Assembly: GCA_964655375.1 (NCBI GenBank)
Contig: CAZZNB010000045.1
Location: 2,015 to 66,014, forward strand
Direction of reading: 5' to 3'
Source: an uncultured Candidatus Saccharibacteria bacterium
Lineage (GTDB): Bacteria; Patescibacteriota; Minisyncoccia; UBA6257; HR35
DNA length: 64,000 bases
This document shows, piece after piece, positions 1-64,000 of the stretch. The position numbers and the translations under genes were made by a program. The notes under the pieces are model-generated. The model saw only the letters and a program-made list of their open reading frames with translations. It did not search any database and was not told the origin of the DNA. Position 1 is the stretch's first letter, and each line of letters opens with the position of its first letter.

Positions 1-738
1 AGTAATTAATTTTGCTCTATTTTTTAATTTTTCAAAGTTAATATCTCCATAAATTTTCCCATTTTCATAAGAATAACCAAAATCAATTAAAATTGCATTC
101 TTTTTGCATTCATTAATTATATTTTTTTCTCCAACTCCACTTACAATAATATCTGCCATTTTAAAAAATTTCTCTTTATTTTTTGTATTTTTTCTTACTA
201 CAATTACTGCTGATTTTTGAGTGCAAAAATAATGAACCAAAGGTTTCCCTGTTAATTTTCCATATCCAACAACACAAACTAATTTATTTTCGAAACCTAG
301 CTTAAATTTATTTTTAATATAATCCACAACTTCAACTGCTGGAGGTCTTATTATCCAATTATCGGTATAAAATTTGCCTAAACTTCTGCTAGATAAGCAA
401 TCTACATCTTTTTCAGGAGGGATTGAATTTAAAAAATATTGTGTTTTAAATTTTTCTGGCAAAGGAAGTTGAATGATTGCTCCATTAACTAAATCTGATT
501 TTATTATTTGACTTATGTATTTTCTAAGTTTTTTCCTTGAAATATTTTCTTCTACCTTATAAATTCTAAATTCTACATTTAATTCTTTTGCAATTTTTTC
601 TTTTATTTTTAAAAAACTCTCTTTTTCTTTATCCTCTCCTATTAAAAAGGCTACTAATCTTAATCTATCAAAATTTTCTCTTTCTTTTTTTAATTCTTCA
701 ATTAATTCTTTTTGCACTTGTTTACCATCTAAAATCAT
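1..738 (-). CDS. folD: Bifunctional methylenetetrahydrofolate dehydrogenase/cyclohydrolase FolD, C-terminally truncated by the window edge
   Basis: Manual translation of the minus strand from ATG at 738 gives MILDGKQVQKELIEELKKERENFDRLRLVAFLIGEDKEKESF...AIIQLPLPEKF...PEKDVDC...VVGYGKLTGKPL...ADIIVSGVG...ILIDFGY. This matches FolD family motifs (QLPLP, PEKDVDG-like, GRSxIVGKP-like). There is no stop before position 1. The ORF is missing from the supplied track. It lies next to glyA in one-carbon metabolism. Confidence 0.8.
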   Translation of the reverse strand, partial: MILDGKQVQKELIEELKKERENFDRLRLVAFLIGEDKEKESFLKIKEKIAKELNVEFRIYKVEENISRKKLRKYISQIIKSDLVNGAIIQLPLPEKFKTQYFLNSIPPEKDVDCLSSRSLGKFYTDNWIIRPPAVEVVDYIKNKFKLGFENKLVCVVGYGKLTGKPLVHYFCTQKSAVIVVRKNTKNKEKFFKMADIIVSGVGEKNIINECKKNAILIDFGYSYENGKIYGDINFEKLKNRAKLIT

Positions 739-741
739 TTT

Positions 742-1956
742 TTAATAAGGCAAAGGAAAGTTTTTTAAAAATTCAATTACTTCTTTTTTGATCTTGCGAG
801 GGTTTTCTTTATCTATCAATAATCTTTTTATCCATAATGCTATTTTTATCATTTCTTTTTCTTTCATTCCTCTTGCAGTTATAGCTGGCGTTCCCAATCT
901 TAAACCTGTAGGATTAAATGGAGAAATATCTCCAGGTAAAGAATTTCTATTAGCAAGTATATTTGCTTTTTCCAAAATTTTTTCCGCTGTTTTCCCATCT
1001 AAATTTAATGATTTTAAATCTATCAACATTAAATGATTATCTGTACCACCAGTAAAAAGATTGAACCCTAATTTTATAAGAGTTTTTGCTAACATTTTAG
1101 AATTTTTTAATATTTGTTTTTGATATTTTTTAAAGTTAGGCCTTAAAGCTTCTTCTAGCATAACACCTATAGCTGCTGTTTGATTATTATGAGGTCCCCC
1201 TTGCAATCCTGGAAAAACAGATCTATTAATAATTTCTTCTAATTCTTTTCTCATAAATATTAAAGCTCCTCTTGGACCCTTGAGTGTTTTATGAGTTGTC
1301 ATTGTAACTACATCAGCATAAGGAAATGGGGATGGGTGTAATTTTGCTGCAACTAAGCCAGCAATATGAGCAATATCAGCCATATGATAAGCTCCTACCT
1401 CTTTTGCAATTTCATAAAATTTCTTAAAATCAATTTTACGAGGATAAGAAGTTAAACCAGAAACAATTAATTTAGGTTTAAATTTTTTGGCAATTTTATA
1501 AATTTCATCATAATTTAATAATCCTGTCTTTTTATCAACTTCGTATTGTTTTACCTTAAATAGCTTTCCACTATAGTTTACAAAATGCCCGTGAGTTAAA
1601 TGACCTCCGCTAGATAATTTAAGCCCCAATAGCTTTTCTCCTGGCCTTAAAAGAGCTAAATATACTGCTAAATTTGCTGGAGAACCAGAATAAGCTTGAA
1701 CATTTACAGACCATTTTTTAGGATTTAAATTAAATAACCTTAAGGCTAATTTTTGAACATAAGATTCTATTTTGTCATAAATTTCATTACCTGGGTAATA
1801 CCTTTTTTTAGGATAACCTTCTGAATATTTATTCACCAAAGGACTACCTAGGGCAAAAAGAATATCTTTAGAAACATAATTTTCTGAAGGAATTAAATTT
1901 ATAGTATTTTGCTGCCTCAAAATTTCATTTTTTATTAATGCTTTTATATAGCTCAT
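742..1956 (-). CDS. glyA: Serine hydroxymethyltransferase
   Basis: 404 aa with SHMT hallmarks: LIPSENYVS, the PLP-lysine region TTHKTLKGPRGALIF and a GLTSYPR-like segment. Full-length similarity to GlyA. Confidence 0.9.
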   Translation of the reverse strand: MSYIKALIKNEILRQQNTINLIPSENYVSKDILFALGSPLVNKYSEGYPKKRYYPGNEIYDKIESYVQKLALRLFNLNPKKWSVNVQAYSGSPANLAVYLALLRPGEKLLGLKLSSGGHLTHGHFVNYSGKLFKVKQYEVDKKTGLLNYDEIYKIAKKFKPKLIVSGLTSYPRKIDFKKFYEIAKEVGAYHMADIAHIAGLVAAKLHPSPFPYADVVTMTTHKTLKGPRGALIFMRKELEEIINRSVFPGLQGGPHNNQTAAIGVMLEEALRPNFKKYQKQILKNSKMLAKTLIKLGFNLFTGGTDNHLMLIDLKSLNLDGKTAEKILEKANILANRNSLPGDISPFNPTGLRLGTPAITARGMKEKEMIKIALWIKRLLIDKENPRKIKKEVIEFLKNFPLPY

Positions 1957-1976
1957 TTATCCACAGTTTATCCACT
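1957..1976 (+). promoter_or_regulatory. Two tandem consensus DnaA boxes (TTATCCACA gt TTATCCACT) immediately 5' of the glyA start
   Basis: Both 9-mers match the TTATCCACA consensus exactly and are read directly in the sequence. An AT-rich spacer follows up to the next gene. Confidence 0.5.
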
Positions 1977-2039
1977 ATTTCGATCTATGTATGTTATAAT
2001 TTGATTATATATCTTGATTTTCCAAAATTATAAACCAAA

Positions 2040-2504
2040 ATGATTTCGAAGCGTAGCTTAATTTTACTGCTTATAGGCTTAATAATATTCATTTTTACTG
2101 AGACAGCAATATCGCCAATAAAAGCTTCTATTGAGCCGCAGGTATTTTCAGAAGACCTGTTTTTAAGCCTAGAAAATAAATCTTATTTCAAAACATTGAA
2201 TTCAGGAATTAAGAAAAAGTATATCGTGGTAGTTACTGGTTATTCTTCAAGTTATGACGAAACAGATGACGATCCTTATATTACTGCTTCTGGAGAATTT
2301 GTAAAAGACGGGATTGTAGCATGTAATTTTTTGCCTATTGGGACACGTATAAAGATTCCTTCTTTGTTTGGAGATAGAATATTTGTGGTTAAAGACAGGA
2401 TGAATCCAAGATATTACTATAGAGTTGATATATGGTTTCCTTCAAAAGAGGCTGCTATAAATTTTGGAATTCATTATAATGTAGAAATTGAAATAATAAA
2501 TTAA
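2040..2504 (+). CDS. Secreted 3D-domain (RlpA/MltA-like) cell-wall-binding protein
   Basis: N-terminal signal/TM segment. The C-terminal YSSSYDETDDDPYITASGEFVKDGIVACNFLPIGTRIKIP...VKDRMNPRYYYRVDIWF resembles the three-Asp 3D domain. Confidence 0.5.
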   Translation: MISKRSLILLLIGLIIFIFTETAISPIKASIEPQVFSEDLFLSLENKSYFKTLNSGIKKKYIVVVTGYSSSYDETDDDPYITASGEFVKDGIVACNFLPIGTRIKIPSLFGDRIFVVKDRMNPRYYYRVDIWFPSKEAAINFGIHYNVEIEIIN

Positions 2505-4159
2505 GTTAAAGTGCCTGTAATTCTTTCTACTTCTTCAATAGTTGTCATCTTCTTTAAAGCTTTAATAAGTCCTGCTTGTTGCAAATTTATAAATCCATCT
2601 TTTACAGCTGCTTCTAAAATAATCTTTTCATTAACTTCTTCATAAATTAAATCTTGTAATCGTTGTGTTATTTTTAAAAGTTCAAATATTGCTACCCTTC
2701 CTTTGTATCCTGTATAAAAACATTTTTCGCACCCTTTTGATCTTACAAGTGTAATTTCTTCTAAGTTTAATTGATTCTTAACATTTTCTGGTATAGTATC
2801 CAAGTTTTTAATTATCAATTCTTTTAAATTATTATCTGGTATATATTCCTCTTTACAATATTGACATATCCTTCTTAAAAGCCTTTGGGCAATTATAAGC
2901 CTTAAAGATGGTGGTATTAATGTTTTATCTATACCTAAATCTATTAATCTAGGAATAGCTCCTAAAGAATCATTTGTATGTAACGTTGAGAGAACAAGAT
3001 GCCCTGTTAGTGAAGCGTGAATAGCTATTTCTGCTGTTTCTTTGTCTCTTATCTCTCCTACTAATATCACATCAGGATCTTGTCTTAATATTGATCTCAA
3101 TCCTGTAGCAAAAGTATAGTTTTCAGCTGGATTTACTTGAGTTTGGGTTATACCTTCTAATTTATATTCAATAGGATCTTCAATAGTTATTATTTTTATT
3201 TCAGGCCTTTTAATTTTATTTAAAATTGCATATAAAGTTGTTGTTTTTCCAGATCCAGTAGGTCCAGTATTTAATATCAAACCATTTGGTTGATGAATAT
3301 AGTGATTTATAATCTCTAAATCATATTCTTCTAATCCCAATTTTTCTAAAGGAATCATTATTTTTTCTACATCTAATATTCTCATAACAATAGTCTCATC
3401 ATATGAACTTGGAATTGTGCTTACTCTTATTTCTATATTTTTCTTACCAAAATTTATAGAAAATCTCCCATCTTGAGGTTTTTCTGTAATATTCAAAAAC
3501 AAACCTGCGAAAAGTTTAATTCTGTTTTTAAGTAAACTATAAATAGACTTACTGAAGTTAGCTGTTTCATATAAAATCCCATCTATTCTGAGCTTAACTA
3601 TAATATTTTTTTCTGTAGGTTCTAAATGAACATCTGAGGCCTCAAACTTTAAAGCACCAGCCATTATATAGTCTAAAATTTCTAAAGGATTTTCTTTTTC
3701 AAGCTCAATTAAATATTTTTTTAAATCTTCTTTAGTAGCAAGTTCGTTTATTATTTTGTTTAGTTTTTCTTCATCCAAAACTAAAATTTCTGTATATTTT
3801 ACTTTCCTTGGCTTAATAAATCTATACTCTTGCCAAGCTTTTTCTAAGCTGCTGTAGGAAACTACACCGATTTCTATCTCAAATCCTCTGCTTTTAAGGT
3901 TTTCTATGTATTCTTTAAATTCAGCTTTTAAAGGATTAAGTGCTCCAATAATTAATTTTTTGCCATATTTTTCTATACCTACGATTTTTAAATTTCTTGC
4001 AATTTCTTCAGGAATTATACTTAATGCTTCAGGATCTACTGGATGAAGTTTTAGGTTAAAATATTTTAATTGAAGCATGTCAGCCAATTTTTTAGCAAAA
4101 TCTTCTTCTTCTCTTTTTTTAGTTTTTTCTAACAGCTCTTCTATTTCTTTTTCGTTCAT
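2501..4159 (-). CDS. Type II secretion / type IV pilus assembly ATPase (GspE/PilB family)
   Basis: 552 aa with Walker A GPTGSGKTTT, the GspE signature (Asp/His boxes) and a C-terminal tetracysteine region. Confidence 0.85.
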   Translation of the reverse strand: MNEKEIEELLEKTKKREEEDFAKKLADMLQLKYFNLKLHPVDPEALSIIPEEIARNLKIVGIEKYGKKLIIGALNPLKAEFKEYIENLKSRGFEIEIGVVSYSSLEKAWQEYRFIKPRKVKYTEILVLDEEKLNKIINELATKEDLKKYLIELEKENPLEILDYIMAGALKFEASDVHLEPTEKNIIVKLRIDGILYETANFSKSIYSLLKNRIKLFAGLFLNITEKPQDGRFSINFGKKNIEIRVSTIPSSYDETIVMRILDVEKIMIPLEKLGLEEYDLEIINHYIHQPNGLILNTGPTGSGKTTTLYAILNKIKRPEIKIITIEDPIEYKLEGITQTQVNPAENYTFATGLRSILRQDPDVILVGEIRDKETAEIAIHASLTGHLVLSTLHTNDSLGAIPRLIDLGIDKTLIPPSLRLIIAQRLLRRICQYCKEEYIPDNNLKELIIKNLDTIPENVKNQLNLEEITLVRSKGCEKCFYTGYKGRVAIFELLKITQRLQDLIYEEVNEKIILEAAVKDGFINLQQAGLIKALKKMTTIEEVERITGTLT

Positions 4160-4179
4160 TAAAAATATTATAAAAAGAT

Positions 4180-6261
4180 ATGAAAAGAAAATATAAATTT
4201 GTGATATTTATTGAAATAATATTCGTAGCATTATTGGCTATTTTCTTTATAGGATTAGCCATAGTTTTTGTATTAATAAGTATTTATGTAAGTAATCTAC
4301 CTTCAATTGAAATATTAACAGAAACTATTAGAGGTGGAAGTACTCAAATTTATGATAGGGAAGGTAAGGTTTTGCTTTATGAAATAGGATTAAGACAATA
4401 TCCAATTAGCTATGAAGAGTTATCAAATAAAGTGGTTTATTCAACTTTAGCTGCTGAAGATGATTCATTTTTTGAACATAAGGGGGTTAGCATTAAAGGC
4501 ATAATAAGGTCAATAATATTAAATTTAAAAACTGGTAGTTTAACTTATGGAGGCTCTACCATTACACAGCAACTTGCAAGAAATTTATTTTTAACACAAG
4601 AAAAGTCTATTATTAGAAAGATAAAAGAGATATTATTAGCTTTGGAAATTGAAAGAAAGTTTACTAAAGAGCAAATTTTAACTATGTATTTAAACTCAAT
4701 TAATTATGGGGCAGGAAATATAGGAATAAAAGCTGCTGCAGATTTTTATTTTAATAAAAATCTAAAAGATATTTCTTGGTCTGAAGCTGCTATTTTAGCT
4801 GCTATTCCTAAATCTCCTAAATATTATTCTCCTATTTATGAAGAAAACTTACAAAGATTAAAAAAAAGAAGAGATTTTATATTAAGAAGATTATATGAAT
4901 TAGGTTGGATAAATTATAATGAATATTTAAATGCGATCAATGAACCAGTTAAAATAAGCCAGAAAAAATATTACAAAATTGCAGCACCACATTTTGTAAT
5001 AGAAGTTAAAAAAATATTAGAAAAAATGTTTCCTGATACTAATTTGGAATCTGCTGGTTTTAAAGTAATCACAACTTTAAACTATAAGTATCAAAAAATT
5101 GCAGAAGAGGTTGTAAAAGAAGGTGCTTTAAAAAACGAAAAGAATGCTGGAGCTAAAAATGCAAGTTTATTAATGATGGATGCTAAAACAGGAGAAATAT
5201 TAGCCATGGTAGGATCAAGAGATTTTTTTGATGAATCTATACAAGGACAAGTAAATATGACAATGGCTCCGAGACAACCTGGGTCAGCTTTTAAACCTAT
5301 ATCCTATGTTACTCTTTTCCAATTAGGTTATCCTATAGAAACAATAGTTTTTGATGTTCCTACAAATTTCGGAACAGAAAGAAATCCTTATACTCCCAAA
5401 AATTTTGATAATAAATTTAGAGGACCTGTTAATTTAAGAATTGCTTTAGCTCAGTCTATAAATATCCCTGCTGTTAAGGTATTTTATTTAGCAGGACCAG
5501 AAAGAGTGGTTGAAAATGCAAGAAAATTTGGCTTAACTACTATAAAAGACTATAAAAATTATGGGCTATCTTTAGGATTAGGAACAGCTGAAGTTAGAAT
5601 GATAGATTTATTAAAAGCATATTCTGTCTTTGCAAATGACGGAGAAATAGTTTCTCAAAGTCTAATATTAAAAATCTATAATTCAAAAGGAGAAATAATT
5701 TACGAATACAAACCAGAAAAAGAAAAGGTAATAGATTCTCAACCTGTAAGAATGGTTAATGATATATTAAAAGATTATGAAGCAAGACGCGGTTTATTTA
5801 TAAGAAGTTTACCTTTAACAAAAATAGATGACTATGAAATAGCAATTAAAACAGGAACTAGCCAATTTTACAGAGATGCTTGGACAATAGGATATACTCC
5901 TGAATTTATAGTAGGTGTTTGGGCTGGAAATACAGATGGCAAACCTGTTAAAGAAGGACTAAGTGTAGTAGCTACATTACCAATATGGCATAATTTTGTA
6001 TCAAAGATTATAAAAGACTTTCCAAAAACAAAATTTCCTCCTCCTTTACCAGTTAAAGTTAATAAAATATTGCTAAATGGCGAATGGATAAGTCCTTATG
6101 GGATTCACTCTGAATTATATTTCATAGATCGAAATAATCCTTTAGGTCCTATGCCAACAAATCCATACAATGATCCTCAATTTTACAATTGGGAAAATGG
6201 AGTTCAAAATTGGATTAATAGTTTAGGATTTCAATTTTATAATCTAAAAAATTTTTTTTAA
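4180..6261 (+). CDS. Class A penicillin-binding protein (bifunctional transglycosylase/transpeptidase, PBP1A-like)
   Basis: N-terminal TM segment. GT51 motifs EDDSFFEHKG and GGSTITQQLARN. Transpeptidase motifs SAFKP and KTGT. Confidence 0.9.
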   Translation: MKRKYKFVIFIEIIFVALLAIFFIGLAIVFVLISIYVSNLPSIEILTETIRGGSTQIYDREGKVLLYEIGLRQYPISYEELSNKVVYSTLAAEDDSFFEHKGVSIKGIIRSIILNLKTGSLTYGGSTITQQLARNLFLTQEKSIIRKIKEILLALEIERKFTKEQILTMYLNSINYGAGNIGIKAAADFYFNKNLKDISWSEAAILAAIPKSPKYYSPIYEENLQRLKKRRDFILRRLYELGWINYNEYLNAINEPVKISQKKYYKIAAPHFVIEVKKILEKMFPDTNLESAGFKVITTLNYKYQKIAEEVVKEGALKNEKNAGAKNASLLMMDAKTGEILAMVGSRDFFDESIQGQVNMTMAPRQPGSAFKPISYVTLFQLGYPIETIVFDVPTNFGTERNPYTPKNFDNKFRGPVNLRIALAQSINIPAVKVFYLAGPERVVENARKFGLTTIKDYKNYGLSLGLGTAEVRMIDLLKAYSVFANDGEIVSQSLILKIYNSKGEIIYEYKPEKEKVIDSQPVRMVNDILKDYEARRGLFIRSLPLTKIDDYEIAIKTGTSQFYRDAWTIGYTPEFIVGVWAGNTDGKPVKEGLSVVATLPIWHNFVSKIIKDFPKTKFPPPLPVKVNKILLNGEWISPYGIHSELYFIDRNNPLGPMPTNPYNDPQFYNWENGVQNWINSLGFQFYNLKNFF

Positions 6262-6439
6262 TTTCTAATTCTATTTCTTTTAATGCTTCGTAGTTAATCT
6301 CTTTTTTATTTGTTCTTAGATAAATTTTTTTATTTTTATTATCTATCTTAATCTCACCTTTTAGATCAGGGTAAATATTTTTTATTTTTGAAGCTAAATT
6401 TAAAAGTTTTGTTTTTTTTATATTTATTTTATCCATCAA
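6215..6439 (-). CDS. Hypothetical small protein downstream of dnaN
   Basis: 74-aa K/E-rich ORF in an operon-like position after dnaN. It overlaps the PBP 3' end. No recognizable motif. Confidence 0.3.
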   Translation of the reverse strand: MMDKINIKKTKLLNLASKIKNIYPDLKGEIKIDNKNKKIYLRTNKKEINYEALKEIELEIKKNFLDYKIEILNY

Positions 6440-7563
6440 ATAGGCATTAATATATAAATAAAATCTTCTTCTAATGGAGATTTTATTAATGTTGGTTTTA
6501 TTCCATAATCTGATGGTACATTAATTCCTATAAATATTTTTTCGCTATCTATATTTTTTATACCTTCTGTTAGAAAATCTATATTATAAGAAATTTCAAA
6601 TTCCTCTTCTTGATCTGTAGATTCTAAATTTATATTTACTTTATTTATATTTTCTCCTAATACTTCATTTCTAGTAATCAATTCCATAAATTCTTCCTTT
6701 GGATTAATCTTAACTTTTATTTCTTTTGATTGATCAACATAAACCTTATTTAATCGTAATGCCTTTAAAACTTCATCTCTATTTATATAAAATATTATGT
6801 TAAAATCTTGTGGAATTACTTGTTGATAGTCTGGGTAATCTACAGATAATGTTTTTGAAAGTAAAACTTGGTCTTCTAAATCAAAAGTGACCTGAGATGG
6901 TTCTATATAGATTTTTAATTTTAATGGTTTTTTCTTTATTTTTAGATATTCTGAAATTATTGTTTCAGGTATCAATAATTTTTCTTCTTTTTCTATATTT
7001 GTAATTATCAAATCTTTTTTAAATTTAATTTCAGAAAGTCTTATAGTATCTGTAGTTACTAGTCTTATCCAATTTTCTGTTATCCACATATAAACTCCTG
7101 CAAATTCAGGTTTTATTACTTCTGCTGTTTTTATATTTCCATAAATTTTTTCTAAATAATTTTCAAATAATTTGTTATCTATTTCTATATATTTTTCTTC
7201 TGAGTATTTTGGTATTAAAGGATAATCTTCTTCTGATATTCCTGGTAATGTAGAAAATGTTTTTTCTCCTCTTAAAATTAATGTATTTTCTTTATTTTCT
7301 ATATTAATTACGTCTTCATAAAAATTTTGTAAAACTTCATAAAATTGTTTAGCAGGTATCAAAAATTCTCCTTCTTCTTCAATTTTTGCTAATAAAGTAG
7401 CCTTATAAGAAATTTCTAAATCTGTAGAAAATATGGTTAATTTATCGTTTTTTGCTTCTATTTTAAAAAAATTTAGAATACTAAGATCAGTTTTTTTAGG
7501 ACAAATTCTATTAACAACTGTTATTTTATCTATTAGTGTATTTTTCAATATAGATATTTTCAT
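6436..7563 (-). CDS. dnaN: DNA polymerase III beta sliding clamp
   Basis: 375 aa, located immediately downstream of dnaA. The N-terminus MKISILKNTLIDKITVVNRI is typical of beta clamps. The three-domain length is correct. Confidence 0.8.
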   Translation of the reverse strand: MKISILKNTLIDKITVVNRICPKKTDLSILNFFKIEAKNDKLTIFSTDLEISYKATLLAKIEEEGEFLIPAKQFYEVLQNFYEDVINIENKENTLILRGEKTFSTLPGISEEDYPLIPKYSEEKYIEIDNKLFENYLEKIYGNIKTAEVIKPEFAGVYMWITENWIRLVTTDTIRLSEIKFKKDLIITNIEKEEKLLIPETIISEYLKIKKKPLKLKIYIEPSQVTFDLEDQVLLSKTLSVDYPDYQQVIPQDFNIIFYINRDEVLKALRLNKVYVDQSKEIKVKINPKEEFMELITRNEVLGENINKVNINLESTDQEEEFEISYNIDFLTEGIKNIDSEKIFIGINVPSDYGIKPTLIKSPLEEDFIYILMPI

Positions 7564-7584
7564 AATATATAAAAGTTGTTAATA

Positions 7585-7593
7585 AGTGGATAA
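7585..7593 (-). promoter_or_regulatory. Single consensus DnaA box (TTATCCACT on the minus strand) in the dnaA-dnaN spacer
   Basis: The plus strand reads agtggataa at 7585-7593, in a 95-bp AT-rich spacer. Confidence 0.45.
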
Positions 7594-7659
7594 GTATTAA
7601 TTTTGCTTAATTATATTTATTTTTAATTCGACCTTTATGTAAATTTTATGTTAATAATT

Positions 7660-9009
7660 TTAAGTATTTAAAATTTTATCCTTTAAAATTTCAATTTCTT
7701 GATAAAGCTCAAAATTTTGTTGAATTTCTTTTTCAATTTTCTCATATGAATAAAGTACTGTGGTATGATCTCTATTATTTAATAACTCCCCAATAGTATT
7801 ATAAGATAATTTACTAACTTCTCTCAAAAGATACATCAAAACTTGCCTTGGTTTTATAATTTCTTTTCTTCTTATCTTTTTTATTAAGTCTTCCTCTTTC
7901 AAATTATAAAATTCAGCTACAATTTTTATTATTTTTTTAGGAGAAACTTTTTTAAAGCTTTGTTTTAAGTAATCTTTTAATAAATTTTCAATTTTTTCTT
8001 TGTTCAAATTAGTTACATTTTTAACTCTAAATGCAACATAATTCAAAGCACCTTCTAATTCTCTTATATTTTTTGTTATTTTTTCTGCTATGATTTCTAA
8101 AGAAAAATCTGGCAAAAAATAGTTTTTTTCTTGATTTTTAAGCCTTAATATAGCTAATCTTGTTTCAAAATCTGGAGGTGTTATATCCACTACTAATCCA
8201 CCTTCAAACCTAGATTGTAATCTTTCTTCGATATCTGGTATCATTCTAGGTGCTCTATCAGAAGAGAAAACGATTTGTTTACTAGAATTATATAATTCAT
8301 TAAAAGTATGAAACAGCTCTTCTTGTGATTTATTTTTGCCAGAAAGAAAATGCACGTCATCTAAAATTAAGACATCTATTTCTCTAAATTTTTGCCTAAA
8401 TTCATCAATTGTTTGATTTTTTAAAGCATTAATAAGCTCATTTGTAAATTGCTCTGTAGTAGCATAGCGTACCTTTTTTGTATTATTATATTTTCTTAAA
8501 ATTTCATTTCCTATAGCTTGTAAAAGATGAGTTTTTCCTAATCCAACCCCTCCATAGATAAATAAAGGATTAAATTTAATTCCCAAATGAGACACAACGC
8601 CTTGTGCTGCTGCAAAAGCAAGCTCATTATTACTTCCTACAACAAAATTTTCAAATCGATATCTGGGATTAAGATTTGTTGAAGGATGTACTTCAAATAT
8701 TGTTATTTTTTGTTGAAAGGAATATTTAGAAATTCTTTTTGTACTTGTTTTTGTTTGAGTATTTAGAGTGTATTCAATGTTTTTAATTTCTTGTATAAAC
8801 TCCTTTGCTGTTTTAAGTAATATTACATGAAATTTTGATTCAAGCCAGTCTTTTACTAATTTGTTAGGGACTTCTATTTTTAAAATGCCGTTATAAATTT
8901 GTATAGGGATAACATTATTAAACCAAGTTTTCAATGTGGGCTTAGGTACTTTCTTTTCTAACTCTTCTAATATTTTTTGCCAAATTGTTTGTAAATCTTT
9001 ATTTTCCAT
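7660..9009 (-). CDS. dnaA: Chromosomal replication initiator DnaA
   Basis: 449 aa with NPRYRFENFVVGSNN, Walker A GGVGLGKTHLL and a C-terminal HTH domain. Divergent from rpmH. Confidence 0.95.
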   Translation of the reverse strand: MENKDLQTIWQKILEELEKKVPKPTLKTWFNNVIPIQIYNGILKIEVPNKLVKDWLESKFHVILLKTAKEFIQEIKNIEYTLNTQTKTSTKRISKYSFQQKITIFEVHPSTNLNPRYRFENFVVGSNNELAFAAAQGVVSHLGIKFNPLFIYGGVGLGKTHLLQAIGNEILRKYNNTKKVRYATTEQFTNELINALKNQTIDEFRQKFREIDVLILDDVHFLSGKNKSQEELFHTFNELYNSSKQIVFSSDRAPRMIPDIEERLQSRFEGGLVVDITPPDFETRLAILRLKNQEKNYFLPDFSLEIIAEKITKNIRELEGALNYVAFRVKNVTNLNKEKIENLLKDYLKQSFKKVSPKKIIKIVAEFYNLKEEDLIKKIRRKEIIKPRQVLMYLLREVSKLSYNTIGELLNNRDHTTVLYSYEKIEKEIQQNFELYQEIEILKDKILNT

Positions 9010-9049
9010 GGTTTAAATAATTATAATAAATATTATATAATTAAATAAA

Positions 9050-9169
9050 ATGGCAACAATAAGGAAGAAAAAAAGAAAAACAGGTTTTTTAGCGAGATCT
9101 AAATATAAAGGAGGCAAAAAAGTATTATTACGAAGGAGAAGAAAAGGCAGAAAAAGATTAACAAATTGA
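9050..9169 (+). CDS. rpmH: 50S ribosomal protein L34
   Basis: Manual translation gives MATIRKKKRKTGFLARSKYKGGKKVLLRRRRKGRKRLTN (39 aa), matching the L34 consensus. Missed by the ORF track because of its size. The stop overlaps the rnpA start. Confidence 0.85.
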   Translation: MATIRKKKRKTGFLARSKYKGGKKVLLRRRRKGRKRLTN

Positions 9170-9486
9170 TGCTTTCAAAGAAATATAGATTTAAAAATTT
9201 TGATTTTAAAAAATTTCAAAAATCAAATAAAATTTCAAACGAAGTGTTTACTTTGATGAAAATACAGCCAGAAAATAATATACCTAAATTTTCAATTATT
9301 GTAGATAAAAAAAATATAAAAAAAGCTACTAAAAGAAATAAAATAAAAAGGAAGATTTATGAAGCAATCAGATTGAATTTAGATAAAATCCCTTTAGGAT
9401 ATTATTTGATTAAAGTCAAGAAAGATATTTCAAATGAAGATTTCAAAAGTATAGAAGATAGATTAATAAAGTTATTTAGAAAATAA
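9166..9486 (+). CDS. rnpA: RNase P protein component
   Basis: 106-aa basic protein immediately after rpmH, the conserved rpmH-rnpA-yidC order. The KRNKIKRKIYEAIR segment is RnpA-like. The start codon may be TTG. Confidence 0.65.
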   Translation: MMLSKKYRFKNFDFKKFQKSNKISNEVFTLMKIQPENNIPKFSIIVDKKNIKKATKRNKIKRKIYEAIRLNLDKIPLGYYLIKVKKDISNEDFKSIEDRLIKLFRK

Positions 9487-9491
9487 AAAAA

Positions 9492-10133
9492 ATGTTTCAA
9501 ACAATTTTCGTGGAACCATTAACTAACATATTAAAGTTTTTAAGCTTATATTTGAATGATTTTGGTTTAGCTATTATAACATTTAGTTTGTTTTTAAAAA
9601 TTTTAACATCGCCTTTATCATTTTTACAATTTAGAGAAGAAATTAAGTTAAAAAAAATAAATGAAAAAATAAATAAATTGGCAAAAAAAGAAAAAGATAT
9701 TTTTAAAAAAGCAGAAATAATATCGAAAATCTATGAAGAAGAAAATTTTAATCCTTTTTATAATTTTCTAATTCAACTTTCCACCTTGCCTTTCTATTTA
9801 GCTGCCTTTTTTGTTATTCAAAATTTTTTAAAAAATTTAACAAATCCTTATTTTTTGAATTTAATAGATTTAACTAAACCTAATATATTTTTAGGAAGCT
9901 TAGTTATTTTTATTCAATTGATTTTTGTTTTTATTCAACCTAAAGAATATAGAAAGATGCTTTTGTTTATAACTGCGATTTTTTCTGGAATAATTTTTTT
10001 GTTTTCTTCAGGATTTTTGCTTTATATTTTCGGTATAATTGTTTTAGGTTTAATAGAAAGAAAATTATTTAATTGGTATTACATAAAGTCTGGCGTCATT
10101 TCTGTTGAAGAAAATAACTCCTATAGAGGTTAA
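9492..10133 (+). CDS. yidC: YidC/Oxa1-family membrane protein insertase (short form)
   Basis: 213 aa with five hydrophobic segments. Conserved position after rnpA. LFLKILTSPLS...EEIKLKKINEKI resembles the YidC core. Confidence 0.6.
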   Translation: MFQTIFVEPLTNILKFLSLYLNDFGLAIITFSLFLKILTSPLSFLQFREEIKLKKINEKINKLAKKEKDIFKKAEIISKIYEEENFNPFYNFLIQLSTLPFYLAAFFVIQNFLKNLTNPYFLNLIDLTKPNIFLGSLVIFIQLIFVFIQPKEYRKMLLFITAIFSGIIFLFSSGFLLYIFGIIVLGLIERKLFNWYYIKSGVISVEENNSYRG

Positions 10134-11162
10134 AACAGGATTTATAATATCAAAATCTCCATCTAAATCATAATAATCTAATTTTAATTTCTGAGGATCA
10201 AAAATAATTAGTTTATCTGAAAATGTTTTTTTGTAATAATACCATTCATCTATTTTAGAAAAATCTTGGTCTTTTGGTACTCCGCAAATTAAAAGTTCTT
10301 TAAATGTGCATTTTTCTTTTAAAGTACCGAAATTAAATTCAATAATTTTATTACCATTTTTATCGATAATAAAACTTTTCCAGCTATTTTCTACATAACT
10401 AACAAAAATTAAATTATTTTTATTAGTTAAAGCACTTAATAACATTTTGGGTTCTAAAATTTGGATTTTTTCTTTCATATTTTTTATTAAATACAAAGGT
10501 GAAGCTTGAGTTGTTTTAAGATTTTCATAAAAAATAAAATCATTAGACAAATAATCAAAATCAGGGTTGAAAATATAAATATCTACAATTTTTTTAGGTT
10601 TTTCAGAGTATTTAGCTAAATAATTACCATCTACTGAAGTTATAAATAAATAAAGTTCATCATTAACCCAAAATCCACTTTTTACATTTATCGGTAGTTT
10701 TATCAACTTATCTCTAATTGTATCAAGTAACCAAAAATTATCATCTTTAAATAAAACTAACAAATTACTTTTAGAAAAACTTAAATTCTTAATATTATCT
10801 CTTTTAAATATTTCTTTATAGGTTTTATCCTCTATATTATAAGTTTTTATAACTTTATTTTTTGGATCATAACCATAAATGTAAGGATAATCAATTTTAG
10901 GATAAAGAAGAATAGCGTCAATTAATAAAGATACTGATTTTAGATTAGCTTTTGAGGTAGTAGAAGTTTCCGGCATTTCATTTGTGTCCTTTGGTGGAAT
11001 TTCTTCAGCAAGAAATTCAATTGGTGAAGTAACCCTTTCTTCTCTTTTTAGTTCTTCTATTTTAGGTTTTTTGGGAAATAATTCTTTATATAATAAAATT
11101 CCAAACCCTACAAGAATAATTAAGCCTATAACCAAAAATAAAATTTTAAAAACCCTACTCAT
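10065..11162 (-). CDS. Membrane-anchored secreted protein, last gene of the T4SS-like operon (possible VirB8/TcpC-like)
   Basis: 365 aa with one N-terminal TM segment. 4-nt overlap with the upstream gene. Its 3' end converges on yidC. No motif recognized. Confidence 0.3.
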   Translation of the reverse strand: MSRVFKILFLVIGLIILVGFGILLYKELFPKKPKIEELKREERVTSPIEFLAEEIPPKDTNEMPETSTTSKANLKSVSLLIDAILLYPKIDYPYIYGYDPKNKVIKTYNIEDKTYKEIFKRDNIKNLSFSKSNLLVLFKDDNFWLLDTIRDKLIKLPINVKSGFWVNDELYLFITSVDGNYLAKYSEKPKKIVDIYIFNPDFDYLSNDFIFYENLKTTQASPLYLIKNMKEKIQILEPKMLLSALTNKNNLIFVSYVENSWKSFIIDKNGNKIIEFNFGTLKEKCTFKELLICGVPKDQDFSKIDEWYYYKKTFSDKLIIFDPQKLKLDYYDLDGDFDIINPVLTSIGVIFFNRNDARLYVIPIK

Positions 11163-11833
11163 TTTTTAAATCTCAAATAAATAATTATTCCAAAAATTAA
11201 TAAAATTACAAAAATTACTGCAGTGATTAATAAAATATGATAAAAAGTTTTTTCTGGAGCCATAGTAGTTGGTGTTATTGTCTCTAGTTCTTTAATTTCT
11301 TTTTGTGGTATTATTTTTTCTTCAAATTTTTTATAAGGAATAGAAATTTCTTTTTCAAAAACAGTTAAAGGATAATTGGGATTATTTGCTGAAGGGCAAT
11401 CAAATGGGCATAAAATTTCCTCTCCAGGATCACATATGTTATTTTCATTACACATATTAAACTCAGAAATATCTATTTCCCCTAAAACATTGTCATTTCT
11501 ATCTTTAAATATTAAATACTCGCTGTTAACTAAATATGGAATGTAAAGTTCATTTACTCCTATTTTCAAATCTATAGGAGAACTCCAGATATAGCCATTT
11601 CGATTAAAATACTCTATTTTAAAATTCCCTCCTATAGTCAAAACAGGAGAAACATCTATTAAATCTAAATTTAAGCTTTCTTTGTCATTTAATTTAACTG
11701 TTTTCCCATCAAAAATAACATTTAAATACAATACATCATAATATTCTTTACCTTCGGCATTTAAATAGCCACTTATCACTAAGATAAAAAGAAATATTAA
11801 AATTTTGAATTTTTTAACTGACCCCGCTTTCAT
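11159..11833 (-). CDS. Secreted Cys-rich protein with C-terminal membrane anchor (T4SS-like operon)
   Basis: Signal peptide, a CNENNICDPGEEILCPFDCP cysteine cluster, and a C-terminal TM segment followed by a RFKK tail. Confidence 0.3.
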   Translation of the reverse strand: MKAGSVKKFKILIFLFILVISGYLNAEGKEYYDVLYLNVIFDGKTVKLNDKESLNLDLIDVSPVLTIGGNFKIEYFNRNGYIWSSPIDLKIGVNELYIPYLVNSEYLIFKDRNDNVLGEIDISEFNMCNENNICDPGEEILCPFDCPSANNPNYPLTVFEKEISIPYKKFEEKIIPQKEIKELETITPTTMAPEKTFYHILLITAVIFVILLIFGIIIYLRFKK

Positions 11834-12836
11834 CCTTAATTGTTTTAATAATATTTGCTACAGCCGAATGTTGTCCTACTGGTACACCTGTTTTATAATA
11901 TAATAAAACAGAAATTAAATTATCCGAATACTGATAAAAGCCTGCTTTGTCTAATCTACGTTTATAGTTATGAAGTCTTTTAATTACTATTGCAGTAATT
12001 AAATATGGATTATCTAATTTACCTCCTACACCAATTTGTTTTGTATTAAAATCGTTAGGCGATAAGTTTATTTTGTTTTTAATTGAGTTAGGTAATTGAT
12101 TATAAACATTTTTAGCCTCTTTTACTAATTCTTGGTATGCAGCATATCTAGTAGTTGTATTAGGAGATCTTGTTCCAGTACCTGCTCTTCCCCATTCTAT
12201 CCCAAAAGCAGCAAATGAATATTCACCCCTCCCCCAATTTATAGGATTACACCTATGACCACCAGATTCGGTTATTAATAATGATTTAAGTAATATTTTT
12301 ATCTCTTTCTGGGATAAGCTAACCTCTGATTCAACAGCAGGAGGCTTAATTTTATACTGCGTTAAAGGAAATATAGAAACCCCAACTCCTGCATTTACTA
12401 GTTCATCAATTGCATCAAAAAACTCTTTACAACGAGCATAATTTGTAAAAGAATTTAAATTTAAATTCCTAGCCTGTCCTGTTTTTAATAAATTATTCAC
12501 AGCTTGAGTGCCTTCAATTATTATTTGTTGTACCTCTAATTCTATTATTTTATACATGATTAATCTTGCAGAAAAAATATAAGGATTGATCCAATAAAGA
12601 ATAACTCCAACAATAAAAATAATTGCAAGACCTATCATGGCATTTTTCATTCTATTTTTGCCTTGCATTTTTACATCAGGTATTGTAGATAAAAGATTTT
12701 CAAAAGCACCAAATAAAAATACAAAAAATGCAACTACTACGGCTAAAGCAACTAGCAGATTATAAATTCCTTGTAAACATGCTTGAATAGTAGAATCTGG
12801 ACCACAATATTGTATTATAAATTCAGTAATGTTCAT
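11814..12836 (-). CDS. Membrane-anchored putative cell-wall hydrolase (VirB1/PrgK-like) with pilin-like N-terminus
   Basis: Two N-terminal hydrophobic helices. A soluble domain with LLITESGGHRCNPINWGRGEYSFAAFGIEWG (an ES catalytic-like motif) suggests a lysozyme/transglycosylase-like fold. Confidence 0.35.
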   Translation of the reverse strand: MNITEFIIQYCGPDSTIQACLQGIYNLLVALAVVVAFFVFLFGAFENLLSTIPDVKMQGKNRMKNAMIGLAIIFIVGVILYWINPYIFSARLIMYKIIELEVQQIIIEGTQAVNNLLKTGQARNLNLNSFTNYARCKEFFDAIDELVNAGVGVSIFPLTQYKIKPPAVESEVSLSQKEIKILLKSLLITESGGHRCNPINWGRGEYSFAAFGIEWGRAGTGTRSPNTTTRYAAYQELVKEAKNVYNQLPNSIKNKINLSPNDFNTKQIGVGGKLDNPYLITAIVIKRLHNYKRRLDKAGFYQYSDNLISVLLYYKTGVPVGQHSAVANIIKTIKDESGVS

Positions 12837-13441
12837 TGCCGTTTAAAAATAATTCTATCTATAGCAAATTCATTTGAATCTAAATTATTCACATATAATA
12901 TAATCTCTGTTTCTTCATAGATATCAGAAGGATCGATCATAACACTAGAATATACTTTTTCACCAACTTTCCAGTTATAAGATAAATTATTAGAAGAAAA
13001 ATTAAATGTTAAAGGAAAAAGCAACTCCCCAGAATTATACTCTTTAAATGGTAAAATAATATTTAAGTCTTTTATATATCTAACAATACTTACAATTGGT
13101 TTAGGTTTCAAATTAAAACTAAAAGAATATTCTTTAAAGAAACTGTTATCATTTGGATAAACTTTGACTTTTCCTGAAAAATTTGGATTTTTAGGTGTAA
13201 AATATAATGTAGGTTTATAAGTTTTGAATTCCTCAAATGTATCTAAATAATTTATAGTCCATTCATAAATTAAATCTTCTAAATCATATTTTTTATTATT
13301 TGCATAGATATACCCCTCAATTCCAATGAAACAAATATCATTTCTTTTTTCAAAAGAAAAATAAGTATAATCTTTTTCTGCAATAACAAAATTAGAAAAT
13401 AAAATTAATGCCAAAATTATAATAAAAATTACCCTGCGCAT
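12833..13441 (-). CDS. Secreted hypothetical protein (T4SS-like operon)
   Basis: 202 aa with an N-terminal signal peptide. 4-nt overlaps with both neighbours. Confidence 0.3.
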   Translation of the reverse strand: MRRVIFIIILALILFSNFVIAEKDYTYFSFEKRNDICFIGIEGYIYANNKKYDLEDLIYEWTINYLDTFEEFKTYKPTLYFTPKNPNFSGKVKVYPNDNSFFKEYSFSFNLKPKPIVSIVRYIKDLNIILPFKEYNSGELLFPLTFNFSSNNLSYNWKVGEKVYSSVMIDPSDIYEETEIILYVNNLDSNEFAIDRIIFKRQ

Positions 13442-13458
13442 ATTAAAATTATAAAATA

Positions 13459-13965
13459 TTATTCTTCTTCTTTTTCTTCTTTCTCTCCTTTAATTCTTTT
13501 TTTAACTTGCATCAATCTTTTTATCCTCCATCTCGAAATTACCCTCCCTAAGGTTTTTGAAGGGAAAATGTCTGTTAATTGAGCTAATGGTACAAAAGTT
13601 ATTATTAATTCATAAAATACTATAATAATATATATTAAACCTTCTACCCTTCCTATAACATTATTTCTGATATAATGCCATATTAAATAGGTAAATATAA
13701 AGGCTCCAGGGATTTCGAAAATTAAAGAAATATAAGGAAGAATAAATAAAATTCCCGCTGTTCCAGTTGCAATTAAATCAAAAACTATCTCTAAAATATC
13801 CGCAATAATTAAAAAAAAGCCTGCGATCAACCACAAAAAATTTATACCTAAACTATCTTCTGCTTCCTCAAATTCTCCCCTTTCTCTTTTTTCTATCTCT
13901 TTTTTATATTCCTCCTCAATCCTTTTTTTAGTATATTCTAGTAGTTTTTCTGTTTTTATTTTCAT
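13459..13965 (-). CDS. Small 2-TM membrane protein with charged termini (T4SS-like operon)
   Basis: 168 aa. A central pair of hydrophobic helices is flanked by K/E-rich termini. Confidence 0.3.
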   Translation of the reverse strand: MKIKTEKLLEYTKKRIEEEYKKEIEKRERGEFEEAEDSLGINFLWLIAGFFLIIADILEIVFDLIATGTAGILFILPYISLIFEIPGAFIFTYLIWHYIRNNVIGRVEGLIYIIIVFYELIITFVPLAQLTDIFPSKTLGRVISRWRIKRLMQVKKRIKGEKEEKEEE

Positions 13966-15761
13966 TCTCTAATTTTAGATGCCTCTTTTATAGCAGATAA
14001 TTGTTCTAAGCTTGCCTTTATTATTTGGTCTTCAGCATAAGAAGCTAACACATATAATGGAATTCTTTTTAAACCTGCAATTAAAATTCCTCTTCCTCTT
14101 TCTGCTTGAACTAAAAACCTTTTTTCTCCTTCAGATAATGCAAAAACTTGTCCAACTAAATCTATTGTAGCAGGTGATTGTTTCATTAAAAATACTAATG
14201 CAGAGTTTGTAATAATAGGTTTTCCATAAGGTGAGTTCAAAAAATCTTCAGCATCTTGTGTAATTGTTGTAATACCTAAAAGATATTTTCTTCCTCTTTT
14301 AATTGCATTAAGCAAAAAATTAGCTCCAGACTCATTTTTCATTATCCACCAGGCTTCATCAATTATTACAATTCTCCTTTTTCTTATTCTCCTTACTTTA
14401 TTCATTAAATCATTTAAAACCATATACATTCCAATAGGTCTTAATTCCTCAACTAAATCTCTAAATCCAAAAACAACAATTCTTTTATTAACATCTACAT
14501 TTGTTGGTTGATTAATAAAGCCACTAAAATTACCTTGAGTGAATGGATATAATTTTTCAGCAATCTCTTTCCCTCCCTCAATACTTAACAATACTTTTTC
14601 AAAATCATTTAAAGTAGGGAAAATTTCTATTTTAGAAAAATCAGAACTTGGCAAAATATTAAAAGAAGCATAGGTTTGATGAATAGCTCTATCCACAATA
14701 GTAAGTTCTTCTGCATTAAATTTTTCTCCTATTATAACTTCTAATAACCCTATAATATCACTAACTTTTTCTTTATAAACGTCTTCAGGACTTTCTCCTT
14801 CTAAAACAGGCGGTAAATCAAAAGGATTTATGTGATATTCTGATCTTAAAGAAATAGGAATAAAAGAACCTCCATAAATTTCAGCTATAGATTGATATTC
14901 ATTTTCTGGGTCAAGAATAATAACATCTTGCCCTAACATTAAATTTCTCATAACTTCTATTTTTGTAGTATAGCTCTTCCCTGCTCCTGATCTTGCAATT
15001 ATAACCATATGAGCATTTTCAAAAGCAAATCTATCTAAAAGCACCAAGGAATTGTCTTGTAAATTAATTCCTATTAACACACCTTTATCCATAGAAAGCT
15101 CTGAAGAAATAAAAGGGAAAAAAGAACTTGCTGCAGAAGAATTCATAGAGTAATTTACGTTTAAATAATCTTTACAAAGAGGTAAATTAGATAAAAAAGC
15201 ATTTTCTTGCTCTAAAATTACTGGCTTAGCAATTATCAGGCTGCTTTCTAAAAGTTTTATAATCTTATGCTCTCTTACTAATAAATCATCTTTATTTTCT
15301 CCAAAAATGGTTAAATATAAACCGATATTTAAAATTTTTTCTGTTCCTTGAATAATTGCATTCTTCAATTCTTCTATATCTTTGTAAGCAGTTTCTAATC
15401 TTGGATCTCTTGGGAGGCCTTTTTCTTCAATCTCTCTTAACTGGCTTTCTATTCTTAAAGATTGTTTATTTAATTGTTTTAAAAACACTCCAGGATCTCT
15501 TGGTATAAAAAATATTGAAAGATTGAAAGGTTCAGGTAAAGATAAAATATTTTCTAACCAACCAGCAAATAAAAACCTTGGGTAAGTGATAACTATTATA
15601 TTTTTTCCATATATTTCTCCTATTTGAAAATCAGAAATATTAAAAATAGCAGCAGGAGGAGCAATGATGTTTTTTATTTGTTCAAATCCCTTCTTCTCCT
15701 CAATTACTGGTATTCCTATTTTACTGTTTTGTTTTTTTAAAAAAGGAAATTTTATTTTCAT
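13962..15761 (-). CDS. VirB4/TrbE/CagE-family T4SS ATPase, ATPase-domain portion
   Basis: 599 aa. Walker A IIARSGAGKSYTTK, Walker B RRIVIIDEAWWIM (the DEAW signature) and a C-terminal ITQ...GEKRFL...GRGILIAG region are typical of VirB4 C-terminal domains. Confidence 0.65.
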   Translation of the reverse strand: MKIKFPFLKKQNSKIGIPVIEEKKGFEQIKNIIAPPAAIFNISDFQIGEIYGKNIIVITYPRFLFAGWLENILSLPEPFNLSIFFIPRDPGVFLKQLNKQSLRIESQLREIEEKGLPRDPRLETAYKDIEELKNAIIQGTEKILNIGLYLTIFGENKDDLLVREHKIIKLLESSLIIAKPVILEQENAFLSNLPLCKDYLNVNYSMNSSAASSFFPFISSELSMDKGVLIGINLQDNSLVLLDRFAFENAHMVIIARSGAGKSYTTKIEVMRNLMLGQDVIILDPENEYQSIAEIYGGSFIPISLRSEYHINPFDLPPVLEGESPEDVYKEKVSDIIGLLEVIIGEKFNAEELTIVDRAIHQTYASFNILPSSDFSKIEIFPTLNDFEKVLLSIEGGKEIAEKLYPFTQGNFSGFINQPTNVDVNKRIVVFGFRDLVEELRPIGMYMVLNDLMNKVRRIRKRRIVIIDEAWWIMKNESGANFLLNAIKRGRKYLLGITTITQDAEDFLNSPYGKPIITNSALVFLMKQSPATIDLVGQVFALSEGEKRFLVQAERGRGILIAGLKRIPLYVLASYAEDQIIKASLEQLSAIKEASKIRE

Positions 15762-16387
15762 TCTTCAATTGCTTGCATTAATTCTTCAAATAATTTTATT
15801 GGTGCCATACCCCATCTAGGATTAGGATTATAAAGCTCATAAAAAAGCTGTATTAATTCTGGTGTTTTCAATCTTATTGGTTGCAGGCCTATAGCAGATA
15901 ATTTTTCTGTTATGTATATTACTCTTGTTTCTAATTGTTCTAATTGTTGATAAAATTCCTCCTCCTTTTTATATTCTTTTTTAAAAACCCCACCAACTTT
16001 AATTACCTCTGTTTCATAAGGAACAACAAAATAAAATAATTTTTTCATGATTCTATGGGTTTCTATATAATCTTGAATAAATTTTATATATTCTTCTAAC
16101 TGAATTTTAATTAATGGTTCTGTTTCTTGTTCTAATCTTTCTTTTAAATAATTTACATATCCTTCAATATAAGCTAATCTAGAGACTACAAAAATTTGAA
16201 CATTAAAATCTAATCCATCTAATAATTCTTTAAATAATCCTACAACAGCTTCTTTTTCTTGCTCAGAAAGCAAAGAAAAGTTAATTCCAGGAACAGCCAA
16301 AATTGCTCTTAATTCTCCATCTTCTGTTATAACCACATCATCTCTAATGTCTTTTATTTTTATTAAATGAGATGTACTTTTTACCAT
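15758..16387 (-). CDS. VirB4 N-terminal domain-like protein, apparently split from the downstream ATPase ORF
   Basis: 209 aa. LIKIKDIRDDVVITEDGELRAILAVPGINFSLLSEQEKEAV resembles the N-terminus of Gram-positive VirB4 homologues (TcpF/PrgJ type). It ends in an ATGA overlap with the ATPase ORF. Combined length of about 808 aa equals a full VirB4. Confidence 0.4.
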   Translation of the reverse strand: MVKSTSHLIKIKDIRDDVVITEDGELRAILAVPGINFSLLSEQEKEAVVGLFKELLDGLDFNVQIFVVSRLAYIEGYVNYLKERLEQETEPLIKIQLEEYIKFIQDYIETHRIMKKLFYFVVPYETEVIKVGGVFKKEYKKEEEFYQQLEQLETRVIYITEKLSAIGLQPIRLKTPELIQLFYELYNPNPRWGMAPIKLFEELMQAIEE

Positions 16388-16905
16388 CTTCTTTTAGGGA
16401 ATTTTGGTATCGGGAAATTAATATAAGGATCATATGGGTTATAACCATGTTTATGTGCAGAATTTATGTATTCAGAAAGAGGATTTTCAATGACTACTTC
16501 TTTTTCAGGTTTTTTGAGTTCTTCAATTCTTTCAATTTTCTTTTCAGGAATTTCTTCTTCTAATAATTCTACATATTTTTCAATTGTTGGCACATTTACA
16601 TACTTAGTTACAATTTTAACCTCTTCTCTCCAAATATACTTTTTTGAAGAAAACAATACTTTAACCAATTCTGGTAAATATAAGATTACTGATTTATTAT
16701 TAATTTTCCCCCAACCTATTAAAACTGCTAAGAGGAATGCTAAGATAGTTACTATTAAAGCGAATAAAGTAGGTAACAATTTAAAAGATCCATATGAAAT
16801 TAAAAAAGCAAAGAAAACTAAGAACAATTGAGCATAAGTGAAAGAAATAGTCCCAAGATATATTTTATCTTCTATGTTTATATACTGTGGTACGCTAAAT
16901 CTCAT
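16381..16905 (-). CDS. VirB3/PrgI-like 2-TM protein
   Basis: 174 aa with two adjacent hydrophobic helices. Located immediately upstream of the VirB4-like genes, the conserved VirB3-VirB4 order. Confidence 0.35.
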   Translation of the reverse strand: MRFSVPQYINIEDKIYLGTISFTYAQLFLVFFAFLISYGSFKLLPTLFALIVTILAFLLAVLIGWGKINNKSVILYLPELVKVLFSSKKYIWREEVKIVTKYVNVPTIEKYVELLEEEIPEKKIERIEELKKPEKEVVIENPLSEYINSAHKHGYNPYDPYINFPIPKFPKRRW

Positions 16906-16913
16906 TAAAATAA

Positions 16914-17573
16914 TTATAAATCAGAAAGGTCTATAACTCCTTCTTCTTTTTGTTTTTTCTCCTCCTGCTTTTTTATAATAACAATCCCAGGTTGTTTTTC
17001 TTCTTTAGGTTTCGGTGGTTGCCATGAAATAGTCTGATTTATATCTACTACTTTTTTAGGTATTTCCGTTTTAATAGGTTGAATGTCAGAAAGGTCTATT
17101 GCTGACTCCTTTTTTTCTTCTATTTTTCTAATCTCTTCTGATTTTGGAGGAATAACTTTTTGCAAATTCAATAATTTTGTAGGACTTGGTTTTTCTTTTA
17201 TTTTTTGTATTATATCAACTAATTCACTTGGTACTGATTTTATAACCTTTTCCTCTTTTTCTTCTCTTTTTTGAACTGTTTGCCAGACAGAATTAACTAA
17301 AGGGAAAAATTTATTTTTAATATGAAAAGCTAAACTACCTGCATCTTCATCATTTAATCCTAATCTTTGTTTTATTATTTCTTTTAAATCCATATTTTCA
17401 TCAATTAACTTAACTACTATATCTTGTAAAAGATATATAAATTCTATTTCTTTTTCCCCTTTCAGCTCAAATTTTTTTATGTACTCATCTAAAAATGAAT
17501 AAAAATCATCAGAATACAAAAATGATTGTACTTCTAATGGAGCAGAAGAATATGCGTCTAAAAAAGAAGCCAT
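16914..17573 (-). CDS. Acidic hypothetical protein (T4SS-like operon)
   Basis: 219 aa, E/K-rich, no TM segment. Confidence 0.3.
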   Translation of the reverse strand: MASFLDAYSSAPLEVQSFLYSDDFYSFLDEYIKKFELKGEKEIEFIYLLQDIVVKLIDENMDLKEIIKQRLGLNDEDAGSLAFHIKNKFFPLVNSVWQTVQKREEKEEKVIKSVPSELVDIIQKIKEKPSPTKLLNLQKVIPPKSEEIRKIEEKKESAIDLSDIQPIKTEIPKKVVDINQTISWQPPKPKEEKQPGIVIIKKQEEKKQKEEGVIDLSDL

Positions 17574-17587
17574 TATTTAATTATAAA

Positions 17588-20068
17588 CTAAGAAGAGGGA
17601 GGAGTGCCAGATTGAGGAGTTTGGGGTGGAGAAGTAGCCAATAAGTCTATCAATCTTCTTCCCCATTCCGCTTCTCTTCCTACAGGAGGTGGAGTCTTTA
17701 ATGCTCCACGGAGCTTAGTAAGAAGAATAATAATATTTGATTTTTGATCTTCATCGAGTGAAATTTGAGAAGGCGGTGTGATATGAGTAGGTATTCCTAA
17801 GTATTGCAAAAAATTATCAGGATCTTGTGCCCATTCTTGTAGCCTTCCTATATTATCTTTAATCGATTTTTTAATCTCATCTGGAGTTTTGCTCAAGATT
17901 CTAGCAATTTCTTGAATATTGTCTTGTATTGGATCTTGTGGATCTTCTAATACATAATCTCCGTAAGTGCCTATATATCCTTGAATATATACTAAATTTT
18001 CTTGAAGTATTTTTCGATTTTCTTCGCTAAGAGTAGGCTGTAATTGTTGGCCAATTCTTTGGTTTATAGCATTTATTAATTGGTCTGGGTTTTGTAATAA
18101 CTCTTCTTCTAATTTACCTTCTAAAAATTTTTCATGTAGAACCCCCTCGATAGTTTTTTCAAGATCGGGTCTATTTAATACCTGAGCTATATCTTTTGCT
18201 CCATCTTTTACTACTGCTCTATAAGCAAGTGTCCCTTGTATTGAGCCGAGATTAGCATTTATAAAATCTTGTTCGTCGTGATCACGTAACCATCTTATGT
18301 TTTCTGGAGTCCAGAAATTTCTTTTATTTGGTATATATGTATACATATTTCTAATTAAGAGGGGATGTTGTTCTTCATCAATACCAGCCCTACTTAATAC
18401 TCTGCTTAAATGAGATAAATTTGCTGATCGCCAATCCATCCTACTTGCTATTTGATTTAAAGCCCTTATCTTTTCTTCTTGATCTCCTGTTACTAATCTA
18501 GTTAAATTACAATCAAATGTTCTTCCACAAAGATTTTTTAATACACCTGTTTTAGCAGCTTTTTGTAAATCTAAATTACCAGCAATTTGAATAATTTCAT
18601 CTGCTCCTTTTTCTCTTTCAGCTAATTTAGCTAATTCTTTTTGTAATGGGGCTGGATATCTTTGAATTATTCTTGCAATTTCTTCAGGGCTTTTATCTTT
18701 AATCTGTTCCCAAATTGCTCTAGCTTGTTCTTCAGCTTCTTTTTTCTTTGGCTTTCTTAATTCTGATCCTAAACCCTGTACCTTTGTTCCTAAGTTTCTA
18801 ATTAAATTAAACCTAGACATAGCTAAATACCCCCCAAGTGTTTCTAGCCCTGCCCCCAATTTATCTAAAGCTGGTTTACCTGTAAATTCTTTTCCAGCCC
18901 ATAATAAAGCTCCACCTGCAAGTCCCCATAATCCTAAACCTAATCTATAAGAATATTCTGCTGCTCTACTACCTAATCTTAAAGCGGCAAATAAAACAAA
19001 TAAGAAATATATAGCTATAAAAGCAAATTTTATTATTACACCTAATAACATCGCTGTTTCTTGAGTTATATTTTGTAAAAGACCACTAGCCTTTTGTTGT
19101 TGTATAAATAAATTAGCTAAAGTCTGTTCATTAAACTTCTCCTGGTTTATAGCAATTAAAGAAACGCCTATAATTATTAATATAATCAAAATTAGAATAT
19201 TGAAATTCCAAGTAAGAAACATTTGCCACCATTGACCCCATCTATTTCTATACCAAGGGGTAGTATAAGCTACACAAGCTAACGGTAATATGCCTACTAA
19301 AAAAGAAATTATTAAAAATCTTCCTATAGATATTCCTGCAAATATCCACATGATTAAAGAATAGACAACATTTAATAAAATACCTAATAATTGTATTGCT
19401 ATAACTAAAGCCACCCGCATATTATGTATAGCTCCAGGGCTTGTTTCTCCGCTTGCTTCTGCTAATCCAGGTATTAAAGCTTCAAAATTAGTTACCATTG
19501 CTTTTGGTGGTACAAGAGATAAAGAGGCATAAATTAAATCTCCCAATCTACTTATATCTTTATTTTCAGGATCATATAAACCCGCTGATTGTAATATACC
19601 CCTTTGCAGATACCAAACTGCCATAAAAAGTTCTTTGGCCAATATAAATGTGAAATTAATTAAAAATGCTATAATTAAAATTCCAAAAAGCATTCTTTTA
19701 GCTTCATCTTCTCTATTTAATATCCACTCAAAACCAGCTATTAAAGCTAAAAATACTATAACTACATAAGATATATTTTTGAAAAATTCCCATAAAATAG
19801 AAGCAGCTCCGAATTGACCAAATGGATCTAATATTATGAAGAAGTTAATAATAATAGCAGCAAATTGAGATAATAGATTAAAAAGTAATGAAGTTGCAGA
19901 AAGAGCAACTCCTGCTAGAAACTTAACTAGTTCTAAAATCCAACCTACTAATCCTCCTGTTCTTCTCCATAATTCAACAACTCCTATCCCAAGAAGCCCT
20001 AAAACTCCGCCAATAGCTATAGCAGCTAATAAGGTTATGCCTCTATTTTTGAAATATCCTTTTCTCAT
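17588..20068 (-). CDS. VirB6/TrbL/TcpH-like polytopic membrane protein with long C-terminal extension
   Basis: 826 aa with more than 8 hydrophobic segments over the first 420 aa, followed by a ~400-aa soluble domain. Located upstream of the VirB3/VirB4-like genes. Confidence 0.45.
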   Translation of the reverse strand: MRKGYFKNRGITLLAAIAIGGVLGLLGIGVVELWRRTGGLVGWILELVKFLAGVALSATSLLFNLLSQFAAIIINFFIILDPFGQFGAASILWEFFKNISYVVIVFLALIAGFEWILNREDEAKRMLFGILIIAFLINFTFILAKELFMAVWYLQRGILQSAGLYDPENKDISRLGDLIYASLSLVPPKAMVTNFEALIPGLAEASGETSPGAIHNMRVALVIAIQLLGILLNVVYSLIMWIFAGISIGRFLIISFLVGILPLACVAYTTPWYRNRWGQWWQMFLTWNFNILILIILIIIGVSLIAINQEKFNEQTLANLFIQQQKASGLLQNITQETAMLLGVIIKFAFIAIYFLFVLFAALRLGSRAAEYSYRLGLGLWGLAGGALLWAGKEFTGKPALDKLGAGLETLGGYLAMSRFNLIRNLGTKVQGLGSELRKPKKKEAEEQARAIWEQIKDKSPEEIARIIQRYPAPLQKELAKLAEREKGADEIIQIAGNLDLQKAAKTGVLKNLCGRTFDCNLTRLVTGDQEEKIRALNQIASRMDWRSANLSHLSRVLSRAGIDEEQHPLLIRNMYTYIPNKRNFWTPENIRWLRDHDEQDFINANLGSIQGTLAYRAVVKDGAKDIAQVLNRPDLEKTIEGVLHEKFLEGKLEEELLQNPDQLINAINQRIGQQLQPTLSEENRKILQENLVYIQGYIGTYGDYVLEDPQDPIQDNIQEIARILSKTPDEIKKSIKDNIGRLQEWAQDPDNFLQYLGIPTHITPPSQISLDEDQKSNIIILLTKLRGALKTPPPVGREAEWGRRLIDLLATSPPQTPQSGTPPSS

Positions 20069-23000
20069 TTTATGTAAATCTTTTTTGGTTTGAATATATT
20101 GAATGCATTAAATATACTTGCAATTAAATTCTTTGTAATCTCAAATGTCCTTCTGATTAAACCAAACTTAGTTTCCTTTTGCATTTTATAGCTTTCTGAT
20201 TCAGGAAGAGAAGGAATAGGTTCTTGTGATTCAGATTTTAATTCTTCTTCAATAGATCTTAATAAATCATTGTAATTTTTGCATAACTCATAATTTTCAT
20301 TCATAATGTTGTTAATCTCTTCTGTATAATTTTCTAAATTATTCGCGATTTTATTAATTTCTTCTTCATCCAATTTAGATAAGTATTCATTCCATACTCT
20401 ATTTGTTTCTTCTTCTAAAAGCTTATTTAGTTCATTTAATTTATTTTTTAAGATAACTAATTCCTCTAATTCTGTTCCATGTTCCGTTATTAATTCTTTT
20501 ATTTTTATTAAAATATTTTTATATGAAGACGATAAATCTTTTAAATACTCTAAAGCCTCACCAAGTTTTAAAGCAATTGCCTTAGTTAGTTTCTTTGGTT
20601 CTGCAGAATATCGGAATTCAAACTCATACAGAGGAGTATTAGCTGGGGTAGTAACAGTTTTTGTGTATTGAATAGTATTGTTAGCATAAGCTTCTATTTT
20701 TTCAAAATAAGGAATTAAATAATCATCAATTTCTTTTTGAATTTGGTTCAATTGCGAAGGATCATAAGCGCCTGAAATTATATTATTGAGATGGGTATTA
20801 AGAGAATTTAAGAAATAACTTTGTTCAATTGTAGTTTGTGATGAACCATACAAAGAATAAAGAATAATTAAAAGATCATGGGCAATAAGATAGATAGAAG
20901 CATAACGGTTAGTAGAAGCTTTAATTTCATCTTTTCCATCTCCATGAATATCTACAGTGCTATCTTCATATCTTGAACTAATCCAATCATAAGTTAACTC
21001 AGAAAGCTTTAAATCAAATAAATAAGTTGGATAAAATTTTTTATAAAAACTTAATTTAACCTCTTCTTTTAAATTAGGATAAATTATAGGTTGTTTTCCT
21101 TTATAAGTACAAGAGCCTGCTATAATCTTATCTGAAAGATCCTCCCGTTGTGCTTCATCATAATAAAATATGTAATAAGAAGGAAAAGATAGACACTTAG
21201 AAGATTTTTTAATTAATTTTTCTACATCAGGATAATCACTGAAAAATGTCATTAATTTATTGTTATACCCTATATTATATAATTTTGACATTTCAAAATT
21301 AATTGATTTTATTTTGTCTTCAATTTTGCTCTCTACTTCCTGTATTTTTTGAGAAGTAGAAGCAATTTCAAGATTTAATTGTGTAATAGTAGCACTTTCT
21401 AAAAGCTGATTGATATTTCTTAGCTCCTCTAAAGTAGATGAAGGAAGAAAATTCTGAATTTGGATTAATCTTTCCGAGTTTTTATTAAACAAAAATTCTA
21501 TTTGTTCAAGTTGTATGAGTTTTTCTTCGGATAATTTTAAGTTTTGGTTTTCTAAATAACTATATAGCTCATCATTAAATGAAGTTGTAGTAGATAAATA
21601 ATTTTCTGTTTCATTTATGACCTTTGTTAGTTTATCTAGAATTTTGATTAATTTTTTGTAAGAAGCTTCAATTTCAGATTGAGCAATTTCTGCAGTTTTC
21701 GCTAATTGAGATTCCAAAGTATCCTTACAAGCTTGTTTTAGTCCAGGAGAATCTAAATATTCTGTTTTCGAACAAATCTTTTCTATTCTTTCTTGAGAGT
21801 AAGCATTTTTTATATCTGTTAGAATTTCGTTTTTAGTTTTTCTGCTTTCTAAACTTGCAAAGCCTTTATCTATTATTTTGAATAATTTAGTTGAAAGCCA
21901 AGATCTTATAAATGCAACTAAAACATTAGCTGCCCTTTCTTGAGATTTAAAGAACTCCAAAGGAGAAAGTAGGATTTGTTCTTTTAGTTTTTCAAAATCA
22001 GAAGGAGAAGAGAGTGTAGGACCAGGAATTAAACATCTTGGATCTTCACCAGATATATTTTTTTCTTGATCAATTCTTTGATTAACATCTTGTAATTTCT
22101 TATCTAGCTCTTGAACTTTTTCTGTATCACCTTCTTCCATAGCTTGTGCTATTTGTTTCATAACTTCCTCTCTTTCTACTTCGCTCCAACTCTTTAGACA
22201 CTCAGTTTTAGGTTTAAATGTAAGCCCTCCTTGTTGTTGGAATTGAATATCTAATTTCTCTTTCTCTTTTTCTAATTCAGCATTAATTTCTGCTAGATCT
22301 CGAGAGATTAAATAAGAGCAATTTTTAAGTTGAATTTCTGTATTTATTTTTTCAATATAAGGGAAAAGAATGCTGCTATAAGAAGAAAAATCTTGCGATG
22401 GGTAAAATTGAGCTAAAAGATTTTTAGGATTAATTAAATTAAAAATATTAGCTAAAGCATTTTGTGGTTTAGTTTCAATTTTCGCAATTAATTCTTTAGG
22501 TTTACTGTTAAAAGCAGACGAAGCACCTTCAAATCCACCCCAACTTTCTAAAGCTTCTTCATAAATAGGTTCTGTTATACCTAAATTTTTATAAACAAAA
22601 ATTTCCTCTTCTGGTTCGCATGGTCTTTTGCTTAATATATTTAATTCTTGTAATTTCATAAATGCATTAAAATACTTCATTAATTTACGAGCGTTTTCAG
22701 ACTGTGATGCTAAATCAAGCCCAGCTATAGTATTGTTTTTTAAAATACTGGCAAAACACCATCTTAGATCATCTGGAATACACGGCAAATCTTTATATTT
22801 ATTTAAAATTCTATTTAAACCCTTTTGTTGCGCCAAAAATAACCTAAAATTTCTATATAAATTGATGTCAGAAATGTAATTTTTTAAAATTTTGTTATAG
22901 ATAAAATCATTTATTTTACTAATTAACTTAAACTTGAAATATTCTAATGCATCTTTAATAGCGAGCTGAATAGAGGCTTTAATTGATGCAGCTAAATTTT

Positions 23001-23373
23001 TAGTAGTTTCTTTTAGGGAGTTTCTTATATCTATATTTACTTCACGTGCGCCTACTGGAACTTTACCTATTAAACCACTTATTACATCACCAATTATTCC
23101 TGTTAAAATCTCAGCCAAAAATCCTCTTAATAAACTTTCAAAAAAACCAGGAGGTTTAGGCTCCTTACCAGAAAAATATTCAAATTCACTTATATATTCA
23201 ACTGTATCAGTAGTATATTCTAATTCCTCTATTTTTATAGGATCAGGAATTTTGCATTGAAGATAATAAGAAGAAAAGTCTATTTCATTATAATCTTGAG
23301 AAAAAACAAAATTTAATGGGATATTTAATGTTAATATGCTTATTATGATTAAAAATACAATAATTTTTTTCAT
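20065..23373 (-). CDS. Giant secreted coiled-coil protein (surface or adhesin-like), first gene of the operon
   Basis: 1102 aa with an N-terminal signal peptide MKKIIVFLIIISILTLNIPLNFVFS. Extensive heptad-like E/K/L-rich stretches. No LPXTG motif. Confidence 0.4.
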   Translation of the reverse strand: MKKIIVFLIIISILTLNIPLNFVFSQDYNEIDFSSYYLQCKIPDPIKIEELEYTTDTVEYISEFEYFSGKEPKPPGFFESLLRGFLAEILTGIIGDVISGLIGKVPVGAREVNIDIRNSLKETTKNLAASIKASIQLAIKDALEYFKFKLISKINDFIYNKILKNYISDINLYRNFRLFLAQQKGLNRILNKYKDLPCIPDDLRWCFASILKNNTIAGLDLASQSENARKLMKYFNAFMKLQELNILSKRPCEPEEEIFVYKNLGITEPIYEEALESWGGFEGASSAFNSKPKELIAKIETKPQNALANIFNLINPKNLLAQFYPSQDFSSYSSILFPYIEKINTEIQLKNCSYLISRDLAEINAELEKEKEKLDIQFQQQGGLTFKPKTECLKSWSEVEREEVMKQIAQAMEEGDTEKVQELDKKLQDVNQRIDQEKNISGEDPRCLIPGPTLSSPSDFEKLKEQILLSPLEFFKSQERAANVLVAFIRSWLSTKLFKIIDKGFASLESRKTKNEILTDIKNAYSQERIEKICSKTEYLDSPGLKQACKDTLESQLAKTAEIAQSEIEASYKKLIKILDKLTKVINETENYLSTTTSFNDELYSYLENQNLKLSEEKLIQLEQIEFLFNKNSERLIQIQNFLPSSTLEELRNINQLLESATITQLNLEIASTSQKIQEVESKIEDKIKSINFEMSKLYNIGYNNKLMTFFSDYPDVEKLIKKSSKCLSFPSYYIFYYDEAQREDLSDKIIAGSCTYKGKQPIIYPNLKEEVKLSFYKKFYPTYLFDLKLSELTYDWISSRYEDSTVDIHGDGKDEIKASTNRYASIYLIAHDLLIILYSLYGSSQTTIEQSYFLNSLNTHLNNIISGAYDPSQLNQIQKEIDDYLIPYFEKIEAYANNTIQYTKTVTTPANTPLYEFEFRYSAEPKKLTKAIALKLGEALEYLKDLSSSYKNILIKIKELITEHGTELEELVILKNKLNELNKLLEEETNRVWNEYLSKLDEEEINKIANNLENYTEEINNIMNENYELCKNYNDLLRSIEEELKSESQEPIPSLPESESYKMQKETKFGLIRRTFEITKNLIASIFNAFNIFKPKKIYIK

Positions 23374-23376
23374 TTT

Positions 23377-24024
23377 TTATAATTTCTCAATAAGTTTTTC
23401 TTGTAAATCTATTAATTCATCTAAAATTACACTTAATATATAAGCATATTCAGGATCTTCTGTTAAAGCAATATTTTTTAAAGAATAACCAATTCCTGCA
23501 AGCAAGAGAGTTTGTGCTTTATGGAAATTGTAATAATCTTTTGGAACCTCTATTTTTGAAAAATCTTCGGTTATAGATAGAATAAGTTCCGCAGAATTAT
23601 TTAATGCATCTTTATTGTTGAAATCAATTTGGATAAATTTCATTTTATTTAAAACATTTTTTATTTCATTGGCGTAAATTTTATAATCTTTACTTTTATT
23701 TATTTTTATGTTTTTAATATATGTAGATGCAAATTCTAAAATTTCTGCTTCTATTTCTGTTTTTCTATTTGATAATTTTAAATTTTCTATCTTACTTATA
23801 AAATTTATTTCTTTATAAATTTTACTTTCAGGGGTTTTAATAAAGTTGATAATCTCCTTAAATTCAGGCGGAGCATCTTCTAAAATCTTTTCATATTTTT
23901 CTTTGCTTTCATTTTTTGACAAAGAGATATTTTTATTTAAATTTAAAAATCCTATTAAAGTTATCACAAGAAAAATAGTAATTGCCGATAAAATCGTTAA
24001 CAGCTTTTTGTTTATTTTTAACAT
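23377..24024 (-). CDS. N-terminally anchored hypothetical protein
   Basis: 215 aa with one TM segment near the N-terminus. Lies between tRNA-Thr and the 1102-aa gene. Confidence 0.3.
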   Translation of the reverse strand: MLKINKKLLTILSAITIFLVITLIGFLNLNKNISLSKNESKEKYEKILEDAPPEFKEIINFIKTPESKIYKEINFISKIENLKLSNRKTEIEAEILEFASTYIKNIKINKSKDYKIYANEIKNVLNKMKFIQIDFNNKDALNNSAELILSITEDFSKIEVPKDYYNFHKAQTLLLAGIGYSLKNIALTEDPEYAYILSVILDELIDLQEKLIEKL

Positions 24025-24029
24025 TTTTG

Positions 24030-24101
24030 AGCCAGCAGCGGGATTCGAACCCGCAACCTACTCCTTACGAAGGAGTCGCTCTACCATTGAGCTATGCTGG
24101 C
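24030..24101 (-). tRNA. tRNA-Thr (anticodon CGU)
   Basis: The reverse complement folds as a cloverleaf: acceptor GCCAGCA/TGCTGGC, anticodon stem ACTCC/GGAGT, loop TTCGTAA, T-arm GCGGG-TTCGAAT-CCCGC. Confidence 0.85.
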
Positions 24102-24126
24102 CTATTAAATAATTTTAAAATTAAAT

Positions 24127-24411
24127 TTAAAAATTTTCAGGCAAAATAATAACTTTTTCATCAGGCTCTACTAAGTTAAATTTCTCTTTCATTTCCTTTT
24201 TAAAATTTTCAGGATCTGATAAATATTTTAATTTTTCTTTTAATTCTCTGTTTTCCTTTTCAAGTTTTTCTATATAATTTTTATAAACTCGAAATTCTTC
24301 TTTTAAAGGTTTATTTTTGATTTTTTCTTTAACAATAAAATATCCTAAATAAAAAATAATAGTAATTTGTAAAAATATTAAAAAAATTATTAATTTATTA
24401 GACATTTTCAT
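24127..24411 (-). CDS. FtsB/DivIC-like septum formation initiator
   Basis: 94 aa with an N-terminal TM segment and a coiled coil. The C-terminal LSDPENFKKEMKEKFNLVEPDEKVIIL matches the FtsB signature. Confidence 0.55.
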   Translation of the reverse strand: MKMSNKLIIFLIFLQITIIFYLGYFIVKEKIKNKPLKEEFRVYKNYIEKLEKENRELKEKLKYLSDPENFKKEMKEKFNLVEPDEKVIILPENF

Positions 24412-24793
24412 ATTTTTTTATTTTAATTTTCTTTCCTATTTTTATAGTAATTAAACCATTTACATACTCATTTATTTTATGAAGATTAGTATAGTATAAA
24501 ATCAATTTCTCTAATTTTTTCTTTTTCGCTCTAGTATAATGAATTGAAGGATCAAAATCTAAATTTGATTTCAATGCTTTAACTTCATAAAAATAATATA
24601 CATTATCCTTTATAGCAATAATATCTATTTCCCCAAATCTTTTTAACCAATAATTTGTCTCTATTATTTTATAACCTTTTTTAATAAGAAATTTTTGAGC
24701 AATATTTTCTGCAACCTCTCCAATTTTTTTCATATTAATAAAAAAATCTTCTATAAAAAATCTCCCATAAGGGTATTGAATTTTCATATTCAT
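24398..24793 (-). CDS. YraN-family (UPF0102) endonuclease-like protein
   Basis: GEVAENIAQKFLIKKGYKIIETNYWLKRFGEIDIIAIKDNVYYFYEVKAL matches the YraN/UPF0102 core. The true start is probably the internal Met near 24733. Confidence 0.55.
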   Translation of the reverse strand: MNMKIQYPYGRFFIEDFFINMKKIGEVAENIAQKFLIKKGYKIIETNYWLKRFGEIDIIAIKDNVYYFYEVKALKSNLDFDPSIHYTRAKKKKLEKLILYYTNLHKINEYVNGLITIKIGKKIKIKKYENV

Positions 24794-25274
24794 CTAAAAA
24801 TTGAATTAAATAACTCCTAACTTCGTCGATGTTTAAATACATTTCTAGTGGAATAACAGGTCCTATTTTAAGAAATCCTTTAGGAACAAAATATATAAAG
24901 GCTCTGTCTCCTTCATGAAATATTTCAAAACCAACAATGTCATCCCAGCTGTAAAATTTATTATTTATATAAACTCCCTCTTCATTTAGTCTTATTCTTA
25001 ACTCTATAGGTTCATAAAAAATTGGATGGAAAAAGAAAAAAAGACCAATTAGAGATATTATTAGATAAAGAAAGTCTTTTGTAATAATAGCATAAATAAT
25101 TGACGCTCCTATGACTATACCCCAAAATAAATGCCAAAATAAATCTCCATAAGGATGTTCATAATGTGATAAAGTATTCCAAGAAAAATGAAACTTAGGG
25201 ACGTTTTTATTTTTAGCCATATTGATTTTAAAATTAAATCCTCGATTATAATTATAAAATAATGAGTTTTCCAT
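24735..25274 (-). CDS. Hypothetical membrane protein
   Basis: 179 aa with two central TM helices. No motif recognized. Confidence 0.3.
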   Translation of the reverse strand: MENSLFYNYNRGFNFKINMAKNKNVPKFHFSWNTLSHYEHPYGDLFWHLFWGIVIGASIIYAIITKDFLYLIISLIGLFFFFHPIFYEPIELRIRLNEEGVYINNKFYSWDDIVGFEIFHEGDRAFIYFVPKGFLKIGPVIPLEMYLNIDEVRSYLIQFLDEYENSIPLWEIFYRRFFY

Positions 25275-27679
25275 TTAAAAAAATAGAAAAAAAGTGGCAA
25301 AGAATTTGGGCAAAAAATAATTTTAAAATTTGGCACTCAAAAGATTTTAAGGGTAAAAAAATATATATTTTAGATATGTTCCCTTATCCTTCAGGCGAAG
25401 GCCTACACGTAGGCCATGTTTTAGGTTATACCGGAACAGATATTTTAAGTAGATATTATCGCATGAAAGGGTACAATGTTTTACACCCTATGGGATGGGA
25501 TGCTTTTGGTCTTCCTGCAGAAAACTATGCTATTAAAATGAAAAAAAATCCTATGACTTTCGTTCCTAAAAATATAAAAAGATATAAAAAACAAATGATT
25601 ATGTTAGGATTAAGCTATGATTGGCAAAGAGAAATAAATACAACCGATCCTGATTACTATAAATGGACTCAATGGATGTTTTTAAAAATGTATGAAAAGG
25701 GTTTAGTTTATGAAAAATCTGCTCCTATTAATTTTTGTCCTTCATGTAAAACAGGATTAGCTAATGAAGAAGTAATTCAAGGAAAATGTGAAAGATGTGG
25801 GAGTAAGACAGAAATAAAATATTTAAATCAATGGCACATTAAAATAACCGCTTATGCAGATAGATTATTAGAAGATTTAGAAGAATTAGATTGGCCAGAG
25901 AATGTTAAAGAAATGCAAAAAAATTGGATTGGGAAAAGCGAAGGTTATGAAGTAGATTTTAAAATTATAGATCAAGAATATAAGTTAACAATATTTACTA
26001 CAAGATTGGATACTATTTTCGGAGTTACCTTTTTAGTTCTTGCACCTGAGCATCCATTGTGCTTAAAGATTGCAAAAGAAGATTATTATTTCTCAGTAAA
26101 AGATTATATAGAAGAGGTTTTGAAGAAACCAGAAAGAGAAAGAAAAATGGAGGAAGAAATAACTGGTGTATTTACTGGTTCTTATGCGATCCATCCATTT
26201 ACAGGAGAGAAAATTCCTATATGGATTAGCGATTATGTTTTATATTCTTATGGAACAGGTGCAATAATGGGAGTTCCTGCGCATGATTCTAGAGATTATA
26301 AATTTGCAAAAAAATTCAATTTAAAAATTATCCCAGTAATACAACCAGATAAAAATAAAGAGCCAGATAATCTACCTTTTGAAGAATTCGGATATTTAAT
26401 CAATTCTTTTGACTATAATGGATTAGATTCTCAAAGCGCAATTTTAAAAATAGGCGAAGAATTAGAAAGAAAAAATATAGGCAAAAAAGCAGTTTATTAT
26501 AAATTAAGGGACTGGATATTTTCTAGACAAAGATATTGGGGAGAACCTATCCCTTTAATAAGATGTCCTAAGTGTGGGATTGTTCCCTTAAAAGAGAAAG
26601 ATTTACCATTAAAATTACCTAAAATTAAAAGTTATGAACCTACAGGTACAGGGGAGTCACCTCTGAAAAATATTCAAAAATGGGTTAAAACAAAATGCCC
26701 AAAATGTAATGGACCAGCAGAAAGAGAAACTCATACAATGCCACAGTGGGCTGGTTCTTGTTGGTATTATTTAAGATATATTGATCCTAAAAATAAAAAA
26801 GAATTCGCTGATTATAAAAAATTAAAATACTGGCTTCCTGTTGATATTTATGTTGGTGGAGTTGAGCATGCAGTTCTTCACTTGCTTTATGCTAGGTTTT
26901 GGCACAAGTTTTTATACGATTTAGGTTTAGTTCCTACAAAAGAACCATTCAAAAAATTAGTTAATCAAGGTTTAATTCTAGGGCCAGATCATGAAAAAAT
27001 GTCTAAATCTAGAGGTAATGTAATTGTGCCTGATGAGGTTGTCAAAAAATATGGAGCAGATACGTTAAGAATTTATGAAATGTTTATGGGGCCATTTGAA
27101 GAAGTAAAACCATGGGATACCCAAGGAATTATAGGTGTTCATAGATTTTTAAATAGAATTTGGGAATTATCTAAAAAAATAAAACGAAAAAAGATAAAAA
27201 AAGAAAAAGATAAAGAGATATTAAGGGAAATAAATAAATTAATTAAAAAAGTTAGCGAAGATATTGAAAATTTCAAATTTAACACTGCAGTAAGTGCAAT
27301 GATGGAATTTGTAAATTTTATTAGTAATAGAGAAATTTCAATAGAAACTTGGATGAAATTTATTAAATTACTATTTCCATTTGCTCCACATATTTCACAA
27401 GAAATATGGTCTTTATTTGGCAATAAAAAATTATTAGATTATGAAAAATGGCCAGAATATGATCAGAAATATATAGAAGAAAAAATAAGAAAAATAATTG
27501 TTCAAATAAATGGTAAAAAAAGAGATGAAATAGAAATAGAAGAAAGCCAAATTGATATCGAAAAATTAAAAGAAATAGTTTTAAATAGGCAAAGAATTAA
27601 AAAGTTTTTAGAAGATAAAAAAATTAGTAAGATAATTTTAGCTCAAAATAAAATTTTAAATATAGTAACAGAAAATTAA
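25262..27679 (+). CDS. leuS: Leucyl-tRNA synthetase
   Basis: 805 aa with the HIGH motif PYPSGEGLHVGH, KMSKSRGN, and an editing-domain insertion. LeuS-specific architecture. Confidence 0.9.
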   Translation: MSFPFKKIEKKWQRIWAKNNFKIWHSKDFKGKKIYILDMFPYPSGEGLHVGHVLGYTGTDILSRYYRMKGYNVLHPMGWDAFGLPAENYAIKMKKNPMTFVPKNIKRYKKQMIMLGLSYDWQREINTTDPDYYKWTQWMFLKMYEKGLVYEKSAPINFCPSCKTGLANEEVIQGKCERCGSKTEIKYLNQWHIKITAYADRLLEDLEELDWPENVKEMQKNWIGKSEGYEVDFKIIDQEYKLTIFTTRLDTIFGVTFLVLAPEHPLCLKIAKEDYYFSVKDYIEEVLKKPERERKMEEEITGVFTGSYAIHPFTGEKIPIWISDYVLYSYGTGAIMGVPAHDSRDYKFAKKFNLKIIPVIQPDKNKEPDNLPFEEFGYLINSFDYNGLDSQSAILKIGEELERKNIGKKAVYYKLRDWIFSRQRYWGEPIPLIRCPKCGIVPLKEKDLPLKLPKIKSYEPTGTGESPLKNIQKWVKTKCPKCNGPAERETHTMPQWAGSCWYYLRYIDPKNKKEFADYKKLKYWLPVDIYVGGVEHAVLHLLYARFWHKFLYDLGLVPTKEPFKKLVNQGLILGPDHEKMSKSRGNVIVPDEVVKKYGADTLRIYEMFMGPFEEVKPWDTQGIIGVHRFLNRIWELSKKIKRKKIKKEKDKEILREINKLIKKVSEDIENFKFNTAVSAMMEFVNFISNREISIETWMKFIKLLFPFAPHISQEIWSLFGNKKLLDYEKWPEYDQKYIEEKIRKIIVQINGKKRDEIEIEESQIDIEKLKEIVLNRQRIKKFLEDKKISKIILAQNKILNIVTEN

Positions 27680-28026
27680 AACCCTAAAGCACTTCCATAA
27701 CCTGTAATTGTTCCTATTGTAGGTATTGGTACTGGTGGAACTCCTGGCTTAACACAAACTCCACCAGGTACCCACCAACCCAACATTTTTGTTCCAGGCA
27801 CAGGTGGATAAATGAAGTTTAAATATCTATTACTTCCAATCGGAACAAAATAAGGTCCAGGTGGTATATTTACAAATCCTCCTAAAGGTGGTTGCACTTT
27901 AATCATAACTCCACCGTTTAGGCAAGGAAATGGAGAAAGATAAATTACTCTAGGTGTTCCAAATGGTAATCCTTGAGCAAAAGTTAAAATAGGTAAAAAT
28001 AAAAATATAGCTATTATTTTTTTCAT
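27676..28026 (-). CDS. Small secreted Pro/Gly-rich protein
   Basis: 116 aa with a signal peptide. PPxG-rich low-complexity body. No homology recognized. Confidence 0.35.
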   Translation of the reverse strand: MKKIIAIFLFLPILTFAQGLPFGTPRVIYLSPFPCLNGGVMIKVQPPLGGFVNIPPGPYFVPIGSNRYLNFIYPPVPGTKMLGWWVPGGVCVKPGVPPVPIPTIGTITGYGSALGF

Positions 28027-28030
28027 AATG

Positions 28031-28102
28031 TGCGGCTGGGAGGATTCGAACCTCCGACCTGGTGTTTATAAGACACCCGCTCTGCCACTGAGCTACAGCC
28101 GC
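28031..28102 (-). tRNA. tRNA-Ile with apparent anticodon UAU (decoding AUA)
   Basis: Cloverleaf: acceptor GCGGCTG/CAGCCGC, D-arm GCTC-AGTGGCA-GAGC, anticodon stem GGTGT/ACACC with loop CTTATAA, T-arm GGAGG-TTCGAAT-CCTCC. Confidence 0.7.
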
Positions 28103-28135
28103 ATTATATATAATTTTATTTTATTTAATGTAAAT

Positions 28136-28504
28136 TTATTCTAATTCAATTTTTCTAAAGCCCTCTCCTTTAATTTTAGGAATCCTTATCATTAAGATTC
28201 CATCTTTTAAAGATGCTTTTATATTATCTGTGTCAACATCTCTTGGTAAAATTATAGTTTTTGAAAATGGACCCCAATAACATTCCCGGTATAAATAATC
28301 AGTTATTTTTGGATTTTCTGGTGGTAATCTTTTGCCTCTTATTATTAACATATCACCATGGACTAATATTTCTATATCATTCATCGTAACTCCTGAAATA
28401 GGAGACACAATAACTAATTCTCCATTTTTTAAATAAACGTCTACAGCTAATTGTCCTTCTTCTTCCTCTAAATTAATTGGATGTGTATGTTCCCACTCTG
28501 CCAT
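28136..28504 (-). CDS. Hsp20/alpha-crystallin family small heat-shock protein
   Basis: 122 aa. The alpha-crystallin domain region ends with ASLKDGILMIRIPK, an IbpA-like AxxxxGVLxIxxPK motif. Confidence 0.7.
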   Translation of the reverse strand: MAEWEHTHPINLEEEEGQLAVDVYLKNGELVIVSPISGVTMNDIEILVHGDMLIIRGKRLPPENPKITDYLYRECYWGPFSKTIILPRDVDTDNIKASLKDGILMIRIPKIKGEGFRKIELE

Positions 28505-29204
28505 TTTTTATTTTTATTATTTTGAATTCTATTAATGTTACAAAATACACAGCCCATAAAATTGGGAAAATCAAAAGCTTAACATCTTCTCTAATTATAA
28601 AAATATTATACAAAAAATGCAAAAAACTTGCCATCAAAAAGCTATATATAAATGGTAAAACCCTTCTTGTTTTAAGACTAACTGCATAGCCAAATCCTAT
28701 AAGAACAGAAGCTAACATATGTAAGAAATTAGCTCCTAAAAATCTTAAAATTGATACAGCAATCGAGGCTAAAAATGGGTTTATATCTGGAGAAGGATTT
28801 ATTAAAATAGAACATATGTTTAAATATGTTTCAATAAAAGCAAATCCTAAAGCAGTAAATCCCATATATACCATTACATCAACAATTTCGTCAAAATATC
28901 TTGTAGGCAATATAAACAGAAATACTAAGATAAATTTGAAAAATTCTTCAATAAATGCTGATAAAAAATAATAAACATAGTTAAATTCATATCCTAATAA
29001 GGCATAAATTTTTGCTTGAGAAAAATAACTCAAAACTGCAGCAAAAACCCCTAAGATAATCGCAAATAAAAGCATATGCCTAGGTTCAGGATGGTCATCC
29101 TCTAAATAAATAAATTCCCACCAAACCCATATAGGAATTAAAGATGTTAGGAATATAAAAGTAAAATTTGGAAAGAAACAACTTGTTAAATTTGCTGTGG
29201 CCAC
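28473..29204 (-). CDS. PrsW-like intramembrane protease family protein
   Basis: 243 aa polytopic protein with an EEFFK (EExxK) motif and FxxxH motifs (HMLASVLIGFGY, FLHFLYN). Confidence 0.45.
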   Translation of the reverse strand: MATANLTSCFFPNFTFIFLTSLIPIWVWWEFIYLEDDHPEPRHMLLFAIILGVFAAVLSYFSQAKIYALLGYEFNYVYYFLSAFIEEFFKFILVFLFILPTRYFDEIVDVMVYMGFTALGFAFIETYLNICSILINPSPDINPFLASIAVSILRFLGANFLHMLASVLIGFGYAVSLKTRRVLPFIYSFLMASFLHFLYNIFIIREDVKLLIFPILWAVYFVTLIEFKIIKIKNGRVGTYTSN

Positions 29205-31279
29205 TTTTCTAATAACAATAAATTTTTATTCCCCATTAATGACCATAAATACTCAGTTATAAAAGGCATAAAAGGATGTAATAATTTAAGAGAATTCATA
29301 AGTACTATACGAAGAACCTCAGGATTATTTTTAGTATCTCCTTTACAAGTTTCAATATAAATATCACAAAATTGATTCCAGAAAAATTTATAAATTCTCT
29401 TAAGAGCGTTTGAAAATTGTAATTTTTCAATATTTTTGTTTACGTATTTAAGAGTAGAATTAAAAGCTCTTATAATTTTTCGATCTTCACTGCTAAAACC
29501 GTCTCTTTTTTTCATTTCAGGATATCTTATTAAATAAAATCTTGTTGCATTATAGATCTTATTTGCAAACTTCATACCATTTTCTACATTAACCTCATCA
29601 AATCTTAAATCTTGTAAATTTGTAGTTTGCCAAATTAAACCAAATCTTAAAGCATCTGCTCCATATTTCTCAATTAATTCTAAAGGATCTATACCTGTTC
29701 CTAAACTTTTTGACATCCTTTTACCTTCTTTGGTTAATACTGTAGGATGAATATAAACTAATTTAAAAGGTGTATTTTTCATAAAATATAAACCAGAAAA
29801 GATCATTCTTGTAATCCATAAATTTAAAATATCTCTTGCAGAAAATACAATATCCGCTGGATACCATTTTTTTTCTTTTTTTGTATATAAAATTGCAAAA
29901 GGCCATAAAGCTGATGAAAACCAAGTATCAAAAACTTCTTCGGTCCTATACCAATTAGATTTTTTACAAATCTCACATTTTTTATTAGGTTTTTTAGTGC
30001 TTACAACATAACTATCTTCACAATTTTTACAATACCAAACAGGTAAAACCTGCCCCCACCATATTTTTCTTGATATACACCAATCTTTTACATTTTTAAG
30101 CCAGTCAAAATAAACCTTCTTGAATTTATTAGGGAATATAAAGACCATTCTATTTTTAACAGCATTTTTAGCTAAGGAAGCTAAATAATCCATTTTTAAA
30201 AACCACTCTTTAGAAGGAATAACCTGCAATTCTGTTTGACATCTATAACAAATAGGTATATTATGTTTAATATTTTCCTCTTTCTCTAAAAGATTTTTAT
30301 CTTTTAAAATACTAACTATTTTTTCTCTTGCAGAAAGATAATCCATTCCTTCAAAACCTGGAACATTTACTATTTTTGCAGATTCATCTATAACCTTAAT
30401 CATTTCTAAATTATGTTTAATACCAATTTCATAATCTACAATACTATGAGCAGGAGTAATTTTTACTATACCGGTACCAAATTTAGGATCTACTCTGATA
30501 TCAGCAATTATTAATAGTTCTCTATTTACTATAGGTAAAATAGCCATTCTGCCAATATATTTAATGTATCTTTCATCATTTGGATTTACTGCTAAAGCAA
30601 CATCACCTAACATTGTTTCTGGTCGAGTTGTGGCTACTACTAAATATTCTTCCGAGTCTTTTAATGGATATTTAATATAATAAAGTTTGCCATCTCTTTC
30701 AATATATTCTATTTCTAAATCAGAAAGACTTGTTTTACAGCGAGGACAAAAATTAATTGCTCTATAATATCTATAAATTAATCCTTTTTTGTAATAATCT
30801 ATAAAAGCCTTTTCTACCCATTTTACATAATTTTTATCCAAAGTAAACCTAGTTCTAGACCAATCTGGTATTATTCCTAGTTTTTTAAATTGCTCTAAGA
30901 TGATTCCACCATATTTTTCTTTCCATTCCCATACTCTTTTAATAAATTTTTCTCTTCCTAAATCAAATCTAGTTAAACCTTCTTTTTTTAATTCCTTTTC
31001 TACAACATTTTGCGTAGCAATTCCAGCATGATCTAAACCTGGGATCCATATAATTCTGTAACCATTCATCTTTTTATATCTTATAAGAACATCAAGTAAA
31101 GTGTTTTGTAAAGAATGCCCCATATGAAGACTGCCGGTAATATTTGGCGGTGCCATCAATGCTATAAAATCTTTGCTTCCTTTTTGTTTTTCTATACGTA
31201 AATAAGGAAGCCACTTTTTATATATTTTTTCTTCAATTTCTTTAGGATCGTATTTTGATTGGATAGAAGGCGCTTTCAT
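29186..31279 (-). CDS. valS: Valyl-tRNA synthetase (short form lacking the C-terminal coiled coil)
   Basis: 697 aa. PPNITGSLHMGHSL (HIGH motif), GLDHAGIATQ (ValRS-specific) and KMSKSLGTG. Confidence 0.8.
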   Translation of the reverse strand: MKAPSIQSKYDPKEIEEKIYKKWLPYLRIEKQKGSKDFIALMAPPNITGSLHMGHSLQNTLLDVLIRYKKMNGYRIIWIPGLDHAGIATQNVVEKELKKEGLTRFDLGREKFIKRVWEWKEKYGGIILEQFKKLGIIPDWSRTRFTLDKNYVKWVEKAFIDYYKKGLIYRYYRAINFCPRCKTSLSDLEIEYIERDGKLYYIKYPLKDSEEYLVVATTRPETMLGDVALAVNPNDERYIKYIGRMAILPIVNRELLIIADIRVDPKFGTGIVKITPAHSIVDYEIGIKHNLEMIKVIDESAKIVNVPGFEGMDYLSAREKIVSILKDKNLLEKEENIKHNIPICYRCQTELQVIPSKEWFLKMDYLASLAKNAVKNRMVFIFPNKFKKVYFDWLKNVKDWCISRKIWWGQVLPVWYCKNCEDSYVVSTKKPNKKCEICKKSNWYRTEEVFDTWFSSALWPFAILYTKKEKKWYPADIVFSARDILNLWITRMIFSGLYFMKNTPFKLVYIHPTVLTKEGKRMSKSLGTGIDPLELIEKYGADALRFGLIWQTTNLQDLRFDEVNVENGMKFANKIYNATRFYLIRYPEMKKRDGFSSEDRKIIRAFNSTLKYVNKNIEKLQFSNALKRIYKFFWNQFCDIYIETCKGDTKNNPEVLRIVLMNSLKLLHPFMPFITEYLWSLMGNKNLLLLEKWPQQI

Positions 31280-31306
31280 ATTTTTTAATTATAGCAAAAA
31301 ATAAAT

Positions 31307-31378
31307 TGGGCGGGAGAGGGATCGAACCTCTGACCTTCTCGTTGTAAGCGAGACGCTCTACCACTGAGCTACCCGCCC
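31307..31378 (-). tRNA. tRNA-Val (anticodon UAC)
   Basis: Cloverleaf: acceptor GGGCGGG/CCCGCCC, anticodon stem TCTCG/CGAGA with loop CTTACAA, T-arm AGAGG-TTCGATC-CCTCT. Located directly upstream of valS. Confidence 0.85.
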
Positions 31379-32475
31379 ATAATTTCAGATAATATTCCTA
31401 TAACCCAACCATACACCAAAAGTATTAATAAAATTATAATTAAAAATTTAGGAATTTTGAAGTATATGTAATTTTTAAGCCTTAAATAGCATAAAAGGAG
31501 AACAAAAAGATTAAATCCTAAAAATACACTTCCTGTTAAGCTTACTAACTTCGCAATATTTTCCAATTTTAAGAAAGGAATAATAACTATTGTTAAACTT
31601 ATGATTAACCAAGATAAAATATTGTTGATATTGTAATCAAAAATTAAACCACGTTTTAAATAAAATGCTAAAGCTATAAATGTGGTTAATATATTTAAAA
31701 TAGCTAAAACGGAAACAGCTCTAACAATAAAATTATTAGCAGTTCCTTTTAAATTTTCTAAGGCCGTACTCGAAACATTCTTACCAAAGGTTCCATATAT
31801 AGATACAATGAATAATAAATATAACAATGTAACTAATAAAATTGCAACTACATTAATCCCTAACATTAATTTTTTATTTTTCCCTATGATGTCATAAACC
31901 ATTTGTAAAGAAGAATATCCTGTATACGCAAATATCAATACTCCATAACTTAGCCATGGATTTAAAAATTCTGTTTTAAAATTACCTGGATTGATTTGAG
32001 GCAAAAAATAAATACCTAAAATTAGAAAAAGCAAAATCATAAAAAATGCTAATATTCCCTCAATTTTAGAAAAAGGATTTACAGAAAGTAAAATTATAAT
32101 AATTACTAAAAATGCATAAAATAAGCTAATTAATAGCTCATTGTTAAAATGGAAAATTAAATTTGTAAATTTAGTTAAAGCCAAATAGTAACTTGAAAAA
32201 ACAAATAAAATTCCCAAAAAATCAATTAACCAAACTAAATTTTTCCAATTTTTTCCTAAAATTTTCTCACTAAGCCCTGGTAAATTATGTTTTTCTTCAA
32301 TTTGAAAAATTATTTCACTATAAGCTAAATGAACATAGAAAATTAAAAGAGGTACTATTAAAAACCAAATCCAAAAATAAACCCCAGATTGGGCTAAAGT
32401 ATAAGGTAAAATAAAAACTCCTAATCCAATAATTGTGCTTGTTATTAAAAAAACACTACTTAAAAATTTAATCAT
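31369..32475 (-). CDS. Polytopic permease (amino-acid transporter-like)
   Basis: 368 aa with about 11 TM helices. Weak resemblance to aromatic amino-acid permeases. Its 3' end overlaps tRNA-Val by about 10 nt. Confidence 0.35.
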   Translation of the reverse strand: MIKFLSSVFLITSTIIGLGVFILPYTLAQSGVYFWIWFLIVPLLIFYVHLAYSEIIFQIEEKHNLPGLSEKILGKNWKNLVWLIDFLGILFVFSSYYLALTKFTNLIFHFNNELLISLFYAFLVIIIILLSVNPFSKIEGILAFFMILLFLILGIYFLPQINPGNFKTEFLNPWLSYGVLIFAYTGYSSLQMVYDIIGKNKKLMLGINVVAILLVTLLYLLFIVSIYGTFGKNVSSTALENLKGTANNFIVRAVSVLAILNILTTFIALAFYLKRGLIFDYNINNILSWLIISLTIVIIPFLKLENIAKLVSLTGSVFLGFNLFVLLLCYLRLKNYIYFKIPKFLIIILLILLVYGWVIGILSEIMGG

Positions 32476-32887
32476 ATCTTCTAATTTTCTTTTCTAAAAA
32501 AGGTAATATAGATAAAATTAATATTACTAAAATGGTAGCAGCAAAAGCTTCTAAGTAAAATCCTTGGCCTACACTAGCACCAATAGCTGCAGTTACCCAT
32601 AAAGCTGCTGCTGTCGTAGCACCTACCACTTTTTCTTCATAATAAAAAATAATACCAGCTCCTAAAAACCCTATTCCTAAAACAATATTGGCTAAAATTC
32701 TTGCTGTTGAATCCATTGCAAATTTTGCAGCTATTAAAGAAAAAAGTGTTGCTCCTAATCCAACTAAAGCAAAAGTTCTTAACCCTGCTTGTTTTTTAAA
32801 AAAACTTCTTTCAACTCCTATTAAAGCGCCTAAAGTACCTCCTAAAAATAATTTATAAATTATTTCCAAATAATCCATTTTATTCAA
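32468..32887 (-). CDS. MgtC/SapB family membrane protein
   Basis: 139 aa. LGGTLGALIGVERSFFKKQAGLRTFALVGLGATLFS matches the MgtC core. Confidence 0.7.
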   Translation of the reverse strand: MNKMDYLEIIYKLFLGGTLGALIGVERSFFKKQAGLRTFALVGLGATLFSLIAAKFAMDSTARILANIVLGIGFLGAGIIFYYEEKVVGATTAAALWVTAAIGASVGQGFYLEAFAATILVILILSILPFLEKKIRRYD

Positions 32888-33413
32888 TAAATTTTAATAA
32901 TTTATCAATTAAAATTTTAGGATCTGATTCCCACACAATTTTATTATGCTCTTTACGTGCTTCTTCAATAATTTCTTTCATATATTTTTCTTCTCCTCCA
33001 GATTTGACTAAAATGCCCATAGGCTTTTTTTCTTCATAAGCAATTACAAACTCATTTAAGGTTCCTGTTCGACCACAAATAAAAATAACTGCATCTCCGG
33101 ATCTTACTAAAATTAAATTCCTTCCAGAATGTCCAAGACCTGTATAAAAAATAATATGATGATAATCAACAGGTAATTCATAAATTTTTATATGCTCCTC
33201 TTTGTTAATTGCAGGCGAAAAACCAATTACATAACCGTTATTTTCGTATGCGCCTTTAGCGGCCCAAAAAGGTGCGCCAGTAGTTGCTCCTGTTACAGTA
33301 ATTATGTTTCTTAAAGCTAATTCCTTTCCTATTTCATAAGCTAACTCATTAACATTAGAAGCACAAAAAGTTGTATCTGAAGCTCCTGAAATTGCAAATT
33401 TTATTTTTTGCAT
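32880..33413 (-). CDS. TIGR00725/LOG-like Rossmann-fold nucleotide-binding protein
   Basis: 177 aa with CGRTGTLNEF (the PGGxGTxxE motif). Confidence 0.6.
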   Translation of the reverse strand: MQKIKFAISGASDTTFCASNVNELAYEIGKELALRNIITVTGATTGAPFWAAKGAYENNGYVIGFSPAINKEEHIKIYELPVDYHHIIFYTGLGHSGRNLILVRSGDAVIFICGRTGTLNEFVIAYEEKKPMGILVKSGGEEKYMKEIIEEARKEHNKIVWESDPKILIDKLLKFIE

Positions 33414-33430
33414 TTTTTAATTTTTTATTA

Positions 33431-33616
33431 TTAATAATTTAAATAACTTTCAATTATATCTAAATCAACTTTCTTTAATTTCCTCTTTTTTCTTATTAAA
33501 TCCTTATGTTTTTTACTCAAAAAATGGTTAATTCCGCTAATTCTTCTTAAAATTTTTTTATTTTTTGTTATTTTAAATCTTTTTAAAACAGATTTTCTTA
33601 ATTTTCCTGGTGTCAT
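33431..33616 (-). CDS. rpmI: 50S ribosomal protein L35
   Basis: 61-aa basic protein. LKRFKITKNKKILRR...HFLSKK resembles L35. Lies immediately downstream of infC. Confidence 0.7.
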   Translation of the reverse strand: MTPGKLRKSVLKRFKITKNKKILRRISGINHFLSKKHKDLIRKKRKLKKVDLDIIESYLNY

Positions 33617-34089
33617 TTTTTAGAAATATTAACTAATAAATTATGTCCTTGCTTTTTAATCTCGCTCGTTAATTTAATAGGTGATTCTATCATTTCTAAA
33701 AATCTTTTAATTTTTTCTTCTGCTAAATCTATGTGAAGAAGTTGTCTTCCTTTTAAGATCATTCTAATTCTTACCTGGTGTCCTTCTTTTAAAAACTCAT
33801 CTATTTGTTTAGCTTTTCTTTTTAAATCACCCTCAGCTTCTTGAAAACTTATTCTAATTTCTTTTAGTGCTGCTCCTCCTTCTTTTTTTTGTTTTCTTTT
33901 TAATTGATAAAGATATTTTTGATAATTCCCTATCTTAACCACAGGTGGATCAGCTTTTTCTGAAATTAAAATTAAACCAGTATTGTTTTTTTCAGCAATT
34001 TCTATTGCCTCTTTTAAGGTTAAAATACCTATTTGTTTACCTTCTTCACTTATTAACCTAATTTTTTTATTGCTTTTTAATGAATTAAT
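33613..34089 (-). CDS. infC: Translation initiation factor IF-3 with non-AUG start
   Basis: The track ORF (33613-33942) matches the IF3 C-terminal domain. Manual in-frame extension upstream gives RINSLKSNKKIRLISEEGKQIGILTLKEAIEIAEKNNTGLILISEKADPPVVKIG, the IF3 N-terminal domain. No in-frame ATG lies between the upstream stops (34111-34116) and this region. The start is probably AUU at 34087-34089, or CUG at 34102-34104. Confidence 0.75.
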   Translation of the reverse strand: MNSLKSNKKIRLISEEGKQIGILTLKEAIEIAEKNNTGLILISEKADPPVVKIGNYQKYLYQLKRKQKKEGGAALKEIRISFQEAEGDLKRKAKQIDEFLKEGHQVRIRMILKGRQLLHIDLAEEKIKRFLEMIESPIKLTSEIKKQGHNLLVNISKK

Positions 34090-34130
34090 TCTTGGATCAA
34101 ACAGTTTTCTAAATTATCAACTAATGGCGA

Positions 34131-34607
34131 CTATAATAAATGATCAGCAATTTTACTTGCAGCATAAGCTTCAGGTTTAATTTTGACTTCAAATCCATAG
34201 CCTTTTACTAAATTAATAATTTCTTTAACAACACTTTTACTTTTCCCATTAGTACTTAAATCTAAATGTAATTCAAAATCGAATTCCAATTTTTCTTTAA
34301 TTAATTCTTCCAATATTTCTCTGCTGACTTCTAAACTTACATTTGCCTCTTCCCACAATCTTGTAAATAGATCTATTTTTTTATTAATACAAATTTTTTT
34401 CCAAAAATATCTAGCTCCATATCCAACTCTATGAACTACAATTACAGAAATAAATTCAATTCCATTTTCTTGAACTTCTGAATCTGTTCCTACTAAAATT
34501 CTATATCTGTATCTTTCATCAGCCAAAATAAAATCTTTGATTTCTTTAATTAATAAATCCTTCGTTAATTTTTTGCCATATGCAGTTTTAAAATCTTTTA
34601 ATGTCAT
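34131..34607 (-). CDS. Hypothetical protein
   Basis: 158 aa, no motif recognized. Confidence 0.3.
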   Translation of the reverse strand: MTLKDFKTAYGKKLTKDLLIKEIKDFILADERYRYRILVGTDSEVQENGIEFISVIVVHRVGYGARYFWKKICINKKIDLFTRLWEEANVSLEVSREILEELIKEKLEFDFELHLDLSTNGKSKSVVKEIINLVKGYGFEVKIKPEAYAASKIADHLL

Positions 34608-35574
34608 TATTTAATTTTAAAAAAAGTCCTTCATAAATTTCATAGAAAATAACTAATAAAGGCAAAACAGAAAAAATCCCCAAAATACCGCCAATTTTCC
34701 CACCAATTAATATACCTGCTAAGGTTACAAAGGGTTTTATTTTTAAAGCTGTTTTAGCCACTAATGGGACCAATAAATTGTTCTCTAATTGTTGAATCAA
34801 TACAAAACCTATTATAACAAATATTAATTTAGTAGGATCATGAGATAATGTTAAAATAATTGCAACCATTGCACCTAAGATAGGCCCTATAATTGGAATA
34901 ATTTCTGTAAAGCCTGCAATTAAACCCACAGTTCCAGCATAAGGAAGTTTAAGAAAGAACATTAGTAAAAATGAAGCTATGCCTACAGAGGCCATCAAAA
35001 ATAATTGACTAGCTAGCCATGCAGCCAGCCCCCTTTTTATTTTTTCGAAAAGAGACAAATATTTATTTGCTTCTTTACCAAAAAATCTTCCTAAGAATTC
35101 AGGCATTAAATTAATTTGAGTTGAGATATAAAAAGACATAACTAAAATTAGAATTAAATTAAACAATCCACCAATCATATTAAATAGGTATTTTGAAGTA
35201 TTTATAAAAAATTCACGAGCTGGTGTTTTTAAAAAATTAGTTAGATAATTAGAAACTCCTTTTAAACCTAAATTTTCTATATAATCTTGGATATTGGGTA
35301 AAATATTTTTAATTTCTAAAACAATCGCTGGAGCTAAAGCACGGAGAATTATAATAAAAAATAAAGTAAAAATTAAATAAATTAAAGCGACATTTAAATA
35401 AAATGGTATTTTAAATTTCAATTTAATATAAATAGCCCATTGTTGAACTGCTAGGCCCAAAAAAATAGAAATTAAAATCACAAAAATAACTTCTTTTAAA
35501 TACCAACATAAGACTGCTAAGATTGGGATACTCCAAAAAATCAACCCTTTTTTAAGCTCTTCTTTCAAAGCCAT
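34588..35574 (-). CDS. AI-2E family (UPF0118, PerM-like) transporter
   Basis: 328 aa polytopic protein. GLIAGFTEIIPIIGPILGAMVAIILTL matches the AI-2E signature. Confidence 0.65.
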   Translation of the reverse strand: MALKEELKKGLIFWSIPILAVLCWYLKEVIFVILISIFLGLAVQQWAIYIKLKFKIPFYLNVALIYLIFTLFFIIILRALAPAIVLEIKNILPNIQDYIENLGLKGVSNYLTNFLKTPAREFFINTSKYLFNMIGGLFNLILILVMSFYISTQINLMPEFLGRFFGKEANKYLSLFEKIKRGLAAWLASQLFLMASVGIASFLLMFFLKLPYAGTVGLIAGFTEIIPIIGPILGAMVAIILTLSHDPTKLIFVIIGFVLIQQLENNLLVPLVAKTALKIKPFVTLAGILIGGKIGGILGIFSVLPLLVIFYEIYEGLFLKLNNDIKRF

Positions 35575-35581
35575 TAACTAA

Positions 35582-36877
35582 TTATAAAAGTTTTTCAAAA
35601 ATTTTAGCTAATTTTATATCTTTATATTCCTCAGGAACTAATACTCCAAATTTTAAATTTTCATAAGTTATTAATTTATTTAATTCTTGTTTAAGGTCTT
35701 TTTCTTTTATACTTTTTATTTTCTGAATATAGTCATGAGGAGAGAAGAATTTGTTAAAAAGGAGATAGTCTATCCCATAAAAATAAGCTAAATTTAAAGA
35801 AGATTCAGCAGTAGAAAGAAGCGCACTTTCTAAAATTGCCTTTGATTTTTCTATTTCTTCATCTTTTAACTTTTCTTGCTTAATTTTTTGAAATTCCTCA
35901 AGAATTCTTTTTATAGTACTTTCAATTTTCTCTAAATTACATCCTGTCTGAATAAAGAAATAACCTCTATCTGTGTAAAAATCTGTATCTACTTTTATGT
36001 AATAAGTTATTCCAAGTTCTTCTCTTAAAATTCTAAAAATCCTAGAGCTTAATCCATAACCTAGTAAACTAGTCAAGACACCTAAAGCGAATCTTCGGTC
36101 TTTTAAATTTTTGAGTCCCTCGGTTTTGAATAAGAGCAAAATATGAGCTTGTTTTAAATCTTTTCTTGTGTAAATTTTTCCTTTTAATTTAGGAATTTTT
36201 TTCTTATCAAACAAAGCTTTTTGCGGCGCTTTGTATCGAGAGTAGTTTTCAAAAAATTTATCTAATATCTTTAAAATTTTATTTTTTTTAAAATTTCCAA
36301 CTAAAACTAAATAAGTATTGTTAGTAGTGTAATGTTTTTTGAAATAATCTAAAATATCACCTCTTTTAATAGAGCGTAAATTCTTAGATGTTCCTAAAAT
36401 TGACCAACCAGCAGGTTGATTTCCAAATGTTATTTTAAGTACATTATCAAAAATATAATAAGTTGGTGTGTCTATATGATAATTTATTTCTTCCAAAATT
36501 ACATTTCTTTCTTTTTCAATTTCTTCTTCAGGGAAAAGGGGATTACATAAAATATCTGAAATTAAGTATACAGCCCTTTCAAAATATTCAGGCAAGGTTT
36601 TTAGGTAATATCCAGTATATTCATAAGAAGTAAAAGCATTATAACTAGCGCCTATTTTGTCTAACTCTAATCCAAGCTCTTTATAAGAAGGGAAATTTTT
36701 TGTTCCTTTAAAAAATAAATGCTCAACAAAATGAGAAATTCCATTTAATTTTTTACTTTCGTAATCTGTTCCAGTTTTTACTAAAGCTAAAATAGAAGCA
36801 GTAATAAACTCTTCAGAAGGATATAATATAACTTTTAAATTGTTCTTTAACCTCAAAAAACTAGGCAATTTCCACAT
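35582..36877 (-). CDS. M16-family zinc peptidase (pitrilysin-like)
   Basis: 431 aa. NGISHFVEHLFFKGT contains the inverted zinc-binding HxxEH motif. Confidence 0.8.
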   Translation of the reverse strand: MWKLPSFLRLKNNLKVILYPSEEFITASILALVKTGTDYESKKLNGISHFVEHLFFKGTKNFPSYKELGLELDKIGASYNAFTSYEYTGYYLKTLPEYFERAVYLISDILCNPLFPEEEIEKERNVILEEINYHIDTPTYYIFDNVLKITFGNQPAGWSILGTSKNLRSIKRGDILDYFKKHYTTNNTYLVLVGNFKKNKILKILDKFFENYSRYKAPQKALFDKKKIPKLKGKIYTRKDLKQAHILLLFKTEGLKNLKDRRFALGVLTSLLGYGLSSRIFRILREELGITYYIKVDTDFYTDRGYFFIQTGCNLEKIESTIKRILEEFQKIKQEKLKDEEIEKSKAILESALLSTAESSLNLAYFYGIDYLLFNKFFSPHDYIQKIKSIKEKDLKQELNKLITYENLKFGVLVPEEYKDIKLAKIFEKLL

Positions 36878-37154
36878 TTTCTTTCTTTTTATTTGAAATG
36901 GAAATATGTCTTTTTTTGCCTTTGATTATTCCTTTTTTAATCAATAAATTCCAAACAGAATCAGAAATTTGTGCCCCATTTTTAATATAAAACTCAATAC
37001 CTTCTTTATCAAATTCGCCTATTTTTTTCCGAGGATCCCACCAGCCTAATTTTGCAATATATTTTCCTTGTAATTTAGATCTTTTTTCTTGTAAAACAAT
37101 TCTAAAAATTTTTTGATGTTTCTTGCCTATAGGCTGAAATCTGATGACTAACAT
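36861..37154 (-). CDS. rpsP: 30S ribosomal protein S16
   Basis: MLVIRFQPIGKKHQKIFRIVLQEKRSKLQGKYIAKLGWWDP...GAQISDSV matches S16. Confidence 0.75.
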   Translation of the reverse strand: MLVIRFQPIGKKHQKIFRIVLQEKRSKLQGKYIAKLGWWDPRKKIGEFDKEGIEFYIKNGAQISDSVWNLLIKKGIIKGKKRHISISNKKKENVEIA

Positions 37155-37158
37155 TTTT

Positions 37159-37521
37159 TTAAACGAATTCTATAATGCTTAATTCTGCATTATCCCCCTT
37201 TCTTTTAATAGGTAATTTAATAACTCTTGTATAACCACCATTTCTGTCTTTGTATCTTGGAGCTATTTCGTAAAATAATTTATAAGCAGATTTTTTAGGT
37301 AGTTTACTTAACAGCCTTCTCAAAGCTGATAAATTTTGTTTTTTAGCTGTAGTGATTAATTTTTCTATGATTCTTCTTAAGTATTTTGCTTTTTCTGTGG
37401 TTGTTTTAATATGTTCTTTTATTATCAAATTATGAGCTAAGCTTTTAAACAAAGCCTTTCTTTGGTCTTTTTTTCTATGAAATTTTTTAACTTTCACTAA
37501 ATGCCTCATGGATAACTTCAA
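37159..37521 (-). CDS. rplQ: 50S ribosomal protein L17
   Basis: MRHLVKVKK...NGGYTRVIKLPIKRKGDNAELSIIEFV matches L17. The start is probably the internal MRH at about 37509. Confidence 0.85.
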   Translation of the reverse strand: MKLSMRHLVKVKKFHRKKDQRKALFKSLAHNLIIKEHIKTTTEKAKYLRRIIEKLITTAKKQNLSALRRLLSKLPKKSAYKLFYEIAPRYKDRNGGYTRVIKLPIKRKGDNAELSIIEFV

Positions 37522-38185
37522 AATGCTTAATTAATATTTCAGTTGCCTCTTTTAATGCCTTTTCTGGCGTAATAGTCCCATCTGTTTCGATAGTAATTCT
37601 TAGTAAATTATAATCTGCTTTTTCTTTATAAACAACATTTTCAACTTCATAAGTAACATTAACTATAGGAGAAAATATCGCATCTATAACAATTGTTCCT
37701 GGTTCCACTCTGTCCTTTTCTCTTTCTTCAGCAGAAGAAAAGCCATACCCTCTTTCAACTGTAAGAGTCATTTTAACCTCTGTATCATTAGATGTTATTG
37801 TAGCAATTTTCAAATCAGGATTTACAATCTCTACACCCGCAGGACATTTTATATCTTTAGCAAAAATTATCCCTTCTCCTTTTTTGTATAGTTCTAATTC
37901 AATAGGCTCCTCTCCTTCATATTTAACCCTTACTTTTTTTAATGCTAACAAAATATCAATAACATCTTCTAAAACACCAGGTATTGTTGAAAATTCATGT
38001 AGAACATTTTCTATATGAACTAAAGTAATAGCAGAGCCTTTAATTGAAGAGAGTAAAACTCTTCTTAAAGCATTACCTATAGTAATCCCATAACCAGGAT
38101 ATAAAGGGGATATTTCAAAAGTAGCTTTATTTTTTTCTGAAAAGACAAGCTTGGGTTTTTCTGGTAAAACTAGTTCTCTTATCAT
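37487..38185 (-). CDS. rpoA: DNA-directed RNA polymerase alpha subunit, N-terminal domain only (no alpha-CTD)
   Basis: 232 aa. GYGITIGNALRRVLLSSIKGSAIT...HEFSTIPGVLEDVIDILLALKK matches the alpha-NTD. The ORF ends overlapping rplQ, leaving no room for the ~90-aa C-terminal domain. Confidence 0.8.
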   Translation of the reverse strand: MIRELVLPEKPKLVFSEKNKATFEISPLYPGYGITIGNALRRVLLSSIKGSAITLVHIENVLHEFSTIPGVLEDVIDILLALKKVRVKYEGEEPIELELYKKGEGIIFAKDIKCPAGVEIVNPDLKIATITSNDTEVKMTLTVERGYGFSSAEEREKDRVEPGTIVIDAIFSPIVNVTYEVENVVYKEKADYNLLRITIETDGTITPEKALKEATEILIKHFEVIHEAFSES

Positions 38186-38210
38186 AATATAATGAAAAAT
38201 TTTAATTCGA

Positions 38211-38828
38211 CTATTTAGAATAAAATTGAAGAGCTAATGGTACATTAAAAGGCAAACTTAATTCCTCAGGTTCTGGATATCTTAAGAATTCTCCTTTTAA
38301 AGTGTTTACATCGATTTTCAACCAAGGAGGTGGAGTATATATTTTTAATTTTTTTTGTAAATTTTTAAATGGCTCTTTATTTTTACTTTGTGGTCTTATT
38401 TCTATGATATCTCCTGGCTCTAAGAATATAAAAGAAGTTCTCGCCCTTTTACCATTTACTAAAAAATGCCCATGACTTACGAGTTGTTTTGCATGCAACT
38501 TAGAATCGGTATAACCCAATCTCCAGATGACGTTATCTAATTTACTTTCTAATAATTTAATTAAAGCAATAGGAGTAGACTCCTTCATCTCTTCTGCTTT
38601 TTCTACTAAATTTTTTAGCTGCTTTTCTTTTAATAAATAATAAAATCGCAACTTTTGTTTTTCAACTAAGCTTCTTCCATAATCAGATAAGACCCTAGGC
38701 TTTGCTCCGTGTACTCCTGGTCTTGTTCTTCTCCTTAAAAGAGCACATTTATTAGAAGCACACCTATTGTTCCACAATATCTTTTGGCCTAAGCTTCTAC
38801 AAATTTTACATTTTTTCTCTATAAGCAT
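38211..38828 (-). CDS. rpsD: 30S ribosomal protein S4
   Basis: 205 aa. N-terminal Cys cluster KCKICRSLG...CASNKC, an S4 domain, and alpha-operon context. Confidence 0.85.
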   Translation of the reverse strand: MLIEKKCKICRSLGQKILWNNRCASNKCALLRRRTRPGVHGAKPRVLSDYGRSLVEKQKLRFYYLLKEKQLKNLVEKAEEMKESTPIALIKLLESKLDNVIWRLGYTDSKLHAKQLVSHGHFLVNGKRARTSFIFLEPGDIIEIRPQSKNKEPFKNLQKKLKIYTPPPWLKIDVNTLKGEFLRYPEPEELSLPFNVPLALQFYSK

Positions 38829-39265
38829 TATACTCTTCTTGGTTTAGGAGGAGTAGGACCACCAAAAGGTATAGGAGTCCTATCCTCTATTTCTGTAATA
38901 TTTAAACCAGAATTAAATAAAGCTCTTAATGCAGACTCTCTGCCAGGACCTATTCCTTTCACTACTATTTTTATTTCATTTACATCAAAATTAGCTTTAA
39001 TTTTTTCTAATAAAACTTCAGCAGTTTTAGCTCCTGCATAAGGAGTAGCCTTTTTTGTGTTTTTAAAACCACAATTTCCAGCTGAAGTCCAACATAAAAC
39101 ATTGCCATTAGCATCAGTAAATGACATCAAAGTGTTATTAAAATGAGAATTAATATAAATAATGCCAATATCTACTCTTTTTTTCTTTTTACCCTTTTTT
39201 ATCTTAGTTGTTGTGGGCTTAACAATCTCCTCTCCTTGAATAATTTTTGTTCTTGTTCTACCCAT
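38828..39265 (-). CDS. rpsK: 30S ribosomal protein S11
   Basis: 145 aa with GIGPGRESALRAL and a C-terminal PIPFGGPTPPKPRRV. Confidence 0.85.
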   Translation of the reverse strand: MGRTRTKIIQGEEIVKPTTTKIKKGKKKKRVDIGIIYINSHFNNTLMSFTDANGNVLCWTSAGNCGFKNTKKATPYAGAKTAEVLLEKIKANFDVNEIKIVVKGIGPGRESALRALFNSGLNITEIEDRTPIPFGGPTPPKPRRV

Positions 39266-39267
39266 TT

Positions 39268-39651
39268 TTATTTCTTAGAAACTTTTCTTTTACCAGAACC
39301 GACTGTTTTTCTTGGCCCTTTTCTTGTTCTTGCATTTGTTCTGGTTCTTTGTCCCCAAACAGGCAATTTTCTTAAATGTCTTAATCCTCGATAACATTGA
39401 ATATCTATTAACCTTCTAATATTAGATTGAATCTCTCTTTTTAAATCACCTTCTATTTTTAAGTTTGCATCAATATATTTTTCAATTTTACCAATTTCTT
39501 CCATAGTCAATTCTTTTGTTTTTTTCATAGGATCAATGTTCAAAGCTTCACATATTTTCTTAGCCAAAGATCTTCCAATCCCATATATTTTAGGCAAAGC
39601 AAACAAAATTCTTTTTTCTTTAGGAATTTCTACTCCTGCGATTCTAACCAT
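39268..39651 (-). CDS. rpsM: 30S ribosomal protein S13
   Basis: [33 protein letters not shown] is a typical S13 N-terminus. Confidence 0.85.
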
Positions 39652-39653
39652 TT

Positions 39654-39767
39654 TTACCCTTGTCTCTGCTTATGTTTTGGATTTTCACAAATAACATAAA
39701 TTCGGCCATGTCTTCTTATAATTTTACACTTCTTACACCTTCTTTTAACTGATGCTTTTACTTTCAT
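39654..39767 (-). CDS. rpmJ: 50S ribosomal protein L36
   Basis: Manual translation gives [37 protein letters not shown] (37 aa), a near-consensus L36. Missed by the ORF track. Confidence 0.85.
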
Positions 39768-39770
39768 TTT

Positions 39771-39977
39771 TTATTTTCTTTTAATGATCCTACCTTTTGT
39801 TCTATCATAAGGAGAAAGTTCTACTATTACTTCATCACCTGGTACTACTTTTATATAATTGATCCTCATTTTCCCAGACAAATAAGCGAGAATTTCCTCT
39901 CCTGTTGTTAATTTTACTTTAAATGTTGTATCTGGTAAAGCTTCTATTACTACTCCTTCAACAATTTCTTTTTTCAT
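39771..39977 (-). CDS. infA: Translation initiation factor IF-1
   Basis: [68 protein letters not shown] matches the IF1 S1-fold. The track ORF is over-extended into tRNA-Pro. Confidence 0.85.
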
Positions 39978-39984
39978 GTTATTT

Positions 39985-40056
39985 TCGGGGTGGCCGGATT
40001 CGAACCGGCAATCTCGTGGTCCCAAACCACGCGCCTTAACCATTAGGCCACACCCC
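39985..40056 (-). tRNA. tRNA-Pro (anticodon UGG)
   Basis: Cloverleaf: acceptor GGGGTGT/CACCCCG, anticodon stem CGTGG/CCACG with loop TTTGGGA, T-arm GCCGG-TTCGAAT-CCGGC. Confidence 0.85.
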
Positions 40057-40068
40057 GTAATTTTAAAA

Positions 40069-40141
40069 TGGACCCAGAGGGACTCGAACCCTCGGCCTCC
40101 GCCATGCCATAGCGGCGCTCTACCAACTGAGCTATGGGCCC
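40069..40141 (-). tRNA. tRNA-Ala (anticodon GGC)
   Basis: Cloverleaf with the G3:U70 Ala identity pair (acceptor GGGCCCA/TGGGTCC), anticodon loop ATGGCAT, T-arm GAGGG-TTCGAGT-CCCTC. Confidence 0.8.
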
Positions 40142-40157
40142 TTTAATATTAATTTTA

Positions 40158-41612
40158 TCAATTTTCTTTTTCTTTTACAAATGGAAAGTAAATAACCTCT
40201 CTTAAGTATTTAGAATTAGTTAAAATTACTACTAGTCTATCTATTCCTATTCCTAATCCAGCTGTTGGGGGCATTCCATATTCTAAGGCTTCTATAAAGG
40301 TTTCATCATAAGGATGTGCTTCTTCATCACCTTTTTCTAAAGCCTTAGCCTGTTCTTCAAATCTTTGCTTTTGATCTATTGGATCATTTAATTCTGCAAA
40401 TGCATTGATAATTTCTAATCCTCCAATATATCCTTGAAAACGCAATGTTAATTCAGGGTTTTTAGGATTTAATTTAGCTAATGGTGAAATTTCTTTCGGA
40501 TGATCTATCAAAAACGTTGGTTGAATTAAATTTTTTCTGATTACTTTTTTAAAAATTTCATCGACAATTTTACCCTTGGTGATTATTTTGGGATTAAATT
40601 CTATTTGATTTTTTTCTGCAAATTTCAAAAAATCATCTAATGTATTTTTAAAATAGTCCAAACCTGTATATTTTTTAATTATTTCTACATACTTTATTCT
40701 TTTCCATTTCTTTCCGAAGTTAATTTTATTACCTTGGTATTCGACAAAATAACTTTCTTTCCCTGTGAATTTTTTATTAAATCTTTTGACTAATTCTTTT
40801 AACAAATTTTCTACAAATTTCATTAAATTATCACGATCACAATAAGCATAATATAATTCCATCATAGTAAATTCTGGATTATGCTCCCTGTCAATTCCTT
40901 CATTTCTGAAATTTTTCCCTATTTCAAAAATTTTTTCAAATCCTCCAACTATCATTTTTTTAAGATAAAGTTCAGGTGCTATTCTTAAATATAATGGTAA
41001 ATTTAAGGCTTCTAGATATGTTTTAAATGGTTTTGCTAAAGCTCCGCCATAATGCGTTTGTAAAATTGGTGTTTCTACTTCAATAAATCCTTTCTCCCAT
41101 AAAATTTCCCTTAATAGGCGTATGATATAAAATCTTTTATTAAAAACCTCTTTGTCTTCAGGGTAAAAAATTGTTCGTAAATAAGGATTTCTTGAAAGAA
41201 GCTCTTCATCACGAACTTTGTAATAATCTTTAGGAAAATTTTTTAGACATTTTGCTAATAAAACATATTTTTCTACTAATACACTTTTTTCTTTAGATTT
41301 AGGCAAAAAAACACTACCAAAAACTGAAATGAAGTCTCCCATTTTTAAAATTTCAGTTGACAAATCGAATTTTTTAGTTATATCTTTTCTAAAAATACAT
41401 TGAATCTTTCCTGATTCGTCTTTTAAATCAATAAAAATAATATTTCCATGATCTCTAATCGCCATAATTCTTCCTGCTATCCAAAAATATTTTTTATTTC
41501 TTAAAAATTTATTAAAATTCTGTATAACTTCATTTATAACATAATCCCTTTTGCTTTTTTCTGGATAAGGATCAATTTTTAATTTTTTAATTTTTTCTAA
41601 TTCGTCATGCAT
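40158..41612 (-). CDS. lysS: Lysyl-tRNA synthetase (class II)
   Basis: 484 aa with an N-terminal OB anticodon-binding domain and class II motifs FRNEGIDREHNPEFTMMELY and GGLEIINAFAELNDP...GLGIGIDRLVVIL. Confidence 0.85.
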   Translation of the reverse strand: MHDELEKIKKLKIDPYPEKSKRDYVINEVIQNFNKFLRNKKYFWIAGRIMAIRDHGNIIFIDLKDESGKIQCIFRKDITKKFDLSTEILKMGDFISVFGSVFLPKSKEKSVLVEKYVLLAKCLKNFPKDYYKVRDEELLSRNPYLRTIFYPEDKEVFNKRFYIIRLLREILWEKGFIEVETPILQTHYGGALAKPFKTYLEALNLPLYLRIAPELYLKKMIVGGFEKIFEIGKNFRNEGIDREHNPEFTMMELYYAYCDRDNLMKFVENLLKELVKRFNKKFTGKESYFVEYQGNKINFGKKWKRIKYVEIIKKYTGLDYFKNTLDDFLKFAEKNQIEFNPKIITKGKIVDEIFKKVIRKNLIQPTFLIDHPKEISPLAKLNPKNPELTLRFQGYIGGLEIINAFAELNDPIDQKQRFEEQAKALEKGDEEAHPYDETFIEALEYGMPPTAGLGIGIDRLVVILTNSKYLREVIYFPFVKEKEN

Positions 41613-41613
41613 T

Positions 41614-42852
41614 TTATTGGATTTGACGAGATTGTAAACCTTGTTCTAATTGAGCAGAAATTTGTTGATATACTGGTACAACTATTGATACTGCTATTAA
41701 CCCAACTATTATACCGACAAAAACTATTAGAAGAGGCTCTAATAATGTCATTAGGTTTTTTATAGAATATTTCACTTCGTCTTCATAATACCTTTCCATA
41801 ACTTCTAAAACTTTAGATAAATTTCCTGTTTCAGAGCCTATTATCATAACTCCGGAAAAAATAGGAGGAAAAATTCTTTCTTGAACAAGTACCTCTTCAA
41901 AATTAGCACCGCCTTGAATTTTTTGATGCATTCTTAAAGTAGCTTCTTTAAGTTCTGGATGGGATATGACTAAGCTTGTAAGGTACAAAGATTGCGAAAC
42001 AGTAATACCACTTTCTATTAAAGATCCAAATATAAAACAGAAAGATCTTAAATTCATATTCAAAATAAGTGTTTTTAAAATAGGTAATTTTAAAGCAATT
42101 AAAAGCAATACTTGCCGCCCCTTTCTTGTTATAAATAAGCTTATAAAAATAATAATTAATAAGCCCAAAATAATGAAAATTATTTTTATATGATTTCCTA
42201 TCCAAATACCTGTTGATAGTATAATTTGAGAGAAAGCAGGTAATTTTGTTCCCATTTGTTGTACTAATCCTGCAATTTTAGGCATAACAAAAGTAGTTAC
42301 TAAAATTATTACTCCAAATGCTGCAATAAGTATAATAGATGGATATAATAGTGAAGAAAGCAGTTCTGTTCTTACATTTTTTTCTTTCTCTAAATCCTCA
42401 ACCCAGTTATCAAAGGTTTTAGTTAAATTACCAGAAAGCTCCCCTATTTTAATAAGCTCTATTTCAACAGGAGTAAAACTTTCAGGAAAATATTGAAAGG
42501 TTAAATAAAAAGGATTCCCTTTTTGGAGGTTGTAAATTAGAAACAAAACGAAGTTTTTTAAATATCCATCTTTTAAATTTCTGACAAAAACCTTTAAACC
42601 TTCAATCAAACCAGCTCCAGATTTTAGAATTAAAGATATATTTCTAGCAAAAAATATTTTTTCTTTCAAAGAAAGTCTTCTAAATGGTCTTAAAATTTTA
42701 TCAAAAAAAGTTTCTGTTGAAATATAAATTTTAATAGGAGTTAAGCCTAAGCTCGATAAATAATCTACAATCTCTTGTTCAGATTCAGCTACTAATTTAC
42801 CTTTGTGGAATTTACCTAAATTATCTACTGCGAGAAATTTATAAAATTGCAT
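41614..42852 (-). CDS. Type II secretion / type IV pilus platform protein (GspF/PilC family)
   Basis: 412 aa with two T2SSF-like repeats and three TM segments. Located next to a GspE/PilB ATPase. Confidence 0.7.
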   Translation of the reverse strand: MQFYKFLAVDNLGKFHKGKLVAESEQEIVDYLSSLGLTPIKIYISTETFFDKILRPFRRLSLKEKIFFARNISLILKSGAGLIEGLKVFVRNLKDGYLKNFVLFLIYNLQKGNPFYLTFQYFPESFTPVEIELIKIGELSGNLTKTFDNWVEDLEKEKNVRTELLSSLLYPSIILIAAFGVIILVTTFVMPKIAGLVQQMGTKLPAFSQIILSTGIWIGNHIKIIFIILGLLIIIFISLFITRKGRQVLLLIALKLPILKTLILNMNLRSFCFIFGSLIESGITVSQSLYLTSLVISHPELKEATLRMHQKIQGGANFEEVLVQERIFPPIFSGVMIIGSETGNLSKVLEVMERYYEDEVKYSIKNLMTLLEPLLIVFVGIIVGLIAVSIVVPVYQQISAQLEQGLQSRQIQ

Positions 42853-42854
42853 TT

Positions 42855-44561
42855 TTACTCTCTAATTACTCTTAATACTTCTTCTAATGTTGTAATTCCT
42901 GCTATAACTTTCTCAAAGCCATCTTCAAACATTGTACGGAAACCTTTATTTCTTAATATCTCTTTGAATTCAATCAAATTAAATTCTTTTCTTGCTAAAT
43001 AATCTGCTACTTCGTCATCTACATAAAACATTTCGAAAATTCCAGTTCTTCCTTTATAACCAGAATATCCACAATATTCACAACCTTTTCCTTTGTAAAT
43101 ATATTTAGGAAATTCAAAATTTTTAAGTTCTTCTACTGACCACCCAGCTCTAATAAGTTGATCTTTCATCAATTCTTCTTGATAAGGCTTCACCTCTTCA
43201 GTAGTAACGCAATTTAAGCAAACTTTTCTAACTAATCTTTGAGCCATTACTAAAGTTAAAGTTGAAGCTACTAAATATTTAGGGATGCCTAAATCAATTA
43301 GTCTTGGTACAGCTGTAGGAGCATCATTTGTGTGAAGAGTAGAAAGTATAAGGTGGCCAGTAAGAGCTGCTTGAATAGCAATATCTGCAGTTTCAAAATC
43401 TCTAATTTCACCTACCATGATAATATTTGGATCTTGTCTTAAAAGACTTCTTAGTCCTGAAGCAAAAGTTAATTCTACTTTTGGGTTTACTTGAATTTGA
43501 TTAATTCTTTCTAATTCATATTCAATAGGATCCTCAATAGTGCAAATATTAACCTCAGGCCTGTTCAAAAGCTGTAAAATTGTATACAAAGTAGTAGTTT
43601 TACCAGAACCTGTAGGACCAGTAGAGAGTATCATTCCATAAGTTTTAGTAATAGCCAGCTCTAATAATTCTTGATTTTTCTCATTTAAACCTAATTCTGG
43701 TAAAGACGTAGGCCTAAATGTTGAAGCTAATAATCTTAAAACAGCTTTTTCTCCATACATTGTAGGAACTATAGAAACCCTTATATCAAATTCAAAATCA
43801 CCTAATTTTGTCTTAAATCTACCGTCTTGTGGCCTAAAATGCTCATCAATTTGAAGTTGAGATAGAATCTTAATTCTAGCTATTAAAGAAGGATGTAAAT
43901 TTTTTGGTAATTTCATTATTTCTCTTAATACTCCATCAATTCTAAATCTGACTAAGCTATAATCAGCAAAAATTTCTATGTGTATATCTGAAGCATTAAG
44001 TCCCATAGCATAGTTCAGTAAATTATCTACAATCCTTGTAGCAGATACTCTTTGTTCCTCTTCTGTTAAAAAAGCTCTTTCAAATTGAGACACTTCTTTA
44101 CTTAAAATTTCTTGGTACTTTTCTTTGTATAAAGCTTGATAGTTTATTAATGCTCTTTGGATTTCATCTTCTAAAGCTATCATAGGTTCAATTTTTTTAC
44201 CTGTAATATTACTTAAAAGATTTATAGTTTCAAAATCTCTTGGGTTAGCCATAGCTACTTGGAGAACATCCCCCTCAATATTTATAGGAACAACCTTTTT
44301 TTGGATAGCAATTTGCTCAGGAACTAATTTTAAAATACTTATCGGAATAACGATGCCTTTTAAATTAGCTCTTTTTATTCCTAAATATTCACTTAAAATA
44401 CTAGCAAAAAAATCTCTATCTAACCATCTTCGACTAAACATCAAATCTAAAGGATTAATATTTAATCTTTTTGATTCACTTTCTATTTCATCCCATGTAG
44501 CCCCATCTATAATATTGTTTTTTATAAGCAATTCTTTTAATTCTTCATTTGATATTATCAT
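42855..44561 (-). CDS. Type IV pilus assembly ATPase (PilB/GspE family), second paralogue
   Basis: 568 aa with an N-terminal T2SSE_N-like domain, Walker A GPTGSGKTTT and a C-terminal Cys cluster. Confidence 0.85.
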   Translation of the reverse strand: MIISNEELKELLIKNNIIDGATWDEIESESKRLNINPLDLMFSRRWLDRDFFASILSEYLGIKRANLKGIVIPISILKLVPEQIAIQKKVVPINIEGDVLQVAMANPRDFETINLLSNITGKKIEPMIALEDEIQRALINYQALYKEKYQEILSKEVSQFERAFLTEEEQRVSATRIVDNLLNYAMGLNASDIHIEIFADYSLVRFRIDGVLREIMKLPKNLHPSLIARIKILSQLQIDEHFRPQDGRFKTKLGDFEFDIRVSIVPTMYGEKAVLRLLASTFRPTSLPELGLNEKNQELLELAITKTYGMILSTGPTGSGKTTTLYTILQLLNRPEVNICTIEDPIEYELERINQIQVNPKVELTFASGLRSLLRQDPNIIMVGEIRDFETADIAIQAALTGHLILSTLHTNDAPTAVPRLIDLGIPKYLVASTLTLVMAQRLVRKVCLNCVTTEEVKPYQEELMKDQLIRAGWSVEELKNFEFPKYIYKGKGCEYCGYSGYKGRTGIFEMFYVDDEVADYLARKEFNLIEFKEILRNKGFRTMFEDGFEKVIAGITTLEEVLRVIRE

Positions 44562-45235
44562 GGCTTAAAAACTTCTAAAAAATATAATTTATTTTTCATC
44601 GTTATATTAATTATTATAAAAAATATGCATAAAAAAACCCAATAATTTTTTAAAGAAATTTTTTCTGAAGATATACTAAGTTTTGATATTATTCTGATCA
44701 AATGCCACAAAAAAATTACCAAAAATCCAGATATTAATAAAAAGAAATTTAATGGAAAATCTATAAGAGAAGTTAATATAGGTACCATATAATATTCTTC
44801 TTTATAAAATAATGTCTCTTTAAATAATTTGTTAATTGTATAAATTATTAAAAATATAAAAAAAGATCCTATAAGACGCCAAAGTAATTGTTTGTAAAAA
44901 TGATGATAAGAGTAAGATAAAAAATAGGCGAAAGGTTGATAAGGAGGAAGAAGATATTTAGAAATAGGATGAGTTGCCCAAATTAAATATTGAAGATAAT
45001 TGATATAAAAAATATAAGCTAAGGAAAATATTATAAAAAATGAAAAAATGAGAAACCAATATTTTTTTTCTTTATTTCTAAAAAATATTAAAATAATAGA
45101 TGATAAAAGACTAATTATATAGATAAAATTTAAAATTATGAAATTAAATAAATTTTGCATAAAAAATATTATAAACCAATCCTTTTCTCTAATTGAAATA
45201 ACAGTTGTAATTTTTATTTTTTTATTAATTATCAC
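44558..45235 (-). CDS. Polytopic membrane protein in the pilus cluster (possible prepilin peptidase-like, uncertain)
   Basis: 225 aa with about 6 TM helices. Position is suggestive, but A24 peptidase motifs were not recognized. Confidence 0.25.
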   Translation of the reverse strand: MIINKKIKITTVISIREKDWFIIFFMQNLFNFIILNFIYIISLLSSIILIFFRNKEKKYWFLIFSFFIIFSLAYIFYINYLQYLIWATHPISKYLLPPYQPFAYFLSYSYHHFYKQLLWRLIGSFFIFLIIYTINKLFKETLFYKEEYYMVPILTSLIDFPLNFFLLISGFLVIFLWHLIRIISKLSISSEKISLKNYWVFLCIFFIIINITMKNKLYFLEVFKP

Positions 45236-45632
45236 AGTTTTTTTTAGTAGATTTTTAGAATTCTCAGCAGACTATGCTAATGTTTCTAAAGATGTAATTT
45301 CAATTAAAAAAACTTTAGAATTAGCTAGAGAAAAGTCTTTGATAAAAGAAGAATATACTAGTTGGGGAGTTTATTTTGAAAATTCTTCTTCTGCTTATTA
45401 TCTTTTTGCTGGTCCATCTTTTGCTTCATCAGTAAAAGTTTTTGTTAATTATTTAAGTGAAAATAATAAGTTTTTAAATCCACCTCCAAATTCTCATTTA
45501 GAAATTATTTTTATGCCTTCTACTGGTTATGCTACTAATGCAACAATTACAATATCTTCTTTGAATGAAAAAATAAAAGGTGATATAATAATTAATTCAG
45601 TCGGCACAATTAATACAAATATTTACAAATGA
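45138..45632 (+). CDS. Type IV pilin / pseudopilin-like protein
   Basis: The class III signal peptide QSFSLIEITVVIFIFLLI has the prepilin cleavage/methylation motif with Glu at +5. Confidence 0.65.
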   Translation: MKLNKFCIKNIINQSFSLIEITVVIFIFLLIITVFFSRFLEFSADYANVSKDVISIKKTLELAREKSLIKEEYTSWGVYFENSSSAYYLFAGPSFASSVKVFVNYLSENNKFLNPPPNSHLEIIFMPSTGYATNATITISSLNEKIKGDIIINSVGTINTNIYK

Positions 45633-46270
45633 ATATAAATCAAATTTTGCCAGCGATACTTTTAATAATTCTTCTTTTAGGAGGCGGATATTTATTATTC
45701 CAAAAAACTCCTATTAAATACACAGCTAATGTATTCACTAATTTGAATCTAGAAAACTTAAAAGGTTTTAATCCACCATTAGGAAATCCTGATGCTCCAG
45801 TAAAAATAATAGAATTTTCTGATGCTCAATGTTTTTATTGTAAAAAATTTTACATGGAATCTTTTAAGAAAATCAAAGACGAATATATAGATAAAGGATT
45901 AGCTGTTTTTTATTATAGAGATTTTGCCTTTTTAGGGCCTGAATCAATTCAAGCAAGTTTAGCTTCAAAATGCGCCAGAGAACAAGAGAAATTTTGGGAA
46001 TATATAGATATACTTTTCGAAAATCAATCAGTAGGATTCAACAAAGAAAACTTAATAAAATTTGCAGAAAGACTTAATTTAGATAAAGAAAAATTTGAAA
46101 AATGTATAAATGAGGGTAAATATATGGATGAAATTCAAGAAGATATAAAAGCAGCTCAAACTTTAGGAGTTAGAGGAACGCCTTATTTTATAATTAATAA
46201 TGATATAGTTGAAGGAGCATATCCATACGAATATATAAAACAAATTATAGAAAAATATATAAAAAAATGA
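45629..46270 (+). CDS. DsbA-like thiol:disulfide oxidoreductase
   Basis: 213 aa with an N-terminal TM/signal segment and the active site CFYC in a thioredoxin-fold context. Confidence 0.7.
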   Translation: MNINQILPAILLIILLLGGGYLLFQKTPIKYTANVFTNLNLENLKGFNPPLGNPDAPVKIIEFSDAQCFYCKKFYMESFKKIKDEYIDKGLAVFYYRDFAFLGPESIQASLASKCAREQEKFWEYIDILFENQSVGFNKENLIKFAERLNLDKEKFEKCINEGKYMDEIQEDIKAAQTLGVRGTPYFIINNDIVEGAYPYEYIKQIIEKYIKK

Positions 46271-46500
46271 AAAAAATAATAATTTATACAACAAGCTGGT
46301 GTCCGTTTTGTGATGCTGCTAAAGAATATTTTAAAAATAAAGGAGTAGAATATGAAGAAAAAAATGTTGAAAATGATATCCAGGCAAGAGAAGAAATGAT
46401 AGAAAAATCTGGTCAATTAGGTGTCCCTGTTATAGATATAGGCGGAAAGATAATTGTAGGTTTTTCACCTGAAGAAATTGAAGAAGCTTTAAAAGAATAA
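46267..46500 (+). CDS. Glutaredoxin-like protein (NrdH/YruB family)
   Basis: 77 aa with YTTSWCPFCDAAKEYF (CPFC active site). Confidence 0.75.
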   Translation: MKKIIIYTTSWCPFCDAAKEYFKNKGVEYEEKNVENDIQAREEMIEKSGQLGVPVIDIGGKIIVGFSPEEIEEALKE

Positions 46501-46504
46501 TTTT

Positions 46505-46789
46505 TTATTCTTCTGGTTCAATTCCTAATTCTTTTTTTAATTCCAATTCTCTTTTTCTATCTTCTAATGCTCTTTTAATTTTTTCAAGTTCTATAACAGT
46601 TTCTAACAGCCTTTCTTTAAATTTAAGAGTTGCATAAGCTAAATCTACTGCTTCTTCAAAGAAAATACCAACAATATCTTTCTTCACATCTTCAGGGAAC
46701 TTATCAAAATTTTCAATTAAAAAATTTCTAACATCTTCTTCACTCCCTTCTGCTAAAATTTTGAAAAATTCTTCATATATATTTTCCAT
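46505..46789 (-). CDS. Hypothetical acidic protein
   Basis: 94 aa, E-rich, no motif. Confidence 0.3.
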   Translation of the reverse strand: MENIYEEFFKILAEGSEEDVRNFLIENFDKFPEDVKKDIVGIFFEEAVDLAYATLKFKERLLETVIELEKIKRALEDRKRELELKKELGIEPEE

Positions 46790-46823
46790 ATTTATTTTTT
46801 AGTAATTAATATTCATTTGATAT

Positions 46824-47891
46824 TTATTTTGAATCCGCCCATCCTGCAACCATATTAATTAAAGCATCCAAAACCCCACCAAATTTATTGCCAAATTTAT
46901 TGCCTAATTTATTTCTCATGCGTGATTTAAAGCCAGATTTTAATTCGTTTTTTCGCTCCTCTTCGAGTTGTTCCCAATTAGTAACCTTTTGTTCCTGTAA
47001 AAATTCACTCCATTCCTCTTCTAATTCCTCCGGAGAATAGAAAGCTTCTTTGAAGCTTAGGCCTTGTCCTAAAGGTTTAAATTCATCCCATAAAGCTTTA
47101 TTTAAAATATCTATTCCTCCATTTGTAGTATATATTACATTAGCTATCATCTCTCCGACCTCCTTCAAATTATCATAGATTGTATTTAAATGTGTTTGTA
47201 CCTCTGTTATTTTATTTAATTCATCTACTCGCTTTTGGCTATATGTTCCTCCTTGCAAGAAATCCCAAATTTTTTGTAAAATATTTAATCTCCTTTTAAC
47301 AAGATTTGTAATCTCATCTTCTTTTACTTCTCCTTTTGCTATCCTTTCATATAGCCGACCTAACTCTGGTTCACTTATTCCATACCTTCTGCAAGCTTCT
47401 TTAAGTTGTTCATCAATATTTGAAAGTTGCCTTTCTGCTTCCTTTATTTGCTGAATTTTTTCCGCTAAACTGTCAAACCTATCTTTCCCTACAATATATA
47501 ACCTAGATAAATAAACTTCTAACAATTTCTTTGTATTTTCAATACCTAAAGTCCCAACCAATTTTTTAAACTTATTAGAACTTCCTACAATTATTTTTAT
47601 AGTTTCTGGAGTTAATAGACTTAATACTTCTTGAGACTTATCTATTGCTTCTTTAAGTAGTATTCTATAATTATTTAATTCTTCAAGTTCGTTTTCGCTA
47701 AAAGCTTCTCTTTTTAATAATTTTTCTATTAACTTTTGTTTATTATCTTTTTCTAAGGCTAAATTTAAAAGCTCCGAAAGTTTTGGATCTTTTAAAATCT
47801 CTGCTAAAGAAGGAGGAACAGCTTCAGGGCTTTGTTCATATTCTCCCCCCTTTTTTTGTTCTTGCGCCCTTCGAAATCTTTCTACTACCAT
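46824..47891 (-). CDS. Hypothetical coiled-coil protein
   Basis: 355 aa, no motif recognized. ATG at 47891 with no SD (host-like). Confidence 0.3.
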   Translation of the reverse strand: MVVERFRRAQEQKKGGEYEQSPEAVPPSLAEILKDPKLSELLNLALEKDNKQKLIEKLLKREAFSENELEELNNYRILLKEAIDKSQEVLSLLTPETIKIIVGSSNKFKKLVGTLGIENTKKLLEVYLSRLYIVGKDRFDSLAEKIQQIKEAERQLSNIDEQLKEACRRYGISEPELGRLYERIAKGEVKEDEITNLVKRRLNILQKIWDFLQGGTYSQKRVDELNKITEVQTHLNTIYDNLKEVGEMIANVIYTTNGGIDILNKALWDEFKPLGQGLSFKEAFYSPEELEEEWSEFLQEQKVTNWEQLEEERKNELKSGFKSRMRNKLGNKFGNKFGGVLDALINMVAGWADSK

Positions 47892-47945
47892 TAATTTAAT
47901 TTTAAGCTATATTTATTTCGATAGTCAAGTTTATAATTAATATTA

Positions 47946-48410
47946 ATGAAAAATAGAGTATTTCTTCAAAATCCGGGAATTTATTATCATTATCAAATAT
48001 TAGAAAGCTTTGAAGCTGGAATAGAGCTAAAAGGCTTTGAAGTCAAAGCCTTAAGAGAAGGGAAAGGAAGCTTAAAAGGAAGCTATGTTACTATAAAAGA
48101 TAATGAAGCTTATTTAGTAAATTTTAATATCCCTCCATACCAACCTAAAAATACACCAAAAGATTATGATGAAAATAGACCAAGAAAACTTTTATTAAAG
48201 AGAAAAGAAATAAATTATTTGATAGGAAAATTAAAAGAAAAGGGGTTAACATTAGTGCCAATCAAGGTTTATTCTAAAGGAAATCTTATTAAAATAGAAA
48301 TAGCTTTAGCAAAAGGTCTTAAAAAATATGAAAAAAGAGAAAAAATAAAAGAAAAAGAATTTAGAAGAGTAAAAGAAAGAGCAGAGAAAATAAAATATAG
48401 GGCTGGATAA
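47946..48410 (+). CDS. smpB: SsrA-binding protein SmpB
   Basis: 154 aa. GIELKGFEVKALREGKGSLKGSYV...RPRKLLLKRKEINYLIGK...GLTLVPIKVY...IEIALAKGLKKYEKRE matches the SmpB consensus. Confidence 0.9.
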   Translation: MKNRVFLQNPGIYYHYQILESFEAGIELKGFEVKALREGKGSLKGSYVTIKDNEAYLVNFNIPPYQPKNTPKDYDENRPRKLLLKRKEINYLIGKLKEKGLTLVPIKVYSKGNLIKIEIALAKGLKKYEKREKIKEKEFRRVKERAEKIKYRAG

Positions 48411-48442
48411 AAACCAGCCCCTTAATCCTAATAGTATATACT

Positions 48443-49351
48443 CTATAATTCTTTTAATCTAGATAAAATATGTTCTAATATTTCTTCGTGGGGCCCTGGT
48501 AAACTTATTCTAAACGGAGCTCCGCTTTTTAGTTCAAACATTTTCACTAAGTTAATTTCTTTTAATTTCGTTCCTATAATCGTAATTTCCTCATTGTTAT
48601 TTCCATATTTTTGTATGATTATCATGTCAAATCTTTTATATCCTAACATAAATAATCTTGTTATATCCACTTTTTTCTTTGGATCTAATTTTATATAACC
48701 AATTTTATATTTACCCCCAGCTATTAATTCTATATTTTCTGAAGCTTCTATTGTATTTCTTTCTATTTCTTCATATAATTTACCGTATTCCTCTAATAAC
48801 CTTCTCTCTTCACTATTATCTTCACTTTTATAACTTTTAACAAGATATCTAACTATTGTTCTCATTATGTTTTCTTTTAACCTTTCATCTTCACTTAAGA
48901 TTCCATATTTTAATGATCTATTTAAGAAAATAGATAAATCTGTTTCTTTATATTCTGTAGGTCTATCCGCAGCATTCGCTGCAGCGACCCACTCTTCTCT
49001 TACTATAAACCCATTATCTTTCATCAATTGGGGGCAGCTTGGGCTATCCCCAACTATAACTTTTTCTTCTCCTAGCCATTCTTGTAGATATATATATCCC
49101 TCATGATGGTCTATCCACAATCTTATTTTATCTTTATATCTTTCAATAAATTCTCTCGTCATATCTGGATTCCTATTATTTACTGCTATGTCGACAACAA
49201 AAATTTCCTCTATATTTGCAGGAATATTTATTTTATCTAACAAGAATGGCTGTGTAAAGATTATATTTCTTTCAGATATACCGAAGTTTATTGAAATTAT
49301 CGTTGCAGATATTACACCATCAATATCACCATGAGAAACCACAAACTTCAT
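48443..49351 (-). CDS. DHH-family phosphoesterase (NrnA-like), island gene
   Basis: DHH motif I VVSHGDIDG and motif III WIDHHEG. The true start is ATG at 49351, preceded by GGAGGTG 6 nt upstream. The track start at 49360 lies inside the SD. Confidence 0.7.
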   Translation of the reverse strand: MKFVVSHGDIDGVISATIISINFGISERNIIFTQPFLLDKINIPANIEEIFVVDIAVNNRNPDMTREFIERYKDKIRLWIDHHEGYIYLQEWLGEEKVIVGDSPSCPQLMKDNGFIVREEWVAAANAADRPTEYKETDLSIFLNRSLKYGILSEDERLKENIMRTIVRYLVKSYKSEDNSEERRLLEEYGKLYEEIERNTIEASENIELIAGGKYKIGYIKLDPKKKVDITRLFMLGYKRFDMIIIQKYGNNNEEITIIGTKLKEINLVKMFELKSGAPFRISLPGPHEEILEHILSRLKEL

Positions 49352-49479
49352 AAGTTTCACCTCCTTTTAGATTACTAATAAAATTTTAACATATTTTTAA
49401 AAACAAAATATTTTCAAAATTGTGTCAAATAAAAATGGCTGGGCAATTACCCCAGATTACCCAGCCAGAATTTACATTT

Positions 49480-50382
49480 TTATACTTTTTTATAGGTTTC
49501 TTTTATCTTAATAACCCTCTCTGTCTTAATTACTTCGAAAACTATATAGTATCTTTTTAATCTCTCTTCGTATCCTACATAATTTATTGATACTAAATTT
49601 TCGTTATATAAATTAGGTTCAATCTTCACCAAAAAATCTATAATTTCAGAATAATTTCTGAAACTAAAGTTATTTAGATTTCGCGAATATTCATATTTTG
49701 TACTACCTAACAAAACTCCTTTTAATCTTACTTTCCCTGTTTTTTTATACTCTACCAATCTTTCTAATGTTTGCTTGATATGAAATTCTACTCTAGCTTT
49801 AACTAACCTAGACTTCCCTATGATTTCATAAACTTTTCTGTTTTCATCTACAAAATATATTGCTTTATATTTACCTCTATTTGCAATTAATAAACAGGGA
49901 ATTTCACTATTTATTGAACTTATTTGAGATCTTGGGGGGAAGCTTAATATATGACTTACTAATTTTTGCTGATTCTCGTTCATCATTCTTATTTCCTCAT
50001 TCAACCTCTCAATGTTTATTTGCAATCTAATTTTTTCTTCGCTTAAAGATCTTATATTTTCTTCTAGGGATTTAACTTCCAAATCTCTACTTATAATATA
50101 TTGTTCAATTAAATATTCATCTTCGAATTCGTCCTTTATTCTAGCTACTGCTTCATTTATTATTTTTGCTAATTCTTCAGCAACTCTTTTATCTTCTGCT
50201 TTTACTATGTCAGGATGAATTACTGCTAATAAATAAGCTCTATGTAAATCTACAAGTCTCTTTAATAAGGCTTTATTTCTCTTCAATATTCCTATAAAGC
50301 TGGGGGTAAAGCCTAATATCTCATACGGGTTTTTACCACTTAATTTCTTTACTGTTTCAACAAGAACTATCTCCTTTTTCAT
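49480..50382 (-). CDS. J-domain (DnaJ-like) protein with coiled coil and unknown C-terminal domain, island gene
   Basis: J-domain NPYEILGF...LLKRLVDLHRAYLLAVIHPDIV with the HPD tripeptide. Start ATG at 50382 with GGAGGTG 6 nt upstream. Confidence 0.65.
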   Translation of the reverse strand: MKKEIVLVETVKKLSGKNPYEILGFTPSFIGILKRNKALLKRLVDLHRAYLLAVIHPDIVKAEDKRVAEELAKIINEAVARIKDEFEDEYLIEQYIISRDLEVKSLEENIRSLSEEKIRLQINIERLNEEIRMMNENQQKLVSHILSFPPRSQISSINSEIPCLLIANRGKYKAIYFVDENRKVYEIIGKSRLVKARVEFHIKQTLERLVEYKKTGKVRLKGVLLGSTKYEYSRNLNNFSFRNYSEIIDFLVKIEPNLYNENLVSINYVGYEERLKRYYIVFEVIKTERVIKIKETYKKV

Positions 50383-50494
50383 TTTAGTCACCTCCAAATT
50401 TTATTTTACAAATTTTTTAAAAAAAAATTAAAGCCCTAGCAAGGCTAGGGCCTATGTTTTTGTAGTTGATTTTCTTTTCATATATTTTCTATAC

Positions 50495-50971
50495 TTAACC
50501 TATTTGCTCTTCATAATCTAACCACATAAAAAATTCTTCTATATTAGCAAAATTTATTTCGAGATATCTTATAAATTTTAATATCTGTCTTTCGCTATCA
50601 AATCTATTAGTAATTATATAGTCTATTAATTTATAGAAGTTATATAAATCTCTATCGCATACATCCAGTATTCTTCTTACCGTATAAATTTGGCATTTTA
50701 AATATTCTGCTGCCTCTAGTATGCTATCTATTTCTTCGAAGGTATAACCATATTTTAATCTCCACTGAATTATCCAATAAATTGGTTTATTATAACGTTC
50801 CATCATATAAAGAACAGATTCCACATCTTCTCTTTTGAATTTACACTCTACCATTCTATCTATCATCCTTTTTGTAATTCTTAAATATGTACCATACCTC
50901 TGATTATATTCTTCTATTAACTTTTGATACCACTCTCTTCGTACCAGTGCTCTGCCTTTTTCTTCCCCCAC
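50495..50971 (-). CDS. Hypothetical protein, island gene (GTG start)
   Basis: 158 aa. GTG at 50971 is preceded by GGAGGTG at 7 nt. Followed by a hairpin terminator. Confidence 0.45.
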   Translation of the reverse strand: MGEEKGRALVRREWYQKLIEEYNQRYGTYLRITKRMIDRMVECKFKREDVESVLYMMERYNKPIYWIIQWRLKYGYTFEEIDSILEAAEYLKCQIYTVRRILDVCDRDLYNFYKLIDYIITNRFDSERQILKFIRYLEINFANIEEFFMWLDYEEQIG

Positions 50972-51059
50972 CTTTAGTCACCTCCTACTTAAATTTTAAA
51001 AATTTTTTAAAAAAAATTAAAGGCCGACAGAATCGGCCCTTTTCTTAAGAAAGATAAAT

Positions 51060-51467
51060 TTATAATCTCGATAAAATAAATCTTAAGAGTGCGTAAGAAT
51101 CTCTCATATAATTTACTATTCTTTTTAACTTTTCCCTTTCTTCTTGATTTAATATTTTCTTTTCAGATAATTTTTTATATTCGTCAGAATAAAGAGAATG
51201 TTCTAATAAAAATTTAATTCTTTGCCATATTATCTTTTTTTCGCTATATTTGTTTAACTTCCACTTTTCTAAAATACCACTTATTTTTAATTCGAACATA
51301 ACATTATCATATTTATCATACATCAATTCTATATTTATCTTTTCTTTACTTCTTAATTGCTCAAATTCAAACTTAATATCTTCTATTATATCTTTAATCA
51401 ATTTTTTTAGTCTTTCATTTATTTCACTTTCAATTTCTAACAACCTTTCTGTTTGTTCCAATATCAT
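51060..51467 (-). CDS. Hypothetical coiled-coil protein, island gene
   Basis: The real start is ATG at 51467 (MILEQTERLL), with GGAGGTG 6 nt upstream. The track ORF is over-extended. Followed by a terminator. Confidence 0.45.
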   Translation of the reverse strand: MILEQTERLLEIESEINERLKKLIKDIIEDIKFEFEQLRSKEKINIELMYDKYDNVMFELKISGILEKWKLNKYSEKKIIWQRIKFLLEHSLYSDEYKKLSEKKILNQEEREKLKRIVNYMRDSYALLRFILSRL

Positions 51468-51556
51468 TGTCTTCACCTCCTTATTTGTGCTAATTATATT
51501 ATAAAAGCATAAAAGCCAGGGCAAAAACCCTGGCCTTTTTTATTTTTTAGATATTC

Positions 51557-52177
51557 TCATAGCCTTTCCAGGTTCCCATCACTATATAATAATATTCCAT
51601 CATTTAAATAATATTTAGGCCCCCCATTTTTATTTGTACCCACTACTATATACACCTTAGAATTCTTCTCTAGACCATTAACTAACAATATACCTAAGGA
51701 TTTATACAACAAATCTTCAGGATTTTCAGGCTTTTTATCTTTAAATTCTATTAATGTATTCCATGCTAACTTAAATATATCTACCTGAGGTTCGTATAAA
51801 CAAAATAATATTTCTTTAGAAATATTTCTTGACTTAGCTGTGTATACTAATTCTACAATCTTTATCATCCATGCTAAAGTAACCTCTTTTAGCTTTTCTT
51901 TATATTTTTCTATTTCGCTTATAGATACTCTAATTTTCTCCGGTAATCCCGGAGGAAATATAAATACTATTTGATATCCTAATTCATGTACTCTATTGGG
52001 AGGCAATATGTTTCCTTGCTCATCGCAAGGCACCACCTCCCAATTATTAGGACCAATTATATATATTACCTTATCAAATATGATCTTCTTTCGTTCTTCT
52101 TTAGCAGGCTCCTCTGTTGGAGCCTGTTCTTCTGTTAATTTTTTGTATTCTCTAAAGAGATCCTCTAGTTGTTCCAT
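51557..52177 (-). CDS. Hypothetical protein, island gene
   Basis: The real start is ATG at 52177 (MEQLEDL), with GGAGGTG 7 nt upstream. 206 aa. Followed by a terminator. Confidence 0.45.
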   Translation of the reverse strand: MEQLEDLFREYKKLTEEQAPTEEPAKEERKKIIFDKVIYIIGPNNWEVVPCDEQGNILPPNRVHELGYQIVFIFPPGLPEKIRVSISEIEKYKEKLKEVTLAWMIKIVELVYTAKSRNISKEILFCLYEPQVDIFKLAWNTLIEFKDKKPENPEDLLYKSLGILLVNGLEKNSKVYIVVGTNKNGGPKYYLNDGILLYSDGNLERL

Positions 52178-52460
52178 AAAAACCACCTCCATCTAATTTT
52201 AGACTGCCAATTAAATTATAAAATAAGTTTATTTTGTCAAATAAAAATCTAATTCGCCCAAAATTTAAAATATAATCAAACATACTTTTTGTCAATTTAT
52301 ATAGCATTTGATTTTTATTTAAAAAATATTATTTAATACCTAAATAATTAAAATCTTTCTAATAAAATTGTTAATTCCTACCCCAATTATTTCTAGTAAA
52401 ACAAAAAGTACTGATTTAACTATTTAATTATTTATGTATCTTGGCTGATTTAATGTAGTA

Positions 52461-52488
52461 TTGACTTTTAAAAATTATTTAATATAAT
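52461..52488 (+). promoter_or_regulatory. Consensus sigma70-type promoter P1 (TTGACT-16-TATAAT)
   Basis: -35 at 52461-52466, -10 at 52483-52488, then SD GGAGGTG at 52495-52501 and ATG at 52509. Confidence 0.55.
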
Positions 52489-52508
52489 TAACTTGGAGGT
52501 GGTCTAAA

Positions 52509-52751
52509 ATGAGAAGAAGAATGATAGATACTATTATATTAACTATAATAACAATATCACCAATAGTAGTTATACTTATAATCACAAAAACAGATCCATT
52601 TTTGGAATATATAGCAAAAGTAAACCCAGAAATTTGGATGAATATAATGGCACCTATAGGAATATTGTTTGGTATGATACTTACTTTTGCATATATCACC
52701 TTATTGTTAATATATTCTGAGTATAGGCATAGAAATACGAATAGAAGATAG
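52509..52751 (+). CDS. Small 2-TM membrane protein, island gene
   Basis: 80 aa. Has its own promoter, a perfect SD and a terminator (hairpin gcccgcgataaaagcgggc at 52813-52831 plus a T-run). Confidence 0.5.
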   Translation: MRRRMIDTIILTIITISPIVVILIITKTDPFLEYIAKVNPEIWMNIMAPIGILFGMILTFAYITLLLIYSEYRHRNTNRR

Positions 52752-52812
52752 AAATCAATAAGACAAAATGAGAAATAAGCGGAATATATAAAAATTTTTA
52801 GAAAAAACATTA

Positions 52813-52850
52813 GCCCGCGATAAAAGCGGGCAATATTTTTTTATATTTTT
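52813..52850 (+). terminator. Rho-independent terminator
   Basis: GC hairpin gcccgcg-ataaaa-gcgggc followed by a T-rich tail. Confidence 0.6.
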
Positions 52851-52995
52851 TAATTTAAATTAATAAAAGAAATAAATATCTTTTCCAAACAAGCCAATCT
52901 TATTTACCGCATTCAATATTCCTATATTTTGATGATGAAAATGTTTATAGAATAGACTAAAAATAGCTAAAAGCTCTTTAATATTTTTTACCCTA

Positions 52996-53024
52996 TTGAC
53001 TTTTTTCAAAAAAATTATTATACT
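52996..53024 (+). promoter_or_regulatory. Consensus sigma70-type promoter P2 (TTGACT-17-TATACT)
   Basis: -35 at 52996-53001, -10 at 53019-53024, SD GGAGGTG at 53032-53038. Confidence 0.5.
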
Positions 53025-53044
53025 AATAACTGGAGGTGACTACA

Positions 53045-53305
53045 ATGAAAAAACACAAGATAATGTTAAATATAGCAATTAGTATAATAATGTTAAATAT
53101 ATTTCTGTTGGTATATGATACTTTCGTAAATACTAACTTTCTTCAATATATATACTATAAAGAAAATACATTAATACACACAAATATAGAAAGAACCTTG
53201 AAAATAATAAGTATACTGATGATAATAAATAGCCTTGGACTGTTTTTAATAATTTATATTCACATACGAGATAGAATAATAAAAATCATTAATAAAATCT
53301 TTTAA
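53045..53305 (+). CDS. Small 2-TM membrane protein, island gene
   Basis: ATG at 53045 (MKKHKIML), 6 nt after GGAGGTG. 86 aa. Followed by a hairpin terminator (ccccgcag...ctgcgggg, 53327-53355). Confidence 0.5.
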   Translation: MKKHKIMLNIAISIIMLNIFLLVYDTFVNTNFLQYIYYKENTLIHTNIERTLKIISILMIINSLGLFLIIYIHIRDRIIKIINKIF

Positions 53306-53432
53306 AAAATAAAACCAATACTAAAAGCCCCGCAGAAAATAAATAACTGCGGGGCAAAATTTTATTACAAAAATAGTATAATTGAAACAAAATATAGTCA
53401 AAAATATACGAAAAATATATATTTTTTACATC

Positions 53433-53460
53433 TTGACAAATAAAAATAAGTGATTATAAT
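53433..53460 (+). promoter_or_regulatory. Perfect consensus promoter P3 (TTGACA-16-TATAAT) driving the GC-rich cassette
   Basis: -35 at 53433-53438, -10 at 53455-53460. Confidence 0.55.
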
Positions 53461-53575
53461 TATTATTGGATACACTTAAAGTAGTATAAGACGTAAACTC
53501 CCCCGGGAGGGGGTTACAGGGAGCTGAGGGACTCCCTGTAGCTCGCCCGGGGAATAGAAAAGGAGGTGAAAGAAG

Positions 53576-53959
53576 ATGGATGAGCTGAAATTGAAACCTC
53601 ACAAACAACCCCAACCTCAACAACAACAGGAAGAGCAACAACCCCAACCTCAACCCCAACCCCCTACCAAGAAGGTCATTTTGCTTTTTGGTAGGGGGAC
53701 CGTCCAGTACGATCAGAGTAAGTACACTTTGATCGTACTGACGGGGATCCAACCCCACCCCCTGCACCAACCGGAGGAGTGGCTTGAGTTTGTCAAGTCG
53801 ATCCTCCGGGCCTTCTCCATCGCGAGGGTGGAAGAAGTGGTTATCGCGGTGGAGAGGGCACAGGTCCCCACGTTGATCTCTCTCACGCGGAACAATAAAA
53901 AGTTCCGCGTGGCACCCGCCGTCGTTAAGGACGGAAAGGTGTTCTACCCCGTAGTTTAA
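53576..53959 (+). CDS. GC-rich hypothetical protein with PQ-repeat N-terminus
   Basis: 127 aa: MDELKLKPHKQPQPQQQQEEQQPQPQPQPPTKK.... Perfect SD aaaGGAGGTGaaagaagATG. Codon usage is completely unlike the rest of the window. Confidence 0.45.
   Translation: MDELKLKPHKQPQPQQQQEEQQPQPQPQPPTKKVILLFGRGTVQYDQSKYTLIVLTGIQPHPLHQPEEWLEFVKSILRAFSIARVEEVVIAVERAQVPTLISLTRNNKKFRVAPAVVKDGKVFYPVV
53705..53740 (+). repeat. 11-bp perfect inverted repeat (cagtacgatca ... tgatcgtactg) with 14-bp spacer inside the GC-rich ORF
   Basis: Read directly. It is the reason both strands encode YDQS.YTLIVL. Confidence 0.6.
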
Positions 53960-54086
53960 GTCCTAACTTCCCAACCCTAACCACCCCACACCGCCCCCCG
54001 GCCCGACCCTCAGGGTTTCCCGTACAGGGGGGCTATTTAATTTTATGGAGAAATTTTTAATAGAAAAATTAAAAATTTTTAAGGAC

Positions 54087-54114
54087 TTGACAAATTAAAA
54101 TAATTTGTTATAAA
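54087..54114 (+). promoter_or_regulatory. Consensus promoter P4 (TTGACA-16-TATAAA)
   Basis: -35 at 54087-54092, -10 at 54109-54114, SD GGAGGTG at 54134-54140. Confidence 0.5.
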
Positions 54115-54146
54115 AATTATTAGCAAACTTGAAGGAGGTGCCTGAA

Positions 54147-54383
54147 ATGGAAAAATGTTTGGTCAAGAGAGAAAGAAAGAAGAAAAATAATAGAAGAGAA
54201 ATAAGAATTTTTTGTAGAAATTGTGAGGTAGAAATTTTTAGATACATAAAATATAAAGATACAGCAATTTACGATATAGAAGATTTGAGAATAGTAGGTG
54301 TTGATTTAGAAGAAGATAAAAAAATTTTAGAAATAGAATGTTGGAAATGTAAAAAAATATATAAAATTCAAGTAGAACCATAA
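54147..54383 (+). CDS. Small zinc-ribbon protein (CxxC...CxxC), island gene
   Basis: ATG at 54147 (MEKCLVKRERKKK...), 6 nt after the SD. Cys pairs CRNCEVE and CWKCKK. Followed by the terminator acgcaccc-tttt-gggtgcgt at 54413-54447. Confidence 0.5.
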   Translation: MEKCLVKRERKKKNNRREIRIFCRNCEVEIFRYIKYKDTAIYDIEDLRIVGVDLEEDKKILEIECWKCKKIYKIQVEP

Positions 54384-54412
54384 TAAATAAAATTTTTTCA
54401 AAAATAAACACA

Positions 54413-54447
54413 CACGCACCCTTTTGGGTGCGTTATTCATTTTTTGA
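54413..54447 (+). terminator. Rho-independent terminator
   Basis: Hairpin cacgcaccc/gggtgcgtg followed by tattcattttttg. Confidence 0.6.
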
Positions 54448-54850
54448 AATACATTGTCTAGTCTTATGACATATAAAAATAATAATTATTATATTTATTT
54501 TTAGACAAGGAAAAATAGCTTAAATACTAAATTGTTTTACAAAATTTAAAATTTTTGCGAAAATCTGTTTAGCTAAATTTTACCTATAGAAAACTATATC
54601 TCTCTTTGAAAAACTTAGAGCTTTAGAATTGATAAATCTTATAGATTAATTTTTAAATAATAAATAAGAAAAATTTTTAATTATTCATAGATATTATGAT
54701 TGTACATATAAAAAGATTCGTTTATTAATTTAAAAGATACTATGAAAATTAAGAAATAAATTTCTTCCTAATTAATACAAATTTTGAAATTTTAATTGCC
54801 TTAAAAATAATTACATTTAATAAAAAACTCAAATATTTTAATTTGATTTT

Positions 54851-54872
54851 CTATATTTCTATAGAAATATAG
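54851..54872. repeat. 22-bp perfect palindrome ctatatttctatagaaatatag in a 750-bp gene-free AT-rich stretch
   Basis: The sequence equals its own reverse complement. A related motif, cctatagaaaactatatc, lies at about 54578. Confidence 0.6.
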
Positions 54873-55148
54873 AAATTGATATTTTTAAATTTTTTACAAA
54901 TGAAGATGCTTTATCTATTTGGAGCTTTTATTTCAATAGATTAAAAAATGTAAATTAAAAAACTACCGTTGTTTATGCGTATATCTGTTGATTATTTTGA
55001 TTAAAATAAAAGTCTTTTTTATTTGCTTTTTAAAACCTTTAGAATACTTTATAAAATTATCGAAGGAATATTTATTTTTAAGAAAATTTGAAATTATTTT
55101 TTATCATTTAAAATTTAATCAGAAAGCTAAAAGGAGGTGAAAAAGTTG

Positions 55149-55478
55149 ATGGAGGTGATGAACGAGCTATTATTAGAAGAAATTAAATTAATGTATAAAA
55201 ATTCTAAAGATGCATTAATAAAGCTTCATGATTTATTATGTAATGTTCGTTTAAGAGTTAAAGAAGTTGAGTTAAATGTAAGATTTTATGAAGAAAAGAA
55301 AACTTTTGTTATTATGCCAAAATTATCAAGCTTTGAAGAAAAAATTGATTATTTAATTAAAAACTATAATAAGCTATTTAGTAATGAAAATTTAGAAAAA
55401 GAAGATTTGGAATTTTACTTAGAATTATTAAATGAAGTTATAGAAACTTTAGAAAGGACCATAAAAAAACTCAGCTAA
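55149..55478 (+). CDS. Hypothetical coiled-coil protein, island gene
   Basis: ATG at 55149, 9 nt after GGAGGTG (55133-55139). 109 aa. Followed by the hairpin terminator cggagctgg-tatcat-ccagctccg at 55488-55511. Confidence 0.45.
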   Translation: MEVMNELLLEEIKLMYKNSKDALIKLHDLLCNVRLRVKEVELNVRFYEEKKTFVIMPKLSSFEEKIDYLIKNYNKLFSNENLEKEDLEFYLELLNEVIETLERTIKKLS

Positions 55479-55678
55479 AAAGTAAATCGGAGCTGGTATC
55501 ATCCAGCTCCGTTAATTATTTTCTAATTGTAAGATAGAGGAAAGAAAAAGAGAAGAAGAAAGAATAAAAGAAGAACTTTCATTATGGTATGATTATTAAA
55601 ATTTAGATTAAAGATAGAATAAGGGGAGGCATTTAACCTCCCCTATTATAATTTATCGCTTAATTTTCCGATATGATG

Positions 55679-55825
55679 TTACGGAGGAATATCTGGTCTA
55701 ATTGTATGCGTTCTCTGTACCGGGCAAACTCTTCTAGGGTCCCACTCAGGATGTTTATCAGGATCTATTTTGGGTGTTGGCTTAGGCTTTACTGGTGTTT
55801 TCGGCCTTGTCTTTTCTCTTTGCAT
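55679..55825 (-). CDS. Small Lys/Pro-rich basic protein (48 aa), absent from the ORF track
   Basis: Manual translation gives MQREKTRPKTPVKPKPTPKIDPDKHPEWDPRRVCPVQRTHTIRPDIPP. ATG at 55825 overlaps the TGA of the upstream gene (tgATG). GGAGGTG lies 7 nt upstream. Followed by a terminator at 55621-55645. The plus-strand ORF 55673-55888 in the track is probably its antisense artefact. Confidence 0.45.
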   Translation of the reverse strand: MQREKTRPKTPVKPKPTPKIDPDKHPEWDPRRVCPVQRTHTIRPDIPP

Positions 55826-56214
55826 CACACTTCACCTCCTCCTTCAAAGAGTCTTTTGAGCCTTTTCATCTCATTTTCCTCAGTATAATTCTTATCTTTT
55901 ATAGTTAATACTTTTTTAGCTTCAAAAATCAACTCTGCTCCTACCATATTTCTATTAATATCTACATCTTCAAAGCTTGAAACTGTTAATATTGCTAACA
56001 ATAATTCTTCTCTAATCGCAATTGTTACCATTTCTTTATCTAAGGAGAAAATATTTTCTTTTTCAGAAATATTAGGTATTTCTTTTAATATTTCTTCTAT
56101 AAGCTCATACCCTTCCTCTTTCTCTATAAGTCCGTTTTGTATAGCCAACAATATTCTTGTCCATAAATATCTTACAGATGCAAAGCTAAGACTAAGCTTA
56201 ACATTTTCAAACAT
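55825..56214 (-). CDS. Hypothetical protein, island operon gene 2
   Basis: ATG at 56214 (MFENVKLS), preceded by GGGAGGTG at 6 nt. The track start at 56223 is a GTG inside the SD. Confidence 0.45.
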   Translation of the reverse strand: MFENVKLSLSFASVRYLWTRILLAIQNGLIEKEEGYELIEEILKEIPNISEKENIFSLDKEMVTIAIREELLLAILTVSSFEDVDINRNMVGAELIFEAKKVLTIKDKNYTEENEMKRLKRLFEGGGEV

Positions 56215-57070
56215 CACCCTCACCTCCCTTAAGGGTTTCCATTTTTTCTATAAAGTTCATTATATGATGTTTTGGCATTGGATTTATATTTCCATTCAGT
56301 AATACTGGAATTTCTAATCCTCCTAGCCTTTCTACTACACTTTCTCCTAATGGCAATCTATTGCATTGATTTAAATCGATTAAAACTTTTTCTCCTGTTT
56401 TTATTCCATAATCATATAACAAAAATCTTCTCCACCAAGCTATAAATATTTTCATTTCATCAGATAGTTTTGAAGGAGTATAATTTACATGTGGTTTATA
56501 TAAACCTTGATTTCTATGATATTCTTCTATTGACTTGATTAAAGATCGAGCAAATTCTATGCTTGGTTTTTCTACTATATAAGGATAGCCAATAACATCT
56601 ATTAATTCTCTGCCATATCTATAACTTAAAGTTAATAAATTTATAAATTCCTCTGCGACAGGTCTTAACAAGATATCTGCTAATGGCTTTTGTAAATAAT
56701 ATAAATCTTTAATATCATTGAAATATTCAACTATTTCTTTTATACCCCAATATCCTTTTCTTAATATATCTACAAATTCTACTTCTTTTATTTTAAAATT
56801 TGGCTGAATATAACTTTTAATCCAAAAATGAGTACTTTCTGTATCTCTATTCCTATAAAGAGAAGCTATTATTACTCTCTCATATCTTGAATTTCCTAAT
56901 ACATATATGTTTTCATAGAAATTATATATTTCAGGCACTTCCTCTATTTTTTTACCAAATTCTGTTATATACTTTCCATAATTTTCATAATATAGAGATA
57001 GACTATAGTACAATCTTTGCTCTTCAGCTATACTCAACTTATCACAGAAATGAAATAACATAATTTTCAC
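56207..57070 (-). CDS. Hypothetical protein, island operon gene 1
   Basis: 287 aa. ATG at 57070 with GGAGGTG 7 nt upstream (cataattttcacctcc on the plus strand). Confidence 0.45.
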   Translation of the reverse strand: MKIMLFHFCDKLSIAEEQRLYYSLSLYYENYGKYITEFGKKIEEVPEIYNFYENIYVLGNSRYERVIIASLYRNRDTESTHFWIKSYIQPNFKIKEVEFVDILRKGYWGIKEIVEYFNDIKDLYYLQKPLADILLRPVAEEFINLLTLSYRYGRELIDVIGYPYIVEKPSIEFARSLIKSIEEYHRNQGLYKPHVNYTPSKLSDEMKIFIAWWRRFLLYDYGIKTGEKVLIDLNQCNRLPLGESVVERLGGLEIPVLLNGNINPMPKHHIMNFIEKMETLKGGEGDV

Positions 57071-57150
57071 CTCCTTGAAGGTTTCTATTTATATTATAAT
57101 ATAAAGATCAGATTGTGAATTAATTTATTAAGAATTTTTAAATTATAGCA

Positions 57151-57178
57151 TTGACTTAAAATGTATACATTTTATAAT
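57151..57178 (+). promoter_or_regulatory. Consensus promoter (TTGACT-16-TATAAT) about 300 nt upstream of the next gene
   Basis: -35 at 57151-57156, -10 at 57173-57178. No SD-led ORF lies immediately downstream. Confidence 0.4.
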
Positions 57179-57483
57179 AAAAATACCGAACGCCTTGCAG
57201 AGAGATAAATATTGAAAACTACACTAAGTAGTACAAATGCCAGAACAATATATTAAAAAATATACATTATTTTTATAGTGGCTATAAGAACAACCAAATA
57301 GATCTAAGAAAATATACCTATTAAAGACCTAGATATAGACAAGAAGGATTTGGTAATAAAAATAATTTCTTATGCTTTATATGGAAAATAGCATATAATT
57401 TCAAAATCGGAATAAGATAACTTAATACTTCTGTACTTTTTATAGGCTCCATTTTTTATAATAATTTTAAATATAATTTAAAT

Positions 57484-58524
57484 ATGGAAGGATTATATCC
57501 CTCCCCTTTTCCAGAACAACAACCAGAATTGCCGAAAACTAATAGTGGGTATTATGAAACTATTGAAAGATATTTAAAAGGGGTGCTTAATAAATTAAAA
57601 AGCGAATCTTCAGGGCATAGAGGCAAATTTCTTTTGATTATGGGTGAAATTAAACCTTCAAGTGCTATTGATATTGAGATAAAAACTCAAGATGATTTCG
57701 AAAAATATATTGGTGCTTTTTCAAAAGCAGAAGAAGGTTCAGGTTTAGAAAAATATTTAGAATCTCTAAGAAGAGAATGGAGCCAACAAACATTATATGC
57801 TCAAAAACGATATAAACACACTCAAAGAACAATAGAATCTCACTTTTTAGGACAAATTAAAGGAAAATCAGTTGAAAAAATTATCGCTAACTCTTTAATT
57901 AGTCTTAACCCTAAACTTCAAAATATAAAATTTATCGGAGTTCCATTAATAGACGATTTAATAGGCGCTGGAGATATTTATATGACTATTCAATTAGAAA
58001 ATGAATTAATTATTTTTGCTATAGATATAACTTCTTCTATAGAAAAAAGTAGTGTCTTATATAAATTATCTAAAGAAATGGGGAATTATCCTTTCTCTTT
58101 ATCTTCTATCAAAAATAATTTAAATATATACAGAATAGAATTAGCATTAAATGACAAAGAAATTCAATTAAATTTAGATGAAATTAAAGAAATAGTAACC
58201 AGGGGAACAAAATTATTGCAAGAAGAATTAAGAAAATATAACATCAGTCCTGAGGGTATAATACAAAATATTCAAAGATATGAAAATGATCCTAGATTCA
58301 GTCAAGAAATAGACTTAGAAACATTTATTAACTTCTTTGTTGAAAATACAATACTTCGAAATTATAAAGATTTCTTGACAGGTTTATATTGCCTTTATTC
58401 AATAAAATTTATATTAGATTATTCATTTAGAAAATTATCTAAAGATGATAAAGAAATAATAAAAAAATGTTCAGAAGTTATTGAGGAACAATTATCTTTG
58501 CCTCAAAGTTCTACCTTTCATTAG
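57484..58524 (+). CDS. Hypothetical protein
   Basis: 346 aa, no SD (host-like), no motif recognized. Confidence 0.35.
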   Translation: MEGLYPSPFPEQQPELPKTNSGYYETIERYLKGVLNKLKSESSGHRGKFLLIMGEIKPSSAIDIEIKTQDDFEKYIGAFSKAEEGSGLEKYLESLRREWSQQTLYAQKRYKHTQRTIESHFLGQIKGKSVEKIIANSLISLNPKLQNIKFIGVPLIDDLIGAGDIYMTIQLENELIIFAIDITSSIEKSSVLYKLSKEMGNYPFSLSSIKNNLNIYRIELALNDKEIQLNLDEIKEIVTRGTKLLQEELRKYNISPEGIIQNIQRYENDPRFSQEIDLETFINFFVENTILRNYKDFLTGLYCLYSIKFILDYSFRKLSKDDKEIIKKCSEVIEEQLSLPQSSTFH

Positions 58525-58533
58525 TTTTTTAAT

Positions 58534-58562
58534 TTGCAGTTAGTGATTATTTTTAATATAAT
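58534..58562 (+). promoter_or_regulatory. tmRNA promoter (TTGCAG-17-TATAAT)
   Basis: The -10 ends 11 nt before the inferred tmRNA 5' end. Confidence 0.5.
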
Positions 58563-58573
58563 TTTATTTAGAA

Positions 58574-58920
58574 GGGGGTGATAAATGGAATTCGAGGAGG
58601 AAAAAAGGTAAAAGGGGCTGGTGGCTTAGCCCGCCTTAAGGGCTAAAAATAAATGCCAACCAATCCTTTGCCTATGCTTTAAGCTAAGCATAGGGCTTTA
58701 CAGGAATTCAGTGCTAGGCTGGTCCTGTAGGGTGACGGAATCCTAGCTAGAAGTTAAAAGGTTAGAGAGGAGCCTTTTAACTTCGAAATTAAATATTCCT
58801 CTCAGGCCTTAGTCGTTTTGCCGGTTTTTGAGACTAAGGTTCAAATTTAAAAACCGGCTATACCAGTAGAACCTTTTACCTTTTTTTCTTCGACAGGGGT
58901 TCGATTCCCCTCACCTCCAC
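58574..58920 (+). ncRNA. ssrA: tmRNA (SsrA)
   Basis: The 5' end GGGGGUGAUAAAUGGAAUUCGAGGAGG parallels E. coli GGGGCUGAUUCUGGAUUCGACGGG. The 3' end GGGGUUCGAUUCCCCUCACCUCCAC is a tRNA-like T-arm plus acceptor that pairs with the 5' GGGGGUG. The internal reading frame GCC AAC CAA UCC UUU GCC UAU GCU UUA AGC UAA gives a tentative tag ANQSFAYALS. Confidence 0.75.
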
Positions 58921-59014
58921 AATTATTGATTTAAAATCTTAAAAATAAAACTTAAAAATAAAAGACATTAACTTATTTAAGATATTTTGAGATAAATGAG
59001 AAAATTATTTAATT

Positions 59015-60012
59015 TTATAATACTTGTTTTTTAATTTCATTAAATATTTGTTGGGCAATTTTATGATTCTGTTTTAAAAATTCTCTAGCTGATTGGAAAC
59101 TGTTACCTAATTTTAATTCATTAAAAAATAGAGAAGTTCCAGTTTTTTTAATAATCCCGTATTTTTCACCTAAGTTTAATAAATCAGCTTCATAAGATAT
59201 TCCTTCACCATAATATATTTCAAATTCGGCTGTTTTAAATGGAGGGGCAACTTTATTTTTAACAACTCTGGCTTTTACTTTCGTTCCTATAATTTCTTCG
59301 CCTCTTTTAATTTGGCCAACCTTTTTAAGTTCAATTCTTACAGAAGCATAAAATTTTAAAGCCTTTCCTCCTGGAGTGGTTTCTTGAGCACCTACCATTG
59401 CTCCGATTTGAGCTCTAGTTTGATTTAAGAAGATTAAAATTGTTTTAGTTTTAGAAATTAAAGCTGTTAGTTTTCTTAAAGCTTGTGAAAGTAACCTTGC
59501 TTGCAAACCTATAAAATGGTCTCCAATTTCTCCCTCTAATTCTGCCCTTGGCGCTAAAGCAGCAACGGAGTCAACAACAATAACATCAAAAATACCGGAT
59601 TTTACTAATCTCTCTACTAAATTTAAAGCGTCTTCTCCTGAATCCGGTTGAGAAATAATTATTTTTTTAATATCTACACCTATTTTTTTAGCATATTCTG
59701 GATCTAAGGCGTGCTCTACATCAATAAACGCTACATTCCCGCCCTTTTTTTGAGCTTCAGCTATAGTTTCTAGGGCCACTGTTGTTTTACCAGAAGCTTC
59801 TGGTCCAAATATTTCTATGATTCTCCCTCTTGGAAGCCCGCCTACTCCTAAAGCTAAATCTAATGAAGGAGAGCCAGTTGAAATAACTTCAACATCTACT
59901 TTTGGCATTTCTTCTAGTCTCATAACAGCACCTTCGCCAAATTCTTTTTGTAATTCTTTTATTAAACTATCTAAGTCTTCTTTAATTTCTTCTTTTTGTT
60001 TCTTTTTGGTCA
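59015..60012 (-). CDS. recA: Recombinase RecA
   Basis: Walker A GPEASGKTT with full-length RecA similarity (ALDPEYAKKIGVD, FINQ...). The likely start is the internal Met (MTKKKQKEE, 60012) rather than the track start at 60049. Confidence 0.95.
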
Positions 60013-60134
60013 TTAATTTAATTATATTACCCTTTTTGCTTAATAACAATACTATTAATTTTCGTAATTTATCATTAAAAATTTATTATAATATAAAAAA
60101 TTTTTGAATAAAATAGAATAAAATAAATAAAATA

Positions 60135-60659
60135 ATGGAATTAATTAGAGGTTTTTATGAGACAGAGCGAAACTACAATTTACTGATTGATGATTTAGAT
60201 AAATTAATAGAAGACGAGTTGGGAATTGAAACAAAAGTTTTTAATTTAGAAAGAAAAATAGAAAAATTGTCTCAGATTTATGACTTTTTGAGAAGAGAAT
60301 CCGCGAATAAGCTAAAAGATAGTTTTTTATCCGGATTAGTAGATGAAGAGTTTAGAATTAAACCAGATATTTATAGCTCAATTTATGATGAGAGAATATT
60401 AACTTCAGATTCAGAAAAAATTTCGAAGATTGAACAAGAAATAAATGAATATCTAAGTAAATTAGATGAGGATAAAAAATTAAAAAAACAAGTGGGGAAA
60501 TTAAAATCAGCAATTTCTGAGCTTACAAAAGCTCTTTTTTGTGATAAATTATTCGGAGAAAGATTTATAGTAGTAAGAACAAGTTTATATGACAACTATA
60601 TTAACGGTATTGATGAAGTATTTTTAGAGAAAAAACTAAGATCCCTTTTGTCGCTATAG
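60135..60659 (+). CDS. Hypothetical coiled-coil protein
   Basis: 174 aa, no motif. Confidence 0.3.
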   Translation: MELIRGFYETERNYNLLIDDLDKLIEDELGIETKVFNLERKIEKLSQIYDFLRRESANKLKDSFLSGLVDEEFRIKPDIYSSIYDERILTSDSEKISKIEQEINEYLSKLDEDKKLKKQVGKLKSAISELTKALFCDKLFGERFIVVRTSLYDNYINGIDEVFLEKKLRSLLSL

Positions 60660-61260
60660 ATATATCTAATTATGAAAAACTAAAAGAAAAATCTTTTGAT
60701 GTAAGAAAAATAAAAAAAAACAAGGAGTGTTATGGGGTAAAATTTTGGGAGGCAGTTATTTAAAATACGGTTGCCATTTAACAGAAAATAATAAAATAGA
60801 AATAAATGGATTGGTTCAAGTACCGACATTGAGCATTTCCTTAAATTTTGTTGATATTCTAAAAATTATTAAGGCATATCTTGAAAATAATGAAAATGAG
60901 ATAAAAAGAATAGGCAAGGAAATACTGATGCGAGTTTTAGAGTTTTTTTGAAAAAGAGTTCTTTGAGTTTAATGAGCAAAAAGAAATTGTTAATATAAGT
61001 CAATCAGCTATAAATAACTTTTTGAAATATTTCGAACTTTGGATTGTTGAAAAAGATCATATTAATACGTTAAGACAATTTAAAAAAACTCTTACAAATA
61101 TGACGATTGAAGACTTTTTACAATTAGACACAAAAATTTTGTCATTATTTGAACTTACACAATTATATTACGGACTAAAGGCAAACCAAGAAATTAGTAG
61201 ATTTAGATTGGAGCGATTAAAAATAATATATTTAATTTTAAAAGATATAGTTGACTCTCT

Positions 61261-61668
61261 TTAAAAAGGAATCTCCCAAATATCAGAAGGGGGCTCTTCA
61301 AACTCCTTTAATTCCTCAGGAACTTCCTCTATCATCTCTCCTGGTTTAGGACCAAATCGAATTGTTTCTGCGATTATTTCTGTTTGTGATCTTTTTGTAC
61401 CATCAGGCGCTAACCATGTTCTATAATGCAGTCTACCTTCTACAAAAACTAACCTCCCTTTATTTAAATAATCTCTACATAATTCAGCTAATCTTCCCCA
61501 GGCAATAATTCTATGATACTCTGTTTCGGTTTTTTGTTGTCCTGTTCTATCTTTGTAATTTCTGTTTGTAGCTATATTTATTACAGCGATAGGGGTACCA
61601 GAAGGAAGAATTTTAAAATCTACATCCTGGACTAATCTTCCTATTAAAAAAACCTTATTTAAATTCAT
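61261..61668 (-). CDS. ssb: Single-stranded DNA-binding protein
   Basis: N-terminal OB fold NKVFLIGRLVQDVDF...TEYHRIIAWGRLAE and an acidic C-terminal tail ending DIWEIPF. Confidence 0.85.
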   Translation of the reverse strand: MNLNKVFLIGRLVQDVDFKILPSGTPIAVINIATNRNYKDRTGQQKTETEYHRIIAWGRLAELCRDYLNKGRLVFVEGRLHYRTWLAPDGTKRSQTEIIAETIRFGPKPGEMIEEVPEELKEFEEPPSDIWEIPF

Positions 61669-61988
61669 ATTTGTGATACTTGCTCTACTCTCTCTTTATT
61701 ATTTAAAACTTTCCTTTTAACTATTAAGTATCTTAAAACATTTTTAAAGAATTTTAATTCTTCGTTAATTTTAACAGGTGTTTCTTTTTCACCATTAAAT
61801 AAAACATAACCAAAATATCCCATAATCTCTTTTTGAATAGGGTAGGCCATCCTTTTCTTTTTTAATCCACTTTCATAAAAAACACTCCCTTTATATTTTT
61901 GTATTAAATCGATTATTTTCTTCAATTCCTCTTCTGGGTTCGCGTCTATTTTTATCCAAAAAGCTAATTCATAAAAAGGCCCAGTCAT
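61665..61988 (-). CDS. rpsF: 30S ribosomal protein S6
   Basis: 107 aa. YELAFWIKID...KRMAYPIQKEIMGYF matches S6. Classic rpsF-ssb adjacency. Confidence 0.7.
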   Translation of the reverse strand: MTGPFYELAFWIKIDANPEEELKKIIDLIQKYKGSVFYESGLKKKRMAYPIQKEIMGYFGYVLFNGEKETPVKINEELKFFKNVLRYLIVKRKVLNNKERVEQVSQI

Positions 61989-62045
61989 TTTGTTAAGATT
62001 TATTCTAAATTAGATATGTTTGTTTATTATTTTAAATGAAATTTA

Positions 62046-62167
62046 AAGTCCCTTGCAGCACCTACTCTCGCGCCCGAAGGCACTACCATCGGCACTGGGC
62101 CGTTTCACCTGCCTGTTCGGAATGGGAAGGGGTGGTTCCAACCCAGTTATACAGCCACAAGGGACTT
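62046..62167 (-). rRNA. rrf: 5S ribosomal RNA
   Basis: The reverse complement contains CCCAUUCCGAACAGGCAGGUGAAAC, CCAGUGCCGAUGGUAGUG and GCGAGAGUAGG, with terminal helix cccuug/caaggg. Confidence 0.85.
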
Positions 62168-62180
62168 AATAATTATAACA

Positions 62181-62609
62181 TTAAAACAGTTTTTTTACAA
62201 ATAAGATGCTTTTGACTAATTTATCAGCAATTTTGTTTTCTTCTCGAGGAATGATTTTAATCTCTAAATGTGGAAAATCTATTTTTAAATTCCAAAATCT
62301 TATAAATAATTTTTGTAAATTTTCTTCTTTGATTTTGTATTTTCCTAAAAGTTGATTACCAACAAGCTCGCTATCTAAATGCAAAATAACTTTTATATCT
62401 TTTAATTTTTTCTTGCCAAATATTTCCTTTAATTTTTTAAGAGCATAAATAACTGCTAAATATTCAGCTTCATTATTCGTTGCCATGCCAATTTTTGCTT
62501 TGTAATGATTTCTTCTATCTCCAAAATCTATAACAACCCCAATTGCTGCTTCTCCAGGATTATTTAGCGCTCCTCCATCTGTCCAAATTTTTACTTCTTT
62601 CATAATCAA
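62181..62609 (-). CDS. rnhA: Ribonuclease HI
   Basis: 142 aa with the DEDD catalytic residues in context (TDGGALNNPG, NNEAEY, DSELV, NKIADKL). Confidence 0.75.
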   Translation of the reverse strand: MIMKEVKIWTDGGALNNPGEAAIGVVIDFGDRRNHYKAKIGMATNNEAEYLAVIYALKKLKEIFGKKKLKDIKVILHLDSELVGNQLLGKYKIKEENLQKLFIRFWNLKIDFPHLEIKIIPREENKIADKLVKSILFVKKLF

Positions 62610-62749
62610 AATTATATTAAACTTTTATCTAAACGAACTGGATGTTTTAAAAGAATTATTTATTAAATTAAAAAATCAAAGCATCAAGAAAATTTCCTAA
62701 GTAATGTAAGACACAATAATAAAAATTTCTTAAATTTTCTTAAATTAAA

Positions 62750-62803
62750 AAACCCGGAGCGGGTGATTTAGGGCGAGGGGGTCTGAGGGTCATCCCGCTC
62801 CGG
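62750..62803 (-). terminator. Probable rho-independent terminator downstream of nth (long GC stem cccggagcggg/cccgctccggg followed by U-run on the minus strand)
   Basis: 11-bp GC stem with a 31-nt loop. aaaaaa on the plus strand corresponds to UUUUUU after the stem in the minus-strand transcript. Confidence 0.45.
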
Positions 62804-62861
62804 GTTAGAGTGTTAGAGTAAGGAGGGGTTGTCTAGTTTTCTATTATTTATTATACCATTA

Positions 62862-63557
62862 TTATTTCTTTTTGGTAATAAACTTTCTTAAAGGGCAATT
62901 TTTATGTTTACATCTTGCAGAGCAATATTTTCTTCCATAATCTATCAATTTATAGGGCAAATCTCCCCATCTTTTATGTGGCACTATTTCCATTAAATCC
63001 TTTTCTATTTTATCAGGATTTGAATTTTTAGTTAAACCAAATAATCTACTCAGTCTTCTAACATGTGTATCAACAGCAATTCCCTCAGCCTTTTTAAATG
63101 CATTCCATAATATTATATTTGCAGTTTTTCTACCAACACCAGGCAATTTAAGTAATTCTTCCATTGTATCCGGTAAATTTCCATTATATTTTTCTTTTAT
63201 AATCTTTGCTGCTGTAATAATATATTTAGCTTTTTGTTTATATAATCCTAATTTGCTTATATCTTTTGCAAATTCTTTAATATCTGCATTAGCATAATCA
63301 TCTAGAGTTCTGTATTTTTTAAATAAATTTTCTGTAACTTTATTTACAACATCGTCTCTATTTCTAGCAGAAAGAACTACAGCAACATATAATTCCCAAG
63401 GATTAGAAAAATTTAATGCAATTTTAGCTTCAGGTATTAATTTATCAAGTTCAGCGATAATTTTTAATGCTTTTTCTTTTAATTTTTTTATATTTCTTTT
63501 TTCAGTTTTCTTTTTTGATTTTCTAACACTTTTTTTTGGCATTATACTTTTTTCCAA
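62862..63557 (-). CDS. nth: Endonuclease III (HhH-GPD DNA glycosylase with 4Fe-4S cluster)
   Basis: LPGVGRKTANIILW (HhH-GPD motif), catalytic Lys/Asp region DTHVRRL, and C-terminal CSARCKHKNCPLRKF (Cx6Cx2Cx5C). Confidence 0.85.
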   Translation of the reverse strand: MEKSIMPKKSVRKSKKKTEKRNIKKLKEKALKIIAELDKLIPEAKIALNFSNPWELYVAVVLSARNRDDVVNKVTENLFKKYRTLDDYANADIKEFAKDISKLGLYKQKAKYIITAAKIIKEKYNGNLPDTMEELLKLPGVGRKTANIILWNAFKKAEGIAVDTHVRRLSRLFGLTKNSNPDKIEKDLMEIVPHKRWGDLPYKLIDYGRKYCSARCKHKNCPLRKFITKKK

Positions 63558-64000
63558 TTAGTTCTTACTCCATATACTCCATCTTTATATTTTACAATTT
63601 CATAATCTTCAAATAAAATTGGTTCAACTAAATATAGACACAAAAATACTTTGAAAAACAATTCTCTTATTTCAGTTTCTGCAGAAGGGTCAGTTCTCAT
63701 CTCTATGACGTGTCTCCATGCTCTAATATTTGCTGTTACAACTATCGGCGCCTCTGTTTCATTAGTAAATATCGCTCTTGCTGTTTGATTAATTTTCTTT
63801 CTTAATTCTGTTTTTATATGATCATCATCTTTTGTAGCTTTTAATATTTCTAATTCCTCTTTTTCTTGTTTTTCTTTCAAAATTTTGTATATTTCTTCAT
63901 ATTCTTTTTTAATTCTGTCTATTCTTTCTTCAAAAAGTTGATGTAATTTTTCATCATTTTGAAACTCTTTTCTTTCTACAAATCTAATAACTTCATTAGA
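63542..64000 (-). CDS. Hypothetical protein running past the window end (weak ThyX-like C-terminal similarity)
   Basis: The ORF continues without a stop to position 64000 (manual extension gives SNEVIRFVERKEFQNDEKLHQLFEERIDRIKKEYEEIYKI before the track start). RAWRHVIEMRTDPSAETEIRELF is reminiscent of the ThyX RHR...AQxEIR region. Confidence 0.3.
   Translation of the reverse strand, partial: SNEVIRFVERKEFQNDEKLHQLFEERIDRIKKEYEEIYKILKEKQEKEELEILKATKDDDHIKTELRKKINQTARAIFTNETEAPIVVTANIRAWRHVIEMRTDPSAETEIRELFFKVFLCLYLVEPILFEDYEIVKYKDGVYGVRTNWKKV

Follow-up and report, generated by a model that had tools for sequence, protein, structure and literature searches.

A GC-rich block in an AT-rich Patescibacteria genome is probably the transcribed part of a vertically inherited gene under selection on mRNA structure

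Selection on mRNA structure is usually subtle and limited to UTRs or start regions. The described systems closest to the locus analysed here are the hbs mRNA of Bacillus subtilis, in which a 14-bp interaction of the 5′ UTR with the 3′ UTR modulates RNase Y cleavage (Braun, Durand and Condon 2017, PMC5737220), and the icaR mRNA of Staphylococcus aureus, in which the 3′-UTR motif UCCCCUG pairs with the Shine-Dalgarno (SD) region, leading to repression as well as cleavage by RNase III (Ruiz de los Mozos et al. 2013, PMC3868564). The best reading of the transcript described in this study is that of a structure-hardened mRNA resembling both of these. Like hbs, it is a predicted short monocistronic mRNA for a small basic protein and combines extensive 5′-UTR structure with a very strong SD, and as in icaR there are anti-SD-like ACCUC(C) motifs. 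The likeness to hbs was drawn from sequence comparison and does not involve sequence homology, and the host here is a patescibacterium. In contrast to the 14-bp duplex of hbs, the contact proposed here is a loop-loop interaction of 5-7 bp, and the whole coding sequence (CDS) is structured too, with a composition that is alien to the genome. The transcript differs from icaR in that pairing of the 3′ loop with a 5′ hairpin's apical loop is better supported than pairing with the SD.

GC-rich islands in AT-rich genomes were reportedly used by Klein, Misulovin and Eddy in 2002 as a screen for structured RNA genes. The same principle is applied by the GC/IGR pipeline (PMC6429828). The sharp G+C peak of our locus equals that of tRNAs and 5S rRNA in a 27% G+C genome and would fit such a screen; however, the RNA genes of GC-rich islands are non-coding, whereas this block is a translated gene under purifying selection. 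In the 64-kb stretch of DNA that we analysed, referred to here as the window, G+C rises from ~0.21 to 0.53-0.585 between ~53490 and ~54040 and then falls back, and the abrupt flip of ~540 bp described in an earlier, sequence-only reading is thus seen in our G+C scan as well. The block (53497-54033) has 56.6% G+C while all other 1-kb bins of the window have 25-30%, and A/U runs of at least 4 nt cover 8% of it, while the rest of the window averages 54% and nowhere falls below 40%. The GC3 of its 127-aa ORF is 0.66, as opposed to 0.173 ± 0.042 (maximum 0.32) in the 53 other ORFs of the window. Our preferred explanation is that the block is probably the transcribed part of a vertically inherited, single-copy, monocistronic gene of a narrow, AT-rich Patescibacteria clade (class Minisyncoccia), and that it would be GC-rich because, besides the protein, the sense-RNA secondary structure is under selection from end to end. 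The features of the locus are collected in Table 1.

Table 1. Features of the GC-rich block and its upstream region (positions are those of the window)
Feature	Position	Strand	Description
Conserved upstream element ATATAGTCAAAAA	53392..53404	+	~30 nt upstream of the −35 hexamer
Sigma-70-type promoter	53433..53460	+	TTGACA 53433-53438, 16-nt spacer, TATAAT 53455-53460
Predicted monocistronic transcript, ~570 nt	53468..54038	+	ends deduced from the −10 hexamer (5′) and the terminator (3′)
5′-UTR two-helix element H1 + H2	53501..53552	+	backed by covariation
G-rich apical loop UGAGGG of H2	53525..53530	+	proposed 5′ kissing partner, complementary to CCCUCA 54007-54012
Shine-Dalgarno AAGGAGGTGA	53560..53569	+	6 nt before ATG
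CDS, 127-aa protein	53576..53959	+	P/Q-rich N-terminus, then basic alpha/beta domain
C/A-rich, G/U-poor PQ-coding tract	53585..53665	+	predicted mostly single-stranded; three ACCUC motifs
CDS hairpin A	53660..53698	+	15 bp in the window; consensus helix 6 forms its core
CDS hairpin B	53700..53744	+	stems of 5 and 14 bp; consensus helix 7; encodes QYDQ...LIVL
CDS hairpin C	53771..53809	+	16 bp; consensus helix 8
CDS hairpin D	53810..53859	+	16-bp stem in the window; core CGCGA/UCGCG common to loci
CDS hairpin E	53884..53911	+	10 bp, CACGCGGAAC with GUUCCGCGUG; consensus helix 12
CDS-end structure	53912..53961	+	consensus helix 13; shorter in the window
C-rich, G-poor 3′-UTR tract	53960..53992	+	C 0.52, G 0.03
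Branched intrinsic terminator	53993..54045	+	stem, side hairpin, T-rich tail

The sequence-only reading had taken the block for a MITE-like element or a fragment of a high-GC genome captured in the island; a virus was weighed here as a further source, and the capture was taken to be recent. The sharp compositional edges, the short complementary modules at both ends, a size of ~0.5 kb and a GC3 that deviates by ~11 SD from that of the window's other genes are what such an origin could produce, yet we consider it highly improbable. The degenerate terminal inverted repeats suggested for the element are not collinear, as aligning the 5′ 60 nt locally with the 3′ 60 nt, reverse-complemented, gives a score of 15, within the range of the shuffles (14.1 ± 2.4, p=0.37). 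The target-site duplication that might have been expected is missing from the flanks, GACGTAAACT (5′) and CTATTTAATT (3′), which share no direct repeat, and no second copy of the block was found within the 64-kb window. The shared end modules themselves, CTGAGGG (53524) with CCCTCAG (54007) and CCCTGTA (53534) with TACAGGG (54023), are present as had been described, and they are the complementary loops of the RNA discussed below.

Comparison with related loci also contradicts capture of a mobile or foreign fragment, because this is a single-copy, conserved gene in a fixed orthologous position. At least 13 independent loci, one of them in a Minisyncoccia MAG, have the unit of promoter, leader, CDS and terminator in conserved synteny, with the gene order smpB ... 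211-aa ORF ... gene ... Zn-ribbon ORF ... 113-aa ORF ... tmRNA/recA, and the AT-rich promoter and leader that lie outside the block are conserved along with it. Loci of the close family all have a gene G+C of 50-59%, and the distant locus L016 has 44%, against 26-35% in the flanks. Since the block is GC-rich in all relatives despite synonymous divergence near saturation (median pS 0.56, dS ~1-2), a recent acquisition is disfavoured. Homologues are rare, with only four representatives matching among 1.84 billion proteins, and none was found in a GC-rich context except on contig L007, which consists only of copies of the transcript of the block, so that no GC-rich donor is known. Searches among phages, plasmids and viral contigs gave no relatives, and a search of genome contigs with protein patterns gave no match; with the DNA pattern CACCGGCCCCCAG...GGGGGCCT the matches were mostly to Streptomyces and other genomes unrelated to the clade. 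The two neighbouring 304-aa ORFs, when compared with each other, are not paralogues. In the relatives, a second GC peak with the same signature, which is non-coding, lies just upstream of the gene; this upstream RNA was sought in the window and is absent from it. The clade is probably thermophilic, a conclusion that is uncertain since the proxies disagree in part (IVYWREL indicates ~90 C, the tmRNA has only 44% G+C).

A different objection would be that the ORF is spurious and the block a non-coding structured RNA, or that the block is the result of misassembly. A GC-rich stretch in a stop-rich AT genome yields long ORFs by chance and misassembly can create AT/GC junctions, but in this case we regard either possibility as very improbable. 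Chimeric assembly is excluded by the recurrence of the same AT/GC junctions in two independent assemblies of the contig and in at least 12 orthologous loci or other assemblies. The 127-aa ORF is a real gene: the homologues show purifying selection (median dN/dS 0.23), indels in the PQ tract preserve the reading frame, G+C at the three codon positions of the CDS is 0.62, 0.32 and 0.66, the SD (alignment columns 101-110) lies at the right distance from the start codon and is invariant in 12/12 aligned loci, and AlphaFold predicts a confident fold (pLDDT >90 for residues 30-120, from 11 sequences only). Residues ~1-30 are disordered and P/Q-rich, and the basic alpha/beta domain that follows has a pI of ~10. 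No significant sequence or fold match to known families was found in Pfam, PHROGs or the PDB; among the weak fold neighbours are domains that bind nucleotides or RNA, for instance CARF/SAVED and the MID domain of Argonaute.

The perfect promoter outside the block and the strong SD upstream of a 127-aa protein, both of which were part of the sequence-only reading, hold up well. The hexamers agree with the consensus at 12/12 positions, and the TTGACA...TATAAT pair is kept at the same position in all loci that extend far enough. The upstream element ATATAGTCAAAAA is found 5′ of the promoter in the homologous loci, including distant L016, and does not recur in the window beyond chance; it may be a putative UP element or the site of a regulator. 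The predicted transcript unit can be aligned end to end across 12 loci.

The fold of the block is more stable than that of dinucleotide shuffles (z=-7.5), and that of the CDS greatly exceeds its synonymous-codon shuffles in stability (z=-10.0 in the window; five homologues range from -3.2 to -8.5). The RNAalifold consensus of the 12 related loci has 15 helices with 108 pairs, 37 of which show changes on both sides. When the partners were slid by 1-3 columns as a control, only 40-56% of cells were paired (94% in the consensus), 8-12 pairs had changes on both sides and the covariation score did not exceed 0.104, as compared with 0.313. None of 500 shuffles reached the observed score, but because the 12 aligned sequences are related, the shuffle statistics overstate their independence, and the slid-partner control is the more reliable of the two. 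Compensatory pairs above the level of controls are the mark of a conserved structured RNA, and they are accompanied by a strand signal, since the consensus energy is -139.1 kcal/mol for the sense strand versus -106.1 for the antisense strand and there are 124 G.U cells versus 28 A.C cells. In Rfam 15, the block has no match at the gathering score, and the E-value threshold gives only matches at chance level (E of at least 0.18).

Within the CDS, the 11-bp perfect inverted repeat noticed in the earlier reading is indeed there (53705-53715 with 53730-53740) and forms the core of hairpin B, whose consensus helix has both-sided changes in 4/7 pairs with 90% of cells paired, and is degraded in L011, L012 and L013. 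Helix 6 (hairpin A) shows compensatory A-U/G-C changes at synonymous sites, helix 8 (hairpin C) has both-sided changes in 9/16 pairs with 88.5% of cells paired, and helix 12 (hairpin E) contains two compensatory pairs, G-C/C-G/U-A and C-G/A-U/U-A. The extension of hairpin D is found either outside or inside its core, depending on the locus, with CTCGCGAGTACA...TGTACTCGC in L010 as an example; the consensus contains only fragments of the hairpin (helices 9 and 10). The structure at the end of the CDS, helix 13, comprises 18 pairs in the relatives, where it encloses the stop codon; 94% of its cells are paired and it is mostly invariant. The CDS of L001 folds only 3.2 SD better than its shuffles. 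Some of the CDS hairpins are therefore not universal, which counts against our preferred explanation.

The hairpins proposed for the 5′ and 3′ boundaries are both present in the folded sequence, and covariation bears out the suggestion of structured UTRs that could act as regulatory RNA. In the outer helix of the 5′ UTR, H1, CCCCGGG (53501-53507) pairs with CCCGGGG (53546-53552), with one compensatory pair that is U-A in 8 loci and G-C in 4. The inner helix H2 (53511-53523 with 53532-53544) has both-sided changes in 10/12 pairs, and 99% of its cells are paired. This covariation is the reason for preferring the H1/H2 fold over a local CCCCC-GGGA-GGGGG hairpin drawn in the sequence-only reading, which is not conserved and cannot be formed by leaders of the L003 type. 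The possibility that the 3-nt AGA bulge separating H1 from H2 forms a K-turn was considered and is rejected from the sequence, because the positions that should hold the tandem G.A/A.G pairs are GG and UG. The 5′ UTR of the window is 89% identical to that of L016, as compared with 52% for the CDS.

At the other end of the transcript, the stem of the terminator (GCCCCCC 53993-53999 with GGGGGGC 54027-54033) is followed by CTATTTAATTTT, giving the GC-rich stem and U-run of an intrinsic terminator; its side hairpin (54000-54017), the loop of which bears the CCCUCA motif, is atypical. The terminator corresponds to consensus helices 14 and 15, with the helix 14 stem kept in all loci and compensatory changes in 3/6 pairs of helix 15. 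In 13/13 sequences, a stretch of 5-7 nt in the 5′ loop has its complement in the 3′ side loop. The two loops read GAGGG and CCCUC in the window and L016. The remaining 11 sequences have CGGGGA and UCCCCG or close variants of the two (CCCCG, or UCUCCG forming a G.U pair), so that two positions have been exchanged on both sides between the two clades. The duplex energies of cognate loops average -10.5 and -12.4 kcal/mol and those of cross-clade combinations -6.8, and in the window the complementarity was also supported by a shuffle test (p=0.003). Because UGAGGG/CCCUCA become CGGGGA/UCCCCG in the relatives, these 5′- and 3′-UTR segments, conserved as a complementary pair and covarying, suggest a kissing contact between the UGAGGG loop and the side loop of the terminator, although the loop covariation is one switch between two clades and hence a single evolutionary event.

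Two further parts of the transcript have a skewed composition of their own. The PQ-coding tract (A 0.42, C 0.42, G 0.07, T 0.09, and similar in homologues) has an unpaired probability of 0.65-0.74, and the homologues' 3′-UTR tracts are 39-75 nt in length with C at 0.46-0.62. In principle, the ACCUC(C) motifs of the 3′ UTR or of the PQ tract could pair with the SD in an icaR-like manner and provide autoregulation or a thermosensor, with temperature or a factor releasing the motifs and the remaining structure being secondary. Several observations point in this direction: ACCUC is enriched in the tracts (25 observed versus 6.2 ± 2.4 expected), ACCUCC occurs 1-3 times in the 3′-UTR tract of each of the 11 other loci compared, RNAalifold pairs GGAGG with CCUCC in 10/12 loci, the MFE fold of the window pairs GAGGU of the SD (53563-53567) with ACCUC at 53614-53618, and icaR itself provides a precedent (PMC3868564). 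We nevertheless judge SD sequestration to be a distinctly unlikely explanation of the locus. The SD is invariant so covariation cannot support the pairing, the 3′ UTR of the window contains no CCUCC and thus no ACCUCC, CCUC is by expectation fairly frequent in C-rich sequence in loci that are not independent, and the hairpins of the CDS as well as its high GC3 would be left unexplained.

The explanation that we prefer, a gene whose transcript is hardened by structure, would account for these features as follows, with effects on mRNA stability and translation and a role of the protein that we infer from the observed conservation, covariation, coding selection and loop complementarity. The consensus promoter would drive the ~570-nt transcript, and its 5′ UTR would fold into two stacked helices that present the G-rich apical loop. 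The strong SD and the ~80-nt C/A-only PQ-coding tract, which cannot self-pair, would leave the initiation region accessible. The remainder of the CDS would form a chain of hairpins of 10-16 bp each, and the 3′ UTR a second C-rich single-stranded tract followed by the branched terminator. Being complementary, the 5′ loop and the terminator's C-rich side loop could bring the two ends together in a kissing contact and so close the mRNA. Such a molecule would offer almost no A/U-rich single-stranded targets to RNases and have both ends protected, and the likely outcome would be a long-lived mRNA with a high or tightly tuned output of the small basic protein. The ACCUC(C) motifs could add SD sequestration as an extra control. 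One feature that counts against this explanation is the AT-rich leader of ~33 nt which, given the inferred start site, precedes the first helix and is unlike a classical protective hairpin at the 5′ end.

Stability alone has no obvious need for so elaborate a design, and a function may reside in the RNA itself. Bifunctional bacterial RNAs are exemplified by SgrS/SgrT, RNAIII/hld and SR1/SR1P, which encode peptides of ~26-43 aa and have most of their structure outside the ORF. The present transcript is similar in that an ORF is carried on a structured RNA; in contrast, a folded 127-aa domain is encoded here within the structured part. As a bifunctional molecule, the ~570-nt transcript would be a candidate scaffold, sponge or RNP RNA encoding its own basic partner protein, whose binding sites would be the hairpins or the C-rich tracts. 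The conservation of structure from end to end, beyond the UTRs, is consistent with this idea, as are the better conservation of the UTRs relative to the CDS, the G+C of the block (57%), which matches that of the tRNAs and 5S rRNA in the same window (58-66%) and exceeds that of tmRNA (44%), and the basic domain with its weak matches to nucleotide- or RNA-binding folds; contig L007, with its transcript units only, would fit a very abundant RNA. Weighing these points against the lack of an Rfam family match and the fact that a stability or regulatory role covers the same data with fewer assumptions, we consider a bifunctional RNA possible but rather unlikely. A more speculative form of the idea, which we likewise regard as doubtful, is that the locus represents an undescribed class of large (~600 nt) structured Patescibacteria RNA doubling as the mRNA of a basic partner, either as a self-encoded RNP or with a role in trans through its C-rich and anti-SD-like tracts, in which case closure of the ends would be a functional architecture that goes beyond stabilisation.

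If the block is indeed a gene shaped by RNA structure, selection on structure appears strong enough here to dictate base composition throughout a gene (GC3 0.66 versus 0.17 in the rest of the window), and this contrast has been held through saturating synonymous divergence. The locus would then show cleanly, in a natural setting, how a protein sequence and an RNA fold co-evolve at the level of single codons; the QYDQ/LIVL palindrome and a synonymous GAT-to-GAC change matched by an Ile-to-Val replacement are examples. It would also be a bacterial "closed-loop" mRNA formed by kissing loops. To our knowledge, almost nothing is known about RNA metabolism in Patescibacteria, and this would be a case from that group. 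The lesson of the locus is that compositional outliers in AT-rich genomes are not automatically the result of horizontal transfer or mobile elements.

The sequence-only reading had described an abrupt GC-rich block with a consensus promoter, a Shine-Dalgarno (SD) sequence, a 127-aa ORF and an 11-bp inverted repeat, and each of these is present (see the table), as are the shared end-motif pairs CTGAGGG/CCCTCAG and CCCTGTA/TACAGGG. The window is AT-rich throughout, at 20-34% G+C per kb; G+C climbs to 0.53-0.585 at about 53490-54040 and then falls again. The block itself (53497-54033, here the cassette) has 56.6% G+C, which is in the range of the window's tRNAs (58-66%) and 5S rRNA (60%) and well over its tmRNA (44%). 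GC3 of the ORF is 0.66 vs 0.173 +/- 0.042 in the 53 other ORFs of the window, and A/U runs of at least 4 nt cover only 8% of the block vs a mean of 54% elsewhere. The sense RNA folds into a series of long hairpins (z=-7.5 vs dinucleotide shuffles). The observation is correct and far from chance.

Features of the cassette and its predicted transcript, in window coordinates
Feature	Position	Strand	Remarks
Promoter, TTGACA-16 nt-TATAAT	53433-53460	+	12/12 consensus positions
H1, outer helix of 5' UTR	53501-53507 with 53546-53552		
H2, inner helix of 5' UTR	53511-53523 with 53532-53544		
SD, AAGGAGGTGA	53560-53569	+	sequence
ORF, 127 aa	53576-53959	+	sequence
A+C tract (84%), 81 nt, after SD and AUG			encodes PQ repeat; predicted mainly unpaired
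Coding hairpins	53660-53698, 53700-53744, 53771-53809, 53810-53859, 53884-53911, 53912-53942		
Perfect 11-bp inverted repeat	53705-53715 and 53730-53740		sequence
3'-UTR tract, C-rich and G-poor	53960-53992		
Branched terminator, then T-run	53993-54033		

Ten homologue clusters of the protein were found at 52-67% identity, none annotated and one from a Minisyncoccia (Patescibacteria) MAG; a profile search of 1.84 billion protein representatives added only two further relatives, both distant. Seventeen homologous loci were retrieved for comparison. In the close family the neighbourhood of the gene is the window's own, with smpB, two ORFs of about 300 aa and ORFs of 158, 154 and 211 aa on one flank, and a Zn-ribbon ORF, a 111-113-aa ORF, a 130-aa/48-aa ORF pair, tmRNA and recA on the other. 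The gene has 50-59% G+C in every close-family locus and its flanks 26-35%, and it is accompanied by a conserved leader and terminator, a conserved AT-rich promoter and, further upstream, a conserved ATATAGTCAAAAA element. Synonymous sites have diverged almost to saturation in pairwise comparison (median pS 0.56, dS about 1-2), and since the gene is GC-rich in all of these loci, its composition has been long maintained and not recently imported. Alignment of the block ends for terminal inverted repeats did not score significantly above shuffles (p=0.37), no second copy of the block was found within the window, its flanks share no direct repeat of the kind left by target-site duplication, and searches of viral contigs, phages and plasmids returned nothing similar. 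The MITE-like element or captured foreign fragment proposed earlier is contradicted by this fixed synteny, old composition and set of negative searches, and we consider either origin very improbable. Two independent assemblies of the contig and every orthologous locus show the same AT/GC junctions, so that an assembly chimera is excluded.

That the ORF is spurious is just as improbable, being contradicted by a median dN/dS of 0.23, by length variation of the P/Q region that leaves the frame intact and by the predicted fold. Codon-position G+C is 0.62, 0.32 and 0.66, and the ORF is a real protein gene. AlphaFold, with 11 sequences only, gave a mean pLDDT of 79.6, above 90 for residues 30-120 and below 50 for residues 1-19, which suggests that the latter are disordered. 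Close-family members have a basic folded part (pI about 10; 14-17 K+R vs 8-11 D+E) and an acidic to neutral N-terminal tail. No family could be assigned from Pfam (best E-value 0.18), PHROGs, PDB sequences or Foldseek against PDB and viral models (best E-values 0.1 and 0.046).

The predicted transcripts of 12 loci, from transcription start to terminator, were aligned, and RNAalifold returned 15 helices with 108 pairs, 37 of them with changes on both sides. Covariation was controlled, in a count separate from RNAalifold, by sliding pairing partners by 1-3 columns. Standard pairs filled 94% of cells vs 40-56% with slid partners, both-side-changed pairs numbered 37 vs 8-12, and the covariation score was 0.313 vs at most 0.104; none of 500 shuffles matched the observed values. 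Codon periodicity fails to explain the signal, since codon phase is retained when partners are slid by +/-3 columns. G.U cells number 124 vs 28 A.C cells, and the consensus energy is -139 kcal/mol for sense and -106 for antisense; the structured strand is the sense RNA. Synonymous-codon shuffles within each CDS, with protein and codon usage held constant, fold worse than the native sequence by 3.2 to 10 SD in six loci (z=-10.0 in the window), so codon choice is arranged for pairing. The arms of the hairpin with the 11-bp repeat (helix 7) encode QYDQ and LIVL (cag/ctg, tac/gta, gat/atc), and in locus L010 a synonymous GAT-to-GAC change on one arm stands opposite ATC-to-GTC (Ile to Val). Some helices are not shared by all loci: L011-L013 have lost helix 7, and structure is weakest in L001. 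Judged by these alignments, the GC-richness of the block follows RNA structure. The IVYWREL fraction of 0.453 gives a temperature proxy of about 90 C, and the source organism is probably thermophilic, with the low G+C of its tmRNA leaving doubt; if it is, stable hairpins would need G+C.

The stem of H2 is wholly different in sequence between clades, with 10 of 12 pairs compensatory, and its apical loop retains a G-rich motif. This loop carries CTGAGGG, and the side hairpin of the terminator has the complement CCCTCAG in its own loop. The other clade has loops CGGGGA and UCCCCG, with variants CCCCG and, with a G.U pair, UCUCCG; the distant relative L016 has GAGGGA and UCCCUC. Loop-loop complementarity of 5-7 nt is kept in 13 of 13 sequences, with two loop positions exchanged on both sides between clades. 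Cognate loop duplexes average -10.5 and -12.4 kcal/mol vs -6.8 cross-clade, shuffled terminator interiors equal the window's loop pairing in only 0.3%, and both loops are borne by covariation-supported helices (2 and 15). This is good comparative evidence for a putative 5'-3' kissing contact, resting on a single inter-clade switch. Of the complementary modules behind the suggested inverted-repeat ends, CTGAGGG and CCCTCAG are sited in these two loops; the ends form no collinear terminal repeat (p=0.37). The 5' UTR is 89% identical between window 53497-53575 and L016 274-353, the CDS only 52% at the nucleotide level; either the leader may be under unusually strong constraint, or the UTR may have been exchanged by recombination. 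Only in the window is the 3' strand of H2 (CUCCCUGUA, 53532-53540) also complementary to UACAGGGGG in the terminator 3' arm (54023-54031). The two might pair as an alternative; relatives keep the GUACAGGGGG segment but differ in H2 sequence, so the match may be coincidence.

The PQ tract, which is translated, resembles the untranslated tract of the 3' UTR in composition, suggesting that what shapes the two acts on the RNA. The PQ peptide, of low complexity and probably disordered, may then be in part a by-product. Anti-SD-like ACCUC(C) motifs number 25 in the two tracts vs 6.2 +/- 2.4 expected, with at least one in every locus, and may add SD sequestration. SD pairing is predicted as helix 3 of the consensus and, in the window fold, between 53563-53567 and 53614-53618; with an invariant SD, covariation has no bearing on it. 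A pure SD-sequestration switch would account for part of the transcript anatomy only, and we regard it as unlikely.

Several neighbouring features were also observed. The ATATAGTCAAAAA element (53392-53404) belongs to the cassette promoter only and is kept in relatives, and a core CTTGACAAAT(A/T)AAAATAA is common to that promoter (53432-53460) and a promoter-like site of the downstream Zn-ribbon gene (54086-54116). In relatives a second G+C peak lies about 400 nt upstream of the cassette (L011 2440-2790; L010 1870-2190; L015 2470-2790). It holds a candidate multi-branched RNA, about 170 nt long (fold z=-5.2), with its own TTGACA/TATAAT promoter and, further downstream, a GGGGACGTCGTACGTCCCC terminator; Rfam gave no match for it, and a BLAST search of the window no counterpart. 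A 49-aa ORF rich in P, K and R (MMQREKTRPKTPVKPKP...; window 55679-55828, minus strand; 45% G+C, second-highest GC3 of the window) is conserved in L011 (5270-5416), with a 48-aa ORF called at the matching place in L001 and L016; at its stop, the upstream 132-aa ORF (55825-56223) overlaps the start of the 49-aa ORF, suggesting translational coupling. The window also has a tRNA-Ile with anticodon UAU (28030-28102, minus strand); in most bacteria AUA is read instead by a lysidine-modified CAU tRNA. About 10 kb of conserved small hypothetical genes, the cassette among them, lie between smpB (47946-48410) and its partner tmRNA (58574-58922); recA (59015-60049, minus strand) comes after the tmRNA, and the distant relative L017 lies near lepA and a D-Tyr-tRNA deacylase gene; from this neighbourhood a link of the cassette to translation is possible. 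Contig L007 (1-1585; 1585 nt, 58% G+C throughout) consists only of transcript-like units in three sequence variants, in which the terminator end joins a 5' UTR or CDS directly, without promoter or AT-rich spacer, and the sequence of 1-107 recurs at 214-320. The contig may be a true array, an artefact of the assembly graph or derived from RNA, in which last case it would point to high expression.

A bifunctional RNA or self-encoded RNP would fit structure that runs the whole length of the transcript, the strong conservation of the UTRs and the basic nature of the protein, and is a minority possibility, somewhat ahead of the pure switch. Structured leaders and 5'/3'-UTR pairing are already known. 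From a general keyword search of the literature, we know of no description of a folded-domain protein gene whose whole mRNA is covariation-supported and forms a compositional island, nor of kissing-loop closure of a bacterial mRNA, and neither is known to us from Patescibacteria. That GC-rich islands mark structured RNAs in AT-rich genomes is a known screening principle (e.g. PMC6429828). The closest experimentally studied parallels are the B. subtilis hbs mRNA, whose leader is structured, whose SD is very strong and in which a 14-bp interaction of the 5' and 3' UTRs modulates cleavage by RNase Y (PMC5737220), and the S. aureus icaR mRNA, in which a 3'-UTR motif UCCCCUG pairs with the SD region (PMC3868564). 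By this analogy we favour, with some reserve, a structure-hardened mRNA. Its ends would be tied to each other, it would expose hardly any A/U-rich single strand, and a tract unable to self-pair would hold the initiation region open; with a strong ribosome-binding site in addition, a small basic protein would be made from a long-lived message.
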